Shown: piece by piece, positions 1 to 64,000 of the stretch
Layout of the letters: each line of letters starts with the position of its first letter
How positions within the stretch are numbered: the first letter of the stretch is position 1
Source: Escherichia phage vB_EcoM_G2248
DNA: 64,000 nt
Strand: one strand, 5' to 3'
Sequence record: MK327932.1
Notes under the pieces: generated by a model
Database searches by the model: none
What the model was told of the DNA's origin: nothing
The model's input: only the letters and a program-made list of their open reading frames with translations
Translations under genes and position numbers: made by a program

Positions 1-1507
1 TTGCCTCAACTGAGATGGTCCATACTCCACCAGAACGAACACTAATAGCGTGTGGCTGTTTAGTGATGTTCATAGTGGATTTGGTGGCGTCTACAGAAAC
101 CTGAACTTCATTGGAATCTTTAACGATGCGATGATTCGAGATACCCATAGAAACCACGCATTTATAACGACCCTCGTCGGCTTTAGTGATAGCAGAAAAA
201 TGTAATGAATCCGAAGTTTTATTTGGGATCAACTCATTATCCTTATACCACTGATAATCTAATTTGAAATGTTCATAATTAGACGTTGCTCGACAAGTAA
301 GAGTTTGAGATGAACTCACACGAACGTTATTGATCGGCTGTGGTTGTTGGGTGATCGTGATCACCGGAGATGACCCGACCAGAAGTGTTGCTACCTCTGA
401 TTCGGTGATCTGATTATTTCCATATGTAATTCGAGCTTTGAATTTAGCCTCATTAACATCATTGGTCGCCGGAATGATTTTTAACTCTTTTTCCGTTTCT
501 CCAACGATAGGAGTAAATTCACCTTCTTCTTTTTTCTGGCGTAGCCACTGTATTTTAACATTGGTGTAATTTGTTACATAATCAACACTTAGTACCGCTG
601 GCGTTAATGCCGGAACATTAGTGTTTAATGGCTGTCGGGAAATTCGGAAATATGAACGTCCAGACACAACAACATTACAATCTTTAGAATAAACTACAGT
701 ACCCCCTTGACGAACTTCGAGACGCCAGATCCCAGCATCGGCTTGTGTTACATACGGGATGATCATTGCTGTACCGTCTTGATCGATGATCTTTTTCCCG
801 TTATGAATCCATGTGTACTCAATATCACGAGTTGCATCATCGGACCTTACCGTAACTTCTAAATCCAAACGAGCATCTTCTAATACGGTGACAGTATCAG
901 AATAATGTTCTTCGATGTGAATTACTGGCGGTTTATCGTTTTCTTCCACAACAACCGGACTAATACGGTAATATGCTCGTGCGTCCTGGATAACAAATAC
1001 TTTACAAGTATAATTGCCGAAGTCTTCACGAGATACCCTATCAACGTGTACGTTTTTAGCTTGTACTTTGTTGGGGTCAATCATAACATGATCTTTATAC
1101 CAGATTGTATCAAATTGATAACCGTCTTCGACAATCGGAGTGGCAAAAACATCAAGTGCTTCGCCAATTCGTTTGTAGATGTAAGTCGGAGATTGGTCTT
1201 GTGGTGCGATAAATGGAATACGCTCAACCAAAATCGGATCAATATCCACATAATCCAGTGGATTCTCTTTCAATTTGACACGCGCGGTATATGTGCCAAA
1301 TTGTTCTTGAGTCAATTCGGCAATGTACAGAGATTGGTCTGGTTCTGCAACTTGATCCGCTGGCACACTCTGACCGTTTAGCTTCCATTCTACGATATAG
1401 TCTTTAAAATCTGATGTACTTACTACCAATTTAAGAACAAGTTCATGTCCCACTGATGCGTGGACAGGACCAGTAGTTTGATGTAAAATATTGATTTTAT
1501 CAGACAT
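1..1507 (-). CDS. hoc: Hoc-like outer capsid decoration protein with tandem Ig-like domains (partial; C-terminal part beyond window start)
   Basis: Manual translation from ATG at 1505-1507 (RBS AAGAGGA upstream on minus strand) gives MSDKINILHQTTGPVHASVGHELVLKLVV...; repeated Ig-like signatures (YxWYKDN, GxYxCVV). Absent from ORF track, consistent with no stop before window edge. Position upstream of uvsW as in T4. Confidence 0.7.
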   Translation of the reverse strand, partial: MSDKINILHQTTGPVHASVGHELVLKLVVSTSDFKDYIVEWKLNGQSVPADQVAEPDQSLYIAELTQEQFGTYTARVKLKENPLDYVDIDPILVERIPFIAPQDQSPTYIYKRIGEALDVFATPIVEDGYQFDTIWYKDHVMIDPNKVQAKNVHVDRVSREDFGNYTCKVFVIQDARAYYRISPVVVEENDKPPVIHIEEHYSDTVTVLEDARLDLEVTVRSDDATRDIEYTWIHNGKKIIDQDGTAMIIPYVTQADAGIWRLEVRQGGTVVYSKDCNVVVSGRSYFRISRQPLNTNVPALTPAVLSVDYVTNYTNVKIQWLRQKKEEGEFTPIVGETEKELKIIPATNDVNEAKFKARITYGNNQITESEVATLLVGSSPVITITQQPQPINNVRVSSSQTLTCRATSNYEHFKLDYQWYKDNELIPNKTSDSLHFSAITKADEGRYKCVVSMGISNHRIVKDSNEVQVSVDATKSTMNITKQPHAISVRSGGVWTISVEA

Positions 1508-1586
1508 GTTATATCCTCTTTTTAATTGTATAACGGAACTACAATTAAAATCATAACAAATATTTCACAACTTTCATCACCCAAAA

Positions 1587-2315
1587 TTACTTGAGTGTGT
1601 GAAATTGGCTATGTTTGGTTTCCCGTACCTTGACAGACCCATCACGTTTGATATAATAGATCAGTGACTTGAGGGTGTCGTGTACATACGCGTGAGGGAA
1701 ACGCTCTGGATACTTCTTCCAATCTGGAGTATTAACGATCCAGTCGAAAATCCACCACGGGCATGAGTAGTAACCACGACCGCCACCGATCAAACAAATG
1801 GTTGGACGGAAACCAGTAAGATCGCAAAATGAATCAGTATCATGTGCAGGAGAACGATGCTCTGCTTCGTCAGAGAAAATGTTTGCTACCGGAGATTCCA
1901 CTTTAACTTCCGGTACAACCACAATTTCAACTGGTACTGTGTGTGGTTCGGCTTCTTCTACAACTGTAACTGTAATTGTAATTGGTTCTTCTTTTTGTTC
2001 TGGTTCTTTCATTGCTTCAACCAGAGACGGATCAACTTCGTCGAATACCACTTTATCATCTGCGGTATCTGCTGCCAGAATAAGGTCGTTAATGCTGGTT
2101 CCCTCTTCCTGGGTTTCTTCTTCCATTTCGGATGCCAGTTTAGTTAATTCTGTTTCTACGAACTCGATCATGTTCTCTAGTGATAGCGTCTTTTTGACCT
2201 TGATGTCAAATTGTTTTGCGTAGTCCGCTAATTCTGTTTTAGCGGCTTTCTGTGCTTCTTTGTCGTCGGACGCCGCAATAGCGCGGAGTTCTTCGAAATA
2301 TTCTTTATCAAACAT
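1587..2315 (-). CDS. hypothetical protein in the hoc-uvsW interval (position of T4 inh; identity not confirmed)
   Basis: 242-aa ORF with ATG and RBS GGAGA; acidic N-terminal half, Cys/Trp-rich C-terminal half; assignment by position only. Confidence 0.5.
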   Translation of the reverse strand: MFDKEYFEELRAIAASDDKEAQKAAKTELADYAKQFDIKVKKTLSLENMIEFVETELTKLASEMEEETQEEGTSINDLILAADTADDKVVFDEVDPSLVEAMKEPEQKEEPITITVTVVEEAEPHTVPVEIVVVPEVKVESPVANIFSDEAEHRSPAHDTDSFCDLTGFRPTICLIGGGRGYYSCPWWIFDWIVNTPDWKKYPERFPHAYVHDTLKSLIYYIKRDGSVKVRETKHSQFHTLK

Positions 2316-2341
2316 GTTATTCTCCTGATTGGGGGTGTTTG

Positions 2342-2349
2342 TATAAATA
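2342..2349 (+). promoter_or_regulatory. T4-type late promoter box TATAAATA upstream of uvsW
   Basis: Exact TATAAATA 37 nt upstream of the uvsW ATG at 2386; T4 late promoters are defined by this octamer. Confidence 0.5.
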
Positions 2350-2385
2350 TTTGTATACTGTATTTATTGAGTGAGGCTATTCGCT

Positions 2386-3888
2386 ATGCAAGATATTAAA
2401 ATTCACTTTCTGAACTACTCCCATGTTCAAATTGAATGTAGTGATTCAATTTTATTAGAAATGCGAGATTATTTTAGTTTTGAAGTCGAGGGAGCGCGGT
2501 TTCAAAAAAGATTTAAGTATGGCGGTTGGGATGGGCGTATTCGTCTTTTAGACTACAACGGAAAGTTGCCTATCGGCCTAACTAAAACCGTTGGTATCTT
2601 CGCTAAAAATATGGGTTATTCTGTATGGGTAGATCCTCGCTTATTCGAAAAAGAACAGGTTACAGAAGAAGAGATCACAAAATGGTGTAACGACTTAGAA
2701 TTATATTCCGGTGCTAACAGGATCACCCCGCACTGGTATCAATCAAAGGCTGTCTTTGAAGGTATTCATCATAAACGCCGTATGTTAGTTTTGCCTACGT
2801 CCGCTGGTAAATCTGCGATTGCTTGTATGTTGTCTCGTTGGTACTTAGAGAACTACGAAGGGAAAGTGCTGATCATCGTTCCTACCACGTCGCTAGTGCT
2901 GCAAATGCGTGATGATTTTGTTGATTATCGCCAGTTTCCGTATGAAGCAATTCATACTATCATGAGCGGTACTAGTAAACACGTAGGTGATCGCCTGATC
3001 GTTGTTAGTACGTGGCAATCAGCATGTAAACAGCCGAGTGAATGGTTCCAGCAATTTGGGATGGTTATTGTTGATGAATGTCACAAGGCCACTGCTAAAA
3101 ACCTGCTAAACATCGTTACTGATATGGATCATTGCCAGTTTAAGATCGGTATGACTGGTTCCCCTCGTGACGGGAAAGCTAACATGATGCAGTATGTCGG
3201 TCTTTTCGGTGATATTTCTAAGATCGTGAGTATTGACCGCCTGATGGAAGAAGGTCAAGTGACGAAACTGAAAATCAACTGTCTTTTCCTTCGTTATACC
3301 GATGAGGAATGTAGCGCGGTTAAGGGTAGAGAATATGCGGAAGAGATCAAGTATATTACGTCTAACCCACGACGTAATAAGTTTGCTTGTAATTTGGCGC
3401 TAAAACTCGCTAAGAAGGGCGAAAACGTATTCCTGATGTTCCGCAATACTAAGCACGGAAAACTTATGTATGACGCGTTACAGAAGGTACACGACAAGGT
3501 TTATTATATTGACGGTGGAGTTAAGACAGAAGAACGTGATGAATTTAAGAAATTAGCGGAAGGGGAAACAGGGATCATTTGTGTTGCTTCCTATGGTGTT
3601 TTCTCTACTGGTGTTTCAATTAAGAATTTGCACCATGTTATTTTCGGTCATCCCGTGAAGGAATCAACTATCGTTCGTCAGAGTATCGGTCGTGCATTGC
3701 GTAAACATGGTTCGAAAGACATTGCAACGGTCTGGGATCTTATCGATCATTTGGCAGTTAAGACAAAGAGCAAGAATGCTAAGAAACAGTTTAGTCACCT
3801 TAATTATGCTCTTAAACATGCCCTGGAAAGAATAAAAATTTACAACACAGATCGATTCGAATATGTAACGAAAACTATAGAGATTTAA
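2386..3888 (+). CDS. uvsW: UvsW DNA/RNA helicase (SF2)
   Basis: Near-colinear with T4 UvsW as recalled (DIKIHF..SHV, RIRLLDYN, Walker A PTSAGKS, DECH box, HLNYxLKH). Start moved from track GTG 2371 to ATG 2386 (MQDIKIHF, RBS GAGG). Confidence 0.9.
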   Translation: MQDIKIHFLNYSHVQIECSDSILLEMRDYFSFEVEGARFQKRFKYGGWDGRIRLLDYNGKLPIGLTKTVGIFAKNMGYSVWVDPRLFEKEQVTEEEITKWCNDLELYSGANRITPHWYQSKAVFEGIHHKRRMLVLPTSAGKSAIACMLSRWYLENYEGKVLIIVPTTSLVLQMRDDFVDYRQFPYEAIHTIMSGTSKHVGDRLIVVSTWQSACKQPSEWFQQFGMVIVDECHKATAKNLLNIVTDMDHCQFKIGMTGSPRDGKANMMQYVGLFGDISKIVSIDRLMEEGQVTKLKINCLFLRYTDEECSAVKGREYAEEIKYITSNPRRNKFACNLALKLAKKGENVFLMFRNTKHGKLMYDALQKVHDKVYYIDGGVKTEERDEFKKLAEGETGIICVASYGVFSTGVSIKNLHHVIFGHPVKESTIVRQSIGRALRKHGSKDIATVWDLIDHLAVKTKSKNAKKQFSHLNYALKHALERIKIYNTDRFEYVTKTIEI

Positions 3889-3893
3889 TAAAT

Positions 3894-3917
3894 AGGGGCT
3901 TTAATGCCCCTTTATTC
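3894..3917 (+). terminator. rho-independent terminator after uvsW
   Basis: Hairpin AGGGGC-TTTAAT-GCCCCT followed by TTATTCT. Confidence 0.6.
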
Positions 3918-3931
3918 TACGGAGATTAAAA

Positions 3932-4168
3932 ATGATTAGCTTTAAACGTTTTTTGGTTGAGGCCGTTATTGACGGTTTTATGAGTAAGATTTATTCTTGT
4001 AATACTATCGAGGGATTAAATGAACTTGAGGCATATTATGAGAAGCGCAAGAAAGAAACAGAATTGAAACCTGCTGATGATATTTCGATCCGTGATGCCA
4101 TCGCTGGACGCCGTAAGCAACTGGAAGCGGACAACGAGCCGGAAGAGGAGCCGGAAGAGGATTTTTAA
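3932..4168 (+). CDS. uvsW.1: UvsW.1-like small acidic protein
   Basis: 78-aa ORF immediately after uvsW with acidic EPEE tail; synteny with T4 uvsW.1. Confidence 0.6.
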   Translation: MISFKRFLVEAVIDGFMSKIYSCNTIEGLNELEAYYEKRKKETELKPADDISIRDAIAGRRKQLEADNEPEEEPEEDF

Positions 4169-4173
4169 GATAT

Positions 4174-4207
4174 AAAAAAAGCCCCATCATTGATGGGGCA
4201 AAATAAA
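4174..4207. terminator. hairpin terminator between convergent uvsW.1 and uvsY operons
   Basis: A7-GCCCCATCA-T-TGATGGGGC-AAAATAAA; U-run on the minus-strand transcript side. Confidence 0.55.
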
Positions 4208-4232
4208 CCAATTAAAATCGGTTATCAACAAA

Positions 4233-4409
4233 TTACATTAACAGCATTGTTTGCTCTACGAGTTGTTCTTGTTCTTCGCCGTTCGCATCTTCACTAATCG
4301 AACGTTCTGTTACTAGCTGTAAGCAGTAGCCAGTGTGAACAACGCCGTTTTCTGTCTGAACGGATAACGCATCCTCGACAGGTTGTTTACAACAAATACA
4401 GATTTTCAT
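4233..4409 (-). CDS. small Cys-rich protein (uvsY.-2 position)
   Basis: Start moved to internal ATG (MKICICCKQ...) because the track's first 6 codons contain the AGGAGG RBS; 58 aa. Confidence 0.5.
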   Translation of the reverse strand: MKICICCKQPVEDALSVQTENGVVHTGYCLQLVTERSISEDANGEEQEQLVEQTMLLM

Positions 4410-4431
4410 AAAAAATTCCTCCTGCATGTAT

Positions 4432-4839
4432 TTAGCGACCAGATTCCAGCATACGCAATTCTATAGCATTCTTGATCGCAAAGCCACGAGATTTAACGAT
4501 ATCAAGTGCGCGACCAGCAAAATCCATTACCATCTGGTAATATGCAATTTTTGTATCAAGCGGTAAGATCTCGTCGTCTGCTGCCATGACAACTTTCAAT
4601 TCTGATTTCTCATATTCAGCACGACACCAGTCATCACTACGGTTAGTGTAAAAGTCAAGACGATTTTTCATAGCCTTTTTCTTTTTAGCCTCAAGAGCAA
4701 TCGTCTCTCTTTTCGCCTCGCTGTAAATCCTTAACCACTTTGAGTATACTACCGGATTATTCAGCGCCTCCCATTGCAACTTAGTCGCATCGATCTTCAT
4801 GTCAGCTTCTAATTGTTCTTTCAAATCGTTTAGGTCCAT
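4432..4839 (-). CDS. uvsY: UvsY recombination mediator
   Basis: 135 aa; matches T4 UvsY pattern (KLQWEA..YSKWL, C-terminal KSRGFAIK). Confidence 0.9.
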   Translation of the reverse strand: MDLNDLKEQLEADMKIDATKLQWEALNNPVVYSKWLRIYSEAKRETIALEAKKKKAMKNRLDFYTNRSDDWCRAEYEKSELKVVMAADDEILPLDTKIAYYQMVMDFAGRALDIVKSRGFAIKNAIELRMLESGR

Positions 4840-4886
4840 AATATCCCCTTATTCACACTAAGACCTATATCATATCACACACAAAA

Positions 4887-5285
4887 TCACTTTGCAAGTC
4901 TTATGCGTAGTTGTTCAAGATCATCTGGGTTGTCTATTACTGAAAAGTAGATTGATACTATGATTGAGTTATCGTCGTACTGCGGAGTTACTTCTACTGT
5001 CAGGTTTCGGACCCGTGGTTCATAGTTTCGGATCGCCTCATTGATGTTTTTTGATAAGGTATCCACTGTCAGTGGGTTCATGTTCTCAAACAAAGATTTA
5101 TTGAGATCGCATCCAAACAGTGGATCAAATGGACGAGATCCCTTGCGAGTAGTAACGATCAGTAGAATAGAATCCTTAACCGCTTTAATCCCTATGTTCT
5201 TTTTAACGTCGTTATTCCACGATCTGGATATATTGAGATCCAAATCAGTATACATCTGATTAATAGTTGCCATGTTATACCTCAA
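4887..5285 (-). CDS. 25: baseplate wedge protein gp25 (lysozyme-fold)
   Basis: TTRKGSRPFDPxFGCDL and FSVIDNPDD motifs as in T4 gp25. Confidence 0.9.
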   Translation of the reverse strand: MRYNMATINQMYTDLDLNISRSWNNDVKKNIGIKAVKDSILLIVTTRKGSRPFDPLFGCDLNKSLFENMNPLTVDTLSKNINEAIRNYEPRVRNLTVEVTPQYDDNSIIVSIYFSVIDNPDDLEQLRIRLAK

Positions 5286-5911
5286 AGAATTTTAAGGAAA
5301 CTGGATAGACCTGATAATGAATATACACCAGATTCCCCGCATTCGCACTTGATCGGTACTGCCAGCGTGATTTGATTTCTTGTTAGCTCGTCGATCACTT
5401 CTTCCACTTTATCCGTGGTAAGCATATCCAGCAAGCGGTCAAAGTCCTGTGCGTTCAGGTCGTCTATATTGAATTGCTGATCGCCGATCACGATATATTC
5501 GATACATGCAATTACCATCTGCATAATATCAACATCTTCTGTAAACTTAGGTTGACGAAACTTGATTTTTACTTGTCCTAAGTCTAAAATATATGGTTCA
5601 ACTTCTGGTATCTGTGTGCGTGAAACATCAAGAGAGTATACTTTCTCTTTATTGCATACACCACACACCCAAGTAGCATCAATTTTCATCTTATTGAGGC
5701 TGTGACACCATAAGAGAAGAAAAATATATTCTGCTTCGCATTTCTCTAGCTCTAATGCATTGATCCCCGTACATTCATGTATGATCTCTATAACAACCTC
5801 TGACAGCTTGCCAGTCTCTTTTGCTGCTACCAGTTTTTGAAATTCGCCGAAGGTGAAAGCACGGGCGTGTATCAACTTTTCGCCTAATTGGATCTTGAAA
5901 AAGTATTGCAT
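5282..5911 (-). CDS. 26: baseplate hub protein gp26
   Basis: 209 aa, ATGA-overlap with gene 25, synteny 25-26-51. Confidence 0.8.
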   Translation of the reverse strand: MQYFFKIQLGEKLIHARAFTFGEFQKLVAAKETGKLSEVVIEIIHECTGINALELEKCEAEYIFLLLWCHSLNKMKIDATWVCGVCNKEKVYSLDVSRTQIPEVEPYILDLGQVKIKFRQPKFTEDVDIMQMVIACIEYIVIGDQQFNIDDLNAQDFDRLLDMLTTDKVEEVIDELTRNQITLAVPIKCECGESGVYSLSGLSSFLKIL

Positions 5912-5953
5912 AATAAAACACCCTTTATAAACACATAGAATTATTTAGTATTT

Positions 5954-5961
5954 TATAAATA
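5954..5961 (+). promoter_or_regulatory. T4-type late promoter TATAAATA upstream of gene 51
   Basis: Exact TATAAATA 21 nt upstream of ATG 5982, followed by GGGGGA RBS. Confidence 0.55.
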
Positions 5962-5981
5962 CCCGAAAGGGGGATTATACC

Positions 5982-6752
5982 ATGAATATTATCCGAATAA
6001 AACTGCCGGAAGGTGTGCAGAGATTTAAACCATTCACGGTAAAAGATTATAGAGATTTCCTTCTGGTGTCAACTGAAATTAAGATGAATCCAGAAGAAGA
6101 ACAAACGATTCTTGATGAGCTATTAGAAGAAATATATCCAGACGTAGACCCGGCATTTCGTGAATATATTTTCCTGAATGTCTTTACTAGTTCAATTGGT
6201 AAAACTAAGATACCGCTTTGTTTTACTTGCCCGACTTGCAACAAAGAAAGAAAAATGTTGCTTAACTTACAGGTTGAAGCACTAAAACCAATCGTTCTAG
6301 AGGCCGCAGGGCTTAAAATAACTTTCCGGTATGTTAAACCATCAACCGACTATGCAAAAACGTTTCTGGATGCGATAGAGCGTGTATCTGATGGTATTAA
6401 TGATTATCTATGGACTGAATTACCGGAAGAAGTTAGAGAACAGGTTATCGATTCAATCTCATTTGCTGAATTTGAAGAAGTTGTTAAGCAGATGCACACA
6501 ATCAAGATCGAACAAAAGATATCTTGTTGTGAAAGTCATGACCTGAAATACATAGGTCTTCTTCCATTATTCAAATTGTTGTTGAATCCAGATGAGTTAT
6601 TCATCTTTTATCGAATAAACCATCTATTGGCAAAATCAAATTATTCTATCAGTGATCTTATGGATATGTTACCGATTGAGAGAAACATTGCACTGACACT
6701 GGTCGAGAAAGACGTAAAAGAGGCAAATAATGCAAAGAACGGGGTTTCCTAA
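5982..6752 (+). CDS. 51: baseplate hub assembly protein gp51
   Basis: 256 aa, divergent from 26, followed by 27; synteny with T4. Confidence 0.75.
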   Translation: MNIIRIKLPEGVQRFKPFTVKDYRDFLLVSTEIKMNPEEEQTILDELLEEIYPDVDPAFREYIFLNVFTSSIGKTKIPLCFTCPTCNKERKMLLNLQVEALKPIVLEAAGLKITFRYVKPSTDYAKTFLDAIERVSDGINDYLWTELPEEVREQVIDSISFAEFEEVVKQMHTIKIEQKISCCESHDLKYIGLLPLFKLLLNPDELFIFYRINHLLAKSNYSISDLMDMLPIERNIALTLVEKDVKEANNAKNGVS

Positions 6753-7839
6753 TGTCTCAATAAAACTTTATCAGGATTATGAGGCATTTCTAAATCATCG
6801 CTTTATAGAGTTGGGTGCTACCTTTGTTACAATGACTCTGCGTGATTCGATTCGTGGGGTGAATGAAGGATTGTTGCAATTCTATGATAATAAGGCGATG
6901 CATACAAAATTAAACGGGAGAGAGATCATTCAGATTTCGCTATCCACTGCTAATACAGATGAAGTGTTTAACCGAATCTATGGGATCTCTCATAGTAATG
7001 TAACAATTGACCAAAAATCCGACAATATTTTAACATTCCAGTTAAAGAGCTATCACGAAACATTAAACCTTAAATTTTCTCGCTCATTGACAAATAACGC
7101 GGTTAATAACGTAACTAGCATGATTGATGCCATCTATAAGGAAGTTCCTTTATGGAAACCTACTATAAAGGGTGATAACGTTGTTATTCCTCGTTGTCCG
7201 TGGGTTAGTACCATAAATGACTATATGGATTTTGTTAGGGCATACGGGCAAAGCGTAGAAACCGAGTCTTTCGTGTATTGCTGGGAAGATTTTGATGGTA
7301 TAACGATTGCTGGATACGATACAATATTAAAAAATGAGCCAATACCAGCTATAATCTGTGAGCCTAGACTCATGGGGCAATTTATTGATATGTCGCCTAA
7401 TCTGATGGTTTTTAATTTCGAGTGGCAGACTAAGAGCAATGCTAAAGTTAAAAATTCATTTAGCAATGTGACATACACAACTATTGATTTTGTTACTAAG
7501 CAGTATAATAAAATTGTTGTTGGTAATGGGGATAATATTGCACACTTTGCTCATGGTGGCGCTTATGGTAATTTAACTTATAAGAATGCGTTTTTGGAAG
7601 GTTCTAAACTTGCCACAATAGAACAATATGATTCATATGCTACCGCCGTGTGTCACGGTAATTTTTCGTTGCGCCCCGGCATGGTTATTCGATTCTTTGA
7701 TGAGAAGCAACAAGCACGCAATGATTTTATTGTTGACGAAGTGGTGCATGAAATTAGCCGAGAGCAATCATTAACTCACCTGTATATGATCGGTAACAGC
7801 GAAGAATTACAGGAAGTCAAATTTGAAGGTAAGATATAA
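6730..7839 (+). CDS. 27: baseplate hub protein gp27
   Basis: 369 aa; N-terminus MQRTGFPNVSIKLY resembles T4 gp27 start. Confidence 0.85.
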   Translation: MQRTGFPNVSIKLYQDYEAFLNHRFIELGATFVTMTLRDSIRGVNEGLLQFYDNKAMHTKLNGREIIQISLSTANTDEVFNRIYGISHSNVTIDQKSDNILTFQLKSYHETLNLKFSRSLTNNAVNNVTSMIDAIYKEVPLWKPTIKGDNVVIPRCPWVSTINDYMDFVRAYGQSVETESFVYCWEDFDGITIAGYDTILKNEPIPAIICEPRLMGQFIDMSPNLMVFNFEWQTKSNAKVKNSFSNVTYTTIDFVTKQYNKIVVGNGDNIAHFAHGGAYGNLTYKNAFLEGSKLATIEQYDSYATAVCHGNFSLRPGMVIRFFDEKQQARNDFIVDEVVHEISREQSLTHLYMIGNSEELQEVKFEGKI

Positions 7840-8357
7840 TGACAGAAACTAAACCTATGTTAAAATTTGTTGTTCCTGTAAAAAAATTAGAGATAAACGG
7901 GAAACATATTAAGATCCCAAAAATGGGGATTAAGCAACATCGATTATTAAAAGATGTTCGTAGCTGTGATGAAACATTAAAGATTCTTCTTGATTCAATC
8001 TGTCCTGGGTTAAACGCTGCCGAGTCTGAATTGGTTATGCTTAACCTTTGTGCGTTTAATGGTAAGTGTCTGGAAGAAAAAGATGGTCTTAAGCTGTCTG
8101 ATGTGTATATTTGTACAGAGACTGAATTTACTTTAAATGGTAAAGTCTTTAAATTTAAAAATCCAATGTATACTTCTGACCCCATTATCGATGACGCTGA
8201 TTTCTTGAGTCATCATTATCACGATCCTAGCGTAGACTTCCATGATTTCCCAGCTTTTATTATGGATTGGGCTACAGGATTAAGAAAAACTATTGCACTG
8301 GATACACCGGAAGGTACTATCTATGGTGGAATTAACATATTGGATCGCCTATCATGA
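7839..8357 (+). CDS. 28: baseplate hub distal subunit gp28
   Basis: 172 aa, ATGA coupling to 27 and 29. Confidence 0.8.
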   Translation: MTETKPMLKFVVPVKKLEINGKHIKIPKMGIKQHRLLKDVRSCDETLKILLDSICPGLNAAESELVMLNLCAFNGKCLEEKDGLKLSDVYICTETEFTLNGKVFKFKNPMYTSDPIIDDADFLSHHYHDPSVDFHDFPAFIMDWATGLRKTIALDTPEGTIYGGINILDRLS

Positions 8358-10087
8358 ATGACGCATTAACATCATTTCGCGGGATGCGCAAGGAAGCGGA
8401 AGAAAACCCGATTGATAAACTTAACAAATTAGATAAACTTGATTCTATTGATAATTTGCAAGCCGCTACCGAATTGGTGGCAGAGACAGTAGAACAAAAA
8501 TCTAATGAAGTTGTTGGTGCGGTCGAGGATAACACCGCAGCCAATGAATTGACGGCAGAAAATACACAATCTACCGCTGGCAATACACAAAAAACTTATG
8601 AAGAATTGCAAAAACTCAATAATTTCTCTTCTCAGATGAATGAGAAATTACGTGGTTTTGGTGTTATGATGGAACGTAGATTTGGTGTTGTCAGTAAAAT
8701 GGCTAGCGGTATTGGTGCGATTGAAGAAGCATTGAAAAAACCGGAACAACCGCAAACAATGCCATCACCTCAGCCAGTTTTGCCTACTGTACCGGAACAG
8801 CCTAACAATGACAACTATCAAGGTCTTCCAAAGAAAAAACCAGATGTTGAGGAACGGAAGAAAAAGAACGCCGCAGATAAGCGTAATGCTGATTCTATGG
8901 AAAATCTTCTTAAAGTTGTTCGTGGAGGATTTAAAGAAACCATAGGTATCTCTAATAAGGTCTTAGGGATGTTATTTAAGATCACTTTGACCGCTATGGC
9001 AGAAGCCGCAAAATGGGGTGCTATTTTGATGGGTATTGTTTTTGTCATTGATACCCTGATGGTTCATTTCAGATATTGGAGTGATTTATTCGAAACAAAA
9101 TTCAAGGAATTTATGGATAAGGCCGGAGGATGGGCTGGTCCTATTAGCGATATTTTAACTACTGTTCGTCAGGTTCGAGATTATTGGTCTAAAGGAGAAT
9201 ATAAAGAATTAATTAAATCGCTGGTTATGGGTATTGGTGATGCGTTCTATAAAACCTTTATCCAACTTGATCGAATTATCACTACTGGTATTGCTAAAAT
9301 TCTTCGCATGATCCCTGGTATGGGTGATTATGCCGATAATTTAGAATACGGTGCTTTAAAATCTGCTGTTGCTAAAGGCTATAAGCCAAATGAAAGAGAA
9401 CTCGAATTAATGGATAAGGTCGAGTCTGAACACGAAGAAGACAAATATGGAGAGCGCACAGGATGGACAGGAAAAGCCCGTGATATTGGCGAGGCCATAG
9501 GCGAATCTATTAAAGATAAATTTAATGAAGGTCTTGTTAGTCTGGGCTGGAGAGATCAAAAGGATGTTGACGCAGAGAAACGACAAGAAGAATTAAAACG
9601 CGGGGAATACAAGTCTGTTTCTGCTGAACAACGATCTGCTAGTCGTAAACTTAAAATTAAAAGCGAGGGAGCGATCAATAATATTAATGAAGTTATGGAG
9701 AATTTGAGCGGTGACTATGACAAAGAAAGAATGGAAGAGTTGAAAAAGGATATTGATGTTTACCGTGAGCAAGTTCAAGATCCTACATTAGTTGAAAGTG
9801 ACCGTTCTCAGTTAGAGCGTCTTATTGAAAAATTTGATGAGATGTATGCTGATAAAACTAAGGGTGTGGTTCCAACTAATCCTGTTCCTGCAACTGAAAC
9901 GGAAACAGCAAAACAAGCGGAACGTACTGAACAAATGCAGAAACAAGCTGCAATCCAGCAACAAACGACAAATCAGACCTCAAACGTAAATAATACACAA
10001 ATTGTAACAAACAATAGAACTATTAAACAGGGTGCACCAACAACTAGAATTGATGCCCCAGGTACAATTAATATGGGGAACTTTTAA
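8354..10087 (+). CDS. 29: tail tube length determinator (tape measure) gp29
   Basis: 577 aa, low-complexity Q/N/T-rich C-terminus, synteny. Confidence 0.85.
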   Translation: MNDALTSFRGMRKEAEENPIDKLNKLDKLDSIDNLQAATELVAETVEQKSNEVVGAVEDNTAANELTAENTQSTAGNTQKTYEELQKLNNFSSQMNEKLRGFGVMMERRFGVVSKMASGIGAIEEALKKPEQPQTMPSPQPVLPTVPEQPNNDNYQGLPKKKPDVEERKKKNAADKRNADSMENLLKVVRGGFKETIGISNKVLGMLFKITLTAMAEAAKWGAILMGIVFVIDTLMVHFRYWSDLFETKFKEFMDKAGGWAGPISDILTTVRQVRDYWSKGEYKELIKSLVMGIGDAFYKTFIQLDRIITTGIAKILRMIPGMGDYADNLEYGALKSAVAKGYKPNERELELMDKVESEHEEDKYGERTGWTGKARDIGEAIGESIKDKFNEGLVSLGWRDQKDVDAEKRQEELKRGEYKSVSAEQRSASRKLKIKSEGAINNINEVMENLSGDYDKERMEELKKDIDVYREQVQDPTLVESDRSQLERLIEKFDEMYADKTKGVVPTNPVPATETETAKQAERTEQMQKQAAIQQQTTNQTSNVNNTQIVTNNRTIKQGAPTTRIDAPGTINMGNF

Positions 10088-11145
10088 TGAAAATTAGTGT
10101 TATCAATGATGCCGTTGATAGCTTTAAAGCGGGGGTTAAAACCTCCGCTGGTTTTACCTCAAAAAATAAAGGGAAAACATTAACCGCTCAATTCCCCGCT
10201 GAACGTGCTAGCGGTAATGATTCTAGCGGTTATTATATCAACGACTTATATAATAATGGTCTGTTATTCACTGCATACGATTACACATCTCGTACTACTG
10301 GATCGTTGCGTGATTTCAGGAAAAAGAAAAATGTTGCTAGCGGTTTTGGCGGTAGCGTTAATATCGCTGGTTTTGATTTAAATTTGGGTGGGAGAAATGC
10401 TGCATTTGACCGAGAGGCAATTGCTAATATTCTTCTTCCTCGTAGTCAATCTGACGTTGACGCTGCCAGCCATAAGTTTAATGATGTTGGTGAATCTGTT
10501 ATTTCTCGCGGCGGTGGTACTTTAGGCGGTGCTCTTTCTAATATGGCATCTACTGCCGTTTTTGGTGGTATCGAAAGTATTACTGGTGGATACCTTGCCG
10601 ATCACGGTGAACAGATTTATAATACGGCGCGAAGCATGTATGCGGGTGCTGACGCACGAACGAAAAACTACGTATGGCATCTAACCCCACGTAGTATTGA
10701 AGACCTTCGCAATATTCTGATCATATACGAAACGTTTTTAGAGTTGTCTTATGGTTCTAGTGGTATTTCCAGCACCGCAAAAGAATTAAAAGCGGAAGTT
10801 GATGCGTGGTATAAAAATACACTATTGAGCAAATCCACTCCAGCCGAGGCAAAGAGAAATGATACGCTGTTTGAAGGGATCACCGATTTTCTATCAAACG
10901 TAATTACTGTATCTAACCCGACAATATGGATGATCTCTAACTTCGGCAAGCGTACATCGTTTGAAGGGCGTAGCGATGCATTTGGTCCCGCTCAGATCTC
11001 AAGTGTACGTCTGGACAAGTCGCCTGATGGTAAGTTTAATGGCCTTGCTATTTCTCCTAACTTGCCGAGTACCTTTGTTCTGGAAGTATCATTTAGAGAG
11101 ATCTTGACACTTTCCCGTGGTACTATATTTGGGAGTGCGGCATAA
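10087..11145 (+). CDS. 48: baseplate-tail tube junction protein gp48
   Basis: 352 aa, synteny 29-48-54. Confidence 0.85.
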   Translation: MKISVINDAVDSFKAGVKTSAGFTSKNKGKTLTAQFPAERASGNDSSGYYINDLYNNGLLFTAYDYTSRTTGSLRDFRKKKNVASGFGGSVNIAGFDLNLGGRNAAFDREAIANILLPRSQSDVDAASHKFNDVGESVISRGGGTLGGALSNMASTAVFGGIESITGGYLADHGEQIYNTARSMYAGADARTKNYVWHLTPRSIEDLRNILIIYETFLELSYGSSGISSTAKELKAEVDAWYKNTLLSKSTPAEAKRNDTLFEGITDFLSNVITVSNPTIWMISNFGKRTSFEGRSDAFGPAQISSVRLDKSPDGKFNGLAISPNLPSTFVLEVSFREILTLSRGTIFGSAA

Positions 11146-12077
11146 TGTTTGATTTAAATGATTTTAACGAACAAGCCGCTAACCTTGACTTTCAGCGATC
11201 TAACTTATTCAGCGTGGCATTTGCCACCACTCCAAGTAATAAGACACAAGCGATCCTAGAAAGTATGGGTGGTGCGGTATATGATATTATACCAAATGCA
11301 TTAAATGACTATTTCGGGATTACTCGTGGTGATTATACTGACGCATTAACAAATCTTGCTGTACAGGGTGTTAGGCGTGCTGTTGATTCATCTGGTGTCA
11401 AAAAGTATCTTTTAGGTGCAATGTCATCCCGCGTAGTTCAATCTCTTCTGGGGCAATTTGATGTTGGTACATATGCGCTTGACTGGTTCAATATGGCATA
11501 TAAGACAAACGGTCTTCTGGTGTATGCTGTTAAGGTTCCAGAAAACAGATTGAATTATGAAATGGACCGTAACCACAATGCGCCAAACATTCGAATTACC
11601 GGACGTGATTTTGATCCGCTTGTATTGAGCTTTAGAATGGACTCTAGCGCATCAAACTATAGAGCAATGCAGGATTGGGTTAACTCAGTAGAAGACCCCG
11701 TTACAGGGCTTCGTGCGCTTCCTGTTGACGTTGAAGCAGATATTCAGGTCAACTTACATAACCGAATGGGAGTTCCTCACACGATCATGATGTTTAATGG
11801 TTGTGTTCCTGTTGGTGTGAGTGCACCGGAATTAAACTATGAAAACAACAACGAAATCACAACATTCGATGTTACTTTCGCATATCGTTCTATGCAAACT
11901 GGTGCTGTAGGAGAGCAAGCCGCGCGAGAATGGATTGAGGATAAGGCAATAAACGCAATAACAAACACTTTCGGCAATAATTTACTTGATAGTGGGTTAT
12001 CTGCTGCTGGTAATGCTTTATCGCGTCTAAATGGCGTTGGTGGGCGTGTGGTGAATACTGTCACTAACTGGTTCTGA
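11145..12077 (+). CDS. 54: baseplate-tail tube initiator gp54
   Basis: 310 aa, synteny. Confidence 0.85.
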   Translation: MFDLNDFNEQAANLDFQRSNLFSVAFATTPSNKTQAILESMGGAVYDIIPNALNDYFGITRGDYTDALTNLAVQGVRRAVDSSGVKKYLLGAMSSRVVQSLLGQFDVGTYALDWFNMAYKTNGLLVYAVKVPENRLNYEMDRNHNAPNIRITGRDFDPLVLSFRMDSSASNYRAMQDWVNSVEDPVTGLRALPVDVEADIQVNLHNRMGVPHTIMMFNGCVPVGVSAPELNYENNNEITTFDVTFAYRSMQTGAVGEQAAREWIEDKAINAITNTFGNNLLDSGLSAAGNALSRLNGVGGRVVNTVTNWF

Positions 12078-12084
12078 TAAGCGA

Positions 12085-12116
12085 AAGGCGGGGATTATCC
12101 CCGCCTTTTTATTTTG
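12085..12116 (+). terminator. rho-independent terminator after gene 54
   Basis: AAGGCGGGGA-TTAT-CCCCGCCTT followed by TTTTATTTT; overlaps the stop of the convergent lipoprotein gene. Confidence 0.7.
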
Positions 12117-12594
12117 CTAAATCATTGCAGTATTTTAGTGCCTTAGTTTGAAATTCTGCGCTGTTAAGTTCTTCATAACGGTCATAATCACCGTTTAATG
12201 CTGCCTTTCTTGCTTCTTGCTCTATCTGCATGTCAGACATGATAATACAGCGATCCCGTGCTTTCAGCTTCTCAAGTTGTATAGACTCTTCTTTCTGTTT
12301 GCGCAATTCTTCTTGACGCTTCTTTTCTTCTCGTGCTTTCTCTTCCCGCGCTTCTTTGATTGCATCCTTGAACATCTGCGTTTGTGGTGCTAAACCAACT
12401 TTAACGCGATCCACGTCTCGACGTTCCATTTTAGAAATAAAGCATGATTCGATCTGATCATCACTTGCATATGCTGCTTTACATTCACGAAGCAAGAAAA
12501 CCGGATCTGATTTAGCATTCATCATAGCTTCCATGTTGGCACAACCAGTAAGCATGAATGCAGCCGCAAGACCAATCAGTTTAATCATTTTCAT
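12109..12594 (-). CDS. predicted lipoprotein with coiled-coil region
   Basis: N-terminal signal peptide with lipobox LTGC; E/K-rich helical middle. Confidence 0.6.
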   Translation of the reverse strand: MKMIKLIGLAAAFMLTGCANMEAMMNAKSDPVFLLRECKAAYASDDQIESCFISKMERRDVDRVKVGLAPQTQMFKDAIKEAREEKAREEKKRQEELRKQKEESIQLEKLKARDRCIIMSDMQIEQEARKAALNGDYDRYEELNSAEFQTKALKYCNDLAK

Positions 12595-13415
12595 TTAGTC
12601 ACCTCACCGAAAATTGTAAATTGTCTACGATTCTCATCGCCGAAAGATTCTACTACGTCGTTTACCTTGACGCAAGTCCCGCGCGGTAAAATTACTTCAC
12701 ATTCGCAAGGATTCCATGCAATTGACCCAACAACAAAACCTTTATGATCTTTTACGTCAATTACCCATGATACATTACAAGAATGTTGCATCTTTCCGGT
12801 CATTGATTCATATCGATTCTCACAATAAAGGCTAGTGCTGTTTGATAGCCATCCTCCAAAGATGATCGGTGTCATGCTGGTCGATACAAAGTTTTTAAAG
12901 GTAAACTCCTTATCTTCAATGATGCGCTCTATTGTCTGAATGTCAAGATGTTGACCGCGATAAAGAGTACCGTTTAACTTTTCGGTTTTATCCATGACAC
13001 AATCCATCAAATCAACAATCTCTGATATCTCATCGGTCATGTCTTCTTCCCCTAAGAGAGCACCATTTACCCATTCGTATTGTTCAGATACATAATCACA
13101 GATTGCATTATATTCTGCTGGGGTTATGTTGTTATGTTTGTAATGTTTGAATACATTATCTCCAAAGTCTTCGGAGTGTACTTCATACATCACATTAATG
13201 ATTTTCTTGACAAATCCATAATCTTGTGTCTCGCGCTCAAGGAAGCGGATAACCTTCACATAATCATCAAAGTTAATCTGATCGCTGATCATCTCAGTGA
13301 TCATGTAACCATTAATACCCTCAATGTCATATGTTTCGATGTAATTATCCATACGTTCCATCATTGATTCGCGTGATTCTTCTGAAAGACGAAAATCCTG
13401 TAATTTCTTGAACAT
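12591..13415 (-). CDS. Alt-like ADP-ribosyltransferase paralogue (short form)
   Basis: Shares the C-terminal catalytic signature of the adjacent Alt: YRG..., FKNFVSTS..., ECEVILPRG versus Alt YRG, FKNYVSTS, ECEILLPRG. Confidence 0.75.
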   Translation of the reverse strand: MFKKLQDFRLSEESRESMMERMDNYIETYDIEGINGYMITEMISDQINFDDYVKVIRFLERETQDYGFVKKIINVMYEVHSEDFGDNVFKHYKHNNITPAEYNAICDYVSEQYEWVNGALLGEEDMTDEISEIVDLMDCVMDKTEKLNGTLYRGQHLDIQTIERIIEDKEFTFKNFVSTSMTPIIFGGWLSNSTSLYCENRYESMTGKMQHSCNVSWVIDVKDHKGFVVGSIAWNPCECEVILPRGTCVKVNDVVESFGDENRRQFTIFGEVTK

Positions 13416-13436
13416 TTTAAACCTCCCATATAACAG

Positions 13437-13469
13437 AAAACGGGGCTAGTATAAAACTAGTCCCCGTTT
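13437..13469 (-). terminator. hairpin between alt and the Alt-like paralogue
   Basis: AAAACGGGGCTAGT-ATAAAA-CTAGTCCCCGTTT; U-rich run on the minus transcript. Confidence 0.5.
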
Positions 13470-13493
13470 GAGTCAACCATTATTTCTTAAAAA

Positions 13494-15545
13494 TTACATT
13501 TTAAATTTATCTGGCATTGCGTCTACAGATACCAGATCAGCGATAAGCTGACGTAGAGTTGCCTTATCTGCTTTCTTACGTTCGGTTTTAGCTTCGCTAA
13601 TGAAGCTGGAGAAAGACAGGTCAGAAGCAGGTTTAACAACACCTTCACGGATGAATGCATCACCGTCCGCGATCATCTCGCCAGATTCTTGTAATGCTGC
13701 CAGTTCATTTTTGTTCATAATATGTGCCTCAATGTAATAAGTTTCTTGTGAATCCGTCGATGCCGTAGCACGAGTTACCGTATCAAAGGATAACACAACA
13801 CCGCGAGGAAGTAAAATCTCGCATTCTTTGTAAGCAAATGCTTTGTTACCTACTGGCAAGACAGGGATGTTTTCCGCGCCAGCAATGGAGAAAGCAACAT
13901 TAGCGCCACCTTCACCGCGAGAGCCAGCCATAGAATCAACACCAGCAACGGCACTAGCCACGTTTGCATTCCAGCCGCCAAAAATGTTAGGTGCAAGGGA
14001 AGTGCTCACATAGTTTTTAAAGTAAAACGCTTTTTGCTTACGTGCAGTTTCCCACATTTGCGACCGGAAGTCCATACCACGATACAGAATAGTACCCGGA
14101 TCAAGTTTAACGCCATAGTTGGAGAAGGCATTATCCAGTGCATCGCACATCTTGACCAATTCTTCTGGATCTGAGATGCCTTCAAACTCTTCCAGCTTAC
14201 GATCAGTTAGGAAGTTGTTCATATTGATGTATGCTGCATCGGCATATTCGCTCAACACAAAACCTTCCGCGCCTGGCAGATCAAGATCAATATCTGCCAT
14301 CATTTCACCCATGTTACTAGCAATTGCTTCAAACATACCGGAAGCAACATTACGCAGGGCATCGGTTTTAATCTGGGTGATATGACTACGCAGCATTTCA
14401 GCTTTTACATCTGCTGGCATAGACTGGTCTACTCGATCCATTGCCAGGGCGGTGATCTTGTTTTCGAATACTTCCTCGCTCATGATTTCTTTTAAGCGTT
14501 TGATTGATGCTGCGATAACTTCCGCAGACAACGGATCATATTGATCCTGAACTTTTACCAGTTCGCTTACTGCGTATTTTGCATCGGCTTCGCTTTCAAA
14601 AATAGTACGCATGAAACCATAGCGAGTGATAATATCACTTGTCCAGTCATTCAGAGAACGGGCGGTTGAACGTTCTAAGGCTTGACGATCAATCAGAGTA
14701 TTAAACTGTTTCTTAGGTTCGGCTTCGGTGATATCTTCTTCCGGTTTAAGATTAATTTTTTCTGGATGATTCACATAGTCGCTGTTATAGGTCGCTTGAG
14801 TTTTCAGCATTTCTTCTTTAGTCAAACGAGATTTAGCCGCTACGCGTTGTTCCGCTTCCGCGTTTCGTTCTTCTTCTGACACCAGACTAGCCGCATACGC
14901 CTCATCTTTAGTCAGAGATTCACCAGTAGCCTTAGATACCCAGCGATCACCTAAATCACTTTCTACTTTAGTGAACAAGGAATCATCAAGTTTAATCCCT
15001 TTAATCTTATCAATCGCCATACCGCGACGCTTGACAACAACTAAAGCGATCTTTTTGCTGGTCATTACTTCCTGCTGGAATACTTCAAACTTCGGTGTAC
15101 GACGCACCAAACGCTCTATAACGCGCTTAACCAGTTCGGTCTTACCTTTCATGCGGGATACGTTAAAACGGAACATAACAGCGTCTAATTGCGCTTTACG
15201 GGCTGTTTCCATAACCACATCAAAAGCACTTGCCATAACTGCAATCGGGTTATCGCCTAGACCATTTTTAAGCTGTACAATACGACCGCTTTTGTTCATT
15301 TCGCACAGTACAACATGTGCGGTCTTGTCACCCATACGAATGATTTTAGGTGTTTTGTTGGTGAAGTTACAAAGACGGACAATCACATCTTTATCGCGTG
15401 TCTGTACTGCAAAAAGCTGTTTAGGATTCTGCTTAGGCTTTAAGCACTGTACCGGAGCAATACTGCCAAAGTTTTCTTCCTCTTCCGTCAACAGCCATTT
15501 CTCGAAAGATTCAATCATTAGATCGTCGATTTCTAAGTTAAACAT
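13494..15545 (-). CDS. alt: Alt ADP-ribosyltransferase (packaged, modifies host RNA polymerase in T4)
   Basis: 683 aa (T4 Alt ~682); R-S-ExE catalytic motifs; position after gene 54 as in T4. Confidence 0.85.
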   Translation of the reverse strand: MFNLEIDDLMIESFEKWLLTEEEENFGSIAPVQCLKPKQNPKQLFAVQTRDKDVIVRLCNFTNKTPKIIRMGDKTAHVVLCEMNKSGRIVQLKNGLGDNPIAVMASAFDVVMETARKAQLDAVMFRFNVSRMKGKTELVKRVIERLVRRTPKFEVFQQEVMTSKKIALVVVKRRGMAIDKIKGIKLDDSLFTKVESDLGDRWVSKATGESLTKDEAYAASLVSEEERNAEAEQRVAAKSRLTKEEMLKTQATYNSDYVNHPEKINLKPEEDITEAEPKKQFNTLIDRQALERSTARSLNDWTSDIITRYGFMRTIFESEADAKYAVSELVKVQDQYDPLSAEVIAASIKRLKEIMSEEVFENKITALAMDRVDQSMPADVKAEMLRSHITQIKTDALRNVASGMFEAIASNMGEMMADIDLDLPGAEGFVLSEYADAAYINMNNFLTDRKLEEFEGISDPEELVKMCDALDNAFSNYGVKLDPGTILYRGMDFRSQMWETARKQKAFYFKNYVSTSLAPNIFGGWNANVASAVAGVDSMAGSRGEGGANVAFSIAGAENIPVLPVGNKAFAYKECEILLPRGVVLSFDTVTRATASTDSQETYYIEAHIMNKNELAALQESGEMIADGDAFIREGVVKPASDLSFSSFISEAKTERKKADKATLRQLIADLVSVDAMPDKFKM

Positions 15546-15586
15546 TTTATATCCTCTAGTTGATAACCTATAAACCTATATTTATG

Positions 15587-15614
15587 AAAACGGGGCTTAA
15601 CGCCCCCTTTTATT
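15587..15614 (-). terminator. rho-independent terminator closing the early gene array upstream of alt
   Basis: Minus strand reads GGGGGCG-UUAA-GCCCCG followed by UUUUCAU. Confidence 0.55.
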
Positions 15615-15825
15615 ATAATGCACCAGCAAGCAATTGCTCTAAGGTGTATCCTGAATAGTCTTTTTCAATCAGGGTATATTTTCCTACTCGTTTAATCCAG
15701 CCACGCATTTCAACGTATTCTGCGTAGTTGATGGTACGAGTTGTTCCATCTTCTAGCAAAGCAGTACCGATTTCGTTAATGCGGTCATAAGTTACGTCGG
15801 TAATGATGATTTCGATGTTAGCCAT
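15613..15825 (-). CDS. hypothetical early protein
   Basis: 70-aa ORF behind a promoter cassette (-35 TTGACA at 15885-15890 on minus strand). Confidence 0.5.
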   Translation of the reverse strand: MANIEIIITDVTYDRINEIGTALLEDGTTRTINYAEYVEMRGWIKRVGKYTLIEKDYSGYTLEQLLAGAL

Positions 15826-15896
15826 TTGATACTCCTTAGTAGTTCGTTTCGGTATGGGTGTATTATGATATACACCCTCTGTTATGTCAACAACTT

Positions 15897-16076
15897 TTAG
15901 AACATTTTTGAAATTAATTCTGCTTTGATTTCGCAGAGAACATCTAAAGATTTCTCGTCACCCGCTTTTGCTGCTTCTGCTTGCATTTTTGAAATGGCTT
16001 CAATCTCAGTGCAATTATAAGCCGCTTGAACTTTAGCGATTGCGATGATTGCCGATTCGATGGTTAAGTGTTTCAT
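15897..16076 (-). CDS. hypothetical small helical protein (59 aa, not in ORF track)
   Basis: Manual translation MKHLTIESAIIAIAKVQAAY...; preceded by conserved GGAGAATCAAAC leader and promoter cassette. Confidence 0.45.
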   Translation of the reverse strand: MKHLTIESAIIAIAKVQAAYNCTEIEAISKMQAEAAKAGDEKSLDVLCEIKAELISKMF

Positions 16077-16108
16077 GTTTGATTCTCCTTTCGTTTCGGT
16101 ATGTGTGC

Positions 16109-16137
16109 ATTATAGGGGATCGGTGACCCCCTGTCAA
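16109..16137 (-). promoter_or_regulatory. sigma70-type early promoter cassette (example)
   Basis: Minus strand TTGACA (16132-16137), 17-nt palindromic spacer GGGGGTCACCGATCCCC, TATAAT (16109-16114), then conserved leader with GGAGAA RBS. Confidence 0.7.
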
Positions 16138-16144
16138 CAACTTT

Positions 16145-16663
16145 TTAGTTATTTTTTAATTGTTCATCTTGCAATAATGCAATCACATGCTGGCGATGTT
16201 CTTCCGATTGAGGCACACCGAAAAAGTTTGTTTTGTAGAAATACTCTAATCGGTCTTCTCGTGTGCTCTCTTCCATCATGATCGCGGGTAGTCCGAGATT
16301 TCGGAAACGTCGCTTTTCTGCTGGCGTAAAATCACTGTAATACAACATAGAATCATCATTACCAGCAATGCTAAACTCATCATTCATGAAGGAGAATATT
16401 GCGTTTAAACGCTGTTTACCGTCCACGATTTCGATCTCATAGCGAGAGCCATCATCAATCTTAGCCATTGCGATAGCACCAACCGGAAAATCATTAATCA
16501 GGTTTTCGATAAACATACGTTTGTTTTCGGTGTCCCATACCAAAGGACGCTGATAATCTGGGTTCATGTTGATATATCCATCTTCTAACCACGCCTCATA
16601 AACAGAGATGACAAAGTTTTTAGTATTGGTATAGTAACGGCGTTTAGGCGTTAAACGGTTCAT
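16145..16663 (-). CDS. DUF262 / ParB-like domain protein (GmrSD N-terminal-domain-like)
   Basis: Motifs DYQRPLVWD and IVDGKQRL typical of DUF262; start moved to ATG at 16663 (MNRLTPK, RBS AGGAGA), 172 aa. Confidence 0.6.
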   Translation of the reverse strand: MNRLTPKRRYYTNTKNFVISVYEAWLEDGYINMNPDYQRPLVWDTENKRMFIENLINDFPVGAIAMAKIDDGSRYEIEIVDGKQRLNAIFSFMNDEFSIAGNDDSMLYYSDFTPAEKRRFRNLGLPAIMMEESTREDRLEYFYKTNFFGVPQSEEHRQHVIALLQDEQLKNN

Positions 16664-16664
16664 G

Positions 16665-16997
16665 TTATAGTCTCCTGAATGGATCATCACGTAAATCAAT
16701 ATCTTTTAAGAACTCATCCCATGAATGGCGGATATTGTTCTTAATTCTCCAGATAAGCGCAGGGATTGAACGCTCTCCCATCTGGAAGTATGGATCATAT
16801 GATCCGTATGCCCAATATGCTACTACAATTCCACAATCAGCGCAATAGTATTCTATTTCACTTGCTGGCGACCAAAGTCCATCAATATGATCGGTGATCT
16901 TGCTTTCGATGTTATGGCTATGACAATCAGGGCAACGGATGCAATGACCTTGTTTATCGTAATTTGACGTTAGCGAATACTTAAACAATCTCATCAT
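16665..16997 (-). CDS. zinc-ribbon protein
   Basis: CxxC...CxxC (CIRCPDCHSH ... YCADCG); translationally coupled to both neighbours. Confidence 0.55.
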   Translation of the reverse strand: MMRLFKYSLTSNYDKQGHCIRCPDCHSHNIESKITDHIDGLWSPASEIEYYCADCGIVVAYWAYGSYDPYFQMGERSIPALIWRIKNNIRHSWDEFLKDIDLRDDPFRRL

Positions 16998-17710
16998 AGA
17001 TCCTTATTTGCTTCAAATACTGCCTTTGCGAATCCTCGCGGGGTAAGTGACCTGATAGTCTTTGTTTTCGTTCCTTTCCCGCCTAGCTTAGAATGCTGTT
17101 TACTGTACCCTTTATTAATCTGCAAAGGTTTCTTTTCTGGCATTATAAAGCCTTGTCCGGTCCATAAGCAAGTCTTTTTCGGGTACATATCACGGGCGGC
17201 AATATACTCAGGAAAAGTAGGATGTTTATCATCTTCCGGCAAATAACCGCCATATTCCCACGGATGGAACATATAATCAGGCTTACGCCACATGCTAGAG
17301 ATAACGCTTACAGGATTCTCTATCATGTAGGGAACTCCTAGCCATTCACCCAAATAAGCGGTTATTTTAGCTGCCCTTACATCATGAACTTGAATCAATG
17401 GTCCTTGCTCTCGTTTCTTTCGTTCAAAGTGTGCAGCGCCACTAACAGCTAAATTGGTGCACGGTGGGAATGCAAAGATAATATCCGGTTTCCCCCATTC
17501 AAGGTCCATTGCTCTTTCCAGCCAGTTCAAATCAATCCATGTGTTTACATAGGTAATGTTTGGATGTTCAAATCGGGTATTATACTTTTTGTATGTACCG
17601 TGGTCGCCATCGTCAGCATTAAAGCAGATCACCTTATGACCTGCTTTAGCCCATTCTAACCCCATTATCCCCGATCCGTCAAAGTTGCAGAATATTAATT
17701 TTTGTTTCAC
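16994..17710 (-). CDS. minimal C5-cytosine methyltransferase-like protein (no obvious target-recognition domain)
   Basis: Motif I-like FDGSGIMG, motif IV-like FPPCTNLAVSG (Pro-Cys), motif VI-like IENPV, C-terminal RSLTPRG resembling the LTPRE motif; only 238 aa. Confidence 0.55.
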   Translation of the reverse strand: MKQKLIFCNFDGSGIMGLEWAKAGHKVICFNADDGDHGTYKKYNTRFEHPNITYVNTWIDLNWLERAMDLEWGKPDIIFAFPPCTNLAVSGAAHFERKKREQGPLIQVHDVRAAKITAYLGEWLGVPYMIENPVSVISSMWRKPDYMFHPWEYGGYLPEDDKHPTFPEYIAARDMYPKKTCLWTGQGFIMPEKKPLQINKGYSKQHSKLGGKGTKTKTIRSLTPRGFAKAVFEANKDL

Positions 17711-17958
17711 GCTGCCCCCATTGGTTTGATAGTAACAGAATCTAAAAGACCTTTGTTAGCCAGTTCGCGGCAAGTTTTCAGATCCGCAACTTCCCAGCCA
17801 GCCGCAATCAGGTTGTCAATGAGGCTGTTAGCAACTTCTTCGCTCATGAAAGAGCACTGTTTGCCGATGGTGTAGCGTACACGCTGTAATTTCAGTTTAC
17901 GGAAGCCTTTAACGTTCAGGTCTTTAGCGATTTTCTTTGCGGTTTCGATGTTAGCCAT
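17707..17958 (-). CDS. hypothetical early protein
   Basis: 83 aa, promoter cassette upstream (TTGACA at 18022-18027 minus). Confidence 0.5.
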   Translation of the reverse strand: MANIETAKKIAKDLNVKGFRKLKLQRVRYTIGKQCSFMSEEVANSLIDNLIAAGWEVADLKTCRELANKGLLDSVTIKPMGAA

Positions 17959-18041
17959 TGTTTGATTCTCCTAAGTGGTATCTCGTCTTGATGGTTGCAT
18001 TGTAGGGGAGTTATCCTCCCCTGTCAACACTTTTTATAAAA

Positions 18042-18209
18042 TTATTTGTTAATTTCTGGTGCGTTGCTAGGATAGTAACCTTCTTTAACTCCGAGGTATT
18101 TCGCAACCATCCCTACAATCTTCTGTGCTACTACAATGTCAAATTTCAGATAATCTTCGCCGTGGGTTTCAATGATATATGCTTCACATGCTGCTTTAGT
18201 CTCGAACAT
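18042..18209 (-). CDS. hypothetical 55-aa protein, copy A of a duplicated gene (not in ORF track)
   Basis: Manual translation MFETKAACEAYIIETHGEDYLKFDIVVAQKIVGMVAKYLGVKEGYYPSNAPEINK; near-identical to 21322..21489. Confidence 0.6.
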   Translation of the reverse strand: MFETKAACEAYIIETHGEDYLKFDIVVAQKIVGMVAKYLGVKEGYYPSNAPEINK

Positions 18210-18285
18210 TTTGATTCTCCTATTTCGTTTCGGTATGTGTGTAGTATAGGGGATCTCCCGATCCCCGTCAACAACTTTTTTAAAA

Positions 18286-18567
18286 TTATTCGTGATTAGT
18301 TTCGATGTTGTGCATTTTGCACCAGTTCAGCCAATCACCCAGATCCTGATAGTTAATGCTTTTATCTGCTGCCATCGTTTTTGTCTTGATACCCATATGT
18401 GCGTTATGAGTAAGCATTTTTACAGTGAACTCGATTTTATCGCCTTTAGCTTTAACATCAACCAGTTTGGTCCACTGGCTACCAGCGCCGCGAATGTTCA
18501 TGCCAACGATGTTTCCGATGTATGCTTCTTTGTTTTTCATGATTTCGGTTGCTTTGATGAATTTCAT
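18286..18567 (-). CDS. hypothetical early protein
   Basis: 93 aa, own promoter cassette. Confidence 0.5.
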   Translation of the reverse strand: MKFIKATEIMKNKEAYIGNIVGMNIRGAGSQWTKLVDVKAKGDKIEFTVKMLTHNAHMGIKTKTMAADKSINYQDLGDWLNWCKMHNIETNHE

Positions 18568-18636
18568 TTTTGATTCTCCAATTCGTTTCGGTATGGGTGT
18601 ATTATGCTATGTTCTTACTTTGGTGTCAACAACTTT

Positions 18637-18906
18637 TTAGATATTTTCAGAAATAAATTTTAAAACTTGACGTAAATGTTTCTCATCTTTGATAGTCGCC
18701 GGAAGTTCTTCTTTTACTTCTTGTGCAAGATAGATATTTCCGTTCCAAGTGAAAGATCCGTCTTCGTTTACGCGATAGCTGAACATCCACTCGCAATCAT
18801 TTTCGATTTCATATACACACAGAAGGGTGTAATCGTTAAAGCTATTGATTTCAAGGTCGAAGCCGTGACGTTTTGCAAAGTTGGTAGTGGTTTTAGTCAG
18901 TACCAT
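18637..18906 (-). CDS. hypothetical early protein
   Basis: 89 aa, own promoter cassette. Confidence 0.5.
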   Translation of the reverse strand: MVLTKTTTNFAKRHGFDLEINSFNDYTLLCVYEIENDCEWMFSYRVNEDGSFTWNGNIYLAQEVKEELPATIKDEKHLRQVLKFISENI

Positions 18907-19032
18907 TGTTTGATTCTCCTAAGTGGTATCTCGTTTCGATGGTTGTATTATGCTATACACAGGATCTGGTGTCAATACCTTTTTTAAAAATTTTGGCAAT
19001 AAAAAAGCCGACACTAAGGTCGGCTAATAAAA

Positions 19033-19341
19033 TCAACGAGATAGATAATCGTTTTGCGCGATCTGGTCGGCGTATGCTGGTGTTACGTCAATCGCCAGCA
19101 CTTTAACGCGTGCTTTCTTGCGACCTGGGTTTTCTCGTAACCAGTGCTCATGACCGTGAACATTTTTATACTGCGATGCTTCTTCGAAGGTACGGATCGG
19201 ACCTGGGTAATCAGCGTAAAGGATCTCTAGATCTTCGGTGATGTAAAAATATACATCGTAATTGCTGTTCTCTAGCTTAAGCAGAGACTTTCGGAACATT
19301 GGGAGATTTTCGCGGGTAAATTCAAAGATATTATCTTTCAT
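19033..19341 (-). CDS. gp30.3-like family protein (paralogue 1)
   Basis: Conserved core HGHEHW...VKVLAIDV shared with five other ORFs in this region. Confidence 0.55.
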   Translation of the reverse strand: MKDNIFEFTRENLPMFRKSLLKLENSNYDVYFYITEDLEILYADYPGPIRTFEEASQYKNVHGHEHWLRENPGRKKARVKVLAIDVTPAYADQIAQNDYLSR

Positions 19342-19397
19342 AGTATTATCCTCAATAGTTGGATGAAAAGGGGGGGGGGGGCTTAATGCCCCGTATA

Positions 19398-19685
19398 TTA
19401 AAACAGTCCTTCCTGTACACCGTAGTAGAGTTCATCGCTGATAATTTCATTAATGCGACGGTGTGCATATTCCTGATTTGCGAAGTTGTCAGCAAGTTCT
19501 ACTTTAGTTTCGCCGTCATGAGTCCATTTAGTGATAACTTTACCATCTGCAAATTTGAAGTTGAACTCTTTAGCTACCGCATCGCGTACCAGACGTGCAA
19601 ACTTATTGTTGCGGATTGCATTGTCGGTTTCGTGTGCAGCGTGAGCGAATTTGTTAACTTTCAGAGTGATAGTAATGTATGCCAT
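19398..19685 (-). CDS. hypothetical early protein (AKEFN family, paralogue of 22949..23260)
   Basis: Shares VRDAVAKEFNFK segment with VRKALAKEFNTK in 22949..23260. Confidence 0.5.
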   Translation of the reverse strand: MAYITITLKVNKFAHAAHETDNAIRNNKFARLVRDAVAKEFNFKFADGKVITKWTHDGETKVELADNFANQEYAHRRINEIISDELYYGVQEGLF

Positions 19686-19766
19686 AATTTGATTCTCCTA
19701 GTTAGAAAGTGTATCTCGTTTCGATGGGGATATTATGCTATATCCCCGATCCGGTGTCAACACTTT

Positions 19767-20045
19767 TTATAAAATAATTTTTTGATATTTTTCTATGATG
19801 TTCGTGTAAGTCACATCAACCGCTAGCACCGTTGCTTCGAATCCACCGTTTAGCCAATGGCTATGATCATGATCGTGAAAGAAACCTAGACCAGTACGAA
19901 GACCTTCTTTATATTCTGCGCGTACATTCAGTTTGTCGTCGATAAACAGATAAAACCATGAATTTTTACTAGGATTGATGATACAACCTTTCAGATTAGG
20001 GAGAATATCACGACTAAGAATAAACTTATCACCTACTTTGAACAT
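19767..20045 (-). CDS. gp30.3-like family protein (paralogue 2)
   Basis: HDHDHSHW...TVLAVDV; start moved to internal ATG (MFKVGDKF, RBS GAGGA) to remove overlap with neighbour. Confidence 0.55.
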   Translation of the reverse strand: MFKVGDKFILSRDILPNLKGCIINPSKNSWFYLFIDDKLNVRAEYKEGLRTGLGFFHDHDHSHWLNGGFEATVLAVDVTYTNIIEKYQKIIL

Positions 20046-20059
20046 AATATTTTCCTCAC

Positions 20060-20368
20060 TTATAAAGTTTGACCGTTGTTTTTCGCGTAATGCTGAATGC
20101 GTGCTTGATCTGCTTCCGCTGGTGATAGATTCCATGCGATCACTACAACTTCTGGCGCATCATGATCATTATCACTTACCCAATGATTATGATTCATACA
20201 ATTGTTTGCTATCGCGTGAGCAAATGATCTCATTACCGGAGACGTATAATCATAGTAACGGATTTTCAGATTTTCATCAACGTACAAGTAGATCGTATAC
20301 GGCTTATATTCAGTAACCAGTAACAGACAGTTACGCAATTCTGGGAAAATCTTTTTAGTTAATTTCAT
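20060..20368 (-). CDS. gp30.3-like family protein (paralogue 3)
   Basis: NHNHW...VVVIAWN; start moved to MKLTKKIF (RBS GAGGA). Confidence 0.55.
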   Translation of the reverse strand: MKLTKKIFPELRNCLLLVTEYKPYTIYLYVDENLKIRYYDYTSPVMRSFAHAIANNCMNHNHWVSDNDHDAPEVVVIAWNLSPAEADQARIQHYAKNNGQTL

Positions 20369-20369
20369 T

Positions 20370-20588
20370 TTATAATCCTCGGTCGCGGCTATAGTACACG
20401 GTACGCCATACAATTTCATGTTTCGTGTCGCTCCAGCACACGATCTCATTTACTCTTAAATCTTTGTTATCAACAAAAGATGAACATTGTGACGCTTCTT
20501 TCATCATTTTATCTGCTGTTTTCTCATCAAATACAGCACAGATTTCTTTATACACTCGATAATCTTTGAATTGACTCTGGATACCCAT
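20370..20588 (-). CDS. hypothetical protein, tandem paralogue of 20591..20800
   Basis: Both contain FKDYxxYxxIxxVxxxxxAxKMMxxASxCxSF; track start is GTG, ATG at 20588 preferred. Confidence 0.45.
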   Translation of the reverse strand: MGIQSQFKDYRVYKEICAVFDEKTADKMMKEASQCSSFVDNKDLRVNEIVCWSDTKHEIVWRTVYYSRDRGL

Positions 20589-20590
20589 AA

Positions 20591-20800
20591 TTAACACCAC
20601 TCAAGAGTTTTTGAAAACACATCTATCCATTGTTGAGTATATGCGGTTTCTTTCCATGAGACAATACCAGTAGAATAATGGTTTTTGTTTCCAGAAAAGG
20701 ACGGGCATTTTGATGCATCTTCCATCATCTTTTCGGCGAACTCTGGTTCGTATACTCGCAAGATCTGTTGATATGCTTTATAATCTTTAAATTTGCTCAT
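20591..20800 (-). CDS. hypothetical protein, tandem paralogue of 20370..20588
   Basis: 69 aa, ATG start. Confidence 0.5.
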   Translation of the reverse strand: MSKFKDYKAYQQILRVYEPEFAEKMMEDASKCPSFSGNKNHYSTGIVSWKETAYTQQWIDVFSKTLEWC

Positions 20801-21065
20801 AATCGTTAACTACCTTATCAGCTTCTTTTATTGTTTTTACATCAACTGCGATAACCCGTAAAGGTTCGTCATGGTTCCACCAATGATCGTGAATATCGGC
20901 TTGTGATTTATCACCAAAGGAATCACGAATATCATTTTTACATTTATAGCTAATGTGACCGTCATAGTCAACATAAAGGTAATTATCGAAAATCGGCGTT
21001 TTTAAGATCATACCGAAAAATCTTTCTTTGTGTGTCTTATCCAGCGTTGCAGTAATTCGCATCAT
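20787..21065 (-). CDS. gp30.3-like family protein (paralogue 4)
   Basis: HDHWWNHDEPLRVIAVDV. Confidence 0.55.
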   Translation of the reverse strand: MMRITATLDKTHKERFFGMILKTPIFDNYLYVDYDGHISYKCKNDIRDSFGDKSQADIHDHWWNHDEPLRVIAVDVKTIKEADKVVNDYEQI

Positions 21066-21077
21066 AATATATTCCTC

Positions 21078-21257
21078 TTAGAAAGGGATGGTCATTTCTT
21101 GAGCTTGTACATTCTCGTTAGGATTAAACTTCATCCAACCGATATTGTCTACCAGCATATGTACATTTTTATCATATCCTACTTGAGTAGTCAACACTAA
21201 ATGTGCTTTACCTTCAACGATGATTTCCATGTACTTCTGAACTTCGATAGCTTTCAT
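21078..21257 (-). CDS. hypothetical small protein (59 aa, not in ORF track)
   Basis: Manual translation MKAIEVQKYMEIIVEGKAHLVL...; conserved leader/RBS upstream. Confidence 0.45.
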   Translation of the reverse strand: MKAIEVQKYMEIIVEGKAHLVLTTQVGYDKNVHMLVDNIGWMKFNPNENVQAQEMTIPF

Positions 21258-21321
21258 TTTGATTCTCCGTTTGTTGTCTTGATGGGAGTATCTTACTACT
21301 CCCTTTAATCATTGTCAACGA

Positions 21322-21489
21322 TTATTTGTTAATTTCCGGTGCGTTGCTTGGATAGTAGCCTTCTTTAACACCCAGATATTTTGCAACCATTCCGGTGATC
21401 TTCTGTGCTACTACGATATCGAATTTCAGGTAGTCTTCACCGTGGTTTGCTACAATGTATGCTTCGCATTCTGCTTTAGTCTGGAACAT
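21322..21489 (-). CDS. hypothetical 55-aa protein, copy B of duplicated gene
   Basis: MFQTKAECEAYIVANHGEDYLKFDIVVAQKITGMVAKYLGVKEGYYPSNAPEINK; track ORF begins 12 codons earlier inside the promoter leader. Confidence 0.6.
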   Translation of the reverse strand: MFQTKAECEAYIVANHGEDYLKFDIVVAQKITGMVAKYLGVKEGYYPSNAPEINK

Positions 21490-21523
21490 TTTTGATTCTC
21501 CTATATCTCGTTGGTATGTGTGC

Positions 21524-21553
21524 ATTATAGGGGATCTCCCGATCCCCTGTCAA
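21524..21553 (-). promoter_or_regulatory. sigma70-type early promoter cassette (example)
   Basis: Minus strand TTGACA-GGGGATCGGGAGATCCCC-TATAAT, then leader ...GGAGAATCAAAA-ATG. Confidence 0.7.
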
Positions 21554-21562
21554 CAACTTTTT

Positions 21563-21898
21563 TTATTCTTTATACGCATATTTCATAAATTTGTCTGCTA
21601 CTTCATCGGCATGTTCCGATTCTACGCCGGATTCGAGAACAATAGCAAGGTCGGTTTCGTCGTGACCTTCGTACCAGTGATTATGTGTGTCGTTTGAATC
21701 AATATAGAATTTATCACCTTCGTAAGTTCGAGCAAATACATCTAAATTCTCGTCGATGTAAAAGATCCAATCTTCATAAAGAATAACCGTATTAGCCAGA
21801 TTTTTATTGCCTTCAACGAAAGGTTCGACTACAAACAAATTAGTATTTTCCTCAAAATTATACAGCTTCGTAAACTTCCCAATGTTCAGCGCCAACAC
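21563..21898 (-). CDS. gp30.3-like family protein (paralogue 5; start uncertain, no in-frame ATG)
   Basis: THNHWYEGHDETDLAIVLES core; track start is GTG and overlaps the upstream gene. Confidence 0.45.
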   Translation of the reverse strand: MLALNIGKFTKLYNFEENTNLFVVEPFVEGNKNLANTVILYEDWIFYIDENLDVFARTYEGDKFYIDSNDTHNHWYEGHDETDLAIVLESGVESEHADEVADKFMKYAYKE

Positions 21899-22049
21899 GC
21901 TTAACGAAAAGGTTTTCTTTGATGTTATTCATAAACGTCTGGATGGATTTAATGCGGTTGGAAGGTTTCCAGTCTTTGTTGGCATTGCGGCGATACATAA
22001 TAATATTACCAGTTCGCTTATATTCAGCAACCATTTTAAGACCACACAT
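21858..22049 (-). CDS. hypothetical small basic protein
   Basis: 63 aa, ATG with strong RBS GAGGA. Confidence 0.5.
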   Translation of the reverse strand: MCGLKMVAEYKRTGNIIMYRRNANKDWKPSNRIKSIQTFMNNIKENLFVKRVGAEHWEVYEAV

Positions 22050-22105
22050 AATATTATCCTCAATTTGTGGGAGAGTATTACCCTCCCGATTATTGTTATA
22101 CTACA

Positions 22106-22408
22106 TTACGCAAAATGGCGTGTCAATGCTTCTTTTGCTGTTCCGCTAAGATTCTCGATCTCTCCTGGCATAACATCAACCGCCAGAACTTCTACAACAT
22201 CCTCTGATCCTAACCAGTGAGTATGACCTTTGTAGAACTTGATATCCCATTTATCGCTATCGCTAGCCCACCACACATCACCGTCTATAAAGTTGATGTA
22301 AAGCACACTACGACACATTGAATTAGTTACTTTCAATACTGCGCCTTTCATCTCTTCCACGGTATGGTCTTCCATTTTGAAGACCTCGCCTACCTTAACT
22401 TTTGCCAT
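22106..22408 (-). CDS. gp30.3-like family protein (paralogue 6)
   Basis: GHTHWLGSEDVVEVLAVDV; start moved to MAKVKVGEV so the gene abuts the upstream stop. Confidence 0.55.
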   Translation of the reverse strand: MAKVKVGEVFKMEDHTVEEMKGAVLKVTNSMCRSVLYINFIDGDVWWASDSDKWDIKFYKGHTHWLGSEDVVEVLAVDVMPGEIENLSGTAKEALTRHFA

Positions 22409-22409
22409 G

Positions 22410-22676
22410 TTACATGCTCCGAATATGTTTAGATGCATCTTCCAGTTCGTCGATAGTGACACTGTGAGCCAGTAAGTGTACTGGTTGTGGTTCTTCACCT
22501 TCCATAGTATTGATCAGATGACCGTTTCCTGGGTGGAATGTATCGTTGCCGTTCCAAATAGCATACACATCATCTTCTGTTACGTAGATAATAAGTCCAA
22601 TCGGTGATTCTGGTAATTGAAAAATTTTACCCACTGCATCTTTGCGATTGTTTACGATATCTTTTACTGTCTTCAT
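22410..22676 (-). CDS. hypothetical early protein
   Basis: 88 aa; C-terminal PVHLLAHSVTIDELEDA loosely resembles the 30.3-like core. Confidence 0.5.
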   Translation of the reverse strand: MKTVKDIVNNRKDAVGKIFQLPESPIGLIIYVTEDDVYAIWNGNDTFHPGNGHLINTMEGEEPQPVHLLAHSVTIDELEDASKHIRSM

Positions 22677-22695
22677 TTAGTTACCTCTCGTTAAA

Positions 22696-22875
22696 TTACA
22701 TCACAATCACGCCAGCCGTTGAAAGTTGATGTTTCAACTGAGCATTTTCTGCTACTGTCAAATCAATGATTTCTTGTGACGCTGCAATCATATAGCCATT
22801 GGTGATATTGTTTTGCATCAGTTCAATGGTTTCTTCGTTGTAGCGGATTTTAGCGATGATTTCGTTGAAGTTCAT
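22696..22875 (-). CDS. hypothetical small helical protein
   Basis: Start moved to MNFNEIIAK after the GGAGAATCAAAC leader; 59 aa. Confidence 0.5.
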   Translation of the reverse strand: MNFNEIIAKIRYNEETIELMQNNITNGYMIAASQEIIDLTVAENAQLKHQLSTAGVIVM

Positions 22876-22948
22876 GTTTGATTCTCCTAGTTCGTTTCGG
22901 TATGTGTGTATTATAGGGGAGTTTAACCTCACCTGTCAACAACTTTTT

Positions 22949-23260
22949 TTAAAGTTTTTCCATGATAACGGTCATAATTACATCTTCTGCGCGAGCGGTC
23001 AGATTATCAGCGTCAGTATGTGGGCGGTTGGTTGTTACAGAGATAACACCGTTGCGCACTGGTTTGATATTGATATCAAGATGATCCGCGAAACGTTCGC
23101 CAGTTACAGAATGAATTTTGGTGTTAAATTCTTTTGCCAGTGCCTTGCGAACTTCACGAATCAGGATAGCGTTTTTCAGTTGGTTCTCCGCGCTCATGGT
23201 CTTCTGGGTGTTCATGGTTCCGTCGAAGTCAATCATTGGCAGCGTTACGATGTATTTCAT
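22949..23260 (-). CDS. hypothetical early protein (AKEFN family)
   Basis: Start moved to MKYIVTLP after the conserved leader; 103 aa; paralogue of 19398..19685. Confidence 0.5.
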   Translation of the reverse strand: MKYIVTLPMIDFDGTMNTQKTMSAENQLKNAILIREVRKALAKEFNTKIHSVTGERFADHLDINIKPVRNGVISVTTNRPHTDADNLTARAEDVIMTVIMEKL

Positions 23261-23289
23261 TTTTGATTCTCCGTTTAAGAAAGTGTGTT

Positions 23290-23369
23290 TCGTTTTGATG
23301 TGTGTAGTATAGGGGATACGTGATCCCCTTCGTTTTGATGTGTGTAGTATAGGGGATACGTGATCCCCT
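23290..23369. repeat. perfect tandem duplication (2 x 40 bp) of a promoter core
   Basis: TCGTTTTGATGTGTGTAGTATAGGGGATACGTGATCCCCT occurs twice back to back (23290-23329, 23330-23369). Confidence 0.85.
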
Positions 23370-23387
23370 GTCAACAACTTTTTTGAA

Positions 23388-23732
23388 TTATTTTTTCATG
23401 AGCTTAATGGCTTCTTCCATAGCCAGCACATTTCGATAGTTAGGGTATCGTGTTAGATCGTCATACATTCGCTTAAGGGTGGAAACTTCCTCAAACTCTG
23501 GGTTTTCTAGATATAGTTGAACAAATTGTTTCTCTACCATCTCGGCTTTTAGCTTGTCTGCTTGTTCCTGTTCATATGATTTCGTTGGACCCAACACCAA
23601 CAAAATGATAAAGGTGATCAACGGGCTAATGATCAATGATAGGATAACATAACCGATAACGCTACGGTTTAAACGGCTTGCGTACATGCCTACCAGGAAA
23701 ACAAAAAGGATATAGATAAACAGAAAGAACAT
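23388..23732 (-). CDS. small membrane protein (two predicted TM helices)
   Basis: Hydrophobic N-terminus MFFLFIYILFVFLVGMY ... ILSLIISPLITFIILLVLG. Confidence 0.5.
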   Translation of the reverse strand: MFFLFIYILFVFLVGMYASRLNRSVIGYVILSLIISPLITFIILLVLGPTKSYEQEQADKLKAEMVEKQFVQLYLENPEFEEVSTLKRMYDDLTRYPNYRNVLAMEEAIKLMKK

Positions 23733-23739
23733 ATAATGG

Positions 23740-24213
23740 TTACTCCTTATTTTCGCGCTCGTACTTTTCGAAATAAAATTCTACTGGCTGGTCATGAATT
23801 GACAGCAAGCCAAAGCGTTTAGCCGCTCGCAATCCCATATTGCGCTGAATGTACTTCTGGAAGTTCTCGCGTATACACTTACGCCAGTATTCTAAGCCCA
23901 TACAGCTTTTATAAAGATTGCATTGCACACACGCCGGATTCATGTTATCAAGTATATCATGTTCCGGTTTATGCATTCCTACAACCTTATACTTCCACGA
24001 TCCATCATCATTACGGGCAATTCGTCCATTTTCATCATAGACTACCTTTGAGCGTCGCAATACTGGTTTGATGTGGTCTGCGTGCCAGCGATCCCCTAGT
24101 TCCTCGCCACAATAGGCACAACGTCCACCATATTTCATTTTCAGGATCTGGCGTTGCTCTTTCTTTGACAATTTTTTAGGTTTAGGGGCTTTCGCCCCTT
24201 CATTATCACACAT
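23740..24213 (-). CDS. HNH endonuclease-like protein
   Basis: CAYCGEEL...HADHIKP...N...CVQCN arrangement (CxxC, HxxH, second CxxC). Confidence 0.6.
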   Translation of the reverse strand: MCDNEGAKAPKPKKLSKKEQRQILKMKYGGRCAYCGEELGDRWHADHIKPVLRRSKVVYDENGRIARNDDGSWKYKVVGMHKPEHDILDNMNPACVQCNLYKSCMGLEYWRKCIRENFQKYIQRNMGLRAAKRFGLLSIHDQPVEFYFEKYERENKE

Positions 24214-25708
24214 CGAATACCTCTTTTACTGTATTTGCAGTGGTCTTGTCGTAGCGAATACGTTTGATGATCGGGAGAAATAAAGAGAACTCAGGTTCAT
24301 CTTCTTTACGTGATTTGCTGCGAATGTACCCGTTGCATGTCATCTCAATGACTTTTCCAATCAGGTTATGACGGTCAGCCCATAACATTTCTCGGTCGAG
24401 TTCATTTCGACGATCGAACGGAATTACACGTTCAATACCATCATCACCTTTTTCGGTTGTGGTGTCGGTTAATCCCGATCCGGTGTTAGTCATCATTCGT
24501 CCGCACGCACTACGGACAGTAAAACCGCCTACCTTATTAGGATCTTTACTATGCGGATATACATCAACAATTTCAGCGTCGAAGTCAATCACTTCTTTAA
24601 ATTTAACCTGGTCTTTACTGCGACGATCTTCAAATACACCATGTAAATTTTTAAGGATAATACCTTCTAAGCCCATGTTTACATAGCGATGATATACTTC
24701 GCGAGCTTCATCTATATTGTTAACTACAGTGTTTTCGATTATCTGAACACGAGGATCGTTAAGTTCTTCAACAATCTGTTTTAGTTCTTCGAATCGATCT
24801 TTATATTGCTTCGTTGCTTTCTCGTTTCCGTAATACACATCACGGTCGATAACATCCCAGACAGTATAAACAATACATTGGGCTTCTTCTTTTGGAATAG
24901 TTCCTTTAAGTGATTTGTTGAGGATACCATTTCCGGTCTGACGATCTGCAACAACGGATTCTTTTACTGCTTCCGCTACTGGCGTTAATGGCATTTCCTC
25001 TTCTTCAAATATCCATGACAGAGTACCATCATAAACGCTCTCAACGAAGTTCTGCGCTGGTGTTTGCGAAAGGGTAGGCATATATACCAATTCGCCATCT
25101 AGAACAATTCCACGGCCTCGTAGACGCTCTAAAACCGCAAACAAATCATCAAGTCCTTGATAGGTATTACCTGAGCGGGTATAGATTGCTAATGTTTCCC
25201 CGTCAATATCAGCCATACCACGAGCGCCATCGCTTTTAAGTTGTGCATACGCCGGATACTTGATATTAGCAATAGTCTTATCAGAACATGACGATGCAAG
25301 GTGACACGGTTGCTGGGGGATCAGTTTCTTCCATACCTTGTTTGCAGTGGTAGCGGAACAACCACATTCCAGATCACGATTCAGGACCATCATTGCAACT
25401 TTAGCATCATCTTCTGACAAGCAAGTCAGAGTATCGGTAACTAGCTGTAATGCTGCGTTACCAGTTACTTGACGCGTGGCAAGTTTATTTTTAAAGACCT
25501 GTAATGCACCGGATAAAGACAATACAGACGAATAACGCGATGGTTTATCGTATTTCTTTACGCCAAACGTAACCTGTTTGCAATATGCCAGATAAAAGCA
25601 TTCTTTCAGTGTTTCATTGCTTGCAGATTCTTTCAGGATCTTTTCTTTCAGCGATGTTTTGTCTGTTGCTGCAAGCTGGTTAATGATATTAAGAATTGAC
25701 ATTTTCAC
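24206..25708 (-). CDS. 30: ATP-dependent DNA ligase
   Basis: 500 aa; colinear with T4 gp30 as recalled (KADGAR adenylation motif, IDGELV, EGIILKN, C-terminal DKTxANT). Confidence 0.9.
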   Translation of the reverse strand: MKMSILNIINQLAATDKTSLKEKILKESASNETLKECFYLAYCKQVTFGVKKYDKPSRYSSVLSLSGALQVFKNKLATRQVTGNAALQLVTDTLTCLSEDDAKVAMMVLNRDLECGCSATTANKVWKKLIPQQPCHLASSCSDKTIANIKYPAYAQLKSDGARGMADIDGETLAIYTRSGNTYQGLDDLFAVLERLRGRGIVLDGELVYMPTLSQTPAQNFVESVYDGTLSWIFEEEEMPLTPVAEAVKESVVADRQTGNGILNKSLKGTIPKEEAQCIVYTVWDVIDRDVYYGNEKATKQYKDRFEELKQIVEELNDPRVQIIENTVVNNIDEAREVYHRYVNMGLEGIILKNLHGVFEDRRSKDQVKFKEVIDFDAEIVDVYPHSKDPNKVGGFTVRSACGRMMTNTGSGLTDTTTEKGDDGIERVIPFDRRNELDREMLWADRHNLIGKVIEMTCNGYIRSKSRKEDEPEFSLFLPIIKRIRYDKTTANTVKEVFDV

Positions 25709-26168
25709 CTCGTTTTGTTAAACGTTCACGAATATCATTGAGGATACTACAAAATTCCGATTCAGTCAATATAGTCTTTAACGGATCAGTTCCACCTATG
25801 CTATGACGTAATTTCTTATTTCCTGTAGCGAGTAATGCTTTACAAAATTCTGGGTTATCCCGTGCCATCGTAACAAATGCCAGATGTACCAGTCTGTAAT
25901 AATGCTCACTCATTCGATGAATAGGGCGACCCTGAAAATATAACATGTGATTCTCAATCTTTTCAGTTCTTCCGGTTCTTTTTGCTTTGCCACCGTGCAT
26001 CAAAAAGATTTCTCTTTGTCTCTGAGGGTTCTTAAATCTTAGCCCCTGTAAAAATCCTTCTGTGCTGTTAATATCGCAACCAAATAGACGGAATGGTCTT
26101 TTATTGAAATTGCTCAATTCACCCGATGGATAAGGTCCACCCGCATAGATATCAATTTCAGAAGTCAT
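25689..26168 (-). CDS. NADAR/YbiA-like (DUF1768) protein
   Basis: N-terminal GELSNF motif and ~160-aa length typical of the YbiA/NADAR family. Confidence 0.6.
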   Translation of the reverse strand: MTSEIDIYAGGPYPSGELSNFNKRPFRLFGCDINSTEGFLQGLRFKNPQRQREIFLMHGGKAKRTGRTEKIENHMLYFQGRPIHRMSEHYYRLVHLAFVTMARDNPEFCKALLATGNKKLRHSIGGTDPLKTILTESEFCSILNDIRERLTKRGENVNS

Positions 26169-26404
26169 TGAAACTAATCTCGCTAATCAGAGAGAACGGA
26201 TCATAATCGTCATTAGGAATATCGATAGTAATCGAATGAGGATTTACCCATACACCAAACTGGTCTTCTTCGGTGAATACTTCGGTATGGATTTCGTGGA
26301 TGTTTACATTCATAGTTTTCATAATAAAATTCCTTAATAATCAATAACTTACAAAATCATATAGCCAAAATATAGGCGGGATTATTACCCGCCGTTTAAA
26401 ATCA

Positions 26405-26728
26405 TTAACCGTAAACTACCACAATATTCTGTTTGTGTGTTACAGTCCATTTCAGGTCGATCTCTTCTTCCTTCTTAACGCCGTTAATAACGTCTGGATG
26501 AGGAACTTTATTCATCTTTCCATGTGGCAGTAGAACAGTTTTACCCAGCAATTCTTGATCTACCGTTTCACCAATATCAATAATCTTACCTACCAGCGGA
26601 ATCTCGCCCATAGTGCGCTTTTGCTCAATAATGATCCCCATAGAGCTTTTTACTTCGGTCCCTGCGCTTTCTGCTTTAGCTTCGATAATTACATAATCAC
26701 CAAGTGCTTTAGGAGTTTTAACGGTCAT
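26405..26728 (-). CDS. 31: GroES-like head-assembly cochaperonin
   Basis: 107 aa; GDYVIIEA and VPHPD segments as in T4 gp31; synteny. Confidence 0.8.
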   Translation of the reverse strand: MTVKTPKALGDYVIIEAKAESAGTEVKSSMGIIIEQKRTMGEIPLVGKIIDIGETVDQELLGKTVLLPHGKMNKVPHPDVINGVKKEEEIDLKWTVTHKQNIVVVYG

Positions 26729-26769
26729 AATTTTATTACCTCTTCAAATCAATACAGTTTAATGATGAA

Positions 26770-27090
26770 TTATTTATAAATTTCGACGATCTGCGCTGGA
26801 GTCAGCCCGTCTACATTAATCAGACTATCAAGCCCAAAACTACGGAAACCTTCAACTGCAATTTCATATACTGGCAAAGATGTTTCTGATTCTTTACGCG
26901 GTTTTTCAACATTCGGAACTAACCACTTTTCGTATGTTTCGAAAGGCATCAGTGCCGGATCTCGCGTAGCGATCATATCTCGGACAGTACCATCTTTCTT
27001 AGTAAACTGCAAAGAGTGAGTACCGACCGAAAACATTTTCTTTAGTGCTTCACGAAGTGCGATATTATCAACTTGTTCAGTCATTATCAA
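26770..27090 (-). CDS. hypothetical protein
   Basis: 106-aa ORF between cd and 31. Confidence 0.45.
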   Translation of the reverse strand: MIMTEQVDNIALREALKKMFSVGTHSLQFTKKDGTVRDMIATRDPALMPFETYEKWLVPNVEKPRKESETSLPVYEIAVEGFRSFGLDSLINVDGLTPAQIVEIYK

Positions 27091-27583
27091 TACCCTTCAA
27101 ATCAGTCAATAATGCTTTTGGAATACGCGTGATCGTAATATCGGCATTATTCAGAATATCAGCCCAATCACGCCCACCATTTCGATCATATGTGTCGCAA
27201 TAGTATAGATGTTTAATTCCACTGTTTGCAATTGCTTTAGCGCAATCTGGACACGGTGAAGCAGTACACCACATACTAGCGCCTTCAATCGATACACCGC
27301 TACGGGCAGCAAACAAAATAGCATTTAATTCAGCGTGGATCTCGTTTTTCTGTGACCATGCACTATGCTCTGGTCGTTTTTCTGGGATCATTTTGCCGTC
27401 ATCATCCAGCCAACCGCTTTTATGTGCATGACAGCTACAATTTACTTGCCCTGCTGGAGTTCCGTTAAATCCAGTAGAAATGATTCGCCCGTCTTTTTCG
27501 ATCAGTGCGCCTACCTTCCACGAAACACATTTAGAGTTCTTTGCGATCAGATAGGCGATCTGCATGTAAGTTTGTGACAACAT
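27077..27583 (-). CDS. cd: dCMP deaminase
   Basis: Zinc-binding deaminase motifs HAELNA and PCxxCA. Confidence 0.85.
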   Translation of the reverse strand: MLSQTYMQIAYLIAKNSKCVSWKVGALIEKDGRIISTGFNGTPAGQVNCSCHAHKSGWLDDDGKMIPEKRPEHSAWSQKNEIHAELNAILFAARSGVSIEGASMWCTASPCPDCAKAIANSGIKHLYYCDTYDRNGGRDWADILNNADITITRIPKALLTDLKGIDND

Positions 27584-27604
27584 AATATAATCCTCACATA
27601 TTAA

Positions 27605-27808
27605 TTAACCGTATACGCGAAAGTATTCTACTGATCCGTCGCTATACTGTTTTACATTGAATGTATTCACACCATGATTATTTCTCATGATGACATATAC
27701 ACTGCGACGCTCATCACCAAACGGCATAACTGGCGCTGGTTCAATATCAACACTAAAACCACGTTTAGCAAGTGCTTCGCCTAATTGCTTGATTTTATCG
27801 GTAAACAT
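27605..27808 (-). CDS. hypothetical protein
   Basis: 67 aa, coupled to pseT stop. Confidence 0.45.
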   Translation of the reverse strand: MFTDKIKQLGEALAKRGFSVDIEPAPVMPFGDERRSVYVIMRNNHGVNTFNVKQYSDGSVEYFRVYG

Positions 27809-28707
27809 TAAAAGTCTCCGTAGTTAACCTGAAAACATTCTACACCAATTGAGCGGTACATGTCAACCACTTGATCACGATCATCTACTGCCAACACAAC
27901 ATGATAACGCGGTGCAATTTCAGAGAAGAAAATCTCTTTCTTCACTTCATGATCGGGACGACGATCATTAGTTTCACGTTGAAAGTGATCACTCGGTTCA
28001 ATACCCTGTTCACGCAACCATTGCAGAGTATCTTCTTCGCAAACATCCTCACGCCCTGAGCATGTAATGATACGATAACCATTATCACGATACAGTTTAA
28101 GCATTTCGATCACTTGCGGACGCGGTTTATCTTCTTTGACCTTTGTCCAGTCAAACGGATGACGACCGCCCTTATCCGCTAATGTTCCATCAATATCAAA
28201 GATCACTGCCTTCGGCAGCATGGTATTCGGTTTGTATACTTCTTGACCCATATATTCCTGCATCAGATAAAATTGGTTACGCAAATGAGAAAGTGGAATT
28301 GCTTTCTCGCCTCGATAGAAATTACGTTTCTTTAGTGTCTCAAATGATTCATTGAACACTTGTTCAGTATACACCGCGTTAAATTCTTTTGCAAGTTCTT
28401 TGTAGAATACACGATGTTTTTCTTTCAGGTTAGTATCAGAGATAATGATACTTAATCCGCGTGATAGAGTCTCACGAGCAATCATTCTCTGAATAGACTC
28501 TACCAGTTTTTCTTTTTCCTTAGTATACTTGTATTTCAAATGTGAGTCAACACCAAACAACATAAGACGAAGATCATCGCGATTCACATTACGATAATTA
28601 CTAAACCGTTTACACGTTTCCATAGCCCATGTAGTTTTACCGGACCCAGAACAACCAACGGTTAAAATCACTTCACATTTCGGCATTATTTCTCCTTCGG
28701 TTTGCAC
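27808..28707 (-). CDS. pseT: polynucleotide 5'-kinase/3'-phosphatase
   Basis: Walker A GCSGSGKTT, NRDDLR, HAD phosphatase motif IFDIDGTLA, C-terminal ECFQV as in T4 Pnk; exact start ambiguous (28707 or 28686). Confidence 0.85.
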   Translation of the reverse strand: MQTEGEIMPKCEVILTVGCSGSGKTTWAMETCKRFSNYRNVNRDDLRLMLFGVDSHLKYKYTKEKEKLVESIQRMIARETLSRGLSIIISDTNLKEKHRVFYKELAKEFNAVYTEQVFNESFETLKKRNFYRGEKAIPLSHLRNQFYLMQEYMGQEVYKPNTMLPKAVIFDIDGTLADKGGRHPFDWTKVKEDKPRPQVIEMLKLYRDNGYRIITCSGREDVCEEDTLQWLREQGIEPSDHFQRETNDRRPDHEVKKEIFFSEIAPRYHVVLAVDDRDQVVDMYRSIGVECFQVNYGDF

Positions 28708-29018
28708 CGTTCCTCATTAAGTTCTTTTCGATAATAACACATGATCAACTTACTTTCAAGTGTATATCTCTTAATATCAGCAAGCCAGACTCTAAATTTT
28801 TGGGAGTCCTCCCACGACATAGAAACTCTAGGTTTACCGTCTATTGTATCCACTTTCAGGTCAATGTCAACTTTTTCTATTGGTGCTGGTAGTTGAGGAT
28901 GTAATTTCGGTTCCTGTGAATAATGGTCCAGTGTACACGAAGAAAGAGCAAATACAATAGGCACAGCGAAGACATGGATTATGGCGGTCTGAAAATTCTT
29001 ATGTGCTTTCTTAAACAT
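28686..29018 (-). CDS. o-spanin-like outer-membrane lipoprotein (pseT.2 position)
   Basis: Internal start MFKKAHK... gives signal peptide with lipobox ALSSC and a Pro-rich periplasmic region; lies directly after the i-spanin candidate. Confidence 0.5.
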   Translation of the reverse strand: MFKKAHKNFQTAIIHVFAVPIVFALSSCTLDHYSQEPKLHPQLPAPIEKVDIDLKVDTIDGKPRVSMSWEDSQKFRVWLADIKRYTLESKLIMCYYRKELNEERCKPKEK

Positions 29019-29134
29019 CCGGTGTATCACGAAAATTGAAAACACCATCAGGATAATAATGCTTGCCCCTATCCCCAGATAATCAACCAGATTAAAATTG
29101 CTTATCTGCTCTTGCGTAGGCAATATTTCTATGC

Positions 29135-29458
29135 TCATTTAGTAGCCTCCTTTAATTCTTCGGTAAACTCCTTAAATGAATCATTAAGCTGTTTCTCTAC
29201 CAACTTGGGTTTTTGTGCTACTACATAGCCTCGTGTAGCGTCTTTCATTGCTTTGTTTTGTTCTTCTGCAAACTTAGTTCTTATTCCGTACATATCCTTT
29301 TGTAGTGAGTCTACGACCTTCATCTTTTCATCTGTCTTTTTCTTATACTCTGTAAATTCCTGATTCAGTCGGTCTACCTCCTTTTTATTTTCCCACCACA
29401 TATTACCACCTACCCCTAGCAACACAGAGATGATAACAATGTATATCAGCTTTGACAT
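29135..29458 (-). CDS. i-spanin-like protein (pseT.3 position)
   Basis: Start moved to MSKLIYIVIISVLLGVGG (N-terminal TM) followed by coiled-coil; RBS GGGGG. Confidence 0.55.
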   Translation of the reverse strand: MSKLIYIVIISVLLGVGGNMWWENKKEVDRLNQEFTEYKKKTDEKMKVVDSLQKDMYGIRTKFAEEQNKAMKDATRGYVVAQKPKLVEKQLNDSFKEFTEELKEATK

Positions 29459-29502
29459 ATTACCCCCAACGACAAAAGGCGGGGAACTAGCCCCGCTTAT
29501 TA

Positions 29503-30672
29503 TTACCAATCAATCTTATCAGCCGGAATAAGTTTCTTATAATTCCGTAGATAGTAAGTTTTCATTGAATCCAGAATACGGTCATAATCAAGACCATCAA
29601 ATGCAATCATCAGACACATGAAAATATATGCTTGTGCATCACCATGTTTACGTGATTCGATAGTCGCATTTGATGCATATGTCTTTCTGTCTTCTCCCGC
29701 GTGTGCGTTATAAAATTCTGTTGCTGTCGTGAAGGCATTGCGAAGAATAGACCTGAATGCTTCCTCGAATAGCTCGATTCGTTCCAGTGCTTCCGGTTCG
29801 CCTTCATATGCAGCACGCAAATCATCGGTTTCGCTTTCTACGACATAGTAGATCAGGTTATTAGGAAACATCGATGTGTTTTTAATGTTATGCACACCAA
29901 TATACCATTCACTCTTCACTTTGAACATTTGACCGTCTTTAGTGCGTGCAACAATTCCTTCGATACCTTCTGCGGTCCGAACTTCGTCAAGAATATTGCC
30001 AAAACGCGCTGAATCAACCTGTAACGCATTTACCAGATGAGGACGTAGGATTGCGTCAGCAAATAGCATTTGATGCGGTACGTACTCTCCTGTGACGTTA
30101 TGGCGTACATTCAGAAGTGTTAGCGACGGTTCAGAATATTCTACAACAATTCGGTTGCTGGGTGCTGTATATTCAAAGTTGAAAGTATAATCAGACCCAA
30201 TATCAGCAATCTTAGCGCGTAGATCCGCATACTTCTCTGAATACAGAAGACCGTTTGCTCTCTCTGCCTGGCTTGAGTACAAGGCCGCTTTAGACTTCAA
30301 CTGAACATAGCCGTTATCAATGTATGTGCTTACTAGACTACCGTCCATTTTGTCCATGACCATTTCCACATCTTCCGGCTTAAAGCGAGCGCGATCATTC
30401 TCACCCAAATTAAAAAACTTCTCCATAGGACGAGATGCGATGCGGACCGGACGACCTTTATCGTCAATTTCAAACATGATCCCGCGACACTCTAACGCAT
30501 CTGGTTTATTCCACATTTCCGGTTTGCTCAAGTACAGATAACTAAAAATGCGCATACGGGTTTGCATCGCCGTAATTTCATCTTTGTAATAGAACGTATC
30601 AGATCCGTCACATAGTGCCATCAGATTTTTGAACAATGCTAAAACTTTTTTGTTGTTTTCTTTTGTTGACAT
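29503..30672 (-). CDS. rnlA: RNA ligase 1 / tail-fibre attachment protein
   Basis: LECRGIMFE, RIASRPMEKFFNL and nucleotidyltransferase Lys motif region as in T4 Rnl1. Confidence 0.85.
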   Translation of the reverse strand: MSTKENNKKVLALFKNLMALCDGSDTFYYKDEITAMQTRMRIFSYLYLSKPEMWNKPDALECRGIMFEIDDKGRPVRIASRPMEKFFNLGENDRARFKPEDVEMVMDKMDGSLVSTYIDNGYVQLKSKAALYSSQAERANGLLYSEKYADLRAKIADIGSDYTFNFEYTAPSNRIVVEYSEPSLTLLNVRHNVTGEYVPHQMLFADAILRPHLVNALQVDSARFGNILDEVRTAEGIEGIVARTKDGQMFKVKSEWYIGVHNIKNTSMFPNNLIYYVVESETDDLRAAYEGEPEALERIELFEEAFRSILRNAFTTATEFYNAHAGEDRKTYASNATIESRKHGDAQAYIFMCLMIAFDGLDYDRILDSMKTYYLRNYKKLIPADKIDW

Positions 30673-31069
30673 AATTTGTGTTCCATTCTGGTTTAAATTT
30701 GGTGATCAAAACAGGTTCTTCGATATCGGCAGTGCTTATAATATCCTTACCCGTTGGATTCTCGATGTACAACTCAAAGCACTGTCGGTAATAGAATGTT
30801 ACTGTCTTACCTTCCTCTAGCGCCTTATGAATATTCTTACTCTTGCGAGTATCCGCTGTTGGTGTTTGTCTGTTAATGCTAGTCCTGTAATAATTGATCC
30901 TCTTTCTGAGATTGACAGTCTGACCAATGTATACCAGTTCATCATCAACAACAATAGCGTAAAGAACATTTAAACGGTTCTTCTGAGGCGGCAGAATCAC
31001 ATCACCATCTTTACACTCTAAACATGAATATTTAACGAATCCATAGTTTTCTATTAGCTCATTAATCAT
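30608..31069 (-). CDS. denA: GIY-YIG nuclease, probably endonuclease II (denA-like)
   Basis: LYAI...x9...YIGQT...R..R..Y GIY-YIG core; position between rnlA and nrdB as T4 denA. Confidence 0.6.
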   Translation of the reverse strand: MINELIENYGFVKYSCLECKDGDVILPPQKNRLNVLYAIVVDDELVYIGQTVNLRKRINYYRTSINRQTPTADTRKSKNIHKALEEGKTVTFYYRQCFELYIENPTGKDIISTADIEEPVLITKFKPEWNTNYVNKRKQQKSFSIVQKSDGTM

Positions 31070-31119
31070 TATCCTTTCCTCACGTCACAACAAAGGCGGG
31101 ATTTCTCCCGCCCACCTTA

Positions 31120-31518
31120 TTAACTTTCCAGAATATCGCGAGCTTCGTTACGCTCCTTGATGATTTTCAGGACAAATTCCAGTTTTTCTTTGTTCAGTGT
31201 TCCGTTTTCCATTGCTTCTTTGACGGTAAACACTCCGCCACCTTGCCCGTATACAGTGACAGTGATTTCACCTAACATCGTGGTGTGAAAACCGCCAATT
31301 TTCGGTGATTCGAAAGAAACAATTACCTCGCGGACAGTATTACCGTCGTTGATTTCTGAGAGGGTAATGTCGTTTTTGTAGGCGGTTGCTTTAACCATAC
31401 GGATCAGCATAGTCTGATCTGGGGAGATGGTCATTTTGTCCATTGCATGTTGCAATGCAGCGTAACCGAAAACTTTAACGAAGTCCAGAACGTCTTTGCG
31501 AGTTTGAAATTTAATCAT
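31120..31518 (-). CDS. hypothetical protein
   Basis: 132 aa behind a promoter cassette. Confidence 0.5.
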   Translation of the reverse strand: MIKFQTRKDVLDFVKVFGYAALQHAMDKMTISPDQTMLIRMVKATAYKNDITLSEINDGNTVREVIVSFESPKIGGFHTTMLGEITVTVYGQGGGVFTVKEAMENGTLNKEKLEFVLKIIKERNEARDILES

Positions 31519-31588
31519 CTTGATACTCCTTAGTTGTTTTGGTATGGGAGTATCTTACTACTCCCGTGATATGCTGTCAACTGCTTTT

Positions 31589-31738
31589 TTATGCAACCGC
31601 AAACATCAACATTTGAACATTCTTGGCTGTCTGGCTTTCAAAGTTCTGACATTCTTTGATAATGTCCTCTACTTTCTCGCCGGAGATCTCCGCGTAAGTT
31701 TCGATTGCCATTTTCAGTACCGCGTCAAAGTTGTTCAT
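31589..31738 (-). CDS. hypothetical small helical protein
   Basis: Start moved to MNNFDAVLK after conserved leader; 49 aa. Confidence 0.45.
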   Translation of the reverse strand: MNNFDAVLKMAIETYAEISGEKVEDIIKECQNFESQTAKNVQMLMFAVA

Positions 31739-31806
31739 TTGATTCTCCTTAAAGTGTATTTCGTTTCGATGGGGGTATATTACTACCCCCCGTTTCATGC
31801 TGTCAA

Positions 31807-32025
31807 CTACTTTTTAATGACAAGTTCGAATTTTGCTACCTTGCGTCCTCGTTTATTGAAAGCAACCCACGGACGATTTTCAATGTAGAACAATTCTTCG
31901 CCAATAATGAATACTGGCTGATTGTAAAGGCGACCCATCAGGTCACGCTGGCGAATGGTAGTAGATTCGTATACTTCGCCTACTACAAAGTGCTTGCTGA
32001 TAGAGTCGGTGCAAGTAAATTTCAT
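31807..32025 (-). CDS. hypothetical protein
   Basis: 72 aa, own promoter cassette. Confidence 0.5.
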   Translation of the reverse strand: MKFTCTDSISKHFVVGEVYESTTIRQRDLMGRLYNQPVFIIGEELFYIENRPWVAFNKRGRKVAKFELVIKK

Positions 32026-32094
32026 TTTGATTCTCCTTTGTTTCGTTTCGATGGGGGTATATTACTACCCCCGTTATTCAGTGTCAACTACTTT

Positions 32095-32313
32095 TTACTT
32101 GTTGTATTCATTCCACCATTGGGTTAGCTTATCAATTATTTTTGTGTTTCTATCCAACTTATCCCACCGTTTTCGAGGGTTTATCAACCGTAATAGGTAA
32201 GGTGTACTTGTTAAGTGAACTCGGTCAATGTAGTGATTGATGTACTGTTTTTCGATTCTAAGTTTCATCTTTTTACGATGAAAATATGCAATGACTTGTT
32301 CTTCTGTTTCCAT
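32095..32313 (-). CDS. hypothetical basic protein
   Basis: Start moved to METEEQVIAY (RBS GGAGG); 72 aa. Confidence 0.45.
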   Translation of the reverse strand: METEEQVIAYFHRKKMKLRIEKQYINHYIDRVHLTSTPYLLRLINPRKRWDKLDRNTKIIDKLTQWWNEYNK

Positions 32314-32411
32314 ATGTTCCTCCGTTTCGATGTGCATTATGCTATACCCCGATCCGATTGTCAACACCCAATAACAAAAAAGTCGCCACGATGGGCGACT
32401 TTGAACAAACA

Positions 32412-32888
32412 TTAATCATGACCGTGATTTGCAATATCCGCTCGCGTCTTATCTTTGTGATTTCCTACGTCAAAGACACGATAACCATTTTCACGCAAAA
32501 CTTTAATCACTTCTGGGTTATCCTCAAAGACTCCGACAACTTCATCTTTATCAAAGGATTTAATTACCTCTAATTTGATGTGATAGTCTTTACGGGAATC
32601 GGTACGGCCTCTCATAAAGATTTTATCAAAACACACCCCGTTAGAAATTAACCAATCAATTGTTTCCATGTAAGCATGTGAACTTCGTCCGGTGAGGATG
32701 TAAATCAAATGCCCGTTGTCGGAAAGAGCATTAATAACACGAATTACATCGTAAATGGGGGAATCTCCCCCACATGCTTTGTTATATTCGATCCATGACT
32801 CGACTTTATCAAGATTTTCGGTTGGCATCTTTGCTAGTCGATGCGTTGGATCTGTGATCGTAAAATCTAAATCGACAAAATATATCAT
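32412..32888 (-). CDS. HAD-superfamily phosphatase-like protein
   Basis: N-terminal DLDFT (DxDxT) motif at residues 6-10; coupled to nrdB. Confidence 0.55.
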   Translation of the reverse strand: MIYFVDLDFTITDPTHRLAKMPTENLDKVESWIEYNKACGGDSPIYDVIRVINALSDNGHLIYILTGRSSHAYMETIDWLISNGVCFDKIFMRGRTDSRKDYHIKLEVIKSFDKDEVVGVFEDNPEVIKVLRENGYRVFDVGNHKDKTRADIANHGHD

Positions 32889-34045
32889 AGATATTTCCCG
32901 AATCGGTTGTAGTCGTCGTCTGTTAAATCGGTATTAACCTGAGATACCAGATACATGATCTCTACTTCTTGCGCCGCGTTTTGAACTTCGTCAGAGTTTA
33001 ACCACTTACGCATCCACGGTAAAGGATGACGACGAACACTAAACGGGCTTTTCAGTCCGGCAGCACGCATACGGGAATCTGCCAGGTATTCTACATAGGT
33101 TTTCAGAATTTCCGGTGACAGGTTAGGAATTGCCCCCATTGCGAATAAGTGATCTACCCATTCTTTTTCTTGCTCGACAACATCCAGAAAGATTTTCGTT
33201 GCTTCGCCTTCAAGTTCTTCCGCAATCTGTTTCCACTCATCACCATCAGCCCCCGTTTGCCATTGACGAATAATGTATTGTGTGCCTTTTAAGTGAAGTT
33301 GTTCATCACGCGCAATAAATTTCATGATCTTCGCGTTACCTTCCAGTAAACCACGTTCGGCAAAGCTGAAAGTACATGCAAAGGACACATAAAAACGGAT
33401 TGCTTCCAGTGCATTTACGCAGTGTGCACACAGATAAATCGAAGCCATCAGATCTCGTTTTGTATCTTCAAAAAATCTTCTTGCATCATCTAATTCTGTC
33501 TGATCGTCTCGTTCTTCCCAATAGCGGAGATCTTCTTTTGCATTCTCATACTTACGAATCCAATAGAGAACATCATCATAATATTGCCCGATAGATTCCG
33601 CTCGCTTCATGATAGCAGGGTTATCGATGATCTGGTCGAACTCACTAGCCGGATCAATGAAACAGTTACGCATAATGTGTGTATAGCTTCGGCTATGAAT
33701 CGTTTCGCTGAATGTCCATGTTTGCAACCATGTATCAAGAGTCGGATCAGATACAATTGGACCAAATGCTGCGGACGGTGCGCGACCTTGAATAGAATCA
33801 AGTAATGTCTGATACTTCAAGTTTTCGGTAAAGAAACGCTTTTCAACGTCACCCATATTAAGATATTGAATACGGTCGGTTGCAAGTGAAATCTCTTCTG
33901 GACGCCAGAAAAATGACAATTGCTTTTCGATCAGTTCTTCAAATACTTGATGACGCTGAATATCATAGCGAGCGATACCCAACCCACTACCCAGAAACAT
34001 TGGTTCGTTCATAATATCAACATGTTCGCGGTTAAATACGCTCAT
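32885..34045 (-). CDS. nrdB: ribonucleotide reductase class Ia beta subunit
   Basis: 386 aa; diiron-carboxylate R2 features; uninterrupted ORF. Confidence 0.9.
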   Translation of the reverse strand: MSVFNREHVDIMNEPMFLGSGLGIARYDIQRHQVFEELIEKQLSFFWRPEEISLATDRIQYLNMGDVEKRFFTENLKYQTLLDSIQGRAPSAAFGPIVSDPTLDTWLQTWTFSETIHSRSYTHIMRNCFIDPASEFDQIIDNPAIMKRAESIGQYYDDVLYWIRKYENAKEDLRYWEERDDQTELDDARRFFEDTKRDLMASIYLCAHCVNALEAIRFYVSFACTFSFAERGLLEGNAKIMKFIARDEQLHLKGTQYIIRQWQTGADGDEWKQIAEELEGEATKIFLDVVEQEKEWVDHLFAMGAIPNLSPEILKTYVEYLADSRMRAAGLKSPFSVRRHPLPWMRKWLNSDEVQNAAQEVEIMYLVSQVNTDLTDDDYNRFGKYL

Positions 34046-34060
34046 TAATTCACCTCACTG

Positions 34061-34228
34061 TCACTTTTTAACACAAAAGAACTTAGTATTTCTGTTAACT
34101 TCGCTATCCTGCTGCAATTCCTGCACAGCTTCAAAACAATTTTGATGTGATGAAAACTCTACGCTGGTAACAGTTCCTTTATTATATAATCCTACGCTAA
34201 CGGAAAGCAATAACCATATTGTAGCCAT
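34061..34228 (-). CDS. small protein with hydrophobic N-terminus (55 aa, not in track), paralogue of 34228..34401
   Basis: MATIWLLLSVSVGLYNKGTVTSVEFSS...; TAATG overlap with next gene. Confidence 0.45.
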   Translation of the reverse strand: MATIWLLLSVSVGLYNKGTVTSVEFSSHQNCFEAVQELQQDSEVNRNTKFFCVKK

Positions 34229-34401
34229 TAGTTCACCTTCTGCTTTTCAACACAGTACAGATTCATAAAGCGTTTATTGTCTTCGCGGATAATCTCGCGA
34301 GCTTTAACGCAATCCTGCTTTGTTGCAAATTCAATGCTTGACATATTTCCGTAATTATACATTGAATTGCTGATTGCAATCAATAACCATACAGTAGCCA
34401 T
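34228..34401 (-). CDS. small protein with hydrophobic N-terminus (57 aa, not in track)
   Basis: MATVWLLIAISNSMYNYGNMSSIEFAT...; TAATG overlaps on both sides. Confidence 0.45.
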   Translation of the reverse strand: MATVWLLIAISNSMYNYGNMSSIEFATKQDCVKAREIIREDNKRFMNLYCVEKQKVN

Positions 34402-34568
34402 TATCCGACAACCTCAAAACATTTATCATCAGGAAGAATCGCCCATTCTACGCCATATTCATCCTCAACGTAGTAGCAAGCCCCATCATGTCGAGCATCA
34501 TATACATCACCGACAACAAAGCTATCAGCTAGCTCAAAATCTACAGCAACACATTTTAATTTGGTCAT
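34401..34568 (-). CDS. hypothetical small protein
   Basis: Start moved to MTKLKCVAVDF (RBS GAGGA); 55 aa. Confidence 0.45.
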   Translation of the reverse strand: MTKLKCVAVDFELADSFVVGDVYDARHDGACYYVEDEYGVEWAILPDDKCFEVVG

Positions 34569-34636
34569 AATAAAATCCTCACTTGTTTTTGATGGTTGTA
34601 TTATAGCGGGGATTTCTCCCCGCGTCAACACTTATT

Positions 34637-36880
34637 TTACAGCTTGCAAGATGAGCACTCGCTAGCGTCTTCTGTACCATCTGCACCGTCGCGAACGTTC
34701 GCATAATACAGGGTTTTCAGACCGTAATGTTGAGCGAACAACATATCATCTAACACATCAGCAATATCGACTTTACCAGTCTTATAAGTGCTTGGATCAT
34801 AGGATGTATTGGAACTAATCGCCTGATCTACAAACTTCTGCATGATCGCTGCCAGTGTCAGATAGGGCTTGTTACCTTTCTTGATCAGTGTCCAAAGCAG
34901 GTCAATAACATCAGCATTATTCTCTACGTTCGGAATAACCTGATTAAATTGCCCTTCTTTCGATCCTTTAACCGATACAATCCCGCGAGGCGGTTCAATA
35001 CCGTTTGTGCTGTTAGACACCTGAGAAGATGACTCACAGGGCATCAGCGCCGAAAGCGTACTGTTACGAATGCCATATTTTTTCAGGTCTTCGCGCAGTT
35101 CTTCCCAATCCATCTCATACACCGGATCAACCAGTTCATCTACTGTCTTTTTGTACCAGTCGATAGGAAGTTCACCGCGACCATAGCGTGTTTCGTGCAT
35201 CAGTTCGCAAGCACCCTTCTCTTTAGCCAGTCGCACACTAGCCTTAATCAGAGCATATTGCAAGCGTTCAAACGTTTTATGCGTAAACTCGTTAGCGTCT
35301 TCATATGTGAAGAAATTATCTGCTAGATATGATGCAAAGTTAGTAACACCAACACCCAGAGAGCGACGTTTTTTGGCTGTCAGAGCTTGTTCTACAGGAT
35401 AATCCTGATAATCTAACAGGTTGTCAAGTGCACGCACCATAACCATAGCAATGCGTTCTACTTCTTCCATATTTTCGATATCGAAATTACCTAAAACATA
35501 TGCTGCCAAAGTACATAGGCTAATTTCTGAATCATCACGACCCATCGGTTTTGTTGGCAGAGCAATTTCACAACACAGGTTAGATTGTTTAATCGGTGCT
35601 ACATTACGAATAAACGCCCCGTGATTGTTCATGTTGTCTGTGAACGCTGGATAGATTCGACCAGTGTTAAAACGTTCAATTGCCACCGCTAAAAACAGGT
35701 CTTCGGCTTTAACACGAGTTTTACGAACACTCGGATCTTTTTCCAGTTTTTCGTAAAGCTGGCGGAAACCTTCCTCATCTCGGAAGTACAGATCCCACAA
35801 CAAGCCACCCGCAACATCTGGACTAAACAGAGTAATGTAATCCCGTTTAAGGAATCGCTCTACCATCAGGTTATTAATCTGTACGCCGTAATCAAGATGA
35901 CGAATGCGGTTATCTTCCACCCCCTTATTGTTCTTTAACACAATCAGACTTTCAAACTCTAAATGCCACATTGGGTAATAGAGTGTCGCTGCCCCGCCAC
36001 GAATACCGCCTTGTGAGCATGACTTAACGGCAGTCTGAAAATGTTTCCAGAATGGGATAACGCCAGTATGACGAACTTCACCATGCCCGATCTTAGATCC
36101 TTCCGCGCGAATCATACCAGCATTGATACCGATACCAGCACGCTTGCTAATATACTTGATGATTGCATTTGCTGTTTCGTTGATGCCCGGCAATGAGTCA
36201 TCACTTTCAATCACCACACACGAACTAAATTGGCGTGTTGGGGTACGCACACCTGCCATAATCGGAGTAGGCAGAGAGATTTGCTTATTCGCAACAGCAT
36301 TATAAAAATCAATCACATGTTCAAGTCGATTTTCTGTCTCTTCTTGATGCAAGCACATACCGATCAGCATATACGCAAATTGCGGTGTTTCGATTATTTT
36401 CTTAGTGCTGCGATCCTGAACAAGATATTTCTCTTTTAACTGCATCGCACCAGCATAGGTCATTTTAAAATCAAGTTTATGGTCGATGAATTTCTCCAGA
36501 TATTCCACTTCTTCACGGGAATACTTTTGCAGAATTTCGCGATCATATTTTCCGGTTGCAATATTACTCTCAATATGGCTGTAAAAATCAATCGGTTGGA
36601 ATTGACCGTATACTGATTTGCGAAGCGCGAACATTGCAAGGTTACTTGCTACATATTGATAATCGGGTGTTTCTACAGTGATGTTATCTGCGGCGACCTT
36701 AATCAATACTTTCTGGATATCATTGGTAGACATACCTTCTGTCAGAAGTGGTTCAACCATATCAAACAATTCATATGGATCAACGTTATGACCTTCGGCT
36801 GCCGCTTCCAGAATTTTCATTACTTTTTCTTTTTCAAACGGAACAGTCAGACCGGAAGACTTAACAACATTTTTAATCAT
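34637..36880 (-). CDS. nrdA: ribonucleotide reductase class Ia alpha subunit
   Basis: 747 aa; ATP-cone N-terminus, catalytic Cys-containing core, C-terminal CSSCKL-type tail. Confidence 0.9.
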   Translation of the reverse strand: MIKNVVKSSGLTVPFEKEKVMKILEAAAEGHNVDPYELFDMVEPLLTEGMSTNDIQKVLIKVAADNITVETPDYQYVASNLAMFALRKSVYGQFQPIDFYSHIESNIATGKYDREILQKYSREEVEYLEKFIDHKLDFKMTYAGAMQLKEKYLVQDRSTKKIIETPQFAYMLIGMCLHQEETENRLEHVIDFYNAVANKQISLPTPIMAGVRTPTRQFSSCVVIESDDSLPGINETANAIIKYISKRAGIGINAGMIRAEGSKIGHGEVRHTGVIPFWKHFQTAVKSCSQGGIRGGAATLYYPMWHLEFESLIVLKNNKGVEDNRIRHLDYGVQINNLMVERFLKRDYITLFSPDVAGGLLWDLYFRDEEGFRQLYEKLEKDPSVRKTRVKAEDLFLAVAIERFNTGRIYPAFTDNMNNHGAFIRNVAPIKQSNLCCEIALPTKPMGRDDSEISLCTLAAYVLGNFDIENMEEVERIAMVMVRALDNLLDYQDYPVEQALTAKKRRSLGVGVTNFASYLADNFFTYEDANEFTHKTFERLQYALIKASVRLAKEKGACELMHETRYGRGELPIDWYKKTVDELVDPVYEMDWEELREDLKKYGIRNSTLSALMPCESSSQVSNSTNGIEPPRGIVSVKGSKEGQFNQVIPNVENNADVIDLLWTLIKKGNKPYLTLAAIMQKFVDQAISSNTSYDPSTYKTGKVDIADVLDDMLFAQHYGLKTLYYANVRDGADGTEDASECSSCKL

Positions 36881-36948
36881 ATTACCTCACTTCATATTTT
36901 AGCAGGAACAAGTTTATCCTCCATATTGGGGGCTTTCGCCCCCTTTGT

Positions 36949-38169
36949 TTATACTGCCATTTGAGCGGTGATTGCTGGATGGCTTTGATAGTTGTGAATT
37001 TTAAAGTCTTTCGGAGTCTTTGTCAATACCTCATCTAAAGATTTAAATTCCGGCAACTCAATTGTTGGTTTATCAAACGGAACACGGCTTAACTGTTCCA
37101 TAACTTGATCAAAATGGTTTTTGTAAATGTGAGTATCTCCACCAGAGAAAATCAGTTCTCCTACCTCAAGATCACACATTTTCGCTATGATGTGAGTTAA
37201 CAGCGCATAGCTGGCGACGTTAAAGGGCAAGCCCAAAAAGCTGTCTACGCTTCGCTGAAACCACATACAAGACAGTTTACCTTCATTGACGTAGAATTGC
37301 ACGAAAGGATGACATACACCTAATACAGCATTATGTGTTCCTTGTACGTTCCATGAGTCAATAATGATCCGGCGATCCGTTGGATTGTTTTTAATTTGTT
37401 CAATCACGTTTTGTAACTGGTCTTCCCAAATCTTCTGGCGATAGACATATTCTTCATCGTCTTTAGGGCTTGATGTGTCTACGTCCATACTAACAAAGAT
37501 CGTGGTATCCGGTGCTAAAATGTCACCGCCCAGATATTCATTATCAAGCAGATAACCGAAATAACCATCATCTACCCATTCCTGGAATCCCCACAAGCAA
37601 TATGCATCATTAACAAAATTAGATTGAGTCTTCCAGTGGTCTGCTACCAGAATATAATCAAACTCTTCATAACGCATACCACGCCAGATAGCACATAAAC
37701 GGTCTTCTGTGTCGTTGGTTGGTGTAAAGTCTTCTACCCACGGGTGCTTAAATGTATGTGTATATTTGCTCTTAACGCGCTTAATTTTGATTTCACCATG
37801 TGGATGAATCGGTTTTCGTCGCCACGCCATACCATACATATTGCCGACATTATAACCATTGAATCGCAAGGGATTCTTTTCTTTCATATCAAGACAGTTG
37901 CCGCGCCAAATATCAAAGGCTTCCTCGTCAAACTTGCCGCGTGTAATTTCCTGTAAGCGACGGCGGTCAAGTGATCCCTCCATAAACCATAGCAATTCGC
38001 CAATTACAGAGGCTGTAGCCATCTTTTTAGTGGTCAGTAATGGGAAACCCTTGCTTAAATCAATTCGCATCTCTGCGCCGAATTTAGAGAGCGTACCTAC
38101 CCCCGTGCGGTCTTCACGAGGACAGCCATTATCAAGAACATCACGCAATAGTTTCAAATATTCTTTCAT
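36949..38169 (-). CDS. td: thymidylate synthase with a ~125-aa in-frame insertion
   Basis: Conserved TS blocks (DRTGVGT, catalytic-Cys region GVCHPFVQFY, RSVDSFLGLPFN) interrupted between WRRKP and DRRIIIDSWN. Confidence 0.85.
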   Translation of the reverse strand: MKEYLKLLRDVLDNGCPREDRTGVGTLSKFGAEMRIDLSKGFPLLTTKKMATASVIGELLWFMEGSLDRRRLQEITRGKFDEEAFDIWRGNCLDMKEKNPLRFNGYNVGNMYGMAWRRKPIHPHGEIKIKRVKSKYTHTFKHPWVEDFTPTNDTEDRLCAIWRGMRYEEFDYILVADHWKTQSNFVNDAYCLWGFQEWVDDGYFGYLLDNEYLGGDILAPDTTIFVSMDVDTSSPKDDEEYVYRQKIWEDQLQNVIEQIKNNPTDRRIIIDSWNVQGTHNAVLGVCHPFVQFYVNEGKLSCMWFQRSVDSFLGLPFNVASYALLTHIIAKMCDLEVGELIFSGGDTHIYKNHFDQVMEQLSRVPFDKPTIELPEFKSLDEVLTKTPKDFKIHNYQSHPAITAQMAV

Positions 38170-38410
38170 CCCACATCACCTTTTTCTTATTGATTGCTTT
38201 CTTACGCAGTTTTGCTACTGTATCGTCAATGTCTATAAAGATAACACCACGGTCGAATATAGTAGCAGGTCTTGATATATCGCTATTTTCTTGCACAGGA
38301 AGCCATGATGCGCTCGCTTCATCATAGAGATATTGTAAACCGTAATAATCTACGGCTACTGCGTAGTTTTCACTGGTAGCTGACCATAATTGAATAATAC
38401 CGACTTTCAT
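38141..38410 (-). CDS. hypothetical protein (start uncertain)
   Basis: ORF between frd and td; overlaps td start by 29 nt. Confidence 0.35.
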   Translation of the reverse strand: MKVGIIQLWSATSENYAVAVDYYGLQYLYDEASASWLPVQENSDISRPATIFDRGVIFIDIDDTVAKLRKKAINKKKVMWDERIFETIA

Positions 38411-38503
38411 TATTGTTCCCGTCCGCAATGTAAACACCGACTACCAGCAAACATCAAAGATTCACCACAATGTTTGCACTCATAATCTGTCAGAATTTTC
38501 ATG

Positions 38504-39073
38504 TTACGCCTTCTTACGTTCTAAAATTTTTTCGCTGATCAGGTAATCATCAAGGAAGTAATTATGTTCTTCTTTTGTTGCAAAATCAAAATATAATTCC
38601 TGAATCATTTCCTTAGAGATACCAACATCATATTCAAATGGATCGTTGATTCCTGAGCGTTGAACATACGTTAACACAATACGATCCGCAAAGTCAACCG
38701 CTTTTTCAATCAGGGAAGGTCCGCCGATAACACTTACCAAACCTTGCATTTTCTCCATGACTTTTAACAGATCCTTCAATTCAATTCCAGTATATACATC
38801 TGGTTGGTCTCCATTTTTTGTTTTCGGTTCTGGCTTGCTGGCATCGGTACTAATAACCACATTCACACGACCTTCCAGTGCTTTAGGGAGACTTTCAAAG
38901 GTATTGCGACCCATCACAACCGCAGCAAGATCAACATCTCCCATAGTGCGCATTTTAAAGTTTTCCATGTCCTTTTTGATTGGACGTCCCCACGGTAAAC
39001 CGCCTTTAAAACCAAAAGCCCAATTTTCATCTGACATTTTAGTGTTACCAATCGCAAATACACATTGAATCAT
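38504..39073 (-). CDS. frd: dihydrofolate reductase
   Basis: 189 aa; GGLPW and glycine-rich NADPH-binding region. Confidence 0.8.
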   Translation of the reverse strand: MIQCVFAIGNTKMSDENWAFGFKGGLPWGRPIKKDMENFKMRTMGDVDLAAVVMGRNTFESLPKALEGRVNVVISTDASKPEPKTKNGDQPDVYTGIELKDLLKVMEKMQGLVSVIGGPSLIEKAVDFADRIVLTYVQRSGINDPFEYDVGISKEMIQELYFDFATKEEHNYFLDDYLISEKILERKKA

Positions 39074-39087
39074 AATATAATCTCCTG

Positions 39088-39417
39088 TCAGATCAGTTTA
39101 AAGAAGTTTTCGTTTACATTTTCTTCGGTGATTGCTGTCTTAAATTCTTGACCGTTATCCGGTGTGATGAAATAACGGTCAGAATAATCACGAAAACGTT
39201 TTAAGTGAGATACCCCAACATTAACACCATTTTCCCAGAAACGAAAGGTAATCATTTTTGGTTCATATCGATAGTCGCTGGTTAACACAGTACCATCACC
39301 GCGACGGGCTTCATAAACCGTAATACATTCACGATTAGCGGCTTTAATACATTCTTCAATAGTGCCACATGAGATAATACTTACTGTTTCATCTACGATT
39401 TGTTCTACAGTCCACAT
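39088..39417 (-). CDS. hypothetical protein
   Basis: 109 aa. Confidence 0.45.
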   Translation of the reverse strand: MWTVEQIVDETVSIISCGTIEECIKAANRECITVYEARRGDGTVLTSDYRYEPKMITFRFWENGVNVGVSHLKRFRDYSDRYFITPDNGQEFKTAITEENVNENFFKLI

Positions 39418-39470
39418 AATATAATCCTCTTTGTTTCGATGTTTGTATTATACATCATCTGTGTTTGACG

Positions 39471-39800
39471 TCAACCTTTTTGTTCCATGAAAAGCGGTGC
39501 TGTTTCTTCTTTCAGTTTAATAACTAGCGCGGAAACTTCATCAAGAAAATCTTTTTCCATATGAGCAAGCATTGATTTAGAATCTTTGATGACTTTCAAA
39601 GAATATTCACTTAGATTTCCTTTTCCTAACAATAATGCGGGATACACACTATGTGGGATCTCGATTTCGTGATATTCGCTCATAGTATAATATTTGTGAA
39701 TTTTTAAATCTATATTTCTTCGTTGTACGTCTACATCAGCAATGACATACAGAAGTTCGATTTTATCACTTTTCTGGGAAAGGGTAGCATTCAAAAACAT
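39471..39800 (-). CDS. hypothetical protein
   Basis: 109 aa, own promoter cassette. Confidence 0.45.
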   Translation of the reverse strand: MFLNATLSQKSDKIELLYVIADVDVQRRNIDLKIHKYYTMSEYHEIEIPHSVYPALLLGKGNLSEYSLKVIKDSKSMLAHMEKDFLDEVSALVIKLKEETAPLFMEQKG

Positions 39801-39919
39801 TGTTAATCCTCCGTTGTTTCGATGAGTTCATTATACATTACCTCGCCAACATGTCAACACCTTTTTCATAAATTTTTAGGCAATAAAAAAGCCTCCCCGA
39901 AGGGAGGCTGTAAAATTCA

Positions 39920-40867
39920 TTACATCGCTAACAGAGAGTCCAGGTCATCCAGATCAGAAGCGGAGGAAGTACCGCCACCCAAGTCCAGAGATGCCATCAG
40001 GTCATCAGCGGAAGAATCGGACGCTGTGCTAGTTGCGGTAGTACCAGCGTCGAATGCATTCATCTGTGCATCAAAATCATCAAGCTGGCTGTTAATCGCT
40101 GCCGCAGCACCAGAAGCCGAAGCACCAGCTACCAGGCTTACACCTTTAACTTTCTTAAATTTAGCATCCAGTTCCTCGAAAGATTTAAACTGGTCTTTTG
40201 CTACGATAACATCAATATCTACCATGTTTTCGAACAGATATTTCTGGAATGCTTCATCTTCGATGTTCGGAATCGCTGATTGCTGCATGAAACGTGAATC
40301 ATCGTAGTTCAGGAATTTATCTACTTTCTTAGCTTTCAGAAGGAAGTTAGCGCCTTCGAACGGACATACGATGTTTACAGGTTTTTCGCCCAATTCCGTG
40401 TTTACGTTGCTCATTGCCAGAATCTTGTCATAAATTTTCTTACCGAAGCGGAATTTAAATACTTTACCTTCGTTTTCCGGCGCTTTCGGATCTTTCATTA
40501 CCAGAATGTTTGCGAAGTAAGAAGATTTACGCTTAACATCTTGATATTCTTTATTGTTGGTGTTGTACAGGTCATTTTCGCTAATGTATTTGCACACAGG
40601 GCAAGAATCAAAATCGCCGTGGGTGCTAGGGCAGTTTTCCCAATAATACTTACCATTTACTTTGAAAGAATGGTTTACAAGGTTGATGATCGGTAAACCG
40701 TCTTCGGTGCGTGCTGGAAGAAAACGAATCACCGCTTCACCGTTACCCGCCGCGTCAGTTTTAATCTTCCACTCTTTCGGATCTTCTTTGGAGAAGCCGT
40801 TGCTACCTTTCAGTGCTGCCAGTTGAGCTTGCAGTTTGGAAGAATCTTGACGACGAAAAATGTTCAT
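39920..40867 (-). CDS. 32: single-stranded DNA-binding protein gp32
   Basis: Zinc site [26 protein letters not shown] and acidic C-tail as in T4 gp32; start moved to MNIFRR. Confidence 0.9.
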
Positions 40868-40933
40868 AATTATACCTCTTTTATACATTAACTATTAATT
40901 TGCTAGATTATTATACAGATTTAAATTTACTTG

Positions 40934-41614
40934 TCAACTATTTGTTTCGGCTTTTAATTGAGATATTTCTTTACACTCTTTAACTACTTTAACAAATAAT
41001 GCTCTTGCTTTTGCGGCGTCAATAACAAGTAGTTTCTTGTACGCCTTCATTTTAACACTATAAGTTTGCCAAATCAAGTCTTTGGCTACCTTGTCGTGTT
41101 CGTCGATTATATTTAGAAAGCTATCTAACAACATAAACGACTCAAACGATATAATCCGATTTTGCAGTAGTTTAAAGATACCGCTAGTTTCGGTTGCGGG
41201 ATTGTATGTAATTAGCTCTTTAAGAGTAACCCCGCGTTTCTCGGAGAAGTATACCAGACTTTTAATGTCATCGTCAAATCTTGTTGCTGCATCGGTTATC
41301 TTTCCTATGTATTCCATATAAAAGCCGTATGCGTCAACATCAGTGATTTCACCTACCCATGCATCGGTATTAGCTACCAGATTGCTTAGGAATAGGAAGT
41401 ATAATTCTCTTAGATTGTACTTATCCGCTAATTTCGCGAAATAATACTTATCTCTGCGTTTATTGAATGCGGCATCAGATAACCGCATCCTCCAATTATA
41501 TTTTACGCAATCATAACGCCCGTTCATATGAGCTTTCATCATGCAATATAACATATACACAGATTTAGCATTAATTCGCATATCTGGATCTGGAGGAAGA
41601 CGGTTTCTGATCAT
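40934..41614 (-). CDS. 59: helicase loader gp59
   Basis: 226 aa; KSVYMLYCM, HMNGRYD, KYNW, LSNLVAN segments matching T4 gp59. Confidence 0.85.
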   Translation of the reverse strand: MIRNRLPPDPDMRINAKSVYMLYCMMKAHMNGRYDCVKYNWRMRLSDAAFNKRRDKYYFAKLADKYNLRELYFLFLSNLVANTDAWVGEITDVDAYGFYMEYIGKITDAATRFDDDIKSLVYFSEKRGVTLKELITYNPATETSGIFKLLQNRIISFESFMLLDSFLNIIDEHDKVAKDLIWQTYSVKMKAYKKLLVIDAAKARALFVKVVKECKEISQLKAETNS

Positions 41615-41623
41615 ACATACCCC

Positions 41624-41893
41624 TTAAATATCGAGAGTGTTGGTCGGTTCGTCGATCACTCCCTTCCTGAGCGTTCTATTTACTATACATTCTTGTGTGA
41701 TCTTGTCAATAATGGACACCGGAATATACTTCTGATAGTGACCATATTCTATAGAGTTTTCCTCTACAAACTGCGTTGTCGCTTCAAGATAAGTCAATCC
41801 CTCTTCAACAACCAGTTTTTCGATTGCAAGACCGTTTGCTGTTTTATTCGCGGCTTTTACCGCATGTTCATTAAGCATTGAACACCCGATCAT
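41624..41893 (-). CDS. 33: late transcription accessory protein gp33-like
   Basis: 89 aa; assignment mainly by synteny (59-33-dsbA). Confidence 0.5.
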   Translation of the reverse strand: MIGCSMLNEHAVKAANKTANGLAIEKLVVEEGLTYLEATTQFVEENSIEYGHYQKYIPVSIIDKITQECIVNRTLRKGVIDEPTNTLDI

Positions 41894-42146
41894 AGAGTTC
41901 TACCGCTTCGTCGCGTTCTGCTTCGAAGGTTTCGCGCTGTTGTTGGTGATACAGTTTAAACAGAATGCCCCACATTTTACCATCTACGCCTAATTCTTCT
42001 TTAGCACGCTGTTTGATCTCTTTGATCTTATCGCCATATGCTTCTTGAATTGTTTTCTGATCGCTGGCTTCTTTAATCAGTTGTGCCAGGGTATTTCCGT
42101 GTACTGCTTCGTCAAATACTACTTTTTCTTTTTTCTGTTCAGTCAT
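41871..42146 (-). CDS. dsbA: DsbA-like double-stranded DNA-binding protein
   Basis: 91-aa basic/acidic helical protein; synteny. Confidence 0.5.
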   Translation of the reverse strand: MTEQKKEKVVFDEAVHGNTLAQLIKEASDQKTIQEAYGDKIKEIKQRAKEELGVDGKMWGILFKLYHQQQRETFEAERDEAVELYDRVFNA

Positions 42147-42150
42147 AATA

Positions 42151-42750
42151 TTAACCCTCTTTCGTCATTAATTGAAAACCACGTTCAGCTTTTGAGATTT
42201 CGCTAGGACTTAAATCATCGCCGACATATTCTAGCATCATTTCTCGGATAATGTCAAGTGCTTTTTCATCACCTGATTTTAACTCGAACTCAAGTTCATA
42301 ATGAGCAGTGTCGCCCATTCCTTCGCCTACTTTGCCATAATAGAAAGTGTCTTTGCACATTTCCACTATACCGCAACCCATATCTAGAGTCAATGACTTG
42401 CGATATGTCATTACTTGCATTATTGTAGTGATATAGTCGGAGTTTACCCCTAGACTATCAATAAAATGGACGAACTCATCCCAATTTGAAAATGTCATTT
42501 CCTCGCGGTTGAATATTCCAGATTCATTATCACCCATTTTGACCATGATCTCTGATTTTCTACAGTCAAGTCGTGCATAAATTCCTTTTTGACGTAGTGC
42601 ATGGTCTTCGGTGTCATAATAAAAATCGTGTTTTAATATGTTATCACGGTCTACGAGATTGTACCCGTCATACATTGCCACCCACAAATCACAGATTGTT
42701 TCTACACCATCCTGTGAATGGGCATAGTATTTTAATTCAAGTTCTTTCAT
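42151..42750 (-). CDS. CYTH-domain (triphosphate tunnel metalloenzyme / CyaB-like) protein
   Basis: N-terminal ExExK (KELELK) and C-terminal acidic YELEFELK motifs; ~200 aa. Confidence 0.5.
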   Translation of the reverse strand: MKELELKYYAHSQDGVETICDLWVAMYDGYNLVDRDNILKHDFYYDTEDHALRQKGIYARLDCRKSEIMVKMGDNESGIFNREEMTFSNWDEFVHFIDSLGVNSDYITTIMQVMTYRKSLTLDMGCGIVEMCKDTFYYGKVGEGMGDTAHYELEFELKSGDEKALDIIREMMLEYVGDDLSPSEISKAERGFQLMTKEG

Positions 42751-42760
42751 ATGTCAACCC

Positions 42761-43708
42761 TTAGAACTCACCAATTTTCTGCAACATTTTAACTAACGCA
42801 TTTGTTACAAAATAGTTATAAATTTTACCGCGTGGTGCTGGTTTAGACTTTTCCCATGACTCCAGAATCTGAGTCTGAATATCATCTGGGATGTAATCGA
42901 AATCAATAAGTTCGCGGTTTTCGTCAAAGCGTCGTGATTCTTCCTCTGTCATCAAAGACTTTGGATCTTCGGCATCGAAAATTTGCTCTAACCATTTGGT
43001 CGCAACTGGTTTAGCTCGCTCCCCTTCCAGTCGAGAGATAATAAAATCACTACGACATTTGACAGAGGCTACACCGTCTTTTGCGTCACCCTTAACACAT
43101 TTTACCATAAGGTCTTTGTAAGGGCTACCATATTTGCATTTCTTCCATGCTTTCTGTACTGGCGCCCACTGTTTCACGTTTTTGTATTTGTGCAACTGTG
43201 TGTAGTCACCATCGCCGGAGTTGATCAGTACCTGGCGACCTTCTACAGAAAACTTTTTAGTTAATACAGCGATTATATCATCTGCTTCAACTTTGTCAAC
43301 CTTAATAACGTGATAAGGCATGTTCTCTTTAAACTCTTCGGTGATCTTATTGATCGCAGCAAAGATCATCTCCCAATCACGCGGATCTGCGTCTCGTTTT
43401 TCCTTACGGTTGCGTTTATAGTAAGGGGCGATATCACGTCGCCAGTAACCTTTGCTTGAATCAAAAGCAAGTACCGTAATAGGGTATTGCTCTTTGAATT
43501 TTGTCATATTATAACGCATGGTGTCAAGAATAAGATGACGGATCATACCTTCACTAATAAGGTCTTCCGGTTTAAAGGTATGCGAGATAGTAGCAATCAT
43601 AAGCTGAGACATATCAATCAAATGCACACCTTCCGGCAGTTTATCTTCTGGATCATCGAAGAAATCATTAAGTGTAGCGGTAGTTTTTGTAAACGGGTTA
43701 TACGTCAT
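42761..43708 (-). CDS. rnh: RNase H (FEN-1 family 5'-3' exonuclease)
   Basis: YWRRD, PYYKxNR, EADDIIAVL, SGDGDYTQLHKY, VKQW, C-terminal PRGKIY as in T4 RNase H. Confidence 0.9.
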   Translation of the reverse strand: MTYNPFTKTTATLNDFFDDPEDKLPEGVHLIDMSQLMIATISHTFKPEDLISEGMIRHLILDTMRYNMTKFKEQYPITVLAFDSSKGYWRRDIAPYYKRNRKEKRDADPRDWEMIFAAINKITEEFKENMPYHVIKVDKVEADDIIAVLTKKFSVEGRQVLINSGDGDYTQLHKYKNVKQWAPVQKAWKKCKYGSPYKDLMVKCVKGDAKDGVASVKCRSDFIISRLEGERAKPVATKWLEQIFDAEDPKSLMTEEESRRFDENRELIDFDYIPDDIQTQILESWEKSKPAPRGKIYNYFVTNALVKMLQKIGEF

Positions 43709-43710
43709 AA

Positions 43711-43896
43711 TTAAGTTCTCTCCACTCTCACAACAACAGTCTCATCAAACGAGTTAGATACTTCACGATCATACCCGTATTTCTCCATAACACGCAGAAT
43801 TGCATTGTTTAGTTCTGCGCGAAAATAATTGTAATCCTTATCAGGGATTCTGTCAACTACCCATTTTGCACCGTCTGACAAATCAACTTTAACCAT
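43711..43896 (-). CDS. hypothetical protein
   Basis: 61 aa, coupled to rnh. Confidence 0.4.
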   Translation of the reverse strand: MVKVDLSDGAKWVVDRIPDKDYNYFRAELNNAILRVMEKYGYDREVSNSFDETVVVRVERT

Positions 43897-43934
43897 AATA
43901 TATCATCCTCTTTTGTTTCTATCAAGCCTCATTT

Positions 43935-43942
43935 TATAAATA
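43935..43942 (+). promoter_or_regulatory. T4-type late promoter TATAAATA upstream of gene 34
   Basis: Exact octamer 29 nt upstream of ATG 43971. Confidence 0.55.
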
Positions 43943-43970
43943 TGAACATACTATAAAAGGAGACCCAATA

Positions 43971-46900
43971 ATGGCAGATTTTTCTCAACATTTCAAGGCC
44001 ACATTTGGCTTTGATGCTGGTAATGAAAAGGTCGTCAATGTAGCATTGGCTGATAAGAATGTCAACACCGATGCGGTCAACGTTGAATTTTTCAATTACC
44101 ATAATGGTATTACTCAGTATGACACAACTCGCGGTTATGATCAATACGGAACTACAATCCATCAAAACCGTCCGTATTATGCAAAAGAAGATATCACAAA
44201 GCCAGCAGGTGACTTTGACCCGACTAAATGGCAAGCACTGCGCACGGACCCACGTTGGGATTATGTTGCAGCAACTTCCGGCGATACTCCTTTAAAGTCC
44301 GGTGATTATATCGCAGCGGACTGTCAGTTTGCAAACTTAACATTCTCAATGCCTACTAATCCGGCAGAGGGCGACACTATAACAGTGAAAGATATCGGTG
44401 GCAAGTGCGGTGTTAATGAGTTATCGTTCCTTGCGGCTGGTCATGAGTTCTATCATAACGGTGTGGTAAACAACCGCAAATGGTACTGTACTACCCCTTA
44501 TGCAATGAACTACTTCATTTTTGTTCGCAATCGCTGGCACGTTTACCAGACGGGAACAGAGCCGCGCGGGGTATATGCACAGCCGTCTATTGATCCGATT
44601 CAGATGCAAAACGGTGATCAGGTATTCCGTCGTAGTTCTTTAGGTAACATCGTTTTGATGCTTCCTAAATTTGCTAATAACGGTGATATGATTCAGACTA
44701 CCGACCTTGACGGATTGACTGCAACCAACCATGTTACGGTAAAAGTGCATGAAGGTGCGCAAGAACAATCAATCGGTACTTTCGGGTTAAAAGAAATTGT
44801 TGGTAAGCGTAGCGGTCACGGCGTATTCATCTTTGACAAGCCGGAAAACTTATGGCGTGTGTGGGATGGTGATCAGTCAGTTCGCTTGAATCCAATCATT
44901 GATGATACTCGCTTATCCCCCAATAGCTATGTTGCTGTATTTGGTGATCATGATGTTACTCTGACATTACCGACTAACGTAGAGCCTGGCGATCGTATCC
45001 AAGTTTCTATGCAGTATATGCACGGAAACCAGACCTGCCGAATCATTACCGCCGCAGAAGATACAAAAATTCTTATGCAGAAAAACATGGTTCAGTTTCC
45101 TAAGCGTAGCGAGTACCCATTCAATGGGACCGATACATGGACGGAAGTGTCTGAATTGTCTTTCAACGCTGCAAATGATTATGTACCTTATCTGGAGTTC
45201 TCTTATTCAGAAGGTGATGATGGTAAGAAACACTGGTTGGTGGCACATGCTCACCCGATTGTAGAACGAGTAGATCCGACTCGTAAAGATCGTGTTGGTG
45301 TAATTGCACTGGCTACCCAGGATGAAACAAACAAAAACCATGAAGATAATCCTAGCGACGAAGTTGCGGTGACTCCAAAGGTTCTGGCTAACAAAACAGC
45401 CAACGAGACTCGACGCGGTATTGCTCGCATTGCGACTCAAGCGGAAACGCATCAAGATACTGGTTCCAGCTTCCTGGATGATGTTATCGTTACACCTAAA
45501 AAGTTAAATGACTGTGTTGCTACCGAAGCCCGTCGTGGTGTGATGGAAATTGCAACTCAGCATGAAACCAACGAAGGTTTAGACGATACTCGCGCAATCA
45601 CTCCTAAGAAGTTAGAAGAACGTCGCGCGTCCGAGGATCTTGCTGGTATCGCTGAAATTGTTCAGGTAGGCGGTAATGCTGCCGCTCGAAGGGGTGAAGC
45701 TGGCACGGGGATCTATAACATCAACGACCACGCTAAAATCGTTACTCCGCAAAACATCAACGAAGTTAAAGCTACTGAAACTTCTCGTGGTGTTGGGTAT
45801 CTGGCAACTGACGCGGAAGTGCAAGGGGCTACTGAATCAACCCCGCAAGATGCATTGCTGATCACTACTCGCACGTTAACTAAGCGTATTGCTACCGAAT
45901 CACGTACTGGTATCGCTGAAATTGCAACTCAGGAAGAAACAAACTTAGGTCAAAGTGATAACCATATCATCACGCCTAAAAAGCTACATACTCGCCGTGC
46001 AACTGAAACTTTACACGGTTTAGCAGAAATTGCAACTCAACCGGAGTTTGACGCAGGTCGTGACGATGCTCGCATTTCTACCCCATTGAAGATTAAAACC
46101 TTCTTTGAGAATGCACAGCGTTTGAAAGTAGATCCGACTCAGGGGCTTAACCTTACTGGTGACTTGTGGCAGGGTATCATGATCAGCGGTCTTGATGCAA
46201 CCGAAGATACAAAAGGTGTCGCGAAAGTTGCAACTACTCAGCTTACGGACGCAGGAGAAGATGACGCTACGATCATTACTCCTAAAAAGCTGCAAGGCAA
46301 AAAGGCCACCGAAGGTAAAGAAGGTATTATCCGAGTTGGTACTCAAGCCGAAACCGTCGCTGGTACTATGGACAATGTAGCAATTTCGCCTAAAAACTTC
46401 AAGTATGTTGCGCAGACAGAAGAGTCATGGCAAGCAACGGAAGCCCGTCGCGGATTCCTGAAAGTAGCAACACAAGAAAACTGTTTTGTTGGTGACAATC
46501 TGCAAGGTTCTACTCAAGATCTCGATAACTATCAGCATGATGGGATTGCAGTAACTCCGAAAGGATTAAACTACGCACTTGCTAATTTCTTACCTAAGAT
46601 GGCAACAGCCCAGAATAGTTTGAAATTGGGTAACGTAGAGGCCGCTAAATGGGCGCGTAGAGACATTGATCAGACCATCGAGAGCAATTACACGTTTAAT
46701 AAAAACGTCAACGTGAAGGGCGATTTAGAGTGCTTAAAATCAGGTTCCTTTGAAACTCTGTATGTGACTAAAAACTCTACTGACGATCCAAGTAATGGTC
46801 ATCTGGTATTGGGTGAGCGTGGAGTTGATGGTCACACCGGAATTACATTGCATGGTACTACCCTGTCAGAAGGTATGGAAAACTCATGGTCTATTATCGT

Positions 46901-47711
46901 TGGTGGTACTGGTACGGCGCAAGTAGTTGATAGTGATGCTATCGCTTTCGGTAAGATTAACGATTCTGGGTTTGTTGAGCATTACGCCTTTGCTATGGAA
47001 CATAATGGCGACGCGGCAGCATATAGAGACTTTATCGCAGGTCGTAACCTGTATGCGAAACAAGGCGGTTTATACATTGTTGATCAGTCTAATCCGGCAA
47101 TGACTCGCTCAGAAGATGGTATGTTGAATATCGGTCACGGTGGAAGTGTTAACATCAAAGCAGGTTATCAGACGCTTACTACAGAGATTGCCGGGCAGAA
47201 ATATCAGATCGTCCACGCAGGAAACGCAGACGAAGTTCTTAATCGTCAGTTTGTTAAGAATGCTGGCGATACAATGACTGGTAAATTGATTATGGATAAT
47301 GCGTCTATTGTATCAGTTAAGCATGAAGCGATCGCTACTACTGCACCAGCAATTGGTAACATTGGCTTCTGGAACATGCGAGTAACTACCCAAAACATCA
47401 AAGAAACCTACCCAGAAAAGAAAAATGGTACATTGATGCAATGGGGTACTGATGAAAACGGCCTTACCCAAATCTGGTCGCCTGATGGTACTCATAAGCA
47501 TTATATCCGTTCCGGTACAGATGGTCAATGGACCGCATGGGGCGAAATTTACACCAAACAGAACAAGCCTACCGCTCAGGAAATAGGGGCAGTGGTTGCC
47601 GAAGGTGGTTTGATGAACTCTATGACGGTTCGTGACTGGATCAAGGTTGGTAATGTTAAAATTATTGCCAATAATCTGACTCGTACCGTAGATTTTATCT
47701 GGGAAGACTAA
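43971..47711 (+). CDS. 34: long tail fibre proximal subunit gp34
   Basis: 1246 aa; N-terminal VNVALADKNV and repeated TExRRGIAxIATQxET units characteristic of gp34. Confidence 0.9.
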   Translation: MADFSQHFKATFGFDAGNEKVVNVALADKNVNTDAVNVEFFNYHNGITQYDTTRGYDQYGTTIHQNRPYYAKEDITKPAGDFDPTKWQALRTDPRWDYVAATSGDTPLKSGDYIAADCQFANLTFSMPTNPAEGDTITVKDIGGKCGVNELSFLAAGHEFYHNGVVNNRKWYCTTPYAMNYFIFVRNRWHVYQTGTEPRGVYAQPSIDPIQMQNGDQVFRRSSLGNIVLMLPKFANNGDMIQTTDLDGLTATNHVTVKVHEGAQEQSIGTFGLKEIVGKRSGHGVFIFDKPENLWRVWDGDQSVRLNPIIDDTRLSPNSYVAVFGDHDVTLTLPTNVEPGDRIQVSMQYMHGNQTCRIITAAEDTKILMQKNMVQFPKRSEYPFNGTDTWTEVSELSFNAANDYVPYLEFSYSEGDDGKKHWLVAHAHPIVERVDPTRKDRVGVIALATQDETNKNHEDNPSDEVAVTPKVLANKTANETRRGIARIATQAETHQDTGSSFLDDVIVTPKKLNDCVATEARRGVMEIATQHETNEGLDDTRAITPKKLEERRASEDLAGIAEIVQVGGNAAARRGEAGTGIYNINDHAKIVTPQNINEVKATETSRGVGYLATDAEVQGATESTPQDALLITTRTLTKRIATESRTGIAEIATQEETNLGQSDNHIITPKKLHTRRATETLHGLAEIATQPEFDAGRDDARISTPLKIKTFFENAQRLKVDPTQGLNLTGDLWQGIMISGLDATEDTKGVAKVATTQLTDAGEDDATIITPKKLQGKKATEGKEGIIRVGTQAETVAGTMDNVAISPKNFKYVAQTEESWQATEARRGFLKVATQENCFVGDNLQGSTQDLDNYQHDGIAVTPKGLNYALANFLPKMATAQNSLKLGNVEAAKWARRDIDQTIESNYTFNKNVNVKGDLECLKSGSFETLYVTKNSTDDPSNGHLVLGERGVDGHTGITLHGTTLSEGMENSWSIIVGGTGTAQVVDSDAIAFGKINDSGFVEHYAFAMEHNGDAAAYRDFIAGRNLYAKQGGLYIVDQSNPAMTRSEDGMLNIGHGGSVNIKAGYQTLTTEIAGQKYQIVHAGNADEVLNRQFVKNAGDTMTGKLIMDNASIVSVKHEAIATTAPAIGNIGFWNMRVTTQNIKETYPEKKNGTLMQWGTDENGLTQIWSPDGTHKHYIRSGTDGQWTAWGEIYTKQNKPTAQEIGAVVAEGGLMNSMTVRDWIKVGNVKIIANNLTRTVDFIWED

Positions 47712-47745
47712 TTAAAAGGGGGCGAAAGCCCCCTATGGGGTTATT

Positions 47746-48885
47746 ATGACACAAGAGATAGAATTACGCAATACTGGAATTAAGTTTGCGCATTTCGACG
47801 AAGACTCCGCGACATTTACAAGCATTTCAGAAAACAACTCTGTGATGTATAAGCTGGAAGTGCGCGGATCTAATGCGGATTCTTCCAAACCAGCAAGGAT
47901 TAGATTTAATGGAGTGGAGATCGTCGGGACTGGCTATGAGACTGGCCTAAACTTTAAAGTTCTTACTCCAACTGGACAATTGCACGAAGAAAAGGTATTC
48001 TATGGTCGTGGTGCTGTATTGGCAATGCGTGATTATCTTTCTTTACTGAAAGGGGATTATATTATCGCAATGGCATCACATGGAGAACTATTTGCAGATG
48101 TTGTAAGTGATGGCATATTTGCTAAGTTAGGATCTGTGTCTTTCCCTAATTATATTCTATTACAGCAAATGCCTCGTGTATCGTATGCAGCAATTTACTC
48201 TACTAAAATGGGTAAAATTGTTTGTGAAGGCATGCAAGCAACTCACGGAGAAGGGCAAGATTCATCTATACAGATTGAGAAAGTCTATGATACTATAGGT
48301 GATCTTGCAATTACAGGAACACCACAACGATTTTTAGATTATCCGGTCGAGTATGTTAGCGAAGATGCCGAACATTTCGAGCTAATACAATGGCCTCATG
48401 ATGAGATCAGCGCACCACTTGAAGATTTTAACATCAAGGCAGGTGACAAACTATCAATATCTTTTGAATTGTTCCGTGATAGTGCCGCAGCCGCAGCCAA
48501 CGTAACAGCGCGATTCTTCCATAACTATTTTATGGAGGGGCAATATAAAACTGGCGTTCGCTACAATGCCAGCCAGAAAGATCAATGGGAAAAATTCGAA
48601 GCTGTTTATACTGTACCGGAAGGTGTCGATAGTGTAGTAACTGGTTGTATCAGATATCCAACCAACTCCAATGAAGGTGTTGTTAAGGTTAGAAACATCC
48701 TGATTACTCCTATAAGCGGTGTCGTCAAAACTACCGGACCTACTTCCTTTGGTGTTAACGGTATTAGAACAACTCACATTCAGGATAACGGCAATTTCGA
48801 TAACCCTGTTATGAGTCTTCTTAAACTACCTAGAGATAATAAACATATCACGTCAAACAACTTTAAAGAGTTTGATGTTGATTAA
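47746..48885 (+). CDS. 35: long tail fibre hinge protein gp35
   Basis: 379 aa; synteny 34-35-36-37. Confidence 0.8.
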   Translation: MTQEIELRNTGIKFAHFDEDSATFTSISENNSVMYKLEVRGSNADSSKPARIRFNGVEIVGTGYETGLNFKVLTPTGQLHEEKVFYGRGAVLAMRDYLSLLKGDYIIAMASHGELFADVVSDGIFAKLGSVSFPNYILLQQMPRVSYAAIYSTKMGKIVCEGMQATHGEGQDSSIQIEKVYDTIGDLAITGTPQRFLDYPVEYVSEDAEHFELIQWPHDEISAPLEDFNIKAGDKLSISFELFRDSAAAAANVTARFFHNYFMEGQYKTGVRYNASQKDQWEKFEAVYTVPEGVDSVVTGCIRYPTNSNEGVVKVRNILITPISGVVKTTGPTSFGVNGIRTTHIQDNGNFDNPVMSLLKLPRDNKHITSNNFKEFDVD

Positions 48886-48896
48886 CATTTTTAACA

Positions 48897-48926
48897 AGCC
48901 GATCCTCGTGGTCGGCTTTATTTTTA
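48897..48926 (+). terminator. rho-independent terminator after gene 35
   Basis: GCCGATCC-TCGT-GGTCGGC followed by TTTATTTTTAT. Confidence 0.6.
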
Positions 48927-49046
48927 TGCAGTTGGTTAAAACATAACCAAAACGAAGAAAGATCTTTAGAATAATAGAAAATTTGTTTCGGTTAAAAAAT
49001 AATCAGTGCCTACGGCACGTCGCGAAGCGATATTTTGTTAACATTC

Positions 49047-49054
49047 TATAAATA
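49047..49054 (+). promoter_or_regulatory. T4-type late promoter TATAAATA upstream of gene 36
   Basis: Exact octamer 34 nt upstream of ATG 49088. Confidence 0.55.
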
Positions 49055-49087
49055 CTCGGAACTATAACTAATTTTTGAGGTTACTTT

Positions 49088-50578
49088 ATGGCAGATTTGA
49101 AACATGGATCTACTGTAGGCGGATCTCCCATTTGGACGCAAGGAAACTTGACGATCCAGCCAGCGGGGGACCAGCTTTTCTATAAAGGTCATAAAATCTA
49201 TACTGCGTTTGACAAGCCAACGGCGGAAGATTCTGATTCCGTCAGTGCAACCGAAGGTGGTACATTTCAGAAACTGGTCCATTTTGAGGAAGGTTTAAGC
49301 GTAGGTAGCGCATCCGGTGGAGAAACCAAAAAGAACGGGATCTTTAAAGGCAAGAGTGATGCTGCTAACTTTGATGGTGTAAGTTGGGGTTTGCATTCGT
49401 GGAAATCCATCGGTTTTGTTAATGCTCGTGATGATGTTATCATGGCTTATATTGACACTACCACAGGTGATTTTAAAACTAAAGGGACCATCGAAGGGAC
49501 AACCATTAAAGACACTGGTCAACGCGTCTATAGCCCTGTTAATAAGCCGACGAATAATGATTTAGATTTGGTGTCTCGTCGCGGTGATACTCTCACAGGA
49601 ACATATAACTTAAACACTGTCACTGTTAAACTATCGGTTGATTCGAAATTAATTGCAAGGGGACGTGATTTAATTAATTTTGATGCGACTAAGATCTATT
49701 ATGGTAACGTTCTTGATACGTTGGTATTCCGTAGCAAAGATGAGCCTACCATTTTTGTTAATGGCAAAGAAGGTCGTTTTTATCACACCAACAATAAACC
49801 AACTAAAGCCGATGTTGGACTAGGTAATGTCACCAATGATGCACAGGTTAAACGTGCTGGTGATATTATGGAAGGTAACTTGCAAGCGCCTAGAATGTTG
49901 GCGACAAACGATCCTGCTGGTCCGAATGAATTGGTTCGTTTGAGCTACTTTGAGAAAAAATCAATGGTAGCAAATCCAACAATCATTGGAAACGTTGATT
50001 GGAACACTCTTATTAATCGCGGTATCTATCGTGTGGAAAATGCTGGATCAGGTACTAATAAACCGTCTGATAGCTATTATAACGGCGTTTTGATGGTATA
50101 TCGCCCAGAAGATGCGGTCGGTACTCGTCGAATTGTTCAGGTATACTATCCTGAATCTATTGATCATCCGATGTGTTGGCGTTCTTGTTCTAATGAATCA
50201 TGGACCGCATGGAACTATGTAGATCACCGTAAATTGGCTGATGCTCGCTATGTTAATGTGACTGGCGATACCATGACGGGTGCTTTGACAGTTCCCGCTG
50301 CAAACGGCGTTCGTACAGCAAAAGCCAACTATAATGGTGATAATTGCTACGCTGGACTTAATAGCTTAGATGGTACAGCAATGATTCATCGTGTTAGCGA
50401 TATTAAAGCGCACGAGAAACTAGGCATCACACATGATTCTAAAATTATTTTCGTTAAATCCCGTGACAATACTCAGGACACCGATACATTTGAATTATAC
50501 CACGAAGGACACAAACCAACTCCTGATGATGTTGGTGCTGTTCCGCTTAATGCGGTAATTGATTTTGGTACTTTCTAA
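49088..50578 (+). CDS. 36: long tail fibre distal subunit gp36 (enlarged, 496 aa)
   Basis: N-terminus MADLKHGSTVGGSPIWTQGN matches T4 gp36 start; internal fibre repeats (NKPT...GDTxTG). Confidence 0.85.
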   Translation: MADLKHGSTVGGSPIWTQGNLTIQPAGDQLFYKGHKIYTAFDKPTAEDSDSVSATEGGTFQKLVHFEEGLSVGSASGGETKKNGIFKGKSDAANFDGVSWGLHSWKSIGFVNARDDVIMAYIDTTTGDFKTKGTIEGTTIKDTGQRVYSPVNKPTNNDLDLVSRRGDTLTGTYNLNTVTVKLSVDSKLIARGRDLINFDATKIYYGNVLDTLVFRSKDEPTIFVNGKEGRFYHTNNKPTKADVGLGNVTNDAQVKRAGDIMEGNLQAPRMLATNDPAGPNELVRLSYFEKKSMVANPTIIGNVDWNTLINRGIYRVENAGSGTNKPSDSYYNGVLMVYRPEDAVGTRRIVQVYYPESIDHPMCWRSCSNESWTAWNYVDHRKLADARYVNVTGDTMTGALTVPAANGVRTAKANYNGDNCYAGLNSLDGTAMIHRVSDIKAHEKLGITHDSKIIFVKSRDNTQDTDTFELYHEGHKPTPDDVGAVPLNAVIDFGTF

Positions 50579-50582
50579 TTCT

Positions 50583-50606
50583 AGCGGGGATAATCCCCGC
50601 TTTTCT
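50583..50606 (+). terminator. rho-independent terminator after gene 36
   Basis: AGCGGGGA-TAAT-CCCCGCT followed by TTTCT. Confidence 0.55.
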
Positions 50607-50645
50607 AAATAATATTATTCTAATAACCGTTAAGGATTTTATAAA

Positions 50646-53600
50646 ATGGCAGATTTACAGAGAATCCAATTTAAAAGAACAAGTACGGCAGGTCGCAAGC
50701 CGGATGCGAATATTCTAACTCCGGGTGAACTTGCTATTAACCTAGCGGATCGAGAACTATATACAAAAGATGACAGCAATAATGTAATTACTTTGGGACA
50801 GTTTCGCGGTGAATTGCCATCTGATGCAAATTTAGATAATTATGGACCTACTGGTAAATTTACTGGCATTTGGTCTAAATCAACTTCAACCAACGCTCAA
50901 CCAACGCATAAATTCCCAGAAGAGAATGCTGTAGGTGTATTAGAAGTATTTGTGGCTGGCCAATTTGCTGGTACTCAGCGATATACAACTAGGTACGGTA
51001 ACGTCTTTATTCGATCTTTGTCTGCTAAATGGAATGGTGTTGATGGTCCGTGGGGTGTGTGGAGAAATATTCAATCCGGTACTCGTCCATTGTCAACCAC
51101 AATTGATCTTAATGATCTAGGTGGCGCGGAACATTTTGGTTTGTGGCGGAATAGTTCAAATACCATTGCTACCTTTGACAGAAATTTCCCAGAAGAAGGA
51201 TCGTCCGCTCAAGGACTTTTAGAAGTATATGAAGGTGGAAACTATTCTCGCACACAGAGATATACGACCAGATTTGGTGTTGTTTATACTCGTTGTCTTG
51301 CTGCTGCGTGGGATGCTACTGCTCCTAAATGGGGACCGTGGCAACAAGTCGGTAACGTCACACCAGCGACTTTCTATGACGGAAACCTGAATGATTTTAA
51401 AACTCCTGGGTTATATAATATTTTAGGCACTGATGCCGTTATTAACTGTCCTACAGGTGAAGGTTTGCCGCCTGTTATTGTTGGTTTACTGGAAGTTAAA
51501 CAGCGTGCTTCCGGTGGTGCTATTTTCCAAAAATTTACTACTGCCGGAACGAGTGCAACTACTCGCGGACGTATTTTTGAGCGTGCATATACTGGTGGTG
51601 CGTGGGGAGCATGGAACGAAGTATATACATCTTATTCTCTGCCAATTACTTTGGGTATGGGTGGTGTTAAATCTCAATTAACAGAGTTAGATTGGCAAAC
51701 ATTTGACTTTATTCCTGGTGGGATGTATAGCGTACCGCTGAATAAAGTCAAGAACATGCCAGCAAATATGGATTGGGGAACGATTGACGGTAACTTAATT
51801 ATGTTATCCGTTGGACCTAGTGAGCATACCGGAACAGGTCGCACCGTTCAAGTTTGGCGTGGTACTGTGACACAAGCTAACTACCGTTATTTTGTCGTTC
51901 GTGTTGCTGGTAATCCGGGAAATAGAACTAATACCGTTCGCCGTGTTGTTGTTGAAGATGGTCGCCACACATGGACGGCGCAGCAAGATTTTAATGGCGC
52001 TGTTAATTTCGGCGGTTCGACCGTATTTAAATCAACTACAACATTCAATACAGAAGTTAAATTCCGCTCATCTAATGCATTTAAAATGTACGGCGGTAAA
52101 TTTGGTACAATTTTCCGTAATGATGGTGAAAGTCTTTATATTCTTTCCACCGACGAAGATGATCAAGATGGAAACTTTAACACAAATAGACCTTTCCGGT
52201 ATCAATTCAAAACTGGTGATGTTACTTTAGGTGGAACTAGCGGTGCTGATATTTTAAGATTAAAAAGTAGTTCGCTTGCTGCTACCTTTGGTGGTGATGT
52301 TAACTTAAGTAAAGGTACATTGACGTTTGCAGCTGGTGGTAAGCAATCACGCGATTACTTCCGGTTTAATCATTGGGGTGATAGCAATAACGCTCGTGAT
52401 AACATTATTCAGTTAGAAGATAGTAAAGGCGCTCATTTTTCCACTGAACGTACTTTAGCGACGGGTGCAATTAAAACTAAATTCTTTGGTGAAGTTGAAT
52501 CCGATGGTCGATTGACTATTAAACGTCCGGGTGATGCTATTGTATTATCGACTACAGCTAGCAACGCTTTGCATATTCGCGGCGATGTTGATGGAAACAA
52601 TAACTGGTATATTGGTAAAGGTGGTGCTGATAATTCACTAGCATTTTATAGCTATGCAACTCAGGCTGGTATACACATCACGAATAATGGCGAGATAGCA
52701 CTTGCGCCACAAAATTTTAATAATGTTAGTATTAGCAAAGACCGCATCTATATCAACGCTACACAGTGGGTTGCTAATCATTCTGGTGCGTGGGATGGGC
52801 AATGGCGCGAAGAAGCACCTATCTTTGTTGATCAGGGTAGTGTTGGAGAAGATAGCTATTATCCACTTATTAAAGGACATAGCCAGATCACAGGTCAAGG
52901 TTATTCTACTAAGGTTGATTTTGGCTTACGTCGTACTCCCCAAACATGGGGACAAGCTGTTATTCGTGTTGGTTCTGCGGAAAACTCTCCGGCTTCTGGA
53001 CGCCCTCAAGGAATATTTGAGTTTCATGCTAACGGAACTTCATATTCTCCTAAAGTTAAAACCGAAGCACTTGCCATCGGTACAGAGTCTATTTGGGGAT
53101 CGCCACATTTAGTTCTCGGTGATAATGACACTGGCTTAATGTGGGGTGGTGATGGACGTATTAACCTGCTTGCTAACGGACAGCATATTGCATCATGGGG
53201 TGTTTTCCATCAAGAACATCCTGGACTATGGTCTGTCGGTGCTGGGTTATGGACAGAAGTCGATAAAGCGATTATTTCTCATGGTCATTTGATTCAGGCG
53301 AATGACAACTATTCGACATATGTTCGTGACATTTATATCCGTTCTGATATTCGCGTGAAGAAGGATTTAGTTAAATTTGAAAATGCATCACAGACACTTT
53401 CAAAAATTAATGGATATATGTACCTTCAAAAGCGAGGATTAAATGAAGACGGTAGCGAACGATGGGAGCCTAATGCTGGTTTGATTGCTCAGGAAGTTCA
53501 ATCCATTTTGCCGGAACTAGTTGAAGGTGATCCGGTTGGTGAGAATCTTCTTCGTTTGAACTATAACGGCGTTATTGGTTTAAATACTGCTGCAATCAAC

Positions 53601-53690
53601 GAACACACAGAAGAAATTTCACTTCTTAAAGAAGAAAATAAACTTCTTCGTGATCGTCTTGCTGCAATTGAGGCTAAATTATTTGGTTAA
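50646..53690 (+). CDS. 37: long tail fibre distal subunit gp37 with C-terminal intramolecular chaperone (peptidase S74-like) domain
   Basis: N-terminus MADLQRIQFKRTSTAGRKPDANILTPGELAINL as in T4 gp37; C-terminal ~130 aa (DIRVKKDLVKF...GYMYLQKRG...LKEENKLLRDRL) resembles autoproteolytic chaperone domains. Confidence 0.85.
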   Translation: MADLQRIQFKRTSTAGRKPDANILTPGELAINLADRELYTKDDSNNVITLGQFRGELPSDANLDNYGPTGKFTGIWSKSTSTNAQPTHKFPEENAVGVLEVFVAGQFAGTQRYTTRYGNVFIRSLSAKWNGVDGPWGVWRNIQSGTRPLSTTIDLNDLGGAEHFGLWRNSSNTIATFDRNFPEEGSSAQGLLEVYEGGNYSRTQRYTTRFGVVYTRCLAAAWDATAPKWGPWQQVGNVTPATFYDGNLNDFKTPGLYNILGTDAVINCPTGEGLPPVIVGLLEVKQRASGGAIFQKFTTAGTSATTRGRIFERAYTGGAWGAWNEVYTSYSLPITLGMGGVKSQLTELDWQTFDFIPGGMYSVPLNKVKNMPANMDWGTIDGNLIMLSVGPSEHTGTGRTVQVWRGTVTQANYRYFVVRVAGNPGNRTNTVRRVVVEDGRHTWTAQQDFNGAVNFGGSTVFKSTTTFNTEVKFRSSNAFKMYGGKFGTIFRNDGESLYILSTDEDDQDGNFNTNRPFRYQFKTGDVTLGGTSGADILRLKSSSLAATFGGDVNLSKGTLTFAAGGKQSRDYFRFNHWGDSNNARDNIIQLEDSKGAHFSTERTLATGAIKTKFFGEVESDGRLTIKRPGDAIVLSTTASNALHIRGDVDGNNNWYIGKGGADNSLAFYSYATQAGIHITNNGEIALAPQNFNNVSISKDRIYINATQWVANHSGAWDGQWREEAPIFVDQGSVGEDSYYPLIKGHSQITGQGYSTKVDFGLRRTPQTWGQAVIRVGSAENSPASGRPQGIFEFHANGTSYSPKVKTEALAIGTESIWGSPHLVLGDNDTGLMWGGDGRINLLANGQHIASWGVFHQEHPGLWSVGAGLWTEVDKAIISHGHLIQANDNYSTYVRDIYIRSDIRVKKDLVKFENASQTLSKINGYMYLQKRGLNEDGSERWEPNAGLIAQEVQSILPELVEGDPVGENLLRLNYNGVIGLNTAAINEHTEEISLLKEENKLLRDRLAAIEAKLFG

Positions 53691-53728
53691 TTAAAATAGC
53701 GGGGAGAAATCCCCGCTAAGGATCTTAA

Positions 53729-54025
53729 ATGGGATATTGGTTCGGTAGTGAAATTAATACTAAAATTGATGCTTTAAAGTGGCATGTTTTTGATATTCCT
53801 AATGGATATGTTCCCGGACGTGCTGGTGTTGCCGTTTTGCGGCATACCGCTCGTGATGGTTGGGGCGATATGCATATTTTCGTTGACGGTGTGGTCGCCG
53901 CGCGTCGTCGTGGTGGTGGGGATTGGGGATTTACGGTTAATGCGTTTGTTCCTGCTGGATGTACTGTCACCTTTGGTCATGGGGGTGTCGGTGGTATTGA
54001 ATACTTTAAATTTATGGAGTTTTAA
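53729..54025 (+). CDS. Gly-rich small protein, paralogue 1 of 3 (gene 38 position)
   Basis: 98 aa, RBS AAGGA; shares W..DIPNGY/W core and GGG(G)D block with next two ORFs. Confidence 0.6.
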   Translation: MGYWFGSEINTKIDALKWHVFDIPNGYVPGRAGVAVLRHTARDGWGDMHIFVDGVVAARRRGGGDWGFTVNAFVPAGCTVTFGHGGVGGIEYFKFMEF

Positions 54026-54027
54026 TT

Positions 54028-54333
54028 ATGGCTGGATGGGTTGCTGGAAGAATGGCTAATGCCATTAGCATTTATGCTAATGGTGGGTGGTTTGGTATCC
54101 CTAATGGTTGGGTGGCTGATTCATGCGGTATTGTGTCTGTTCATGCCGAAGCCGTTGGTGGCGGTGGGGACCTGGACGCAGAATTATATGTAAACGGTAC
54201 TCTCGAATCAGGTCATCACGCTGGTAATGCAGGAAGTTGGGGAGCAAGTTCTTTAGTTGGTGCTGGCGCTACTGTCAGTTTTAGTATTGGTAAAGGAAGT
54301 TTAAACCACTTCCAATTTAGGAGAATGCAATAA
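54028..54333 (+). CDS. Gly-rich small protein, paralogue 2 of 3
   Basis: 101 aa, RBS GGAG; WFGIPNGWVAD, GGGGD. Confidence 0.6.
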   Translation: MAGWVAGRMANAISIYANGGWFGIPNGWVADSCGIVSVHAEAVGGGGDLDAELYVNGTLESGHHAGNAGSWGASSLVGAGATVSFSIGKGSLNHFQFRRMQ

Positions 54334-54635
54334 TGGCATTTTGGGTAGATGGTGCTTTAGGTAATAGAGCAGGTAAAGCGAATCAAGGATGGTTTGATAT
54401 TCCTAACGGTTGGACACCTGACGCTTTCGGCACGGTTTCATTTGGTGCTCATTCTTCTGGTGGTGGCGGTGGTGACTCAGAATTGCTTTTGCATGGCTTT
54501 TGTGTGTCTGGAAGTCATAAGGGTCATGATTGGGGACAGATCCATTCTTGTATTGTGCCGCAGGGAGTAACGATCACGGTAACTACAAACAGGGGTATTT
54601 CCCATCTTCGTTATAGACGCTTGAGCAACCGTTAA
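54333..54635 (+). CDS. Gly-rich small protein, paralogue 3 of 3
   Basis: 100 aa, RBS AGGAGAA; WFDIPNGWTPD, GGGGGD. Confidence 0.6.
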   Translation: MAFWVDGALGNRAGKANQGWFDIPNGWTPDAFGTVSFGAHSSGGGGGDSELLLHGFCVSGSHKGHDWGQIHSCIVPQGVTITVTTNRGISHLRYRRLSNR

Positions 54636-54686
54636 AAAGAATTAAGGAAACCTCCCACGGAAGGGAACTACTAAGGAGAAACGGCT

Positions 54687-54926
54687 ATGGTCTATAATAT
54701 CGTCATTGGTGCTTTGTCTAATTTCGGAATGAAACTATTGTCAAAGTTAATTAGTGAAAAGATGCTCACTAAAATTTTCTTCTATTGCGCTCGTCGTCTT
54801 GCGGCTTATACCAATACGCCAATTGACGATCGTTTCGTGGAAGAACTTTATAAGGAGTTTAATAAAGATCAGTCAGAAGATAGCAACGAGCAAAATAAAA
54901 ATGGTGATAGTCAAGTACCTAAATAA
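54687..54926 (+). CDS. hypothetical protein
   Basis: 79 aa, RBS AAGGAGAA. Confidence 0.45.
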   Translation: MVYNIVIGALSNFGMKLLSKLISEKMLTKIFFYCARRLAAYTNTPIDDRFVEELYKEFNKDQSEDSNEQNKNGDSQVPK

Positions 54927-54959
54927 GAGTACACTGTCATAGTTATCTTAGGGCATTAT

Positions 54960-55616
54960 ATGCAAGTTTCTGAAAAAGGGAAAGACTTTGCTATCTCAAA
55001 TGTCCTGCGCGCTATTTTCACAACTAAAAGCACGGAGTTGCTCGTACTTCGTGTTTTTGCTGCCGTCGTGTTGTCCATATTAGCATTTGTCGTTTATAGT
55101 AAAAACGAGTTATTTGCGCTTTATAAAGAGACTCGTTATGAGACTTATGCTCACGTTCTCCAGGTAGAGAAAGACCGCAATTTTGATAATGCAGCACAGG
55201 AGCAGTTACAGATAGTTCATGTGTCGGCTGATGCCGATTTTTCTGCTGTTTTTAGTTTTCGTCCGAAAAACCTAAACTATTTTGTTGATTTGGTGGCATA
55301 TGAAGGAAAGCTACCGCATACAATCGATGAAAAAAATTTAGGCGGATTCCCTATCAATAAAACGAGTGAAGAATATCGTAGGCATCTTTTAGGTAAATCC
55401 TATTTTACCGATAAAGATTTCCAGTATATTCCATCAAGAGAAAAGAAATTAGAGAGTATCGATATAGGGGTTATGTATTCTTGTCCTATATTCAATCTCG
55501 ACAATGTCTATTCTGGTAGTATCTCCATTGCATGGAAGAATAAACCGGATATTGACATTGAGAATTTAGATACTCTTTGCAATCAATCTGCCAGAATCCT
55601 CGGAAGGATTAGATAA
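54960..55616 (+). CDS. t: holin / lysis-inhibition sensor T
   Basis: 218 aa; single N-terminal TM, QEQLQIVHVSADADFSAVFSFRPKNLNYFVDLVAYEGKLP and C-terminal ARILGR nearly as in T4 T. Confidence 0.9.
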   Translation: MQVSEKGKDFAISNVLRAIFTTKSTELLVLRVFAAVVLSILAFVVYSKNELFALYKETRYETYAHVLQVEKDRNFDNAAQEQLQIVHVSADADFSAVFSFRPKNLNYFVDLVAYEGKLPHTIDEKNLGGFPINKTSEEYRRHLLGKSYFTDKDFQYIPSREKKLESIDIGVMYSCPIFNLDNVYSGSISIAWKNKPDIDIENLDTLCNQSARILGRIR

Positions 55617-55620
55617 CTTA

Positions 55621-55655
55621 AAGGGGAAGCCTTTCGGCCTCCCCTTCTTTTTTAT
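55621..55655. terminator. bidirectional rho-independent terminator after t
   Basis: AAGGGGAAGCC-TTTC-GGCCTCCCCTT followed by CTTTTTTATT. Confidence 0.75.
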
Positions 55656-55900
55656 TGACGCATAGACGCGCCTGAATCGCATTTTGACGCTGTATGATGA
55701 AAACATGTAGCGTACCAGTCATCGGATTGTTTGTCTTCGTCAGAAAACGCGTAATTTCGTTGTATGCCGTTTTCTACTTTGACCAGTGCAATAGCTGTTT
55801 CTGGAAGATCAATCAATCGGACAAAATCACCATCTTCCCACTCTACACGAGCAATATCATAGCCCATCTCAAAGTATACAATCGCTTGTTCTAATTTCAT
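55652..55900 (-). CDS. hypothetical protein
   Basis: 82 aa. Confidence 0.45.
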   Translation of the reverse strand: MKLEQAIVYFEMGYDIARVEWEDGDFVRLIDLPETAIALVKVENGIQRNYAFSDEDKQSDDWYATCFHHTASKCDSGASMRQ

Positions 55901-56226
55901 TCTGGAAACTTCCCGTAAACATTCTCTGCCAGCTTACGTGCATCTTTTACAATATCTTTCATGTAATGACTATAATTTTTAGCTAGATCAATGATACAAT
56001 CAACAAAGAAGTAATAGCGTCGCAGTGCTACCAGCTCAACATCTTCAAGATGACCATTTTCTCCAATCGCTGAAATGTGTTTAAATTCCTTTCGGATCGC
56101 GTCCATCGCTACATTAACTTCTTTTATAATATCTTTAGTATTATATGCACCTCGACTAATCAAAATTTTGGTTAGGTCTTCTGCTTTTTCGTGAAAGTTG
56201 TCAATTTCAAACTCGATCATAATCAC
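55897..56226 (-). CDS. hypothetical protein (paralogue of 56335..56667)
   Basis: C-terminal ...KLAENVYGKF vs ...RIMTENIFGKF; similar length. Confidence 0.45.
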   Translation of the reverse strand: MIMIEFEIDNFHEKAEDLTKILISRGAYNTKDIIKEVNVAMDAIRKEFKHISAIGENGHLEDVELVALRRYYFFVDCIIDLAKNYSHYMKDIVKDARKLAENVYGKFPE

Positions 56227-56334
56227 CTCTCATAATTTCACGCTGTTGTTTCAACATTTTTTCGTGGTTTGCTAATTCTATACAGTGTAATAACATAACC
56301 AGTGCAATTTTCAATGATTCATCATCTTTCATAA

Positions 56335-56667
56335 TCAAAATTTACCGAAAATATTCTCTGTCATAATTCTTGCTTCGTCGATTATTTTCGTCATGTTCAT
56401 GGTGTAGTTATGATCATTTAGTGCCTTAATGACAACGAGCAAGGAATCTAAAAACACTCGATACCGTGTATATTCTACGCTATTTGTGAATACCGATGTT
56501 TTCTCTACTTTATCGATCAGATAGCCTAAAACCGATAGCGCCTCGTTGACTTCCCTTGTTACTTTATCGGCGCTAAACAGCACCGGATAAAGACGCGGTG
56601 TGATTAACCGCGCTGCCTCTTTCAATTCGGTCGCTTTCCATGATTCATATTTGTCATAGTTAAACAT
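56335..56667 (-). CDS. hypothetical protein (paralogue of 55897..56226)
   Basis: 110 aa. Confidence 0.45.
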   Translation of the reverse strand: MFNYDKYESWKATELKEAARLITPRLYPVLFSADKVTREVNEALSVLGYLIDKVEKTSVFTNSVEYTRYRVFLDSLLVVIKALNDHNYTMNMTKIIDEARIMTENIFGKF

Positions 56668-56679
56668 TGTATAATCTCC

Positions 56680-57012
56680 TTACAGATGAAAACCTGTTAC
56701 AATAACCGCATCGATCATACCGCTAGGAATAAACGGTTCGCCCTCTTTTATTTCAACTTTGAATTGATGCCATTTCGCTAATACTTCTTCCGGTACACCC
56801 AGCGATTCGGCGTCTGCTTTAGTTTCATCCATAATCCAACTAGGCTGCATGAGAGCATAGTTTACATAGTCCATTTCTGGGGTCATGTCATCAATGTTAA
56901 TATATTTGCAGTTGACGCGTTTCAGAATTTCAAATTCTTTATTATCAACCTGTACCATGTATAATTCAGTAGTTTCTGGAATCAGTTCCCACACAATCAG
57001 TACATTTTTCAT
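56680..57012 (-). CDS. hypothetical protein
   Basis: 110 aa. Confidence 0.45.
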   Translation of the reverse strand: MKNVLIVWELIPETTELYMVQVDNKEFEILKRVNCKYINIDDMTPEMDYVNYALMQPSWIMDETKADAESLGVPEEVLAKWHQFKVEIKEGEPFIPSGMIDAVIVTGFHL

Positions 57013-57020
57013 AGTTCACC

Positions 57021-57389
57021 TCACTTAACAAAGATTTTCTTTAATGCTTTCAGGATCGTTGCTTCCGGCGCTTCTTCCGGTGGAGGGAGCAATTCTACCA
57101 CTTCCTCTTCCAACTCGATATAGTCTACCAGATATTCTACATAGAATGCAAGTGCTTCCATGAAATTAGATGCTACATCCGATTCACCACACGCGCCTAC
57201 ATGCATTGTATAAACATCACTGCGATCAAGTTTGTGGATGCTTCCCAGATAGTTCCGGTTATACCAGACTTCCCACACTTTCAGCTTTCCAGTTTTGGTT
57301 GCTGTTTTATAATCGGTTTCGTAATGCTGCAATTGACGTTGCAAATCATTGATAATAACACATTTTTCGTAATTGTTTTGAATTTCCAT
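57021..57389 (-). CDS. hypothetical protein
   Basis: 122 aa with acidic/Pro-rich C-terminus. Confidence 0.45.
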   Translation of the reverse strand: MEIQNNYEKCVIINDLQRQLQHYETDYKTATKTGKLKVWEVWYNRNYLGSIHKLDRSDVYTMHVGACGESDVASNFMEALAFYVEYLVDYIELEEEVVELLPPPEEAPEATILKALKKIFVK

Positions 57390-57399
57390 GATGTAATCC

Positions 57400-57591
57400 T
57401 CACTTATCGTTAAGAAGTTCTAAAACTTTCTGTCGTACTTTGTCAATATTAGTTGATTCAAAAACTGTACGGTATCCCCAGCTTTGACCGTATGAGCGGT
57501 TGCAATCTCCATATCCCCATTGTTCAACCTGATAGTATTCAAGGAATGGGTGCTGCCGAACTATGATACCATCGCGATTAAAAATTACCAT
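57400..57591 (-). CDS. hypothetical protein
   Basis: 63 aa. Confidence 0.4.
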   Translation of the reverse strand: MVIFNRDGIIVRQHPFLEYYQVEQWGYGDCNRSYGQSWGYRTVFESTNIDKVRQKVLELLNDK

Positions 57592-57614
57592 AATATAATC
57601 CTCACGTCAACAAC

Positions 57615-57902
57615 TTATTTTCGGTTGTGGTCACGATATGTTTTAAAATATCCCTCGTACCACGGTAAAACATCTGGATTTTTACCACTATACAGACCTT
57701 TAACCATCATGTCAATAAGGCCATCCGGTGTTTGATAGTTTCCAGCTTTTATAAGCTCTCTGATTAAAATCTCTCTGTATATGTCTTTCGGATCTTCGTA
57801 ATCAACTTGTATTGTGGTTGTGGTCTCATTCAATTTGGTTTCTGGAGTATCTCGCATCACATCCCACCAATCTTTTGTGATCTTCATGTTATTGAATTGC
57901 AT
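57615..57902 (-). CDS. hypothetical protein
   Basis: 95 aa. Confidence 0.45.
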   Translation of the reverse strand: MQFNNMKITKDWWDVMRDTPETKLNETTTTIQVDYEDPKDIYREILIRELIKAGNYQTPDGLIDMMVKGLYSGKNPDVLPWYEGYFKTYRDHNRK

Positions 57903-57913
57903 AATTTAACCTC

Positions 57914-58672
57914 TTACTTGCAAACGTATTGATCTACATCAATTGCGCCACCGAATGTAGGATGACGTTTTTCAAATCTAATAGTTCCGTCGTTTGGTTC
58001 GAAAACGGAGTATTCATATAGATCTTTCTTGCCAACATTCTTATAAAACCCGCCTTTAGTCATAACGGTTTCTTGTACGTTTGCTTTGTGTACGTTGTAT
58101 TCGTCAATGTATACAAAATCAACCATCTTCCCATTTTTAATGGTTACTTTAAGATCTACTGGTTGATTTCCATATTTTGCATACAGTGGCGCTTCTTTAA
58201 TTTTTGTGGAAATTCCATCTTTCATACTCCACTCATAACGAACGGTGCATTGATAGGTAAAAGTTTCGACCTTCGGTTCTTCTACCACTTTTGCTTCCTG
58301 TTTCGGTTGTTCTTCTTCAACCTTTGCAGAAGTCTCTGAATCGCTTTCTGACGCGGTTTCTTCTTTAGGTAATACATTCATCAAGTTTTGGATTTGAGCG
58401 TTGTATACAGCCTCCAGTGGCTGAATCTGCCCGATATTGATCATTGTATCACGAACAGTTTTATTCCAGTTTCGTTGCTCTTGTTTCAGAGACGGATCAA
58501 TCTTAACAGCCTTAACATACACCTCATGAAGTTTAGAGTCCAGTGCGGAGATAGACTCATTAGCACAAATAAACTTCTCTGATTTGGTAGTAGCTTTAGC
58601 GCAATCAAAGGACGCAGCGTTAGCACCGAAAGCAGTAGCAGAAAGAACGATAGCAGCGATAATGTTTTTCAT
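57914..58672 (-). CDS. secreted protein with DUF1311/LprI-like N-terminal domain
   Basis: Signal peptide MKNIIAAIVLSATAFGANA; FDCAKA...FICAN...LDxxLxxxY pattern; E/K-rich linker; C-terminal beta-rich domain. Confidence 0.55.
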   Translation of the reverse strand: MKNIIAAIVLSATAFGANAASFDCAKATTKSEKFICANESISALDSKLHEVYVKAVKIDPSLKQEQRNWNKTVRDTMINIGQIQPLEAVYNAQIQNLMNVLPKEETASESDSETSAKVEEEQPKQEAKVVEEPKVETFTYQCTVRYEWSMKDGISTKIKEAPLYAKYGNQPVDLKVTIKNGKMVDFVYIDEYNVHKANVQETVMTKGGFYKNVGKKDLYEYSVFEPNDGTIRFEKRHPTFGGAIDVDQYVCK

Positions 58673-58742
58673 AATATATTCCTCAGTGTTTTGTCTTGAT
58701 TGGAGTATCTTACTACTCCCTTAATCCGGTGTCAACTACTTT

Positions 58743-58898
58743 TTAAATTTCTTCTACAGTAAAGTCTTCAATGTTGTTGTGCTCGGCGAACGTTGCCAGA
58801 CCAGCATTCCATGCATCATCCTCAGAGAAGAATACACCGTAACGTTCATATCCTTTAGCGCCTTCAAATTTAACCATTAATTTGTGAGTATGTTTCAT
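58743..58898 (-). CDS. hypothetical small protein
   Basis: Start moved to MKHTHKL after conserved leader; 51 aa. Confidence 0.45.
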   Translation of the reverse strand: MKHTHKLMVKFEGAKGYERYGVFFSEDDAWNAGLATFAEHNNIEDFTVEEI

Positions 58899-58968
58899 TT
58901 TGATTCTCCTTCGTTGTCTTGATGAGTTTAGTATAGGGGATCGCCGATCCCCTGTCAACAACTATTTT

Positions 58969-59181
58969 TTAATTTTTACCCGCTCGTGCATTAATACGCA
59001 TTTTCTGCATAGCCATGATCTGGCTTACTGCTTCTTCTTTACGTTCTTGCGTGATAACGTGACCAGATTCCGCAAACTCTCCCGCAACTTCTTCTACGAT
59101 CTCGCGAACTTGAGAACGTCCAAAGATGCGGTTTCCTTCGTAGCTCATAAATTCAGTCACTACTTGCTCGATAGATTTCAT
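58969..59181 (-). CDS. hypothetical small protein
   Basis: Start moved to MKSIEQVV after GGAGAATCAC leader; 70 aa. Confidence 0.45.
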   Translation of the reverse strand: MKSIEQVVTEFMSYEGNRIFGRSQVREIVEEVAGEFAESGHVITQERKEEAVSQIMAMQKMRINARAGKN

Positions 59182-59242
59182 GTGATTCTCCTTTCGTTTG
59201 GTATGGGAGTATAATACTACTCCCATTTCTTTACGTCAACAA

Positions 59243-59404
59243 CTATTTTAAATTATTTTCGACCTTCACCCATTCCGCGTATTCTTGCGCGGCTACTTTC
59301 GGATTTAGTCCGTCTTCGTACATTGCATCAAGTAATTCTTTGTCGGTGGGCTTATACCCTAGATAAGCCTCCACCTGATTTTTCCAAATTTTATACCAGT
59401 TCAT
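59243..59404 (-). CDS. hypothetical small protein
   Basis: Start moved to MNWYKIW to abut upstream stop; 53 aa. Confidence 0.4.
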   Translation of the reverse strand: MNWYKIWKNQVEAYLGYKPTDKELLDAMYEDGLNPKVAAQEYAEWVKVENNLK

Positions 59405-59408
59405 ATTA

Positions 59409-59681
59409 TCACCAGTCAAGAGCGCGTGTCTCTGCGTCTTCCCATGCTTGGTCCATAACAGCCTTGAAAACATATTCTAAAGTATCATCTTTAGAGAATC
59501 CGAAGACCTTAGACGGGATATCTTCAATTGCTACTCCAGCAACTTCTGCATTACGCGCTTGGCAATAATGCAACTCTAAGTTATCGAGATAGCGACCGCC
59601 TAATTTCTCCATATCATCCCAGCATTTCCAGTAACCTACTTTATTTGCAATTGCTAACACTTTGCTGTTTTCGTTGCTCAT
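59409..59681 (-). CDS. hypothetical protein
   Basis: Start moved to MSNENSKV after conserved leader; 90 aa. Confidence 0.45.
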   Translation of the reverse strand: MSNENSKVLAIANKVGYWKCWDDMEKLGGRYLDNLELHYCQARNAEVAGVAIEDIPSKVFGFSKDDTLEYVFKAVMDQAWEDAETRALDW

Positions 59682-59791
59682 CTTTGATTCTCCTTTTGTT
59701 TGGTATGTGTGTATTATGCGAGGCTGGATTCGTGAAGTCAACAACTTTTTAAAATAAAAAAGCCGACCACACGGATCGGCTTAATAATCAG

Positions 59792-60187
59792 TTACTTACT
59801 AAATTTCTTTTTGGCTTCGTCTACCGCATGAGATGCCAGTACCGCAGCCGCATGTGCACTTTTATCTGTGTTGCAGAGAACGCCCAGATAAACATCACGC
59901 CAAAGTTTAATCATCTCGTAGATCATATCAATATCATTTTCTTGTTTGTTGGCGATGCTATTCGTTGTTATCTGGTAAGGTAACGGCTTAATCTGTACTG
60001 GTTCCGCCATAGGGCTAATCGGTTGCGGATCAGTCATAATAGGTGCTGTTGTGGGTGGTGTTTTCCATACGCCATTATTCCACGGTTTAATCGTTGTATC
60101 GTAAAGTTTATAAGGATTTTTGTCTGGGTCAACCATCCAGGCATGATGAGTACCCAAACCATTTGAAGTAATGCGTCGTTCAGTCAT
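59792..60187 (-). CDS. hypothetical protein
   Basis: 131 aa. Confidence 0.45.
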   Translation of the reverse strand: MTERRITSNGLGTHHAWMVDPDKNPYKLYDTTIKPWNNGVWKTPPTTAPIMTDPQPISPMAEPVQIKPLPYQITTNSIANKQENDIDMIYEMIKLWRDVYLGVLCNTDKSAHAAAVLASHAVDEAKKKFSK

Positions 60188-60389
60188 ACTTTCCCTCCAA
60201 AAATTCTTTCATCAAATAGTCTATCGTTGCTCTGTGTTCTGGTGTGTTTGTTATCTCTGCTAACTTGTTCAGAGATTCAATAGTGATCCGGTTGGCTTCT
60301 TCCATAGTCTCAACGACCATTGGTACAATCTTTTCATTGTTGTATACGAAAGCCACATAACCGCCTTCTGGATATTCTTTCATAATCAA
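60180..60389 (-). CDS. hypothetical protein
   Basis: 69 aa, coupled between 52 and next gene. Confidence 0.45.
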   Translation of the reverse strand: MIMKEYPEGGYVAFVYNNEKIVPMVVETMEEANRITIESLNKLAEITNTPEHRATIDYLMKEFLEGKYD

Positions 60390-61765
60390 CCCTTCTTAAG
60401 TTCTTTAAGATCTTTCTTATATTCCTTCATTGCGGTCGTCTTTGTCCAATACTCATATTCACTATGATGTTTATCGGCATCTTTGACCAGTCGATCATAC
60501 TCTTCTTGAGTAACGCTATACAATGGCATAGAAACTAGCTTATCGGCGTATGGACGCAGTTTTTCATGTCCATTGATGGATTGCATTACCTCGGCCTTTT
60601 TCTTGCCCTGTAGCTCGATTTCGCCCTTAATTACGCGATCGATAAATTCGGCTTTAGCCATTGCATAATTGTATGCTTCCAGCGTTTCCGCTTGCATCAA
60701 TTCAATGCGTTTATCGACATACCCTAATCGGATTTCGACGAATCGACGGATCAGATCGCTCGCTTTCTCGAATACTTCTACTAAACCACGTTCATTAACC
60801 ACTACGATATTCTGGGCTACTAACTGTGTTAGTTTAAAATCCTTCATGATTTGCTCATGTCGAGCGGATTCATCTTCGCTTTTGAAATAATCGCGTTTCA
60901 GTGTTACTTCAAATCTGAATCCATCCTTAGAGCAACGGTCATTATACGATACAATCAGATCTTTTTCTTCCAGTGCATCCAGTACCGCTACATATTCTTC
61001 ACGGTCGAACTTATAAGGAACTTCTGATATTGTCAGCTTAGTCTTGCCGTTTAGTTCATATGTACCCTCAAGAATCACACCATCGCGGTCATCACGAGGG
61101 ATAACTTTACCCGTGAATTTCGGGAATTGAACACTAGGTTCTTTATCCAGTTTTCCGGCAAGTGCTAGCTCTGTGCATTCAATAAGGCTTTCCAGTGAAT
61201 GCGGTAAAATGTCAGTTTTATACCCTGTAGCAATACCACTAATACCATTAGCCAATACCATTGGCACAACTGGCAAGTAGAACGCTGGCGGGGTGTGTTC
61301 CAGATCTTCGTGCTTAGGTGCGCAATTCATATCTTTATAGATTTTAAAGAAGTTTTCATGCACACGAGCAAAGATATAACGTGCCGCACCTGCTTTCTGG
61401 ACTAAACGCGATCCGAAGTTACCTTGACCGTCAAGCAGTGGAGTATTATTGCTCCATGTATTCGCCATTAGTGATCCGGCTTCTACGGCATTAGTTTCCC
61501 CGTGGTGATAACCCAACTCAGCAACACCAGATCCAATATCTGCCATCTTACGGAATTTCTTACGGTCGCCTTTACTCTTTTGTAAAGCACATTCCATAAC
61601 AAAGCGTTGCACTGGTTTAAGCCCATCCACTAATTGAGGAATCCCGCGTTCCTCGGCAGAATAGATCGCATATTCCTTAGCTTCATTATGTACAATGCTT
61701 TCAAGGCTGCGGTAAGTAAATGTGTTTACAATTTGACTAATTTTATCCATCTTCACCTCATACAC
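60386..61765 (-). CDS. 52: DNA topoisomerase II medium subunit (GyrA-like)
   Basis: 459 aa; GLKPVQR, Q..G.FGS and active-site Tyr region of type IIA topoisomerase A subunit. Confidence 0.85.
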   Translation of the reverse strand: MYEVKMDKISQIVNTFTYRSLESIVHNEAKEYAIYSAEERGIPQLVDGLKPVQRFVMECALQKSKGDRKKFRKMADIGSGVAELGYHHGETNAVEAGSLMANTWSNNTPLLDGQGNFGSRLVQKAGAARYIFARVHENFFKIYKDMNCAPKHEDLEHTPPAFYLPVVPMVLANGISGIATGYKTDILPHSLESLIECTELALAGKLDKEPSVQFPKFTGKVIPRDDRDGVILEGTYELNGKTKLTISEVPYKFDREEYVAVLDALEEKDLIVSYNDRCSKDGFRFEVTLKRDYFKSEDESARHEQIMKDFKLTQLVAQNIVVVNERGLVEVFEKASDLIRRFVEIRLGYVDKRIELMQAETLEAYNYAMAKAEFIDRVIKGEIELQGKKKAEVMQSINGHEKLRPYADKLVSMPLYSVTQEEYDRLVKDADKHHSEYEYWTKTTAMKEYKKDLKELKKG

Positions 61766-62120
61766 GCTTACAAATCACATTCTTTACTTTATCAGATTTA
61801 TCAGCCCAATCCAATAGCCATTTTAACGGAAGGATTGAAACAATAAACGGGGCAGCAATCAAAGCAAACATGATACACCTGATAATCAGGAAAACGCAAG
61901 TGACAAAACTAGCGATAGTGATCCCGACAAAACAAAATACCATAGAAAACAGAGTAATGATATAGAAAGGCCAGAATACCCACTCCCGCATCTTAACGCC
62001 TTTGTATTCTCTGAATTGCTTAAAATCTACAAACAACTCTCGGATAGACGCGTACAGGACCGAAAAATCATCTTTCATTGCTCTGAATGAGCAATCTTCT
62101 ATTTTAGAATGACCTAGCAT
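61758..62120 (-). CDS. small membrane protein (start uncertain)
   Basis: Two hydrophobic helices (FYIITLFSMVFCFVGITIASFV, IMFALIAAPFIVSILPL). Confidence 0.45.
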   Translation of the reverse strand: MLGHSKIEDCSFRAMKDDFSVLYASIRELFVDFKQFREYKGVKMREWVFWPFYIITLFSMVFCFVGITIASFVTCVFLIIRCIMFALIAAPFIVSILPLKWLLDWADKSDKVKNVICKRV

Positions 62121-62122
62121 TA

Positions 62123-62416
62123 TTAACCGCCTTTAACCATTGATACCGGAATTGTTTTCTGATTTGTGTATAAGTGGCCTACTTCAATTTTTTCTTGAAT
62201 CACCACGACGTTACAATATCCACTGTCTTTAAGTTTTCTGATAATGACTCGCTTTTGTTCGTCGGTGATAGGATTGACTGTTCTCACCAATTCACCACAA
62301 ATAATAGCACCATCTTTACAATTACCAGTAACTTTCATGCTACGACCGTGAACAACAACCACGTCACCGTAAATCACATTTTCGTCGTCGTATTTGGTAA
62401 TAACCGTGACCGTCAT
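62123..62416 (-). CDS. hypothetical protein
   Basis: 97 aa. Confidence 0.45.
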   Translation of the reverse strand: MTVTVITKYDDENVIYGDVVVVHGRSMKVTGNCKDGAIICGELVRTVNPITDEQKRVIIRKLKDSGYCNVVVIQEKIEVGHLYTNQKTIPVSMVKGG

Positions 62417-62461
62417 AATGTATTCCCTCTAAGAAAGGCCGCGCAAAGCGGCCTATGTTGA

Positions 62462-62788
62462 TTATTGTTCTACAGTATAACCGTTGTTTTCAAGCCATGC
62501 AATAACAATCTTTTCGCCAATTTCATCGAGCATTTCATCAGAGCCATATTCTTTGATGAAAATCGATGGATCGTTATTGCTTACTACGTGCTGGATCACA
62601 ACATGTTCAGGAATTGCGTCTAGCAGTTCACTATGATCATACTCATTAACGATATCTTCAACACTAACATTATTAACCAAATCAACATCATCCATAGTCA
62701 CAGTAACGCGGCCTGACGGACGCAATGAATATTGGCTACTTTCAACTTCAACATGTGCACTTTCGCAAGTAACTTTCATATCAACCAT
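62462..62788 (-). CDS. hypothetical acidic protein
   Basis: 108 aa. Confidence 0.45.
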   Translation of the reverse strand: MVDMKVTCESAHVEVESSQYSLRPSGRVTVTMDDVDLVNNVSVEDIVNEYDHSELLDAIPEHVVIQHVVSNNDPSIFIKEYGSDEMLDEIGEKIVIAWLENNGYTVEQ

Positions 62789-62802
62789 AATTAATTCCTC
62801 TG

Positions 62803-63804
62803 TTAGTAATGGCTAAAACCTTCGGTTACATCTTCAACCACATAGTAACGATGACAGCGCATTTTGGCATTCGCATAATCTTTCGGGATACTTACAACGT
62901 GACGCGGATCAACTTTACATTTAATGATTCGGCCTCGTCCACCGCCATAGTGCGGAATATAGTGTTTCGCTGCAACGTGGAGGCCATTAGAGCAAGTGCG
63001 ATCATCATCTGGGTCCACGTCTTTACGCTTCATTTTAACCGTGCGCCCTGGGCTATTATCAAACGTATGCGTAAAGAAATCTTTATAATCAACATCAACA
63101 CGTTTCCATGCATAGAAACAACCATCTTCCCCGATCTCAATGTCGTTGTGCTCTAAGAAGTCAAACAGACGATCTACGGCCTTACGGCTAGGGTTTTTCT
63201 TGCACTTCTCAAAGAAGTTCAGATAGTGCGTATATGGCTTATTCTCTTTAATCGACTCCACAACTCGACGAGTCAGATTATTATCAAGAACAATATTATG
63301 ATAATACACAATACCATTTTCGATACGGAAAGCGCCGTGATAATATACTTCAACCGCTTTCTTAATGTCAATCAGCGTAATAGCTTTGATGAAATCATTA
63401 TGTTTAATCGCTTCCAGTGCTTCATTAAAGTTAACATGCGACGGATCAGCAGTATAAACAATGTCACCACATGTAATAGTAATAAACTTAGTTGAGGCTA
63501 TTGCTACGATTTTTGAGGAAGTAGTCACTGGCTTTTTTGCGCGTTCACCGCCTTTTCCTTTACTGGTTTTACGGCGTGCTTTACGTTTTTCTAGTGCCTT
63601 GCGACCTTCCGCTACTGCGTCTTTCTGAATCAGTAATACACGGGAGGCAGTACGACGAGATACCCCAAATGCTGCCGCAAGTGCTTCGCGGGTAGTAAAC
63701 TTACCTTCGCCCCACTGTTTAGCCAGTTTGATTTGTTTTTCAGAATCCAGGCATTGAACGTTACGGTCAGAGACGGTGATTTTTGCTTTAGTCATAGTAT
63801 TCAT
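62803..63804 (-). CDS. rIIB: rIIB-like protein
   Basis: 333 aa; C-terminal half (SRLFDFL..DIEI.EDG.FYAWK...TFDNSPG..VKM...D.DDD.TCS.GLHV..K.YI.H.G......K..V.PR.VVSIP.DY..AKMR...Y.VVEDVTE) fits my recollection of T4 rIIB; lies near gene 52 as in T4. Confidence 0.55.
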   Translation of the reverse strand: MNTMTKAKITVSDRNVQCLDSEKQIKLAKQWGEGKFTTREALAAAFGVSRRTASRVLLIQKDAVAEGRKALEKRKARRKTSKGKGGERAKKPVTTSSKIVAIASTKFITITCGDIVYTADPSHVNFNEALEAIKHNDFIKAITLIDIKKAVEVYYHGAFRIENGIVYYHNIVLDNNLTRRVVESIKENKPYTHYLNFFEKCKKNPSRKAVDRLFDFLEHNDIEIGEDGCFYAWKRVDVDYKDFFTHTFDNSPGRTVKMKRKDVDPDDDRTCSNGLHVAAKHYIPHYGGGRGRIIKCKVDPRHVVSIPKDYANAKMRCHRYYVVEDVTEGFSHY

Positions 63805-63857
63805 TCCTCTATTAGTTTGGCGACTATCGCCGCCCGATTCACATCATTATACCAGAA

Positions 63858-63989
63858 TTATTTTGCTTCTACAACCTTGCGGATTGTGCGGTCTGATACA
63901 TTATAGATTCGTGCCAGTTCGCCTTTAGTCAAGCCGCGAGCGTATTGTTTACGGATGGTTTCTTTCTGGATAGCGGTCAGTTTAGTCAT
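63858..63989 (-). CDS. small HTH-like protein resembling the N-terminal module of the rIIB-like protein (43 aa, not in track)
   Basis: MTKLTAIQKETIRKQYARGLTKGELARIYNVSDRTIRKVVEAK with RBS GAGGTGA; compare rIIB-like residues KQIKLAKQWGEGKFTTREALAAAFGVSRRTASRVL. Confidence 0.45.
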   Translation of the reverse strand: MTKLTAIQKETIRKQYARGLTKGELARIYNVSDRTIRKVVEAK

Positions 63990-64000
63990 AATATCACCTC

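Follow-up and report, generated by a model that had tools for sequence, protein, structure and literature searches.

Three small genes behind a PeSL promoter motif in the nrdA-nrdB gap of a Krischvirus

The closest described counterparts of the locus analyzed here are the cassettes of RB49 and Phi1 in which an early promoter with a stem-loop (PeSL) is followed by ORFans (Arbiol et al. 2010, PMC2839356; Comeau et al. 2014, PMC4122927). The PeSL marks shuffled ORFan cassettes in these phages (PMC2839356), whereas the nrdA-nrdB site is absent from the main text of both papers. In T4-type phages, small or mobile nonessential genes lie at the td/nrdA/nrdB junctions, and in T4 itself mobE and nrdB.1 occupy the nrdA-nrdB gap. 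T4-type phages also encode small early envelope proteins such as Imm and Sp, which have true transmembrane (TM) segments or a cleavable signal peptide. A precedent of another kind is YdfD, the lysis protein of the Qin prophage, which is about 60 aa long and works in the cytoplasm, where it binds and inhibits IspG; its N-terminus is hydrophobic, and it contains two conserved cysteines (PMC8835842).

The locus and its promoter motif

The stretch of DNA analyzed (the window) comprises 64,000 nucleotides of Escherichia phage vB_EcoM_G2248 (MK327932.1), a Krischvirus, that is, an RB49/Phi1-like T4-type phage. Three overlapping small ORFs of 55, 57, and 55 aa lie on its minus strand between nrdB and nrdA, at the coordinates given for them in an earlier note on this sequence. 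In the direction of transcription, the features are as follows.

34637..36880, minus strand: nrdA, 747 aa, the neighbor upstream of the three ORFs
34600..34628, minus strand: PeSL, early sigma-70-type promoter TTGACG-N17-TATAAT, 11/12 consensus match
34401..34568, minus strand: ORF3, 55 aa from ATG; RB49ORF233c orthologue; PHROG 16302
34228..34401, minus strand: ORF2, 57 aa; RB49ORF232c orthologue; PHROG 5579; paralogue of ORF1
34061..34228, minus strand: ORF1, 55 aa; RB49ORF231c orthologue; PHROG 5579; promoter-distal paralogue
32885..34045, minus strand: nrdB, 386 aa, the neighbor downstream of the three ORFs

The three genes are already known, having been annotated as RB49ORF231c, RB49ORF232c, and RB49ORF233c, and three hypothetical proteins are annotated at this place in most of 58 Krischvirus records (more than 50 genomes). 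A search of the literature for these names and for transcriptomic studies of Krischvirus returned nothing relevant, and no paper found in it mentions these ORFs.

The stop-start linkage reported by the earlier note is confirmed: the minus strand reads TAATG at each junction, where a single base (34228 and 34401, respectively) belongs to both codons, which supports translational coupling of the three small cistrons. Each ORF has its own Shine-Dalgarno sequence, which is AAGGTGA for ORF1 and, for ORF3, a GAGG located 8 nt before the ATG at 34568. The ORF list had extended ORF3 to a GTG at 34631, but this codon falls within the promoter, and the ATG at 34568 with its GAGG is therefore the credible start. 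The ATG of nrdB follows the ORF1 stop codon by 15 nt, and the gap between them holds a GAGGTGA Shine-Dalgarno.

The promoter has its -35 element at 34628-34623 and its -10 element at 34605-34600, and the spacer is filled by the stem-loop GCGGGGA-GAAA-TCCCCGC (34623-34606). The 72-nt intergenic RNA folds with -21.1 kcal/mol (z=-5.1), and exact TTGAC-N-TATAAT sites number 11 in the window, compared with an expectation of 0.53. The element is intergenic, it is followed by the Shine-Dalgarno sequence and ATG of an ORFan, and its site varies between close relatives; in these respects it matches the published PeSL definition (PMC2839356, PMC4122927). GEC-3S has an annotated promoter in the corresponding position, and an identical PeSL stands upstream of the single-copy family gene in L010 and on either side of a methyltransferase cassette in KMB43. 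Rfam recognized no RNA family between 33000 and 36000, and the search for an intrinsic terminator found none. Host RNA polymerase would most likely start at this sigma-70 promoter right after infection and transcribe ORF3, ORF2, ORF1, and nrdB in this order, so that nrdB is probably cotranscribed with the three small genes, while the TAATG overlaps would couple the translation of ORF3, ORF2, and ORF1. Compared with the cassettes described in RB49 and Phi1, this one comprises three cistrons, would read on into nrdB, and sits within a conserved nucleotide-metabolism block rather than in a large hyperplastic region.

The earlier note considered small genes in the ribonucleotide reductase (RNR) operon to be unexpected. 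This expectation does not hold, since the contents of the nrdA-nrdB gap are known to vary, as T4 with its own occupants illustrates, and the block stands behind a marker of shuffled cassettes (PMC2839356). Within Krischvirus, close relatives show insertions, deletions, and replacements at this locus, as in the RB49/Phi1 cassettes. In JSE, a NUMOD3 homing endonuclease replaces ORF1 and ORF2, and in G37-3 one paralogue copy is accompanied by an HNH-AP2 endonuclease, and ORF3 is broken. Homing endonucleases thus fill in these two phages the slot that mobile genes fill in T4. JSE, AV108, and FL15 have kept ORF3 and lost both paralogues; FL20 and G37-3 have a truncated ORF3; P0016 represents a chimera of ORF2 and ORF1; and KMB43 has a methyltransferase cassette in the gap, inserted between two identical PeSLs. 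The cassette is thus dispensable and the locus plastic. Homology of the small genes to T4 nrdA.1, nrdA.2, and nrdB.1 was rejected, the HMM and phmmer scores being at or below about 0 bits; nrdB.1 itself looks like an endonuclease remnant.

A sister lineage (74% nucleotide identity, 83% NrdB identity) has a single family gene directly upstream of nrdB, with its stop codon within the nrdB Shine-Dalgarno sequence. ORF1 and ORF2 probably arose by tandem duplication of one ancestral gene, and the sister lineage retains one copy in this position. The seeming insertion of membrane protein genes into the RNR operon turns out to be an accessory cassette of an ordinary kind, previously annotated, at a T4-type recombination hotspot. 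The finding is modest, and natural variants that lack genes of the cassette, such as JSE and G37-3, make functional testing easier.

Conservation and distribution of the three genes

The reading frames are kept in related phages, and the variable sites fall mainly in third codon positions (positions 1/2/3: 8/5/25 in ORF1, 2/0/12 in ORF2, and 6/1/14 in ORF3). For ORF1, dN/dS ranges from 0.06 to 0.7 and is at most 0.3 except in one near-identical pair with 4 differences; it is about 0-0.05 for ORF2 and 0.06-0.25 for ORF3. The ORF2 protein is nearly invariant across Krischvirus, with dN about 0 at dS values of 0.14-0.37. Judged by these substitution patterns, all three genes are under purifying selection (dN/dS about 0-0.3), and the earlier note's refuting case, in which the frames would not be conserved in related genomes, therefore fails. 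It might be argued that the ORFs are nonfunctional, either chance ORFs or decaying remnants that travel with the promoter, given that they are short and are missing or truncated in some relatives. We regard this as extremely improbable. The spurious-ORF reading was rejected on dN/dS, which is well below 1 for all three; the third-position bias and the invariance of the ORF2 protein speak against it as well, as do the Shine-Dalgarno sequence before each ORF, the homologues at 30-50% identity in unrelated phages, and a very confident fold prediction.

ORF1 and ORF2 are paralogues, as the earlier note had recognized, with 38% identity and 75% positives (E=7e-17). Both match the PHROG 5579 profile over its full length (E=9.5e-24 and 6.8e-24; profile positions 1-52 of 52), and distant members match it also. 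At E<1e-3, the family has 68 representatives among 1.84 billion proteins, its members being about 55-65 aa long. The cysteines that had been described as conserved are the sole invariant columns of a 45-sequence family alignment, and 86 of 91 family members contain exactly two. PHROG 5579 is a sparse, widely scattered phage family whose genes occupy early or accessory parts of the genome in phages that are not related to each other. Outside the RNR locus, they are found in the td-frd gap, in the DegT-NeuB gap, downstream of glycosyltransferases, in lambdoid ERF/SSB/NinB regions, and in AAA_24/DUF669/helicase modules. Scattered early-gene families like this one form a pool that yields antidefense and host-takeover factors.

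A tblastn search of cultured phages with the distant member P0038 found Krischvirus only. A degenerate DNA motif search yielded 4 IMG/VR loci and 97 bacterial-genome matches; none of the 97 was a family member by HMM, and a search of this stringency thus gives no sign of prophage copies. With the three proteins as queries, Pfam, NCBIfam, and PADLOC yielded nothing significant, a PDB sequence search gave no match, and no further paralogues were found elsewhere in the 64-kb window.

ORF3 has no relationship to ORF1 and ORF2. Its protein is acidic, with a net charge of -9, matches PHROG 16302 over its full length (E=2.3e-41; profile positions 1-55 of 55), and is confined to Krischvirus. It is a separate, very acidic, Krischvirus-only ORFan carried in the same cassette. 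Within the window, it shows a nonsignificant resemblance to the ORF at 31807-32025.

Predicted fold and location of the paralogues

With the diverse 45-sequence alignment, AlphaFold2 predicted the structure of ORF1 at a mean pLDDT of 96.1 and a pTM of 0.76; with a shallow alignment the pLDDT was 77, and the topology was unchanged. The model is a compact beta-beta-alpha-alpha-beta fold in which a three-stranded sheet packs on two helices. Residues 5-11 form a beta-strand of the sheet, and the block of the first 10 residues has a pLDDT of 93. C31 opens helix 1 and C52 lies in the last strand, and the two cysteines are probably adjacent to each other. PHROG 5579 is thereby defined, as a by-product of this analysis, as a real family with a confident, compact predicted fold that has no significant PDB match. 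Foldseek searches of the PDB with the low- and high-confidence models gave nonsignificant best E values of 0.47-1.2 (ERH, PaaB, RB69 Dmd, and phi29 p56), and Foldseek against BFVD returned many uncharacterized phage proteins of 50-70 aa with TM scores of 0.7-0.84.

The hydrophobic N-termini of the two paralogues are present as first described, and they had been taken for a probable signal or TM segment. Exported or membrane-anchored proteins with a periplasmic disulfide, serving in superinfection immunity, exclusion, or envelope modification, would account for the 10-14 hydrophobic residues at the N-terminus and for an invariant cysteine pair such as is expected of a disulfide in an exported protein. 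They would also have a parallel in the small early envelope proteins of T4-type phages. The S-x-G (ORF1) and S-x-S (ORF2) that follow the hydrophobic run fit the -3/-1 rule of signal peptidase I, although they fit a conserved beta-turn of the model equally. Most of the evidence points the other way, and we consider this explanation unlikely. The best 19-residue Kyte-Doolittle window reaches 1.09 in ORF1 and 0.61 in ORF2 (family median, 0.98), compared with a TM threshold of 1.6 for the 19-residue mean and 2.24 for a T4 i-spanin control, and only 2 of 91 family members attain 1.6. The apolar run spans 11-14 residues even with G/S/T counted, whereas a TM core takes about 18-20, and a signal peptide here would be only about 13 residues long. 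Neither protein has Lys or Arg among its first six residues, and such a residue is present in 12 of the 91 members, which leaves 79 with no basic n-region. The would-be segment is a strand of the predicted sheet, the confidence of which rose with alignment depth, and its removal would leave a two-stranded remnant. The N-terminus is also among the best-conserved parts of the family: W5, L6/L7, S11, Y15, N16, and G18 are conserved among members that are 30-50% identical, a pattern that, in the alignment, is unlike that of signal peptides.

ORF1 and ORF2 are most likely small, soluble, folded proteins that are neither membrane-bound nor secreted. They resemble Imm and Sp in being small, nonessential phage proteins with presumably early expression, but their hydropathy and charge do not suit a TM segment or signal peptide, a globular structure is predicted for them, and PHROG and Pfam searches revealed no sequence similarity to Imm or Sp. 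The suggestion of an immunity- or exclusion-type factor found no evidence in its favor, the Pfam, NCBIfam, and PADLOC scans having returned no matches. The case is a warning not to make too much of a hydrophobic N-terminus when the ORF is very small.

Possible roles of the cassette

On balance, we lean toward the interpretation that the three ORFs are genuine, dispensable accessory genes that form a PeSL-driven early cassette in the nrdA-nrdB gap, and that the two paralogues are cytoplasmic, host-directed binders. ORF1 and ORF2 would probably stay in the cytoplasm as homodimers or as an ORF1/ORF2 heterodimer and may bind a protein of the host or of the phage soon after infection begins, acting as host-takeover or counterdefense factors outside ribonucleotide reduction. 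Because Foldseek found no significant PDB match, a binding or inhibitory role is proposed here by analogy, with YdfD as the precedent (PMC8835842), and not by homology.

The position of the genes could instead suggest that ORF1 and ORF2 are accessory factors of RNR or of the dNTP-synthesis complex, or leader cistrons that set nrdB translation. A dimer with 2+2 cysteines might, for example, hold a metal, an Fe-S cluster, or a dithiol that serves the assembly or maintenance of the NrdB cofactor, in the manner of YfaE in the nrdAB-yfaE operon of E. coli. The invariant cysteine pair would suit such a function, the spot directly upstream of nrdB is retained in the sister lineage, and another family member, between td and frd, adjoins a glutaredoxin gene. 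However, most other family members have no nucleotide-metabolism genes nearby, neither paralogue is needed for viability in JSE, AV108, and FL15, and the T4 gap contains unrelated genes. The proteins contain no CxxC or ferredoxin-like motif, and the small protein of the sister lineage diverges much faster than NrdB (49% versus 83% identity). We therefore find a role in RNR improbable. A more specific version of the interpretation that we prefer is that ORF1 and ORF2 are remote members of DUF1482 that, like YdfD, bind and inhibit an Fe-S enzyme of the host, for example IspG, and have a part in host shut-off or lysis; this has some chance of being correct but is doubtful. The two groups agree in size (about 60 aa), in their phage or prophage origin, and in layout, with a hydrophobic N-terminal run, a strand-like segment, and a helix opened by T/S-x-x-x-C, and the second cysteine follows the first by 13-20 residues, in comparable positions. 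The genes lie among early accessory genes in both, and YdfD acts in the cytoplasm on a host enzyme. When the family was aligned by hhalign with YdfD/YebW, represented by a shallow DUF1482 alignment, both cysteines fell in register, with a probability of 7.9%, a score of 17.3, and P=0.004, a P-value that is optimistic because the candidate was picked by visual resemblance. The score exceeds those of the controls (maximum of 14.3 for 60 column-shuffled alignments; 8.7 for the reversed one), and HMM cross-scores between the family and DUF1482 were about +10 bits in both directions. The hhalign probability is nonetheless low, falling to 1.8% against YebW alone, and reciprocal matches are lacking: ORF1 and ORF2 match neither PF07358 nor PHROG 1092, YdfD and YebW do not match PHROG 5579, and PF07358 matched 1 of 45 family members, at E=0.11. 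The C-terminal tails differ, and the N-terminus has a higher hydrophobicity in DUF1482 (Kyte-Doolittle 2.0 in YdfD). In YdfD, moreover, IspG binding does not require the cysteines (PMC8835842). Taken as a whole, the comparison indicates a weak similarity in sequence between PHROG 5579 proteins and YdfD/DUF1482.

Going beyond the general interpretation of cytoplasmic binders, one may speculate that PHROG 5579 is an unrecognized, structurally distinct branch of YdfD/YebW (DUF1482), consisting of small cytoplasmic dimers in which the paired cysteines help to form a common metal or redox site and which bind and silence a host metalloenzyme early in infection. This is a long shot. If it were true, the Krischvirus pair would be a heterodimer coexpressed with the di-iron NrdB of the phage, and the supply of phage RNR might be linked to the shutdown of an iron or Fe-S enzyme of the host.

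A minor observation concerns gene order. Three independent contexts of the family lie between paired enzymes of the same pathway (NrdA/NrdB, Td/Frd, and DegT/NeuB), and such a placement might hint at a metabolic role, which would speak against the interpretation that we prefer.

The small genes between nrdA and nrdB

The observation of three small genes between nrdB and nrdA, made in the earlier note from sequence only, is confirmed; its interpretation, namely that small membrane proteins embedded in the RNR operon are unexpected and could be immunity- or exclusion-type factors, finds little support. What lies here is an accessory cassette of an ordinary kind that had been annotated before, presumably driven by a PeSL (promoter-early stem-loop) and located in a known variable slot. 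The minus strand carries every gene in this part of the window.

Genes of the nrdA-nrdB block, from upstream to downstream
34637-36880, minus strand: nrdA, upstream neighbour of the small-ORF block
34401-34568, minus strand: ORF3, 55 aa, starting MTKLKCV
34228-34401, minus strand: ORF2, 57 aa, starting MATVWLLIAIS
34061-34228, minus strand: ORF1, 55 aa, starting MATIWLLLSVS
32885-34045, minus strand: nrdB, downstream neighbour of the small-ORF block

Both junctions between the small ORFs read TAATG, in which the stop codon and the next start codon have one base in common. A Shine-Dalgarno sequence precedes every small ORF (GAGG, GAGG and AAGGTGA), and the 15 nt between ORF1 and nrdB contain GAGGTGA. 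Automatic ORF calling pushes the ORF3 start out to GTG 34631, but ATG 34568 is the credible start, because GTG 34631 would fall within the promoter. As had been proposed, ORF1 is a paralogue of ORF2 (38% identity, E=7e-17), and both match PHROG 5579 (~1e-24), whereas ORF3 matches PHROG 16302 (2e-41) and showed no relationship when compared with ORF1 and ORF2.

The three ORFs are real genes. Their frames are kept among eight related loci with low dN/dS, the reverse of the missing conservation that would speak against them. The single higher value for ORF1, 0.73 (window versus GEC-3S), is based on just four differences, and the ORF2 protein is nearly invariant at dS up to 0.37.

Variable sites at codon positions 1/2/3 and Nei-Gojobori dN/dS, window versus eight related loci
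ORF1: 8/5/25; dN/dS 0.06-0.3 in most pairs
ORF2: 2/0/12; dN/dS about 0-0.05
ORF3: 6/1/14; dN/dS 0.06-0.25

The region is shared at 96-98% identity by RB49, Phi1 and around 50 further genomes of Krischvirus, a group of T4-type coliphages. The three ORFs are not new as genes, since they had already been annotated in RB49 (RB49ORF231c, 232c and 233c, all "hypothetical protein") and in most related Krischvirus records; the literature searched contained no mention of them.

Two neighbouring genes are also of note. The td gene (thymidylate synthase; 36949-38169, minus strand) encodes 406 aa, and Pfam Thymidylat_synt matches the product in two stretches. As the second opens with residue 249 aligned to profile position 109, some 130 aa appear to have been inserted in frame compared with canonical Td. 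Similarly long products occur in RB49 (410 aa) and in a sister lineage, L010 (412 aa). Immediately past nrdB and overlapping its stop codon, a 158-aa gene (32412-32888, minus strand) encodes a phosphatase domain of HAD/PNKP type (Pfam HAD_PNKP, 2.9e-13) that lacks the kinase part.

The PeSL and the variable slot

The 68 nt separating nrdA from ORF3 hold TTGACG-N17-TATAAT (34600-34628, minus strand; 11/12 consensus match), the spacer of which is occupied by the hairpin GCGGGGA-GAAA-TCCCCGC; the folding energy of the intergenic RNA is -21.1 kcal/mol (z=-5.1). In GEC-3S, a promoter had been annotated at this position. This near-consensus sigma-70 promoter with a G/C stem-loop fits the PeSL of RB49 and Phi1, described as a near-perfect sigma-70 promoter with a G(n)-loop-C(n) stem-loop. 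Reported roles of PeSLs are strong early promotion, termination or attenuation of transcription, and the shuffling of ORFan cassettes (PMC2839356, PMC4122927). The element would place the three ORFs and nrdB under early transcription. Exact TTGAC-N-TATAAT sites number 11 in the window versus 0.53 expected, several with a GGGG/CCCC spacer hairpin. Perfect TTGACA...TATAAT promoters with a G-rich/C-rich spacer hairpin at 16109-16137, 21524-21553 and 22910-22939 (all minus strand) are presumably further PeSLs. Another promoter-like site inside the 5' part of ORF2 (34354-34383, minus strand; TTGATT-18-TATAAT, 10/12) may be a chance match.

The contents of the slot vary among relatives. In KMB43 and a metagenomic relative (L013), a C5-cytosine methyltransferase gene lies between nrdA and ORF3; in KMB43 it is flanked on both sides by the same PeSL sequence, as the cassette model predicts. 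The block match is limited to the ORF3 and PeSL part in JSE, AV108 and FL15, and a NUMOD3 homing endonuclease replaces ORF1 and ORF2 in JSE. G37-3 retains a single ORF1-like copy, with an HNH-AP2 endonuclease beside nrdB and a broken ORF3, and the block of FL20 is shortened much as in G37-3. P0016, a protein from metagenomic data, is a chimera of ORF2 and ORF1. T4 carries mobE and nrdB.1 in the nrdA-nrdB gap, and nrdA.1 and nrdA.2 beyond nrdA; no relationship of these four genes to the present ORFs was found. The locus is a hotspot and the three ORFs are dispensable. As T4 and the Krischvirus relatives carry such varied insertions, small non-RNR genes are to be expected at this junction in T4-type phages, contrary to the earlier view of them as unexpected.

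ORF3 is structurally unstable across relatives: a 7-aa internal tandem duplication extends it to 62 aa in GEC-3S (L009 656-844), and it is truncated to 30-40 aa in FL20, G37-3 and some metagenomic contigs (proteins P0025-P0028 are among the variants). The ORF1 counterpart of L013 (3001-3168) differs from window 34061-34228 with dS ~1.0, while dS is ~0.3 for the neighbouring ORF2 and ORF3, which suggests a mosaic or gene-conversion tract limited to ORF1, possibly tied to endonuclease activity beside nrdB.

The metagenomic L010 lineage is 74% identical to Krischvirus at the nucleotide level, and its NrdB is 83% identical. It carries an identical PeSL, one PHROG 5579 gene (49% identity to ORF1), the stop codon of which lies within the nrdB Shine-Dalgarno, and then nrdB. 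Judging from this order, the ancestral unit was probably a PeSL and a single gene followed by nrdB, to which the tandem duplication and ORF3 were added in Krischvirus. In L010 (1253-4440), a 237-aa homing-endonuclease-like gene splits nrdA into ORFs of 476 and 324 aa, resembling the "genes in pieces" RNR reported for Aeromonas phage Aeh1.

The PHROG 5579 family

Word-seeded searches returned close relatives only, and a profile search through all 1.84 billion representatives gave 68 at E<1e-3, nearly all of 50-70 aa. The family consensus is M..ITVWLLIxxSxGxYNxGTVTxxExFxxxxxC...(13-20)...CV. The earlier remark on conserved Cys holds: no alignment column other than those of two cysteines is invariant, and 86/91 members have exactly two Cys. 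Sequence searches of Pfam, NCBIfam, PADLOC and PDB gave no match.

AlphaFold2 gave pLDDT 77 with 18 near-identical sequences, and pLDDT 96.1 and pTM 0.76 with 45 diverse family members (five models, all >=92). The predicted topology was the same with both alignments: strand 5-11, strand 20-25, helix 28-39, helix 42-47 and strand 48-54. The N-termini of the paralogues are indeed hydrophobic, with an apolar run of 11-14 residues, and had been read as a probable signal or TM segment. Export of ORF1 and ORF2 by such a segment would suit the S-x-G/S following the apolar run, as a site for signal peptidase I, and the invariant Cys pair, as a periplasmic disulfide. However, AlphaFold2 confidently predicts a sheet strand for the N-terminus, the apolar run is short, and ORF1 and ORF2 have no basic n-region. 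In 19-residue Kyte-Doolittle windows, ORF1 peaks at 1.09 and ORF2 at 0.61, and the median maximum of the family is 0.98; just 2/91 members reach 1.6, compared with 2.24 for the T4 i-spanin control. Moreover, the N-terminal W5, L6/L7, S11, Y15, N16 and G18 rank among the most conserved residues of the family, unlike in signal peptides. We therefore consider export improbable. Most likely, the two paralogues are early proteins, compact and soluble, with a putative binding target in host or phage.

In the model, helix 1 has C31 in its first turn and strand 3 has C52 close to its end; the beta-alpha-beta crossover would bring the two cysteines close to each other. The apolar residues of strand 1 alternate and would point to both sheet faces, of which the helices could cover just one; this suggests dimerisation, possibly as an ORF1/ORF2 heterodimer.

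Foldseek with the predicted models found nothing significant in PDB, and in BFVD numerous uncharacterised 50-70-aa proteins of phages (TM 0.7-0.84). The family resembles YdfD, the lysis protein of the Qin prophage, and the related YebW (DUF1482) in size, hydrophobic N-terminus and two conserved Cys; the YdfD and YebW sequences were confirmed by exact look-up. Profile-profile comparison placed both Cys in register with a score of 17.3 (P=0.004, probability only 7.9%), above 60/60 column-shuffled controls (maximum 14.3). HMM cross-scores were ~10 bits and reciprocal PHROG and Pfam matches were absent; the resemblance is a hint, not membership. YdfD binds IspG, acting in the cytoplasm (PMC8835842), so that a role like the one proposed for ORF1 and ORF2 has a precedent.

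Genomic settings of other PHROG 5579 members
L017 (locus of a family member): between td and frd
L014 (locus of a family member): between DegT and NeuB sugar-synthesis genes
L016 (locus of a family member): downstream of glycosyltransferases
Lambdoid-type early region: near ERF, SSB and NinB/NinG
Replication modules: with AAA_24/DUF669/helicase
Long runs of small early ORFs

Since only the Krischvirus lineage and L017 have the gene amid nucleotide-metabolism genes, an RNR-specific role is unlikely. The family, with a confidently predicted fold that has no significant PDB match and an invariant Cys pair, is the main lead of this analysis, and the natural knockout phages can be used for testing its function. 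On a 176-kb viral contig (L006; 8984-9163 and 9423-9605, minus strand), one clear member lies ~260 nt from a 60-aa ORF with a hydrophobic N-terminus, two Cys and no significant profile match, perhaps a second copy that has diverged strongly.

Follow-up and report, generated by a model that had tools for sequence, protein, structure and literature searches.

The DNA analysed here, referred to as the window, is a 64,000-nucleotide stretch of Escherichia phage vB_EcoM_G2248 (MK327932.1), a Krischvirus of the RB49/Phi1 group of T4-like coliphages. Over the 2.4 kb surrounding the gene discussed below, it is 95 to 97% identical to UPWr_E1, KMB43, Phi1, ECD7, and RB49. The gene, hereafter the CYTH gene, encodes a 199-aa protein that begins with MKELELK and carries YELEFELK at residues 151 to 158. 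It is tightly packed between rnh, encoding the T4-type RNase H, and dsbA, with 10 bases from the rnh stop codon to its ATG and 4 bases from its own stop to the ATG of dsbA. A Shine-Dalgarno-like AAGGG in the first of these gaps overlaps the rnh stop codon (42761..42763) and is kept in 15 Krischvirus sequences; an in-frame TGA two codons upstream of the ATG rules out a longer N terminus. Beyond dsbA and the gene for gp33 lie those for gp59 and gp32, and the CYTH gene sits within the rnh/59/32 replication cluster. In T4, the gap between dsbA and rnh is only 8 nt, with no CYTH gene at this slot, in agreement with the first, sequence-only reading of this DNA. An Rfam scan of the region (E up to 1) found no overlapping RNA element, and short plus-strand ORFs within the gene (42258..42428 and 42573..42764) were rejected as being without support. 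Coordinates of the features are collected in Table 1.

Table 1. Features at and around the CYTH gene; positions are those of the window, and residue counterparts are by alignment
Feature	Position	Strand	Basis or remark
CYTH/TTM gene, orthologue of RB49ORF244c / phi1p245	42151..42750	(-)	199-aa ORF
Shine-Dalgarno-like AAGGG, 7 nt before CYTH ATG	42758..42762	(-)	Sequence reading
E3-L-E5-L-K7, ExExK motif, strand 1	42730..42744	(-)	YgiF E4/E6/K8 (metal site 2)
Y58-A-R60-L-D62, strand 3	42565..42579	(-)	Alignment anchored on conserved Gly
R60	Within Y58-D62 motif, strand 3		YgiF R56 (catalytic Arg)
K71	42538..42540	(-)	YgiF K69; invariant across family
R82-E-E84, strand 5	42499..42507	(-)	YgiF R81/E83; invariant in family and distant CYTH proteins
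R117	42400..42402	(-)	YgiF R126; invariant across family
D134	42349..42351	(-)	YgiF D143; invariant across family
E152-L-E154-F-E156-L-K158, strand 8	42277..42297	(-)	YgiF E158/E160/E162; alignment
S186-K-A-E-R190-G191, C-terminal plug helix	42178..42195	(-)	YgiF S190/K191/R194/G195; model and alignment
Hypervariable central cassette, codons 10-150	42301..42723	(-)	Diversity, dS, identity
Mosaic patch of ~45 nt, 3' part of rnh	42851..42910	(-)	Nucleotide diversity 0.21
Sigma-70-like candidate promoter TTGACA-18-TAGAAT with upstream TG, within conserved CYTH 3' end	42228..42257	(-)	Scan
Sigma-70 consensus TTGACA-16-TATAAT with TG, 12/12, within rnh	43272..43299	(-)	Consensus match only
T4-type RNase H (rnh)	42761..43708		Pfam
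DsbA	41871..42146		Pfam
Late-transcription coactivator gp33	41624..41893		Pfam
gp32 (gene 32)	39920..40888	(-)	
61-aa ORF between gene 34 and rnh	43711..43896	(-)	phrog_3594

Assignment of the protein to the CYTH/triphosphate tunnel metalloenzyme (TTM) superfamily is solid. Pfam CYTH (PF01928) matches with 33.1 bits against a gathering score of 23.2 (E 6.1e-8), residues 1 to 191 aligning on profile positions 1 to 178 of 179, i.e., on essentially the whole profile, and PF01928 was already present among the precomputed Pfam labels of family members in the protein collection. The protein also matches phrog_14893, a family without assigned function, at E 1e-132; an NCBIfam scan of it gave no match. 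In an AlphaFold2 model built from 19 relatives (mean pLDDT 92, pTM 0.86), eight long strands are predicted to form an antiparallel tunnel, with three helices on the outside and another at the C terminus that closes it. In a Foldseek search with the predicted structure, the TTM domain of E. coli YgiF was the closest solved structure (TM 0.76). YgiF was also the sole match when the family profile was compared with PDB sequences, and a weak match only in the single-sequence PDB search. The latter search returned a TriTu immunity protein as well (E 0.14), which we regard as a chance match without fold or family support. ORF, Pfam match, and predicted fold agree with the 199-aa CYTH-domain protein between dsbA and rnh that had been proposed from the letters alone. 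Comparison of a predicted structure with known folds had been set beforehand as the test of that proposal; the predicted fold has the tunnel, and both motifs named in the proposal, the N-terminal E-x-E-x-K (KELELK) and the C-terminal Y-E-L-E-F-E-L-K cluster, align with catalytic residues of YgiF (Table 1).

Since the structure is a prediction, residue roles rest on sequence alignment, here with YgiF and eleven distant CYTH proteins; invariance was scored over 19 members of the family, the most distant at 47% identity. In YgiF, metal 1 is bound by Glu160 and metal 2, the activator of the attacking water, by Glu4, Glu6, and Glu162; catalysis also requires Arg56 (Martinez et al. 2015, PMC4641920). 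Every YgiF residue tied to metal binding or catalysis in that study has, by the alignment, an invariant phage counterpart, with E154 in the place of E160 (metal 1) and E156 in that of E162 (metal 2). All of the mapped tunnel and plug residues are invariant in the 19 members, including the basic tunnel residues R60, K71, R82, R117, and K158 and the acidic E152/E154/E156; the ExExK residues E3, E5, and K7, and also K71, R82, E84, R117, and D134, are invariant in distant CYTH proteins as well. For strand 3, the HMMER and MAFFT registers differ by two residues. We adopted that of MAFFT because most CYTH proteins shown have a conserved Gly four residues before the first Arg, which the phage G56...R60 spacing fits. 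In this register, the second Arg of the RxR strand (R58 in YgiF) is Asp in the phage protein (D62), and Y58, two residues before the first Arg, occupies the position of the thiazole-stacking Trp53 in thiamine triphosphatase; the other aligned CYTH proteins have a small or aliphatic residue there, Gly54 in the case of YgiF. The phage motif, Y58-A-R60-L-D62, differs from that of YgiF-type enzymes, which keep both Arg and have a small residue at the Tyr58 position.

The domain assignment itself is already known, having been published for phage RB49: Nolan et al. (2006, PMC1524935) listed RB49ORF244c with "CYTH domain, 0.0026" and gave Aeh1ORF004c as CYTH too, and the GenBank note of RB49ORF244c reads "similar to ... 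ygiF." RB49ORF244c, phi1p245, and the rest of phrog_14893 are orthologues of the gene described here, in an identical rnh-X-dsbA slot and at 84 to 97% identity; relative to RB49ORF244c, the window carries a central cassette of the Phi1 type, not the RB49 type. CYTH triphosphatases are scattered in jumbo phages (Iyer et al. 2021, PMC7824862). Aeh1ORF004c, Aeromonas phages 65.2 and D3, Ralstonia RP12, and uncultured Caudovirales likewise provide phage-encoded stand-alone CYTH proteins, but these are remote structural matches only (TM 0.3 to 0.5, 9 to 18% identity), they were not detected by tblastn at E 1e-5, and Aeh1ORF004c has another genome position, judged by its ORF number. Our literature search found no activity or phenotype reported for any phage CYTH protein.

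The gene is present in all 58 phage records matching the region, every one of them Krischvirus or a labelled close relative, and always lies between rnh and dsbA. An exhaustive profile search of 1.84 billion representative proteins gave only three clusters at E < 1e-30, followed, at E > 1e-16, by CYTH and CYTH-CHAD proteins of the ordinary cellular kind; an IMG/VR scan for relatives found two loci only, both ordinary Krischvirus. The phage-type relatives furthest removed from the window's protein, three in number (47%, 37%, and 33% identity), are on metagenomic contigs, where the CYTH gene is directly upstream of dsbA and gene 33 and, on one contig, rnh lies upstream of it; the hit that follows these three is an archaeal cellular gene. 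Because the GC content of the gene (0.38 to 0.39, against 0.40 for the window) matches the genome and even distant relatives have the gene in this slot, we reject a recent foreign insertion. A recent capture of host ygiF is not supported either, identity to it being only 21 to 23%. The gene is an old resident of its slot in a clade of T4-like phages. Its earlier description as inserted between dsbA and rnh is right in that T4 lacks it, but slightly misleading in implying an arrival: it has a genome-like composition and is syntenic down to 33% identity. In the nearest cellular relative (P0046, on archaeal metagenome contigs L009/L010, 4797..6606), a stand-alone CYTH gene immediately follows a gene of the phosphoribulokinase/uridine-kinase family, an arrangement reminiscent of the kinase-TTM fusion of plant TTM1/2.

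What is new beyond annotation is a hypervariable central cassette in which the tunnel-lining residues are fixed. Among 15 Krischvirus sequences, nucleotide diversity is 0.21 to 0.29 across positions 42300 to 42720, compared with 0.01 to 0.06 in most of the flanking sequence, to which the gene's own first 27 and last 150 nt belong. The CYTH protein is 84%, 57%, and 58% identical to those of RB49, Skers, and a metagenomic Krischvirus, respectively, whereas RNase H, DsbA, and gp33 are 93 to 100% identical in the same comparisons, making the CYTH gene by far the most variable element of the neighbourhood. In the central 141 codons, dS is 0.3 to 0.5 (RB49-type) or saturated (Skers- and P0042-type), against 0.12 to 0.2 in rnh and the gene's ends; dN/dS is 0.26 to 0.34 in the central codons and 0.04 to 0.11 in rnh and the gene ends, below 0.35 throughout. 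At least four cassette classes can be distinguished (Phi1/RB49, P0034, Skers/P0039, and P0042), with 39 to 61% amino acid identity in the centre, a distance like that between alleles of different genera. Where the C termini are 96 to 100% identical, as among the Phi1/RB49, Skers/P0039, and P0042 classes, cassette identity is 39 to 42%; the C termini of P0034 are 86 to 88% identical. Invariant residues within the cassette fall at i/i+2 spacing on the strands, i.e., on one (tunnel) face, compared with 6% invariance in helices and 12% in loops, and thus selection preserves the tunnel.

The simplest reading of this pattern is one of old, deeply diverged alleles that are swapped between genomes when homologous recombination acts at the conserved ends of the gene, with the active site kept and the outer surface free, or pushed, to change. 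Divergence saturated at synonymous sites argues for old alleles rather than targeted mutagenesis; a diversity-generating retroelement or template repeat was considered and rejected, given that saturation and the lack of a second copy or paralogue in the window. The pattern is compatible with host-phage conflict and equally, in view of a mosaic patch in rnh and the variable gp32, with a recombination-prone region. The rnh patch has two main haplotypes and two variant versions (Skers and L012), diversity in the rest of rnh being 0.00 to 0.07. Allele classes of the CYTH gene do not covary with it: one locus (L011) has a window-type CYTH gene with the other rnh patch, and RB49 shows the reverse. 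Gene 32 is the second variable gene of the cluster, gp32 being 79 to 80% identical to its counterparts in RB49, Skers, and the metagenomic Krischvirus; gp59 is 93 to 100% identical, like gp33, DsbA, and RNase H. Several relatives have genes at the junction of 59 and 32, where the window has only a 45-nt gap (40889..40933): Skers has an HNH homing endonuclease gene (L002, 5802..6398), T4 has SegG, and FL20 has a hypothetical ORF (L017, 3298..3594) and, upstream of the 61-aa ORF, a further fragment of an endonuclease gene. Gene conversion driven by such endonucleases might be one source of the mosaicism seen here.

Promoter-like sequences are abundant around the gene. Between 41500 and 44100, there are 21 sigma-70-like matches, approximately three-fold the number in shuffled sequence (7.7 +/- 2.3), and 17 of the 21 are on the coding (minus) strand. 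The nearest strong candidate whose transcript would cover the CYTH gene is the consensus match within rnh; together with others upstream of rnh, it would give early transcripts covering the CYTH gene, which is probably transcribed early, along with rnh, from these host-type promoters. The candidate promoter within the CYTH 3' end probably drives dsbA and is placed to serve gene 33 also. It is identical in 13 of 14 other aligned Krischvirus sequences, Skers having one change in the -10 hexamer, and it resembles an annotated RB49 early promoter; two distant loci (L004 and L008) have similar promoters at about the same position despite differing coding sequence. No terminator of note was seen in the region. 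Upstream of rnh, the 61-aa ORF has no Pfam match and is 95% conserved in Krischvirus; in the distant relative L003, its slot holds an unrelated 85-aa ORF (14% identity).

What, then, does the protein do? Synthesis of cAMP had been one option of the sequence-only reading, and several GenBank records label the gene adenylate cyclase. The class IV cyclase CyaB of Yersinia pestis (2fjt/3n0y) does share superfamily, fold, and two-metal tunnel with the phage protein. However, according to Vogt et al. (2021, PMC8233210), true class IV cyclases are marked by an HFxxxxExExK motif, by a small residue substituted for the first Arg of the RxR strand, and by strict replacement of the second Glu in ExE with Ala; the phage protein has none of these. 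There is no room for the HF extension, only M1-K2 preceding E3 downstream of the in-frame stop; the first Arg is kept as Arg60, which would collide with the ribose of a substrate oriented as in cyclases; and the second Glu is kept as Glu156. By the rule of Vogt et al., this makes it a triphosphatase-type enzyme. YgiF and thiamine triphosphatase are far better structural matches than a cyclase, and YgiF itself was formerly misannotated as a cyclase, an activity that it lacks (PMC3440374). Judged by these signatures, a hydrolase is much more likely than a cAMP synthase, and the adenylate cyclase label is very probably wrong; that a CyaB-like enzyme makes cAMP during infection strikes us as highly improbable. 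We propose instead, with a probability of roughly 0.7, that the gene encodes a catalytically competent stand-alone TTM of the metal-dependent hydrolase type. The triphosphate group would probably be bound in the basic tunnel with one Mg2+ or Mn2+ held by Glu154, water would be activated by a second metal on Glu3, Glu5, and Glu156, and the terminal phosphate would leave with the help of Arg60. Two residues, Tyr58 where thiamine triphosphatase stacks the ring of its substrate and Asp62 at the site of the second Arg, suggest a substrate other than plain triphosphate, perhaps an organic one, for example a nucleoside triphosphate or related compound. The mammalian 25-kDa thiamine triphosphatase is of a different lineage (15% identity) and has a W/Y-x-R-x-R motif, in which the phage protein has Asp for the second Arg.

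Other activities can be imagined for such a tunnel. A role like that of YgiF or NeuTTM, as a specific inorganic triphosphatase or short-chain polyphosphatase that clears PPPi (for instance, as the product of dNTP triphosphohydrolases) or trims polyphosphate, would be in keeping with YgiF as the closest solved structure and closest PDB sequence, with the presence of all YgiF catalytic residues, and with the name used in two GenBank records. Nevertheless, we consider this doubtful. YgiF (PDB 5a60/5a61), a cellular E. coli enzyme specific for inorganic triphosphate, has 433 aa with a linker and a polyphosphate-binding CHAD domain; the putative phage hydrolase, ending at residue 199, has neither linker nor a match to CHAD, which many distant relatives carry. 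Its tunnel also differs, with an Asp at the second Arg and a bulky Tyr at a position that is small in PPPases. Moreover, pyrophosphatase already supplies most of the cellular PPPase activity in E. coli (PMC3440374), so that a plain PPPi role seems redundant and less compelling. Action on the 5'-ppp ends of primers or transcripts would fit the adjacency to a primer-removing RNase H within the rnh/59/32 replication cluster, and the TTM enzymes of eukaryotic viruses, which are RNA triphosphatases, are among the remote structural matches here; still, neither sequence family nor closest fold places the protein with Cet1-like RNA triphosphatases, and we think an RNA 5'-triphosphatase very unlikely. 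Phage sponges for signalling nucleotides exist in other folds, and a fixed pocket beneath a diversifying surface would fit a noncatalytic protein whose tunnel merely holds a ligand. A binder would not need the four metal-binding Glu residues and the catalytic Arg that are invariant in 19 members down to 47% identity, however, which makes such a sponge exceedingly improbable.

A hydrolase of this type could also act in host-phage conflict, as an anti-defence enzyme that hydrolyses a triphosphate-bearing immune molecule, for example a modified antiviral NTP or a signalling nucleotide, with the allele classes reflecting an arms race with the host. The sequence-only reading had likewise suggested that the phage may manipulate host nucleotide signalling or deplete a nucleotide used by defence systems, which would be speculative. 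In favour of this are the diversity of the cassette, ~5 to 8 times that of the flanking genes, the occurrence of deeply diverged alleles on near-identical backgrounds, change at the surface while the active site is fixed, the gene's place among probable early genes, and Tyr58, which would suit a substrate with a ring. CYTH enzymes are not known from phage-host conflicts, though. A PADLOC scan with E up to 10 gave no match to catalogued defence families, there is no known anti-defence homologue, and our literature search found nothing linking a phage CYTH protein to defence. In addition, dN/dS is below 1 throughout, and the mosaic patches in rnh and the variability of gp32 mean that local recombination alone could produce the pattern. 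On balance, we view an anti-defence enzyme as unlikely, and it is likewise improbable that the at least four diverged cassettes are kept because hosts sense or inhibit the protein surface.

The main effect of these findings for the hydrolase that we favour is a correction of its annotation, for which "triphosphate tunnel hydrolase, substrate unknown" is the defensible name. The unusual Y-x-R-x-D strand and the hypervariable cassette are directly testable features. The gene belongs to the core of a well-studied, easily grown genus of E. coli phages, with catalytic residues intact and a surface diversifying far faster than its neighbours, and it provides a practical entry point for asking which triphosphate compound matters during infection. 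In one isolate, vB_EcoM_G2494 (L022, 301..896), it is annotated as two ORFs of 67 and 130 aa, implying a frameshift, a nonsense change, or a sequencing error. Given this split, the gene may be dispensable in the laboratory. The 130-aa fragment also forms a separate protein cluster (P0041) and a BFVD entry.

Follow-up and report, generated by a model that had tools for sequence, protein, structure and literature searches.

A Peptidase_S74 intramolecular chaperone at the end of gp37 and three small paralogs in the gp38 slot of an RB49-like coliphage

Results

The gp37 gene and its C-terminal domain

The window (the whole 64-kb stretch of DNA that was analysed) comes from an RB49-like coliphage and carries a gp37 gene followed by three short open reading frames, here called a, b and c (Table 1). 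The gp37 ORF matched phrog_1699 (long tail fibre distal subunit) of the PHROGs collection with an E-value of 1.5e-182, and its product ran collinear with the gp37 of Krischviruses as far as aa ~808. A Pfam scan of gp37 returned Gp34_trimer, gp37_trimer and Peptidase_S74 as the sole matches. This bears out a preliminary description of the locus, according to which gp37 lacks a T4-type tip and ends in an S74-like intramolecular chaperone (IMC).

Table 1. Features of the gp37 locus (positions in the window)
Feature	Position	Strand	Remarks
gp37, long tail fibre distal subunit	50646..53690	+	1014 aa, 111.1 kDa precursor; from ORF list
gp37 distal tip module	53091..53342	+	aa 816-899, last strand DIYIR; homolog of the gp38-docking S16 gp37 tip solved by crystallography
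Predicted autocleavage site R899^S900	53340..53345	+	motif DIYIR^SDIRVKK; alignment with S16 and fPS sites
Intramolecular chaperone (IMC, Peptidase_S74)	53343..53687	+	aa 900-1014, 115 aa, 12.9 kDa; Pfam PF13884
S900, predicted nucleophile	codon 53343-53345	+	first residue of the IMC
K905, predicted general base	codon 53358-53360	+	+5 from S900
1-kb cassette	53631..54636	+	last 20 IMC codons and ORFs a, b, c; 95% DNA identity to T5-like contigs
GC-rich hairpin AGCGGGGA-gaaa-TCCCCGCT	53699..53718	+	between gp37 stop and ORF a
ORF a, first paralog in gp38 slot	53729..54025	+	98 aa, 10.7 kDa; AAGGA ribosome-binding site
ORF b, second paralog	54028..54333	+	101 aa, 10.2 kDa; GGAG ribosome-binding site
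ORF c, third paralog	54333..54635	+	100 aa, 10.6 kDa

The PF13884 profile matched aa 900-959 over profile positions 1-57 of 58, with a score of 42.7 bits (gathering cutoff, 22 bits) and an E-value of 7.1e-11. The domain lies at the extreme C-terminus of the fibre subunit (aa 900-1014 of 1014), and we assign this region to the Peptidase_S74 intramolecular chaperones with high confidence. Its length had been put at about 130 residues, from the interval 53298-53690 of the window (plus strand), the translation of which, ANDNYSTYVRDIYIRSDIRVKKDLVKFENASQ...LAAIEAKLFG followed by the stop codon, forms the C-terminus of the ORF. The first 15 codons of this interval still encode mature fibre tip, and the domain, starting at S900, counts 115 residues.

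The IMC of the window was 55% identical to that of gp37 from Salmonella phage S16 (E-value of 1.1e-31). A profile of seven IMCs matched the PDB chains 6f45 (2e-47), 7dc3 of MYRF (3.7e-9), 8jov, a tail fibre (1.5e-6), and 3gud, the GA-1 IMC (0.023). The latter is a released IMC, the chain of which begins with SDERHK and aligned with the motif of the window. The S, D, R and K of the SDxRxK motif were invariant across the alignment of the seven IMCs, and remained so between the window and the Krischvirus G2494, whose IMCs share only 29% identity. In endoNF, the nucleophile is Ser911, first in the domain, and the Lys five residues on is Lys916. The conserved Ser that the preliminary description had pointed to turned out to be S900, with a Lys at +5. 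The predicted cleavage site also aligned with those reported for S16 (DLNVS^SDRRIKK) and fPS (DVYIR^SDGRLKI) (PMC7917993). From the identity with the S16 IMC and the profile matches to solved IMC-bearing chains, the domain probably folds as a helical bundle plus tentacles.

The tip module located immediately upstream aligned in phmmer with residues 22-92 of the distal long tail fibre subunit of S16 (6f45_A), with a 12-residue insertion relative to S16, and aa 816-1004 of gp37 matched this chain with an E-value of 5.5e-42, a similarity well outside what chance would give. The module was missing from gp37 of G2494 and FL04, two Krischviruses which possess gp38, and was found in the T5-like fibres of contigs L010 and L013.

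Three tandem paralogs in the gp38 slot

The canonical gp38 adhesin is missing and its slot is taken by three tandem paralogs of about 100 aa. In agreement with the preliminary description, which recognised no gene 38, tblastn searches for gp38 came up empty both in the 64-kb window (best E-value of 0.9) and in UPWr_E1, the closest relative, whose complete genome was searched (best E-value of 0.7). Controls do detect gp38, with scores of 221.8 bits for PF05268 (GP38) and 70.1 bits for PF21721 (Gp38_N) on the G2494 protein. In G2494, gp38 is preceded by the tip end ...GNG(N/S)F(N/S)DVYIR^SD, and the same tip end precedes the a-b-c triple in T5-like loci.

A gap of 2 nt separates the stop of ORF a from the start of ORF b, and the stop of ORF b overlaps the start of ORF c (TAATG). 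The hairpin between gp37 and ORF a was listed by the terminator scan solely as a minus-strand terminator-like site, and an intrinsic terminator at this place was rejected because the plus (coding) strand lacks a T-run there. Orthologs shared 52-76% identity for a, across phage families, 42-74% for b and 63-90% for c, and paralogs 25-42%. As orthologs are closer than paralogs, the triplication is old and all three copies have been kept.

None of the three products gave a Pfam match at E-values up to 0.1, the C1q/TNF families included, or belonged to an NCBIfam family. In PHROGs, a single weak match was obtained, of ORF a to phrog_18834 (function unknown, E-value of 0.0015). A kinship with gp38 was rejected, as blastp gave nothing below an E-value of 0.39 and neither Gp38_N nor GP38 matched. 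An N-terminal Trp (W4) was considered as a gp38-like "prong" and rejected, being invariant in close relatives only and replaced by L, M or Q in distant members; we keep it as a weak hint only. ORF b contains a stretch, GWVAGRMAN, that resembles GWIGSSAAN of gp38 but is too short for a test. The long proteins P0052, P0055 and P0056, retrieved by an exhaustive search and considered as fused versions, were ankyrin, NHL or low-complexity false positives. Among close orthologs, variable positions formed loose clusters at residues 28-31 and 37-52 of a and b, a pattern too weak to designate a binding surface.

One of the three paralogs, ORF c, was modelled. Its predicted structure suggests a TNF/C1q-like jelly-roll, with an N-terminal helix of low confidence (pLDDT about 60).

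Distribution and transfer of the module

Twenty-five loci offered enough sequence for inspection: 3 from Krischviruses, 19 T5-like, 1 with a fibre having a Phage_T7_tail N-terminus, and 2 short metagenome contigs. All of them carried an S74-ending fibre gene upstream of a/b/c; for locus L019, with the variant motif SDLNLK, the inspection covered just this motif and the downstream sequence in the alignment. The triple after the fibre gene was intact in 24 of the 25, the exception being L032, where ORF b was not recovered intact at a length of at least 85 aa. In a collection of 50,697 phage genomes, the triple occurred in two Krischviruses and in no other phage. The fibre-plus-triple module is carried mainly by T5-like phages, on whose contigs a, b and c come after a gene for a fibre of 1027-1233 aa.

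By blastn, the 1-kb cassette was 94.7-95.3% identical to contigs L009, L011, L012 and L014 over about 1007-1021 nt, and L010 and L013 matched the window from 52600 to 54636 at 83-85%. Wherever the triple went, the final 20 residues of the IMC helix (EENKLLRDRLAAIEAKLFG) went with it. T5-like phages are the probable donors of window positions 52600-54636. In KFS-EC, a plaque-forming Krischvirus, gp37 has the S74 end, and the slot behind it contains no gp38 but a decayed chimera of a and c, with b deleted. Since KFS-EC forms plaques with a decayed triple, the latter may be dispensable on some hosts.

Discussion

Taking endosialidase, T5 pb1 and S16 gp37 as models, we hypothesize that three copies of the IMC join via their C-terminal helices and template the interdigitated trimeric tip immediately upstream. 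Once the tip has folded, S900, activated by K905, would sever the R899-S900 bond of its own chain. The IMC would then depart and leave a mature gp37 of 899 residues and 98.3 kDa, ending in three DIYIR strands. The IMC and its cleavage, taken together, appear highly probable to us, the cleavage by analogy with these fibres. The S74 domain could also be a decayed remnant, which would aid folding without cleavage and stay on the virion. Such a reading is very improbable, as the full-length domain and the dyad of Ser and Lys have been conserved despite the divergence from G2494, and as the IMC of S16, to which that of the window is so similar, is reported to autocleave (PMC7917993). For annotation, mature gp37 would thus count 899 residues, with the last 115 predicted outside the virion, and these should be left out of receptor-binding predictions and of engineering.

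The S74 end of gp37 is ordinary for T2/S16-type fibres. It had been proposed to fit the missing gene 38, an explanation that fails because RB49-like relatives bearing gp38 carry the same domain (45.0 bits in G2494 and 42.1 bits in FL04). In S16 gp37, the closest relative with a solved structure, autocleavage of the IMC exposes the docking surface of gp38 (PMC7917993; PMC6851490), and an S74 end therefore predicts a separate tip adhesin and does not substitute for one. The receptor-binding region had also been placed upstream of the cleavage site. This follows trivially from the departure of the IMC from the fibre; as for gp37 being the receptor binder, a/b/c are probably the better candidates.

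In S16-type fibres, an adhesin encoded by another gene docks on this end of gp37, and the exposed end of the window gp37 could provide the same kind of platform. With gp38 missing, its role may be filled by a, b and c, which are co-transferred and translationally linked and may share the TNF/C1q-like fold suggested for ORF c. A further reading, to which we give a probability of roughly 0.45, is that T4-, T5- and T7-like phages share a mobile fibre-module lineage in which a heterotrimeric a/b/c cap replaces the monomeric gp38 and acts as the receptor-binding tip. One ancient paralog per gp37 chain would be docked on the ...D(I/V)YIR platform exposed by the S74 domain. For the three proteins themselves, 1:1:1 assembly into a receptor-binding cap is the most likely role, at about even odds, and would entail their presence in the virion, a heterotrimer and binding of the receptor. 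A cap is favoured by the lack of gp38 in the window and in UPWr_E1, by the S74 fibre gene upstream of the triple in every inspected locus, by the old triplication with all copies retained, by the tip end that precedes gp38 in G2494 and the triple in T5-like loci, and by the a-b-c order with overlapping or adjacent ORFs. Against it stand the decayed triple of KFS-EC, the lack of a Gp38_N or GP38 match in a, b and c, the variation of W4 in distant members, the low pLDDT of the helix in the model, and T5 pb1, an IMC-processed fibre which binds its receptor by its own tip.

T5 pb1 binds O-antigen through that tip after cleavage of the IMC. If gp37 behaved likewise, its tip (aa ~816-899 and upstream) would bind the receptor, no extra adhesin would be needed, and a/b/c would be unrelated passengers. 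Besides this precedent, KFS-EC is viable with its triple decayed and no gp38 in the slot, and near-identical sets of a/b/c occur on two or three unrelated tip types, so that host specificity could reside in the tips. Nevertheless, we consider this scenario rather unlikely, as the window tip is homologous to that of S16 gp37, which is a docking platform and not a receptor binder, and as the triple occupies the exact position of gp38. Also, an S74 fibre gene precedes the triple in every inspected locus, in three phage lineages, which is hard to reconcile with passengers. Chaperone genes, for their part, often adjoin fibre genes, and those for T4 gp38 and Mu/P2 Tfa lie downstream of them. The three proteins might in the same way be non-structural chaperones that act in trans on the fibre tip or on IMC release and remain outside the virion. 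The study which cites the T5 pb1 structure also reports a beta-sandwich domain in the Pam3 chaperone gp25 (PMC9608196), and the constant association of the end of the IMC helix with the triple would suit this role as well. However, the fibre already has its chaperone in cis, and three conserved paralogs in a fixed order would be unusual for a chaperone. Moreover, a fold of the TNF/C1q type, as suggested by the ORF c model, is characteristic of trimeric binding heads, and a, b and c have no match to Tfa or chaperone families. We thus regard trans chaperones as quite improbable.

The literature searched, which comprised only a minority of subscription-journal papers, contained no account of the triple or of a fibre tip that is heterotrimeric or TNF-like, and the a-b-c triple appears to be undescribed. 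Prediction and engineering of host range in T-even-like and T5-like phages usually rely on gp38 or on the tip of the fibre. If the cap exists, its three genes would amount to a novel specificity cassette, compact at about 1 kb, naturally portable and already 95% identical between a myovirus and siphovirus contigs. It would explain how gp38-less Krischviruses recognize cells, and would represent a rare heterotrimer on a homotrimeric fibre, as well as a C1q-head-like fibre-tip adhesin of phages that is encoded apart from its stalk.

Comparison with known systems

The tip of the S16 long tail fibre, formed by gp37 and gp38, was reportedly described by Dunne et al. in 2018 (PDB 6F45), and T2 gp37 is known for its classical C-terminal processing. 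The tip module and the IMC of S16 are homologous to those of the window gp37, with the cleavage motif at the same aligned position and an IMC of 113 aa as reported, against 115 aa here. Release of the S16 IMC exposes the end of the trimeric beta-helix, and we propose the same for the window gp37. Immediately downstream, however, S16 and T2 encode a single monomeric gp38 of 260 aa, with a Gp38_N three-Trp anchor and a polyglycine sandwich, whereas the window has the three 100-aa paralogs with a putative TNF/C1q-like fold. T4-type gp37 carries a receptor-binding needle of its own, for the folding of which it depends on the gp38 chaperone and gp57A, and its tip has no C-terminal protease domain, in contrast to the S74 end of the window gp37.

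The L-shaped tail fibre pb1 of T5 (PDB 4UW8) resembles the window gp37 in its S74 IMC end, which is removed after trimerisation, and differs in that no downstream cap proteins have been described for it. The fibre of the T5-like contigs studied here is different from pb1. The endosialidase endoNF of K1F, the GA-1 neck appendage and the ICA of MYRF belong to the same family (MEROPS/Pfam Peptidase_S74). They share with the window gp37 the Ser in first position, the Lys at +5 and the position at the C-terminal end of a beta-helical trimer. The sequence similarity to the GA-1 and MYRF chains is distant and needs a profile, and the client of the IMC is a T-even fibre tip in the window and a sialidase stalk in endosialidase.

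Heterotrimeric TNF/C1q heads, such as C1q A/B/C and lymphotoxin alpha1-beta2, have a jelly-roll to which the fold predicted for ORF c may be similar. The small proteins differ from them in lacking a match to the C1q/TNF sequence families and in being separate polypeptides of 100 aa, unfused to a stalk, for which a heterotrimer is only proposed. Nevertheless, C1q is also made of three paralogous chains, and TNF/C1q heads are trimeric binding heads on a trimeric stalk, as would be the a/b/c cap. Among phages, the fibre gp24 of cyanophage Pam3 contains a TNF-like domain, which the fold predicted for ORF c may likewise resemble.

The gp37 gene and its C-terminal chaperone domain

A 1014-codon ORF has its 3′ end at 53298-53690. 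It encodes gp37, the distal subunit of the long tail fibre (PHROGs phrog_1699, E 1.5e-182), and Pfam Gp34_trimer and gp37_trimer were also matched in it. Genes of gp35-like and gp36-like type lie upstream and holin t downstream. The backbone is that of a Krischvirus (RB49-like, Straboviridae), with 95-96% identity across 23 kb to FL04, RB49 and others, and in the fibre region Escherichia phage UPWr_E1 matches most closely (92.8%). The gp36-like protein, more than twice as long as T4 gp36, is sub-threshold against Pfam Phage_T4_gp36 (23.6 bits, threshold 26) and is matched end to end by its own phrog_16472.

Features of the distal fibre region in the window
Feature	Position	Strand	Size
gp36-like protein	49088-50578	+	496 aa
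gp37	50646-53690	+	1014 codons
Last 20 residues of gp37 (aa 995-1014)	53631-53690	+	20 aa
Hairpin between gp37 stop and ORF a	53699-53718		9 bp
ORF a	53729-54025	+	98 aa
ORF b	54028-54333	+	101 aa
ORF c	54333-54635	+	100 aa
Second small hairpin, 3′ of ORF c	about 54651-54667
phrog_402 ORF	54687-54926	+	79 aa

The preliminary description had assigned the last ~130 residues of gp37 to an S74-type intramolecular chaperone (IMC), and the profile search bears this out: Pfam Peptidase_S74 matched residues 900-959 at 42.7 bits (cutoff 22, E 7.1e-11). The closest solved relative is the distal long tail fibre subunit of Salmonella phage S16 (PDB 6f45_A; residues 816-1004, E 5.5e-42), and the two IMCs alone share 55% identity. 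A profile built from seven IMCs retrieved the MYRF autoprocessing domain 7dc3 (3.7e-9), tail fibre 8jov (1.5e-6) and the released GA-1 neck-appendage chaperone 3gud (0.023), whose chain starts SDERHK. In the alignment of these seven IMCs, the S, D, R and K of S-D-x-R-x-K are invariant; the window has S900-D-I-R-V-K905, with DIYIR just before the serine. Autocleavage of the S16 fibre was placed at DLNVS^SDRRIKK; with the loss of the C-terminal 113 residues, the surface on which gp38 docks is uncovered, and fPS phages present DVYIR^SDGRLKI (PMC7917993). By alignment, the predicted gp37 cleavage site is R899^S900. A cut at this position would yield a 98.3-kDa mature gp37 and a released 12.9-kDa domain of 115 residues; the first delimitation started 15 codons too early.

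Absence of gene 38

The S74 end had also been said to fit a missing gene 38. The absence itself is confirmed: tblastn with two Krischvirus gp38 proteins found no gp38 in the window (best E 0.9) or in the complete 167,943-bp UPWr_E1 genome (best E 0.7), and in controls the same queries, as well as the Pfam GP38 and Gp38_N models, do detect gp38. The connection between the two fails, since all five Krischvirus gp37s tested carry the S74 end, whether gp38 follows (G2494, 45.0 bits; FL04, 42.1 bits) or not (G37-3, 55.1 bits; UPWr_E1, 44.2 bits; KFS-EC, with none in the slot, 52.9 bits). In T2/S16-type fibres, the chaperone folds the tip and departs, after which gp38 docks by inserting three tryptophans into three equivalent pockets (PMC6851490; PMC7917993). 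As chaperone and adhesin cooperate there, an S74 end predicts a separate adhesin.

Three paralogous ORFs in the gp38 slot

In G2494 and FL04, gp37 is followed by a 260-aa gp38, then by a small phrog_402 ORF and holin t. The window contains, instead of gp38, three tandem ORFs (a, b and c; 53729-54635, +), each preceded by a GGAG-type ribosome site; a and b are 2 nt apart, and the start of c overlaps the stop of b (TAATG). They are paralogs (25-42% identity) with a common F-D-I-P-N-G-W and a glycine-rich loop. No family was found for them in Pfam or NCBIfam, and the sole PHROGs match was a weak one of ORF a to phrog_18834 (E 0.0015, function unknown). The hairpin upstream of ORF a is GC-rich, with a GAAA loop and no coding-strand T-run. 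The phrog_402 ORF (E 5e-20, PHROG of unknown function) separates the adhesin slot from holin t in all Krischviruses examined, whichever adhesin module is present.

ORF c, the one paralog modelled, was predicted with AlphaFold2 on a 36-sequence alignment. The model (mean pLDDT 82.3) comprises a low-confidence N-terminal helix (residues 4-12), then a seven-to-eight-strand beta-sandwich. Foldseek against the PDB ranked cerebellin, C1QL, lymphotoxin and GITRL at the top, at only E 3e-3, and matches among viral models were tail fibre C-terminal domains and C1q-domain proteins. The predicted fold modestly resembles the TNF/C1q type. Such heads occur only as trimers, which in C1q and lymphotoxin are naturally heteromeric.

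Distribution and probable horizontal transfer of the triple

The family is tiny: 38 clusters among 5.8 billion proteins and, among 1.84 billion representatives, 19 matches of which no more than 16 are genuine. In 50,697 deposited phage genomes, the triple occurs only in UPWr_E1 and G37-3, with a fragment in KFS-EC. Most carriers are T5-like contigs in E. coli, Shigella and Salmonella assemblies and IMG/VR, ordered portal, protease-capsid fusion, fibre, a, b, c and tail genes (pb9-like, Phage_Tail_Tip). Distant members follow a fibre whose N-terminal domain is Phage_T7_tail (L015, L016) or come from short metagenome contigs (L017-L021). Enough sequence was available for 25 distinct loci, namely 3 Krischvirus, 19 T5-like and others, the latter given as 6 with L016 and L021 counted with near-identical partners. 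An S74 domain ends the upstream gene in 25/25, with a mature end ...R^SD (variant motif SDLNLK in L019), and an intact a-b-c follows in all but L032 (24/25), in which no intact ORF b was recovered. Ortholog identity (a-a 52-76%, b-b 42-74%, c-c 63-90%) exceeds that between paralogs, which indicates that the triplication is old and each copy retained.

T5-like structural modules lie on E. coli, Shigella and Salmonella assembly contigs (L005-L014), one of them (L012; CP148523.1, 4,556,211-4,568,507) within a 5.2-Mb E. coli record labelled a complete chromosome. They may reflect a carrier state, contamination or misassembly; no triple-bearing counterpart of these phages was found among the 50,697 deposited genomes. 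In Salmonella-associated T5-like contigs (L005 7603-8001; P0029, P0032, P0039), b has a ~31-residue N-terminal extension (MENKFINTPVKSEEIKQ...) ahead of the conserved AG(H)W start. Only some T5-like contigs (L006, L008, L013) carry among the tail genes a 255-257-aa NUMOD3-domain ORF, probably a homing endonuclease, which in L006 and L008 is found at about 13.6-14.4 kb.

The segment 53631-54636 (last 20 gp37 codons and the triple) shares 94.7-95.3% DNA identity with four T5-like contigs. In two further contigs, L010 and L013, the match covers 52600 to 54636 at 83-85%, and their fibres are ~60% identical to gp37 residues 466-1014, S16-like tip included. Compared with gp38-bearing Krischviruses, the window gp37 is collinear to about residue 808, beyond which the window has an extra ~85-aa tip module, a different IMC and the triple. 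The triple is found with at least three tip types, each ending D(I/V)YIR, one of which (...GNGNFNDVYIR^SD) is essentially the G2494 pre-gp38 tip (...GNGSFSDVYIR^SD). As nearly the same tip precedes either module, gp38 and the triple seem to be alternatives that pair with a single platform. The final 20 residues of the IMC helix, EENKLLRDRLAAIEAKLFG, are common to nearly all fibres preceding closely related triples, even where the remaining IMC is only 30-37% identical; the Salmonella T5-like L005 and distant loci L015-L021 have different ends, and gp38-associated IMCs end otherwise (...ELKTPFFTKIARKISKYFKF). This may reflect linkage or functional contact.

Proposed assembly of the fibre tip

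We propose that the S74 domains form a trimer that templates the tip, that S900/K905 cut R899^S900, and that the chaperone then leaves. Strong homology to experimentally characterised proteins makes this part very likely. The three DIYIR strands would then form a platform on which a, b and c, in 1:1:1 ratio and anchored by their N-terminal helices, could assemble a pseudo-threefold TNF/C1q-like head that binds the receptor. To this second part, which draws on position, synteny, stoichiometric logic and the modest fold match, we give a probability of about 0.45-0.5.

W4 is not conserved among distant family members, and a, b and c present no sequence link to Gp38_N; both speak against such a head. 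The ORFs may act instead as trans-chaperones, or the processed fibre may bind the receptor by itself, as the processed T5 pb1 is able to do. The isolated Krischvirus KFS-EC (MH560358.1, 4188-4614), which has a decayed triple and no gp38 in the slot, is further evidence against the head, and the triple may not be essential in every phage. Its ORF b is deleted: ORF a (1-89) runs into ORF c, from residue 48 onwards, at a GG..GD stretch, and a frameshift comes next. Recombination may have left this chimera as a scar, or it may come from a sequencing error.

No description of a triple in the gp38 slot was found in the literature and family libraries searched. For T2 and S16, an S74 end on a T-even-type gp37 is textbook knowledge, and its presence here is unsurprising; if the proposed a/b/c head holds, the triple would be a new variation on fibre-tip adhesins.

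Follow-up and report, generated by a model that had tools for sequence, protein, structure and literature searches.

In phage S16, autocleavage of the intramolecular chaperone (IMC) of gp37 uncovers the docking surface for gp38 (PMC7917993), and three conserved Trp residues of gp38, one on each of three helices, occupy the three equivalent hydrophobic pockets that the symmetry of the gp37 trimer provides (PMC6851490). Gp38 of the T2/T6/S16 type (PF05268 and PF21721) is encoded after gp37, or is displaced from it in some members of the genus Krischvirus. The three small genes considered here (the trio, A, B and C) likewise follow gp37, and their gp37 has the S74 end with the ...YIR(S)|SD..K motif that is also found in the gp37 partner of gp38. 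A hairpin between gp37 and the partner gene is common to both arrangements, and the three Trp-tipped helices of gp38 have a possible counterpart in three predicted N-terminal helices of the trio, most of them with a Trp. However, gp38 is one chain of ~260 aa that consists of a beta-helix and a polyglycine-II sandwich of ten motifs, whereas the trio encodes three chains of ~100 aa, predicted to be jelly-rolls, with a single non-conserved Gly run each. Unlike gp38 in this comparison, the trio is also found outside the T-even-like phages, in siphovirus-type prophages and in a T7-like phage.

The position directly after the distal fibre gene is shared by the genes for the fibre chaperones T4 gp38, gp57A and the Tfa proteins of Mu, P2 and lambda, which like the trio travel horizontally with the distal module of the fibre. 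Each of these chaperones is a single gene product with another fold and without homology to the three paralogs, and in contrast to their case the partner fibre of the trio has an intramolecular chaperone of its own. With respect to the predicted fold, comparison was made with the C1q heterotrimer (A, B and C chains) and with TNF-superfamily heterotrimers such as lymphotoxin alpha1beta2, which have no sequence relation to the trio. C1q/TNF domains comprise ~130 residues and 10 strands, the trio domain ~80 residues and 7 predicted strands, and the trio proteins are free-standing chains that would trimerise without a collagen or stalk fusion. In the PRD1 spike P5, the C-terminal domain of Bacillus BclA and phage fibres with a C1q domain or collagen repeats, the knob is the fibre's own C-terminal domain and is homotrimeric, whereas the trio consists of three separate products that would join after proteolytic maturation of the fibre.

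Organization of the gp37-A-B-C locus

The stretch of DNA that was analysed (the window, 64 kb of Escherichia phage vB_EcoM_G2248, MK327932.1) is a segment of a Krischvirus genome (RB49/JSE-like Straboviridae); Escherichia phage UPWr_E1 is ~96% identical to it across 62 kb. The gene for gp35 (47746-48885) is followed by that for gp36 (49088-50578) and by the plus-strand gene for gp37 (50646-53690), a protein of 1014 aa in which Gp34_trimer and gp37_trimer domains precede the C-terminal Peptidase_S74 domain. Downstream of these are three consecutive plus-strand ORFs, A (53729-54025, 98 aa, C-terminus ...KFMEF), B (54028-54333, 101 aa, ending ...FRRMQ) and C (54333-54635, 100 aa, ending ...RYRRLSNR), exactly where a preliminary description of this DNA had placed them. 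The description had assigned each its own Shine-Dalgarno sequence, and these were found as TAAGGA, GGAG and AGGAG, respectively. B starts 2 nt past the stop codon of A, and the stop codon of B and the start codon of C overlap in TAATG. A plus-strand ORF of 79 aa with a hydrophobic N-terminus (54687-54926; phrog_402, annotated without a function) comes next, and then holin gene t (Phage_holin_T, 54960-55616). The trio thus occupies the gp38 slot between an S74-ended gp37 and holin t, as had been stated, with the phrog_402 ORF intervening before the holin. The latter ORF was found directly before holin t in all Krischvirus phages, whatever fills the gp38 slot. The G+C content of the trio is 46%, the mean of the window being 40.4%.

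A T4-type late-promoter motif, TATAAATA, is present on the plus strand at 49047-49054, 33 nt ahead of gp36, and is the sole one from there to holin t. In the whole window the number of such motifs was not above chance, and only the position of the one at 49047 is suggestive. As this is the only nearby late-promoter motif and it precedes gp36, we infer that the trio belongs to a late gp36-gp37-A-B-C transcript that probably starts at TATAAATA. A sigma-70-like promoter or intrinsic terminator specific for the trio was not found above chance.

Between the stop codon of gp37 and the Shine-Dalgarno sequence of gene A, which abuts it, lies a G+C-rich hairpin on the plus strand (53697-53718, tAGCGGGGA-gaaa-TCCCCGCTa) with a stem of 9 bp and -17 kcal/mol. 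It scores as a terminator on the minus strand only. The hairpin is kept in the E. coli and Salmonella cassettes, and analogous ones were seen in divergent cassettes and also in the gp37-gp38 gap of phage G2494. One may speculate that it lowers expression of the trio relative to that of gp37. In UPWr_E1 (L001) the stem is identical and the loop inverted (gaaa to tttc), which suggests an inversion or recombination via the palindrome that preserved the stem.

Paralogy and conservation of A, B and C

That A, B and C form one paralogous family, as had been proposed, was borne out by BLASTP (B-C, E=3e-15 and 40% identity; A-B, 1.5e-9; A-C, 1.6e-7), with 26-40% identity among the three. At the nucleotide level there is essentially no similarity between the copies, which implies that the duplications are old. 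A recent tandem duplication was therefore rejected, and the local triplication envisaged in the preliminary description has to be replaced by an ancient one, which has left three orthologous groups in other phages. The conserved core consists of W4, [WY]-[FY]-D-I-P-N-G-W, G33, D48, G55 and V-P-x-G. Among the motifs that had been listed as shared, M-x-x-W, the IPNG block and the C-terminal strand are common to the three proteins, but W-F is absent from A, which has V-F-D-IPNG-Y. Nor is the GGGG(G)D loop a common element, as it is located at residue 62 in A and at residues 43-48 in B and C. Each protein contains one Gly run, which is out of register in A and is not conserved across the family, so that being glycine-rich (18-20% Gly) does not define it. 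The C-termini are specific for the paralog, ...F-M-E-F in A and a basic ...R-R-[ML] in B and C. The N-terminal Trp of B is retained in 14 of 14 aligned cassettes; that of the N-terminal helix of A and C is present in all enterobacterial cassettes and lost in the most divergent ones. N-terminal extensions of gene B were seen in its Salmonella and T7-like versions. Neither a signal peptide nor a transmembrane segment was predicted in A, B or C. Elsewhere in the window, amid small early-type genes, positions 57914-58672 (minus strand) encode a protein of 252 aa that clearly begins with a signal peptide; its counterpart at this position in JSE is a protein of different length.

Between orthologs at unsaturated distances, dN/dS (Nei-Gojobori) was 0.08-0.24 for A, 0.07-0.21 for B and 0.09-0.19 for C, and 0.09-0.16 for the adjoining S74 segment. 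Variable sites were scattered over the N-terminal helix and several loops, and a hypervariable block like that of gp38 was not observed. A, B and C are real genes under purifying selection. Diversifying selection is out, given values of 0.07-0.24 that are similar to those of the S74 segment, and the characterization of the family as diversifying was not upheld.

The family is very small, is not named in any library and its members are annotated as hypothetical. A word-indexed search of 5.8 billion clusters returned 32 of them, all annotated as 'hypothetical' and all originating from E. coli, Shigella or Salmonella. When 1.84 billion representatives were searched exhaustively with hmmsearch, ~16 genuine small-protein representatives were obtained. 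Large proteins matched in the latter search were repeat artefacts (ankyrin and other repeat proteins with 3-19 matched stretches). Copy C was present in 4 of 50,697 phage records, a scan of genome contigs gave no match, and a scan of metagenomes gave only four close relatives. No match to A, B or C was found in Pfam at E<=0.1, including GP38, C1q (PF00386) and TNF (PF00229), or in NCBIfam, and a sequence search of the PDB returned nothing better than E=1. The sole PHROG match was to the function-less family phrog_18834, with a borderline E of 0.0015. No homology of the trio to a tail-fibre assembly family was detected in Pfam, PHROGs or NCBIfam, and none of the PADLOC defence models matched at E<=1. 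A literature search on the trio, UPWr_E1 and G37-3 found nothing about these genes.

Distribution of the cassette and its relation to gp38

In a census by a uniform local HMM scan with A, B, C and chaperone profiles, every member found belonged to an S74-ended fibre gene followed by A, B and C. S74 was directly upstream in each of the 38 loci that retain upstream sequence, and the order S74-A-B-C was kept throughout. Besides the Krischvirus phages, the trio is carried by siphovirus-type prophages of E. coli (with portal_2, an S78-capsid fusion, a tape measure and a lambda-J-like tip), in which the fibre measures 1121-1236 aa, and Salmonella prophages likewise carry an S74 fibre with the trio. 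In a T7-like phage the fibre combines a Phage_T7_tail N-terminal domain with S74, and a T7 holin follows the trio. In a further type of context a second fibre gene, of 902 aa, lies downstream of the trio, and two short metagenomic contigs also show an S74 fibre with the trio. In the E. coli and Salmonella carrier prophages (L006-L018, L033 and L034) fibre and trio are flanked by the head genes on one side and by the major tail protein gene on the other. Hardly any isolated phage in the collection is related to these prophages; their capsid finds its best match, at 43% identity, in one E. coli phage, and the next ones in Rhodobacter phages.

The copy number is exactly three, with a fixed order and 1:1:1 orthology down to ~25% identity; with A, B and C HMMs trained on enterobacterial sequences, 11 of the 12 ORFs of the four most divergent cassettes were assigned to their positional counterpart. 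The orthology across cassettes, together with the invariant features specific for each paralog, indicates that the triplication predates the spread of the cassette and that all three copies were kept. The fixed number, order and orthology point to three non-redundant subunits of one complex. Interchangeable copies conferring alternative host specificities, as the preliminary description had it, are unlikely on the same grounds.

Decayed cassettes were also encountered. In KFS-EC (L003, 4749-5175) gp37 is followed by a single ORF of 107 aa that combines approximately the first 86 aa of A with a central part of C; gene B is missing, C runs on out of frame at its 3' end, and a displaced gp38 is retained. 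This cassette looks like one that collapsed through recombination between the paralogs. Another form is that of P0027 and P0031, on 11 contigs of up to 60 kb from related phages, in which residues 1-9 of the phrog_402 ORF (MVYNIVIGA) are joined to ~60 residues from the C-terminus of C. In a prophage contig from IMG/VR (L023, 5695-5910), B is truncated to an ORF of 79 aa, and A and C are intact.

Within the Krischvirus genomes compared, the trio and gp38 are complementary. Phages of the G2494 type have gp38 right after gp37 and no trio; JSE, RB49, phi1 and many others, among the matches listed, have gp38 ~55 kb away and no trio. KFS-EC, with its displaced gp38 copy, has only the A/C chimera. 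UPWr_E1 and G37-3 have an intact trio and no gp38 genome-wide, and the 64-kb window has an intact trio and no gp38; the exclusion is based on these two complete genomes and the window. Gp38 was searched for in UPWr_E1 and G37-3 by tblastn with two divergent gp38 queries (E<=1, no masking), for which cross-type positive controls gave 1e-28 to 1e-33. The site of the displaced gp38 is clean and empty in both genomes, with flanks 96-97% identical to JSE; the displaced position matches that in bioRxiv 10.64898/2026.04.02.716166. Gp38 of Krischvirus was found in two places and as two types: that of G2494 (L005, 4202-5002), next to gp37, shares 95% identity with its counterpart in Tequatrovirus Ox2, and the JSE type (L042, 17102-17878) lies ~55 kb off. 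The two types appear to be independent acquisitions.

The trio itself is not related to gp38. Comparison of the family with a 24-sequence gp38 alignment by hhalign gave a probability of 0.9%, and this together with the lack of a Pfam GP38 match disposes of homology between the two and of the relation to the glycine-rich motifs of gp38 for which a comparison had been recommended. The resemblance of the N-terminal 'M-A-x-G-W' to gp38 was likewise unsupported by hhalign.

The slot after gp37 is highly mosaic, and it could be argued that the trio is unrelated accessory (moron) cargo in a post-fibre recombination hotspot, for instance an anti-defence factor acting inside the cell, a factor for superinfection exclusion or a decoy that engages sensors of fibre proteins. 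The G+C content of the trio, which exceeds the mean of the window, the occurrence of decayed cassettes and the lack of a functional annotation anywhere would fit such cargo. Strict adjacency to one domain across myo-, sipho- and podovirus genomes is atypical of morons, however, and it holds even in the compact lytic genome of the T7-like phage. Moreover, the trio is without its own promoter and is coupled to late structural genes, there is no PADLOC match, nor an export signal for a role in exclusion, and it would have to be accidental that trio and gp38 complement each other in their distribution. We consider this explanation very improbable.

Partner fibre, predicted fold and proposed role

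The Peptidase_S74 domain of gp37 was identified by Pfam (PF13884, E 7.1e-11, aa 900-959), by a local IMC HMM (136 bits) and by motif alignment. The mature part, aa 1-900 (50646-53345, plus strand), is the distal long-tail-fibre subunit and ends in ...RDIYIRS at the predicted autocleavage site; the chaperone comprises aa 901-1014 (53346-53690, including the stop codon). The catalytic S|D-x-x-x-K motif is intact, and YIRS|DIRVK aligns with all other fibres; the predicted course is that the chaperone is released by cleavage once gp37 has trimerised. The cleavage motif ...(D/N)-V-Y-I-R-S|D-x-x-x-K is conserved in all the fibres, whether or not a trio accompanies them. Residues 1-802 of the window gp37 are 83% identical to gp37 of the gp38-carrying G2494. 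Before the cleavage site an insertion of ~70 aa (53130-53345, gp37 aa ~830-900), which contains the fibre-repeat-like motif 'LGDNDTGLMWGGDGRINLLANGQH', distinguishes the tips of the window, UPWr_E1, L007 and L010 from those of G2494 and KFS-EC; within the tip family I described below, it is a feature of the fibres linked to the trio.

Trio alleles and fibre-tip alleles reassort, as can be read from sequence comparison. Between the window and prophage L006, A is 98%, B 100% and C 92% identical, whereas the 280 aa before the chaperone are 19% and the chaperone is 41% identical; between L006 and L014 the tips are 78% identical and A and B only 74-78%. A tip or pre-cleavage domain specific for the trio was looked for without success; the tip families and the cleavage motif are common to trio-positive and trio-negative fibres. 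Tip family I includes trio fibres (window, UPWr_E1 and L007) as well as gp38 fibres (G2494 and KFS-EC), with 62-66% identity between the trio and the gp38 fibres over ~100 aa, and tip family II includes the trio fibres of G37-3, L006 and the T7-like L031 and the gp38 fibre of JSE (40-44%, ~190 aa). The S74 domain is the sole element common to all partner fibres of the trio. As no tip type is exclusive to it, the trio, if bound to the fibre, must use a generic feature of S74 processing.

These data also bear on the possibility that the trio is a non-structural factor for the assembly or maturation of S74 fibres, cytoplasmic and absent from the virion, which would template the tip, control IMC cleavage or handle the released chaperone (compare T4 gp38, gp57A and Tfa). 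Such a factor would occupy the usual position of a fibre chaperone, would be strictly linked to S74 as the only shared element of the partner fibres and would accept very different tips; the cytoplasmic type of A, B and C and the uniformly purifying selection without hypervariable loops fit as well. Yet S74 fibres fold by themselves by definition, and the great majority, including that of JSE with a tip of the same family, do so without a trio; KFS-EC is a viable isolate despite its collapsed trio. In addition, a tail-fibre assembly family was not matched in Pfam or PHROGs, the C1q/TNF-like jelly-roll described below is typical of binding heads and is no known chaperone fold, and the absence of gp38, an adhesin in this genus, exactly where the trio is intact would be left unexplained. 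An assembly factor is therefore judged unlikely.

The fold was modelled with AF2 from family alignments, for C (pLDDT 82, pTM 0.70) and independently for A (pLDDT 85, pTM 0.70). Both models show a short N-terminal helix with Trp4, of low confidence (pLDDT 55-63), and then a seven-strand beta domain. In fold comparison the figures were 8.0 for C1QL1, 7.9 for C1q-A and C1q-C, and 7.7 for adiponectin and collagen VIII NC1; among bacterial and viral heads they were 7.3 for BclA and 6.5 for the PRD1 spike P5, the match being a moderate one. CTRP5, cerebellin, CD40L, EDA, APRIL, BAFF, TNF and lymphotoxin alpha/beta are of the same fold class. Foldseek against viral models gave weak matches (E 1e-4 to 1e-2), namely to the C-terminal portions of phage tail fibres, C1q-domain proteins and collagen-repeat proteins. 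The models thus suggest for the trio the fold class to which trimeric binding heads of fibre tips belong, with a moderate match. Together with the gp38 slot and the absence of gp38 beside an intact trio, this makes a fibre-tip accessory protein or adhesin the best reading of the trio, and here the preliminary description stands.

C1q/TNF-like domains often homotrimerise, and the paralogs are just 26-40% identical. Three separate homotrimeric tip adhesins could thus be imagined, with different fibres of one virion capped differently for several receptor specificities; the evidence for substitution of gp38 fits this equally. Copy-number variation and lineage-specific gain or loss would then be expected, in contrast to the exactly three copies in fixed order with 1:1:1 orthology. 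The invariant paralog-specific ends (FMEF in A, basic RR in B and C) suggest complementary roles, the tight translational coupling points to equal dosage, and no diversifying selection was seen. Homotrimeric adhesins are for these reasons decidedly unlikely.

What we propose instead, tentatively and at a little under an even chance, is that A, B and C together make up a C1q-like heterotrimer, a knob that takes the place of gp38 by docking on the fibre tip after cleavage. In line with the proposal are the strict linkage of the trio to S74 fibres, the tight gene coupling that points to equal dosage, the tolerance of unrelated tips, the mutual exclusion with gp38 and the decay of the cassette in a gp38-bearing phage. 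A, B and C would belong to the late structural proteins, as accessories of the long tail fibre, and would be produced at about the same level from a translationally coupled operon cotranscribed with gp36 and gp37. Each would fold into a short N-terminal helix and a compact C1q/TNF-like jelly-roll, and one A, one B and one C would assemble into a pseudo-threefold knob. After trimerisation of gp37 the S74 chaperone would cleave itself off at ...YIRS|D, and the knob would dock on the exposed tip, plausibly by insertion of the three N-terminal helices into three symmetry-equivalent pockets, a step modelled on single-chain gp38 with its three Trp-tipped helices. As the distal end of the fibre the knob would take part in receptor recognition instead of gp38. 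Heterotrimer formation, docking, presence in the virion and receptor binding are what we infer for the trio. A wider form of the proposal, which is possible but more doubtful, is that the trio is a portable 'split adhesin', an asymmetric heterotrimeric cap seated in S74-exposed pockets on myo-, sipho- and podovirus fibres and a second solution, of unrelated structure, to the task of gp38.

The host range of T-even-like phages is now predicted and engineered via gp37 and gp38, and in phages without gp38 such as this one that practice would assign the receptor determinant wrongly. As a tip cap, the trio would represent a new class of receptor-binding module, a separately encoded heterotrimer of C1q-like subunits that has moved among all three tailed-phage morphotypes along with S74 fibres. 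Phage engineering would then gain a part ready for swapping, and the trio would be an uncommon example of an asymmetric head, made from three paralogs, on a symmetric fibre. The trio is thus a candidate host-recognition device of an uncharacterised family, an ancient three-subunit module tied to S74 fibres.
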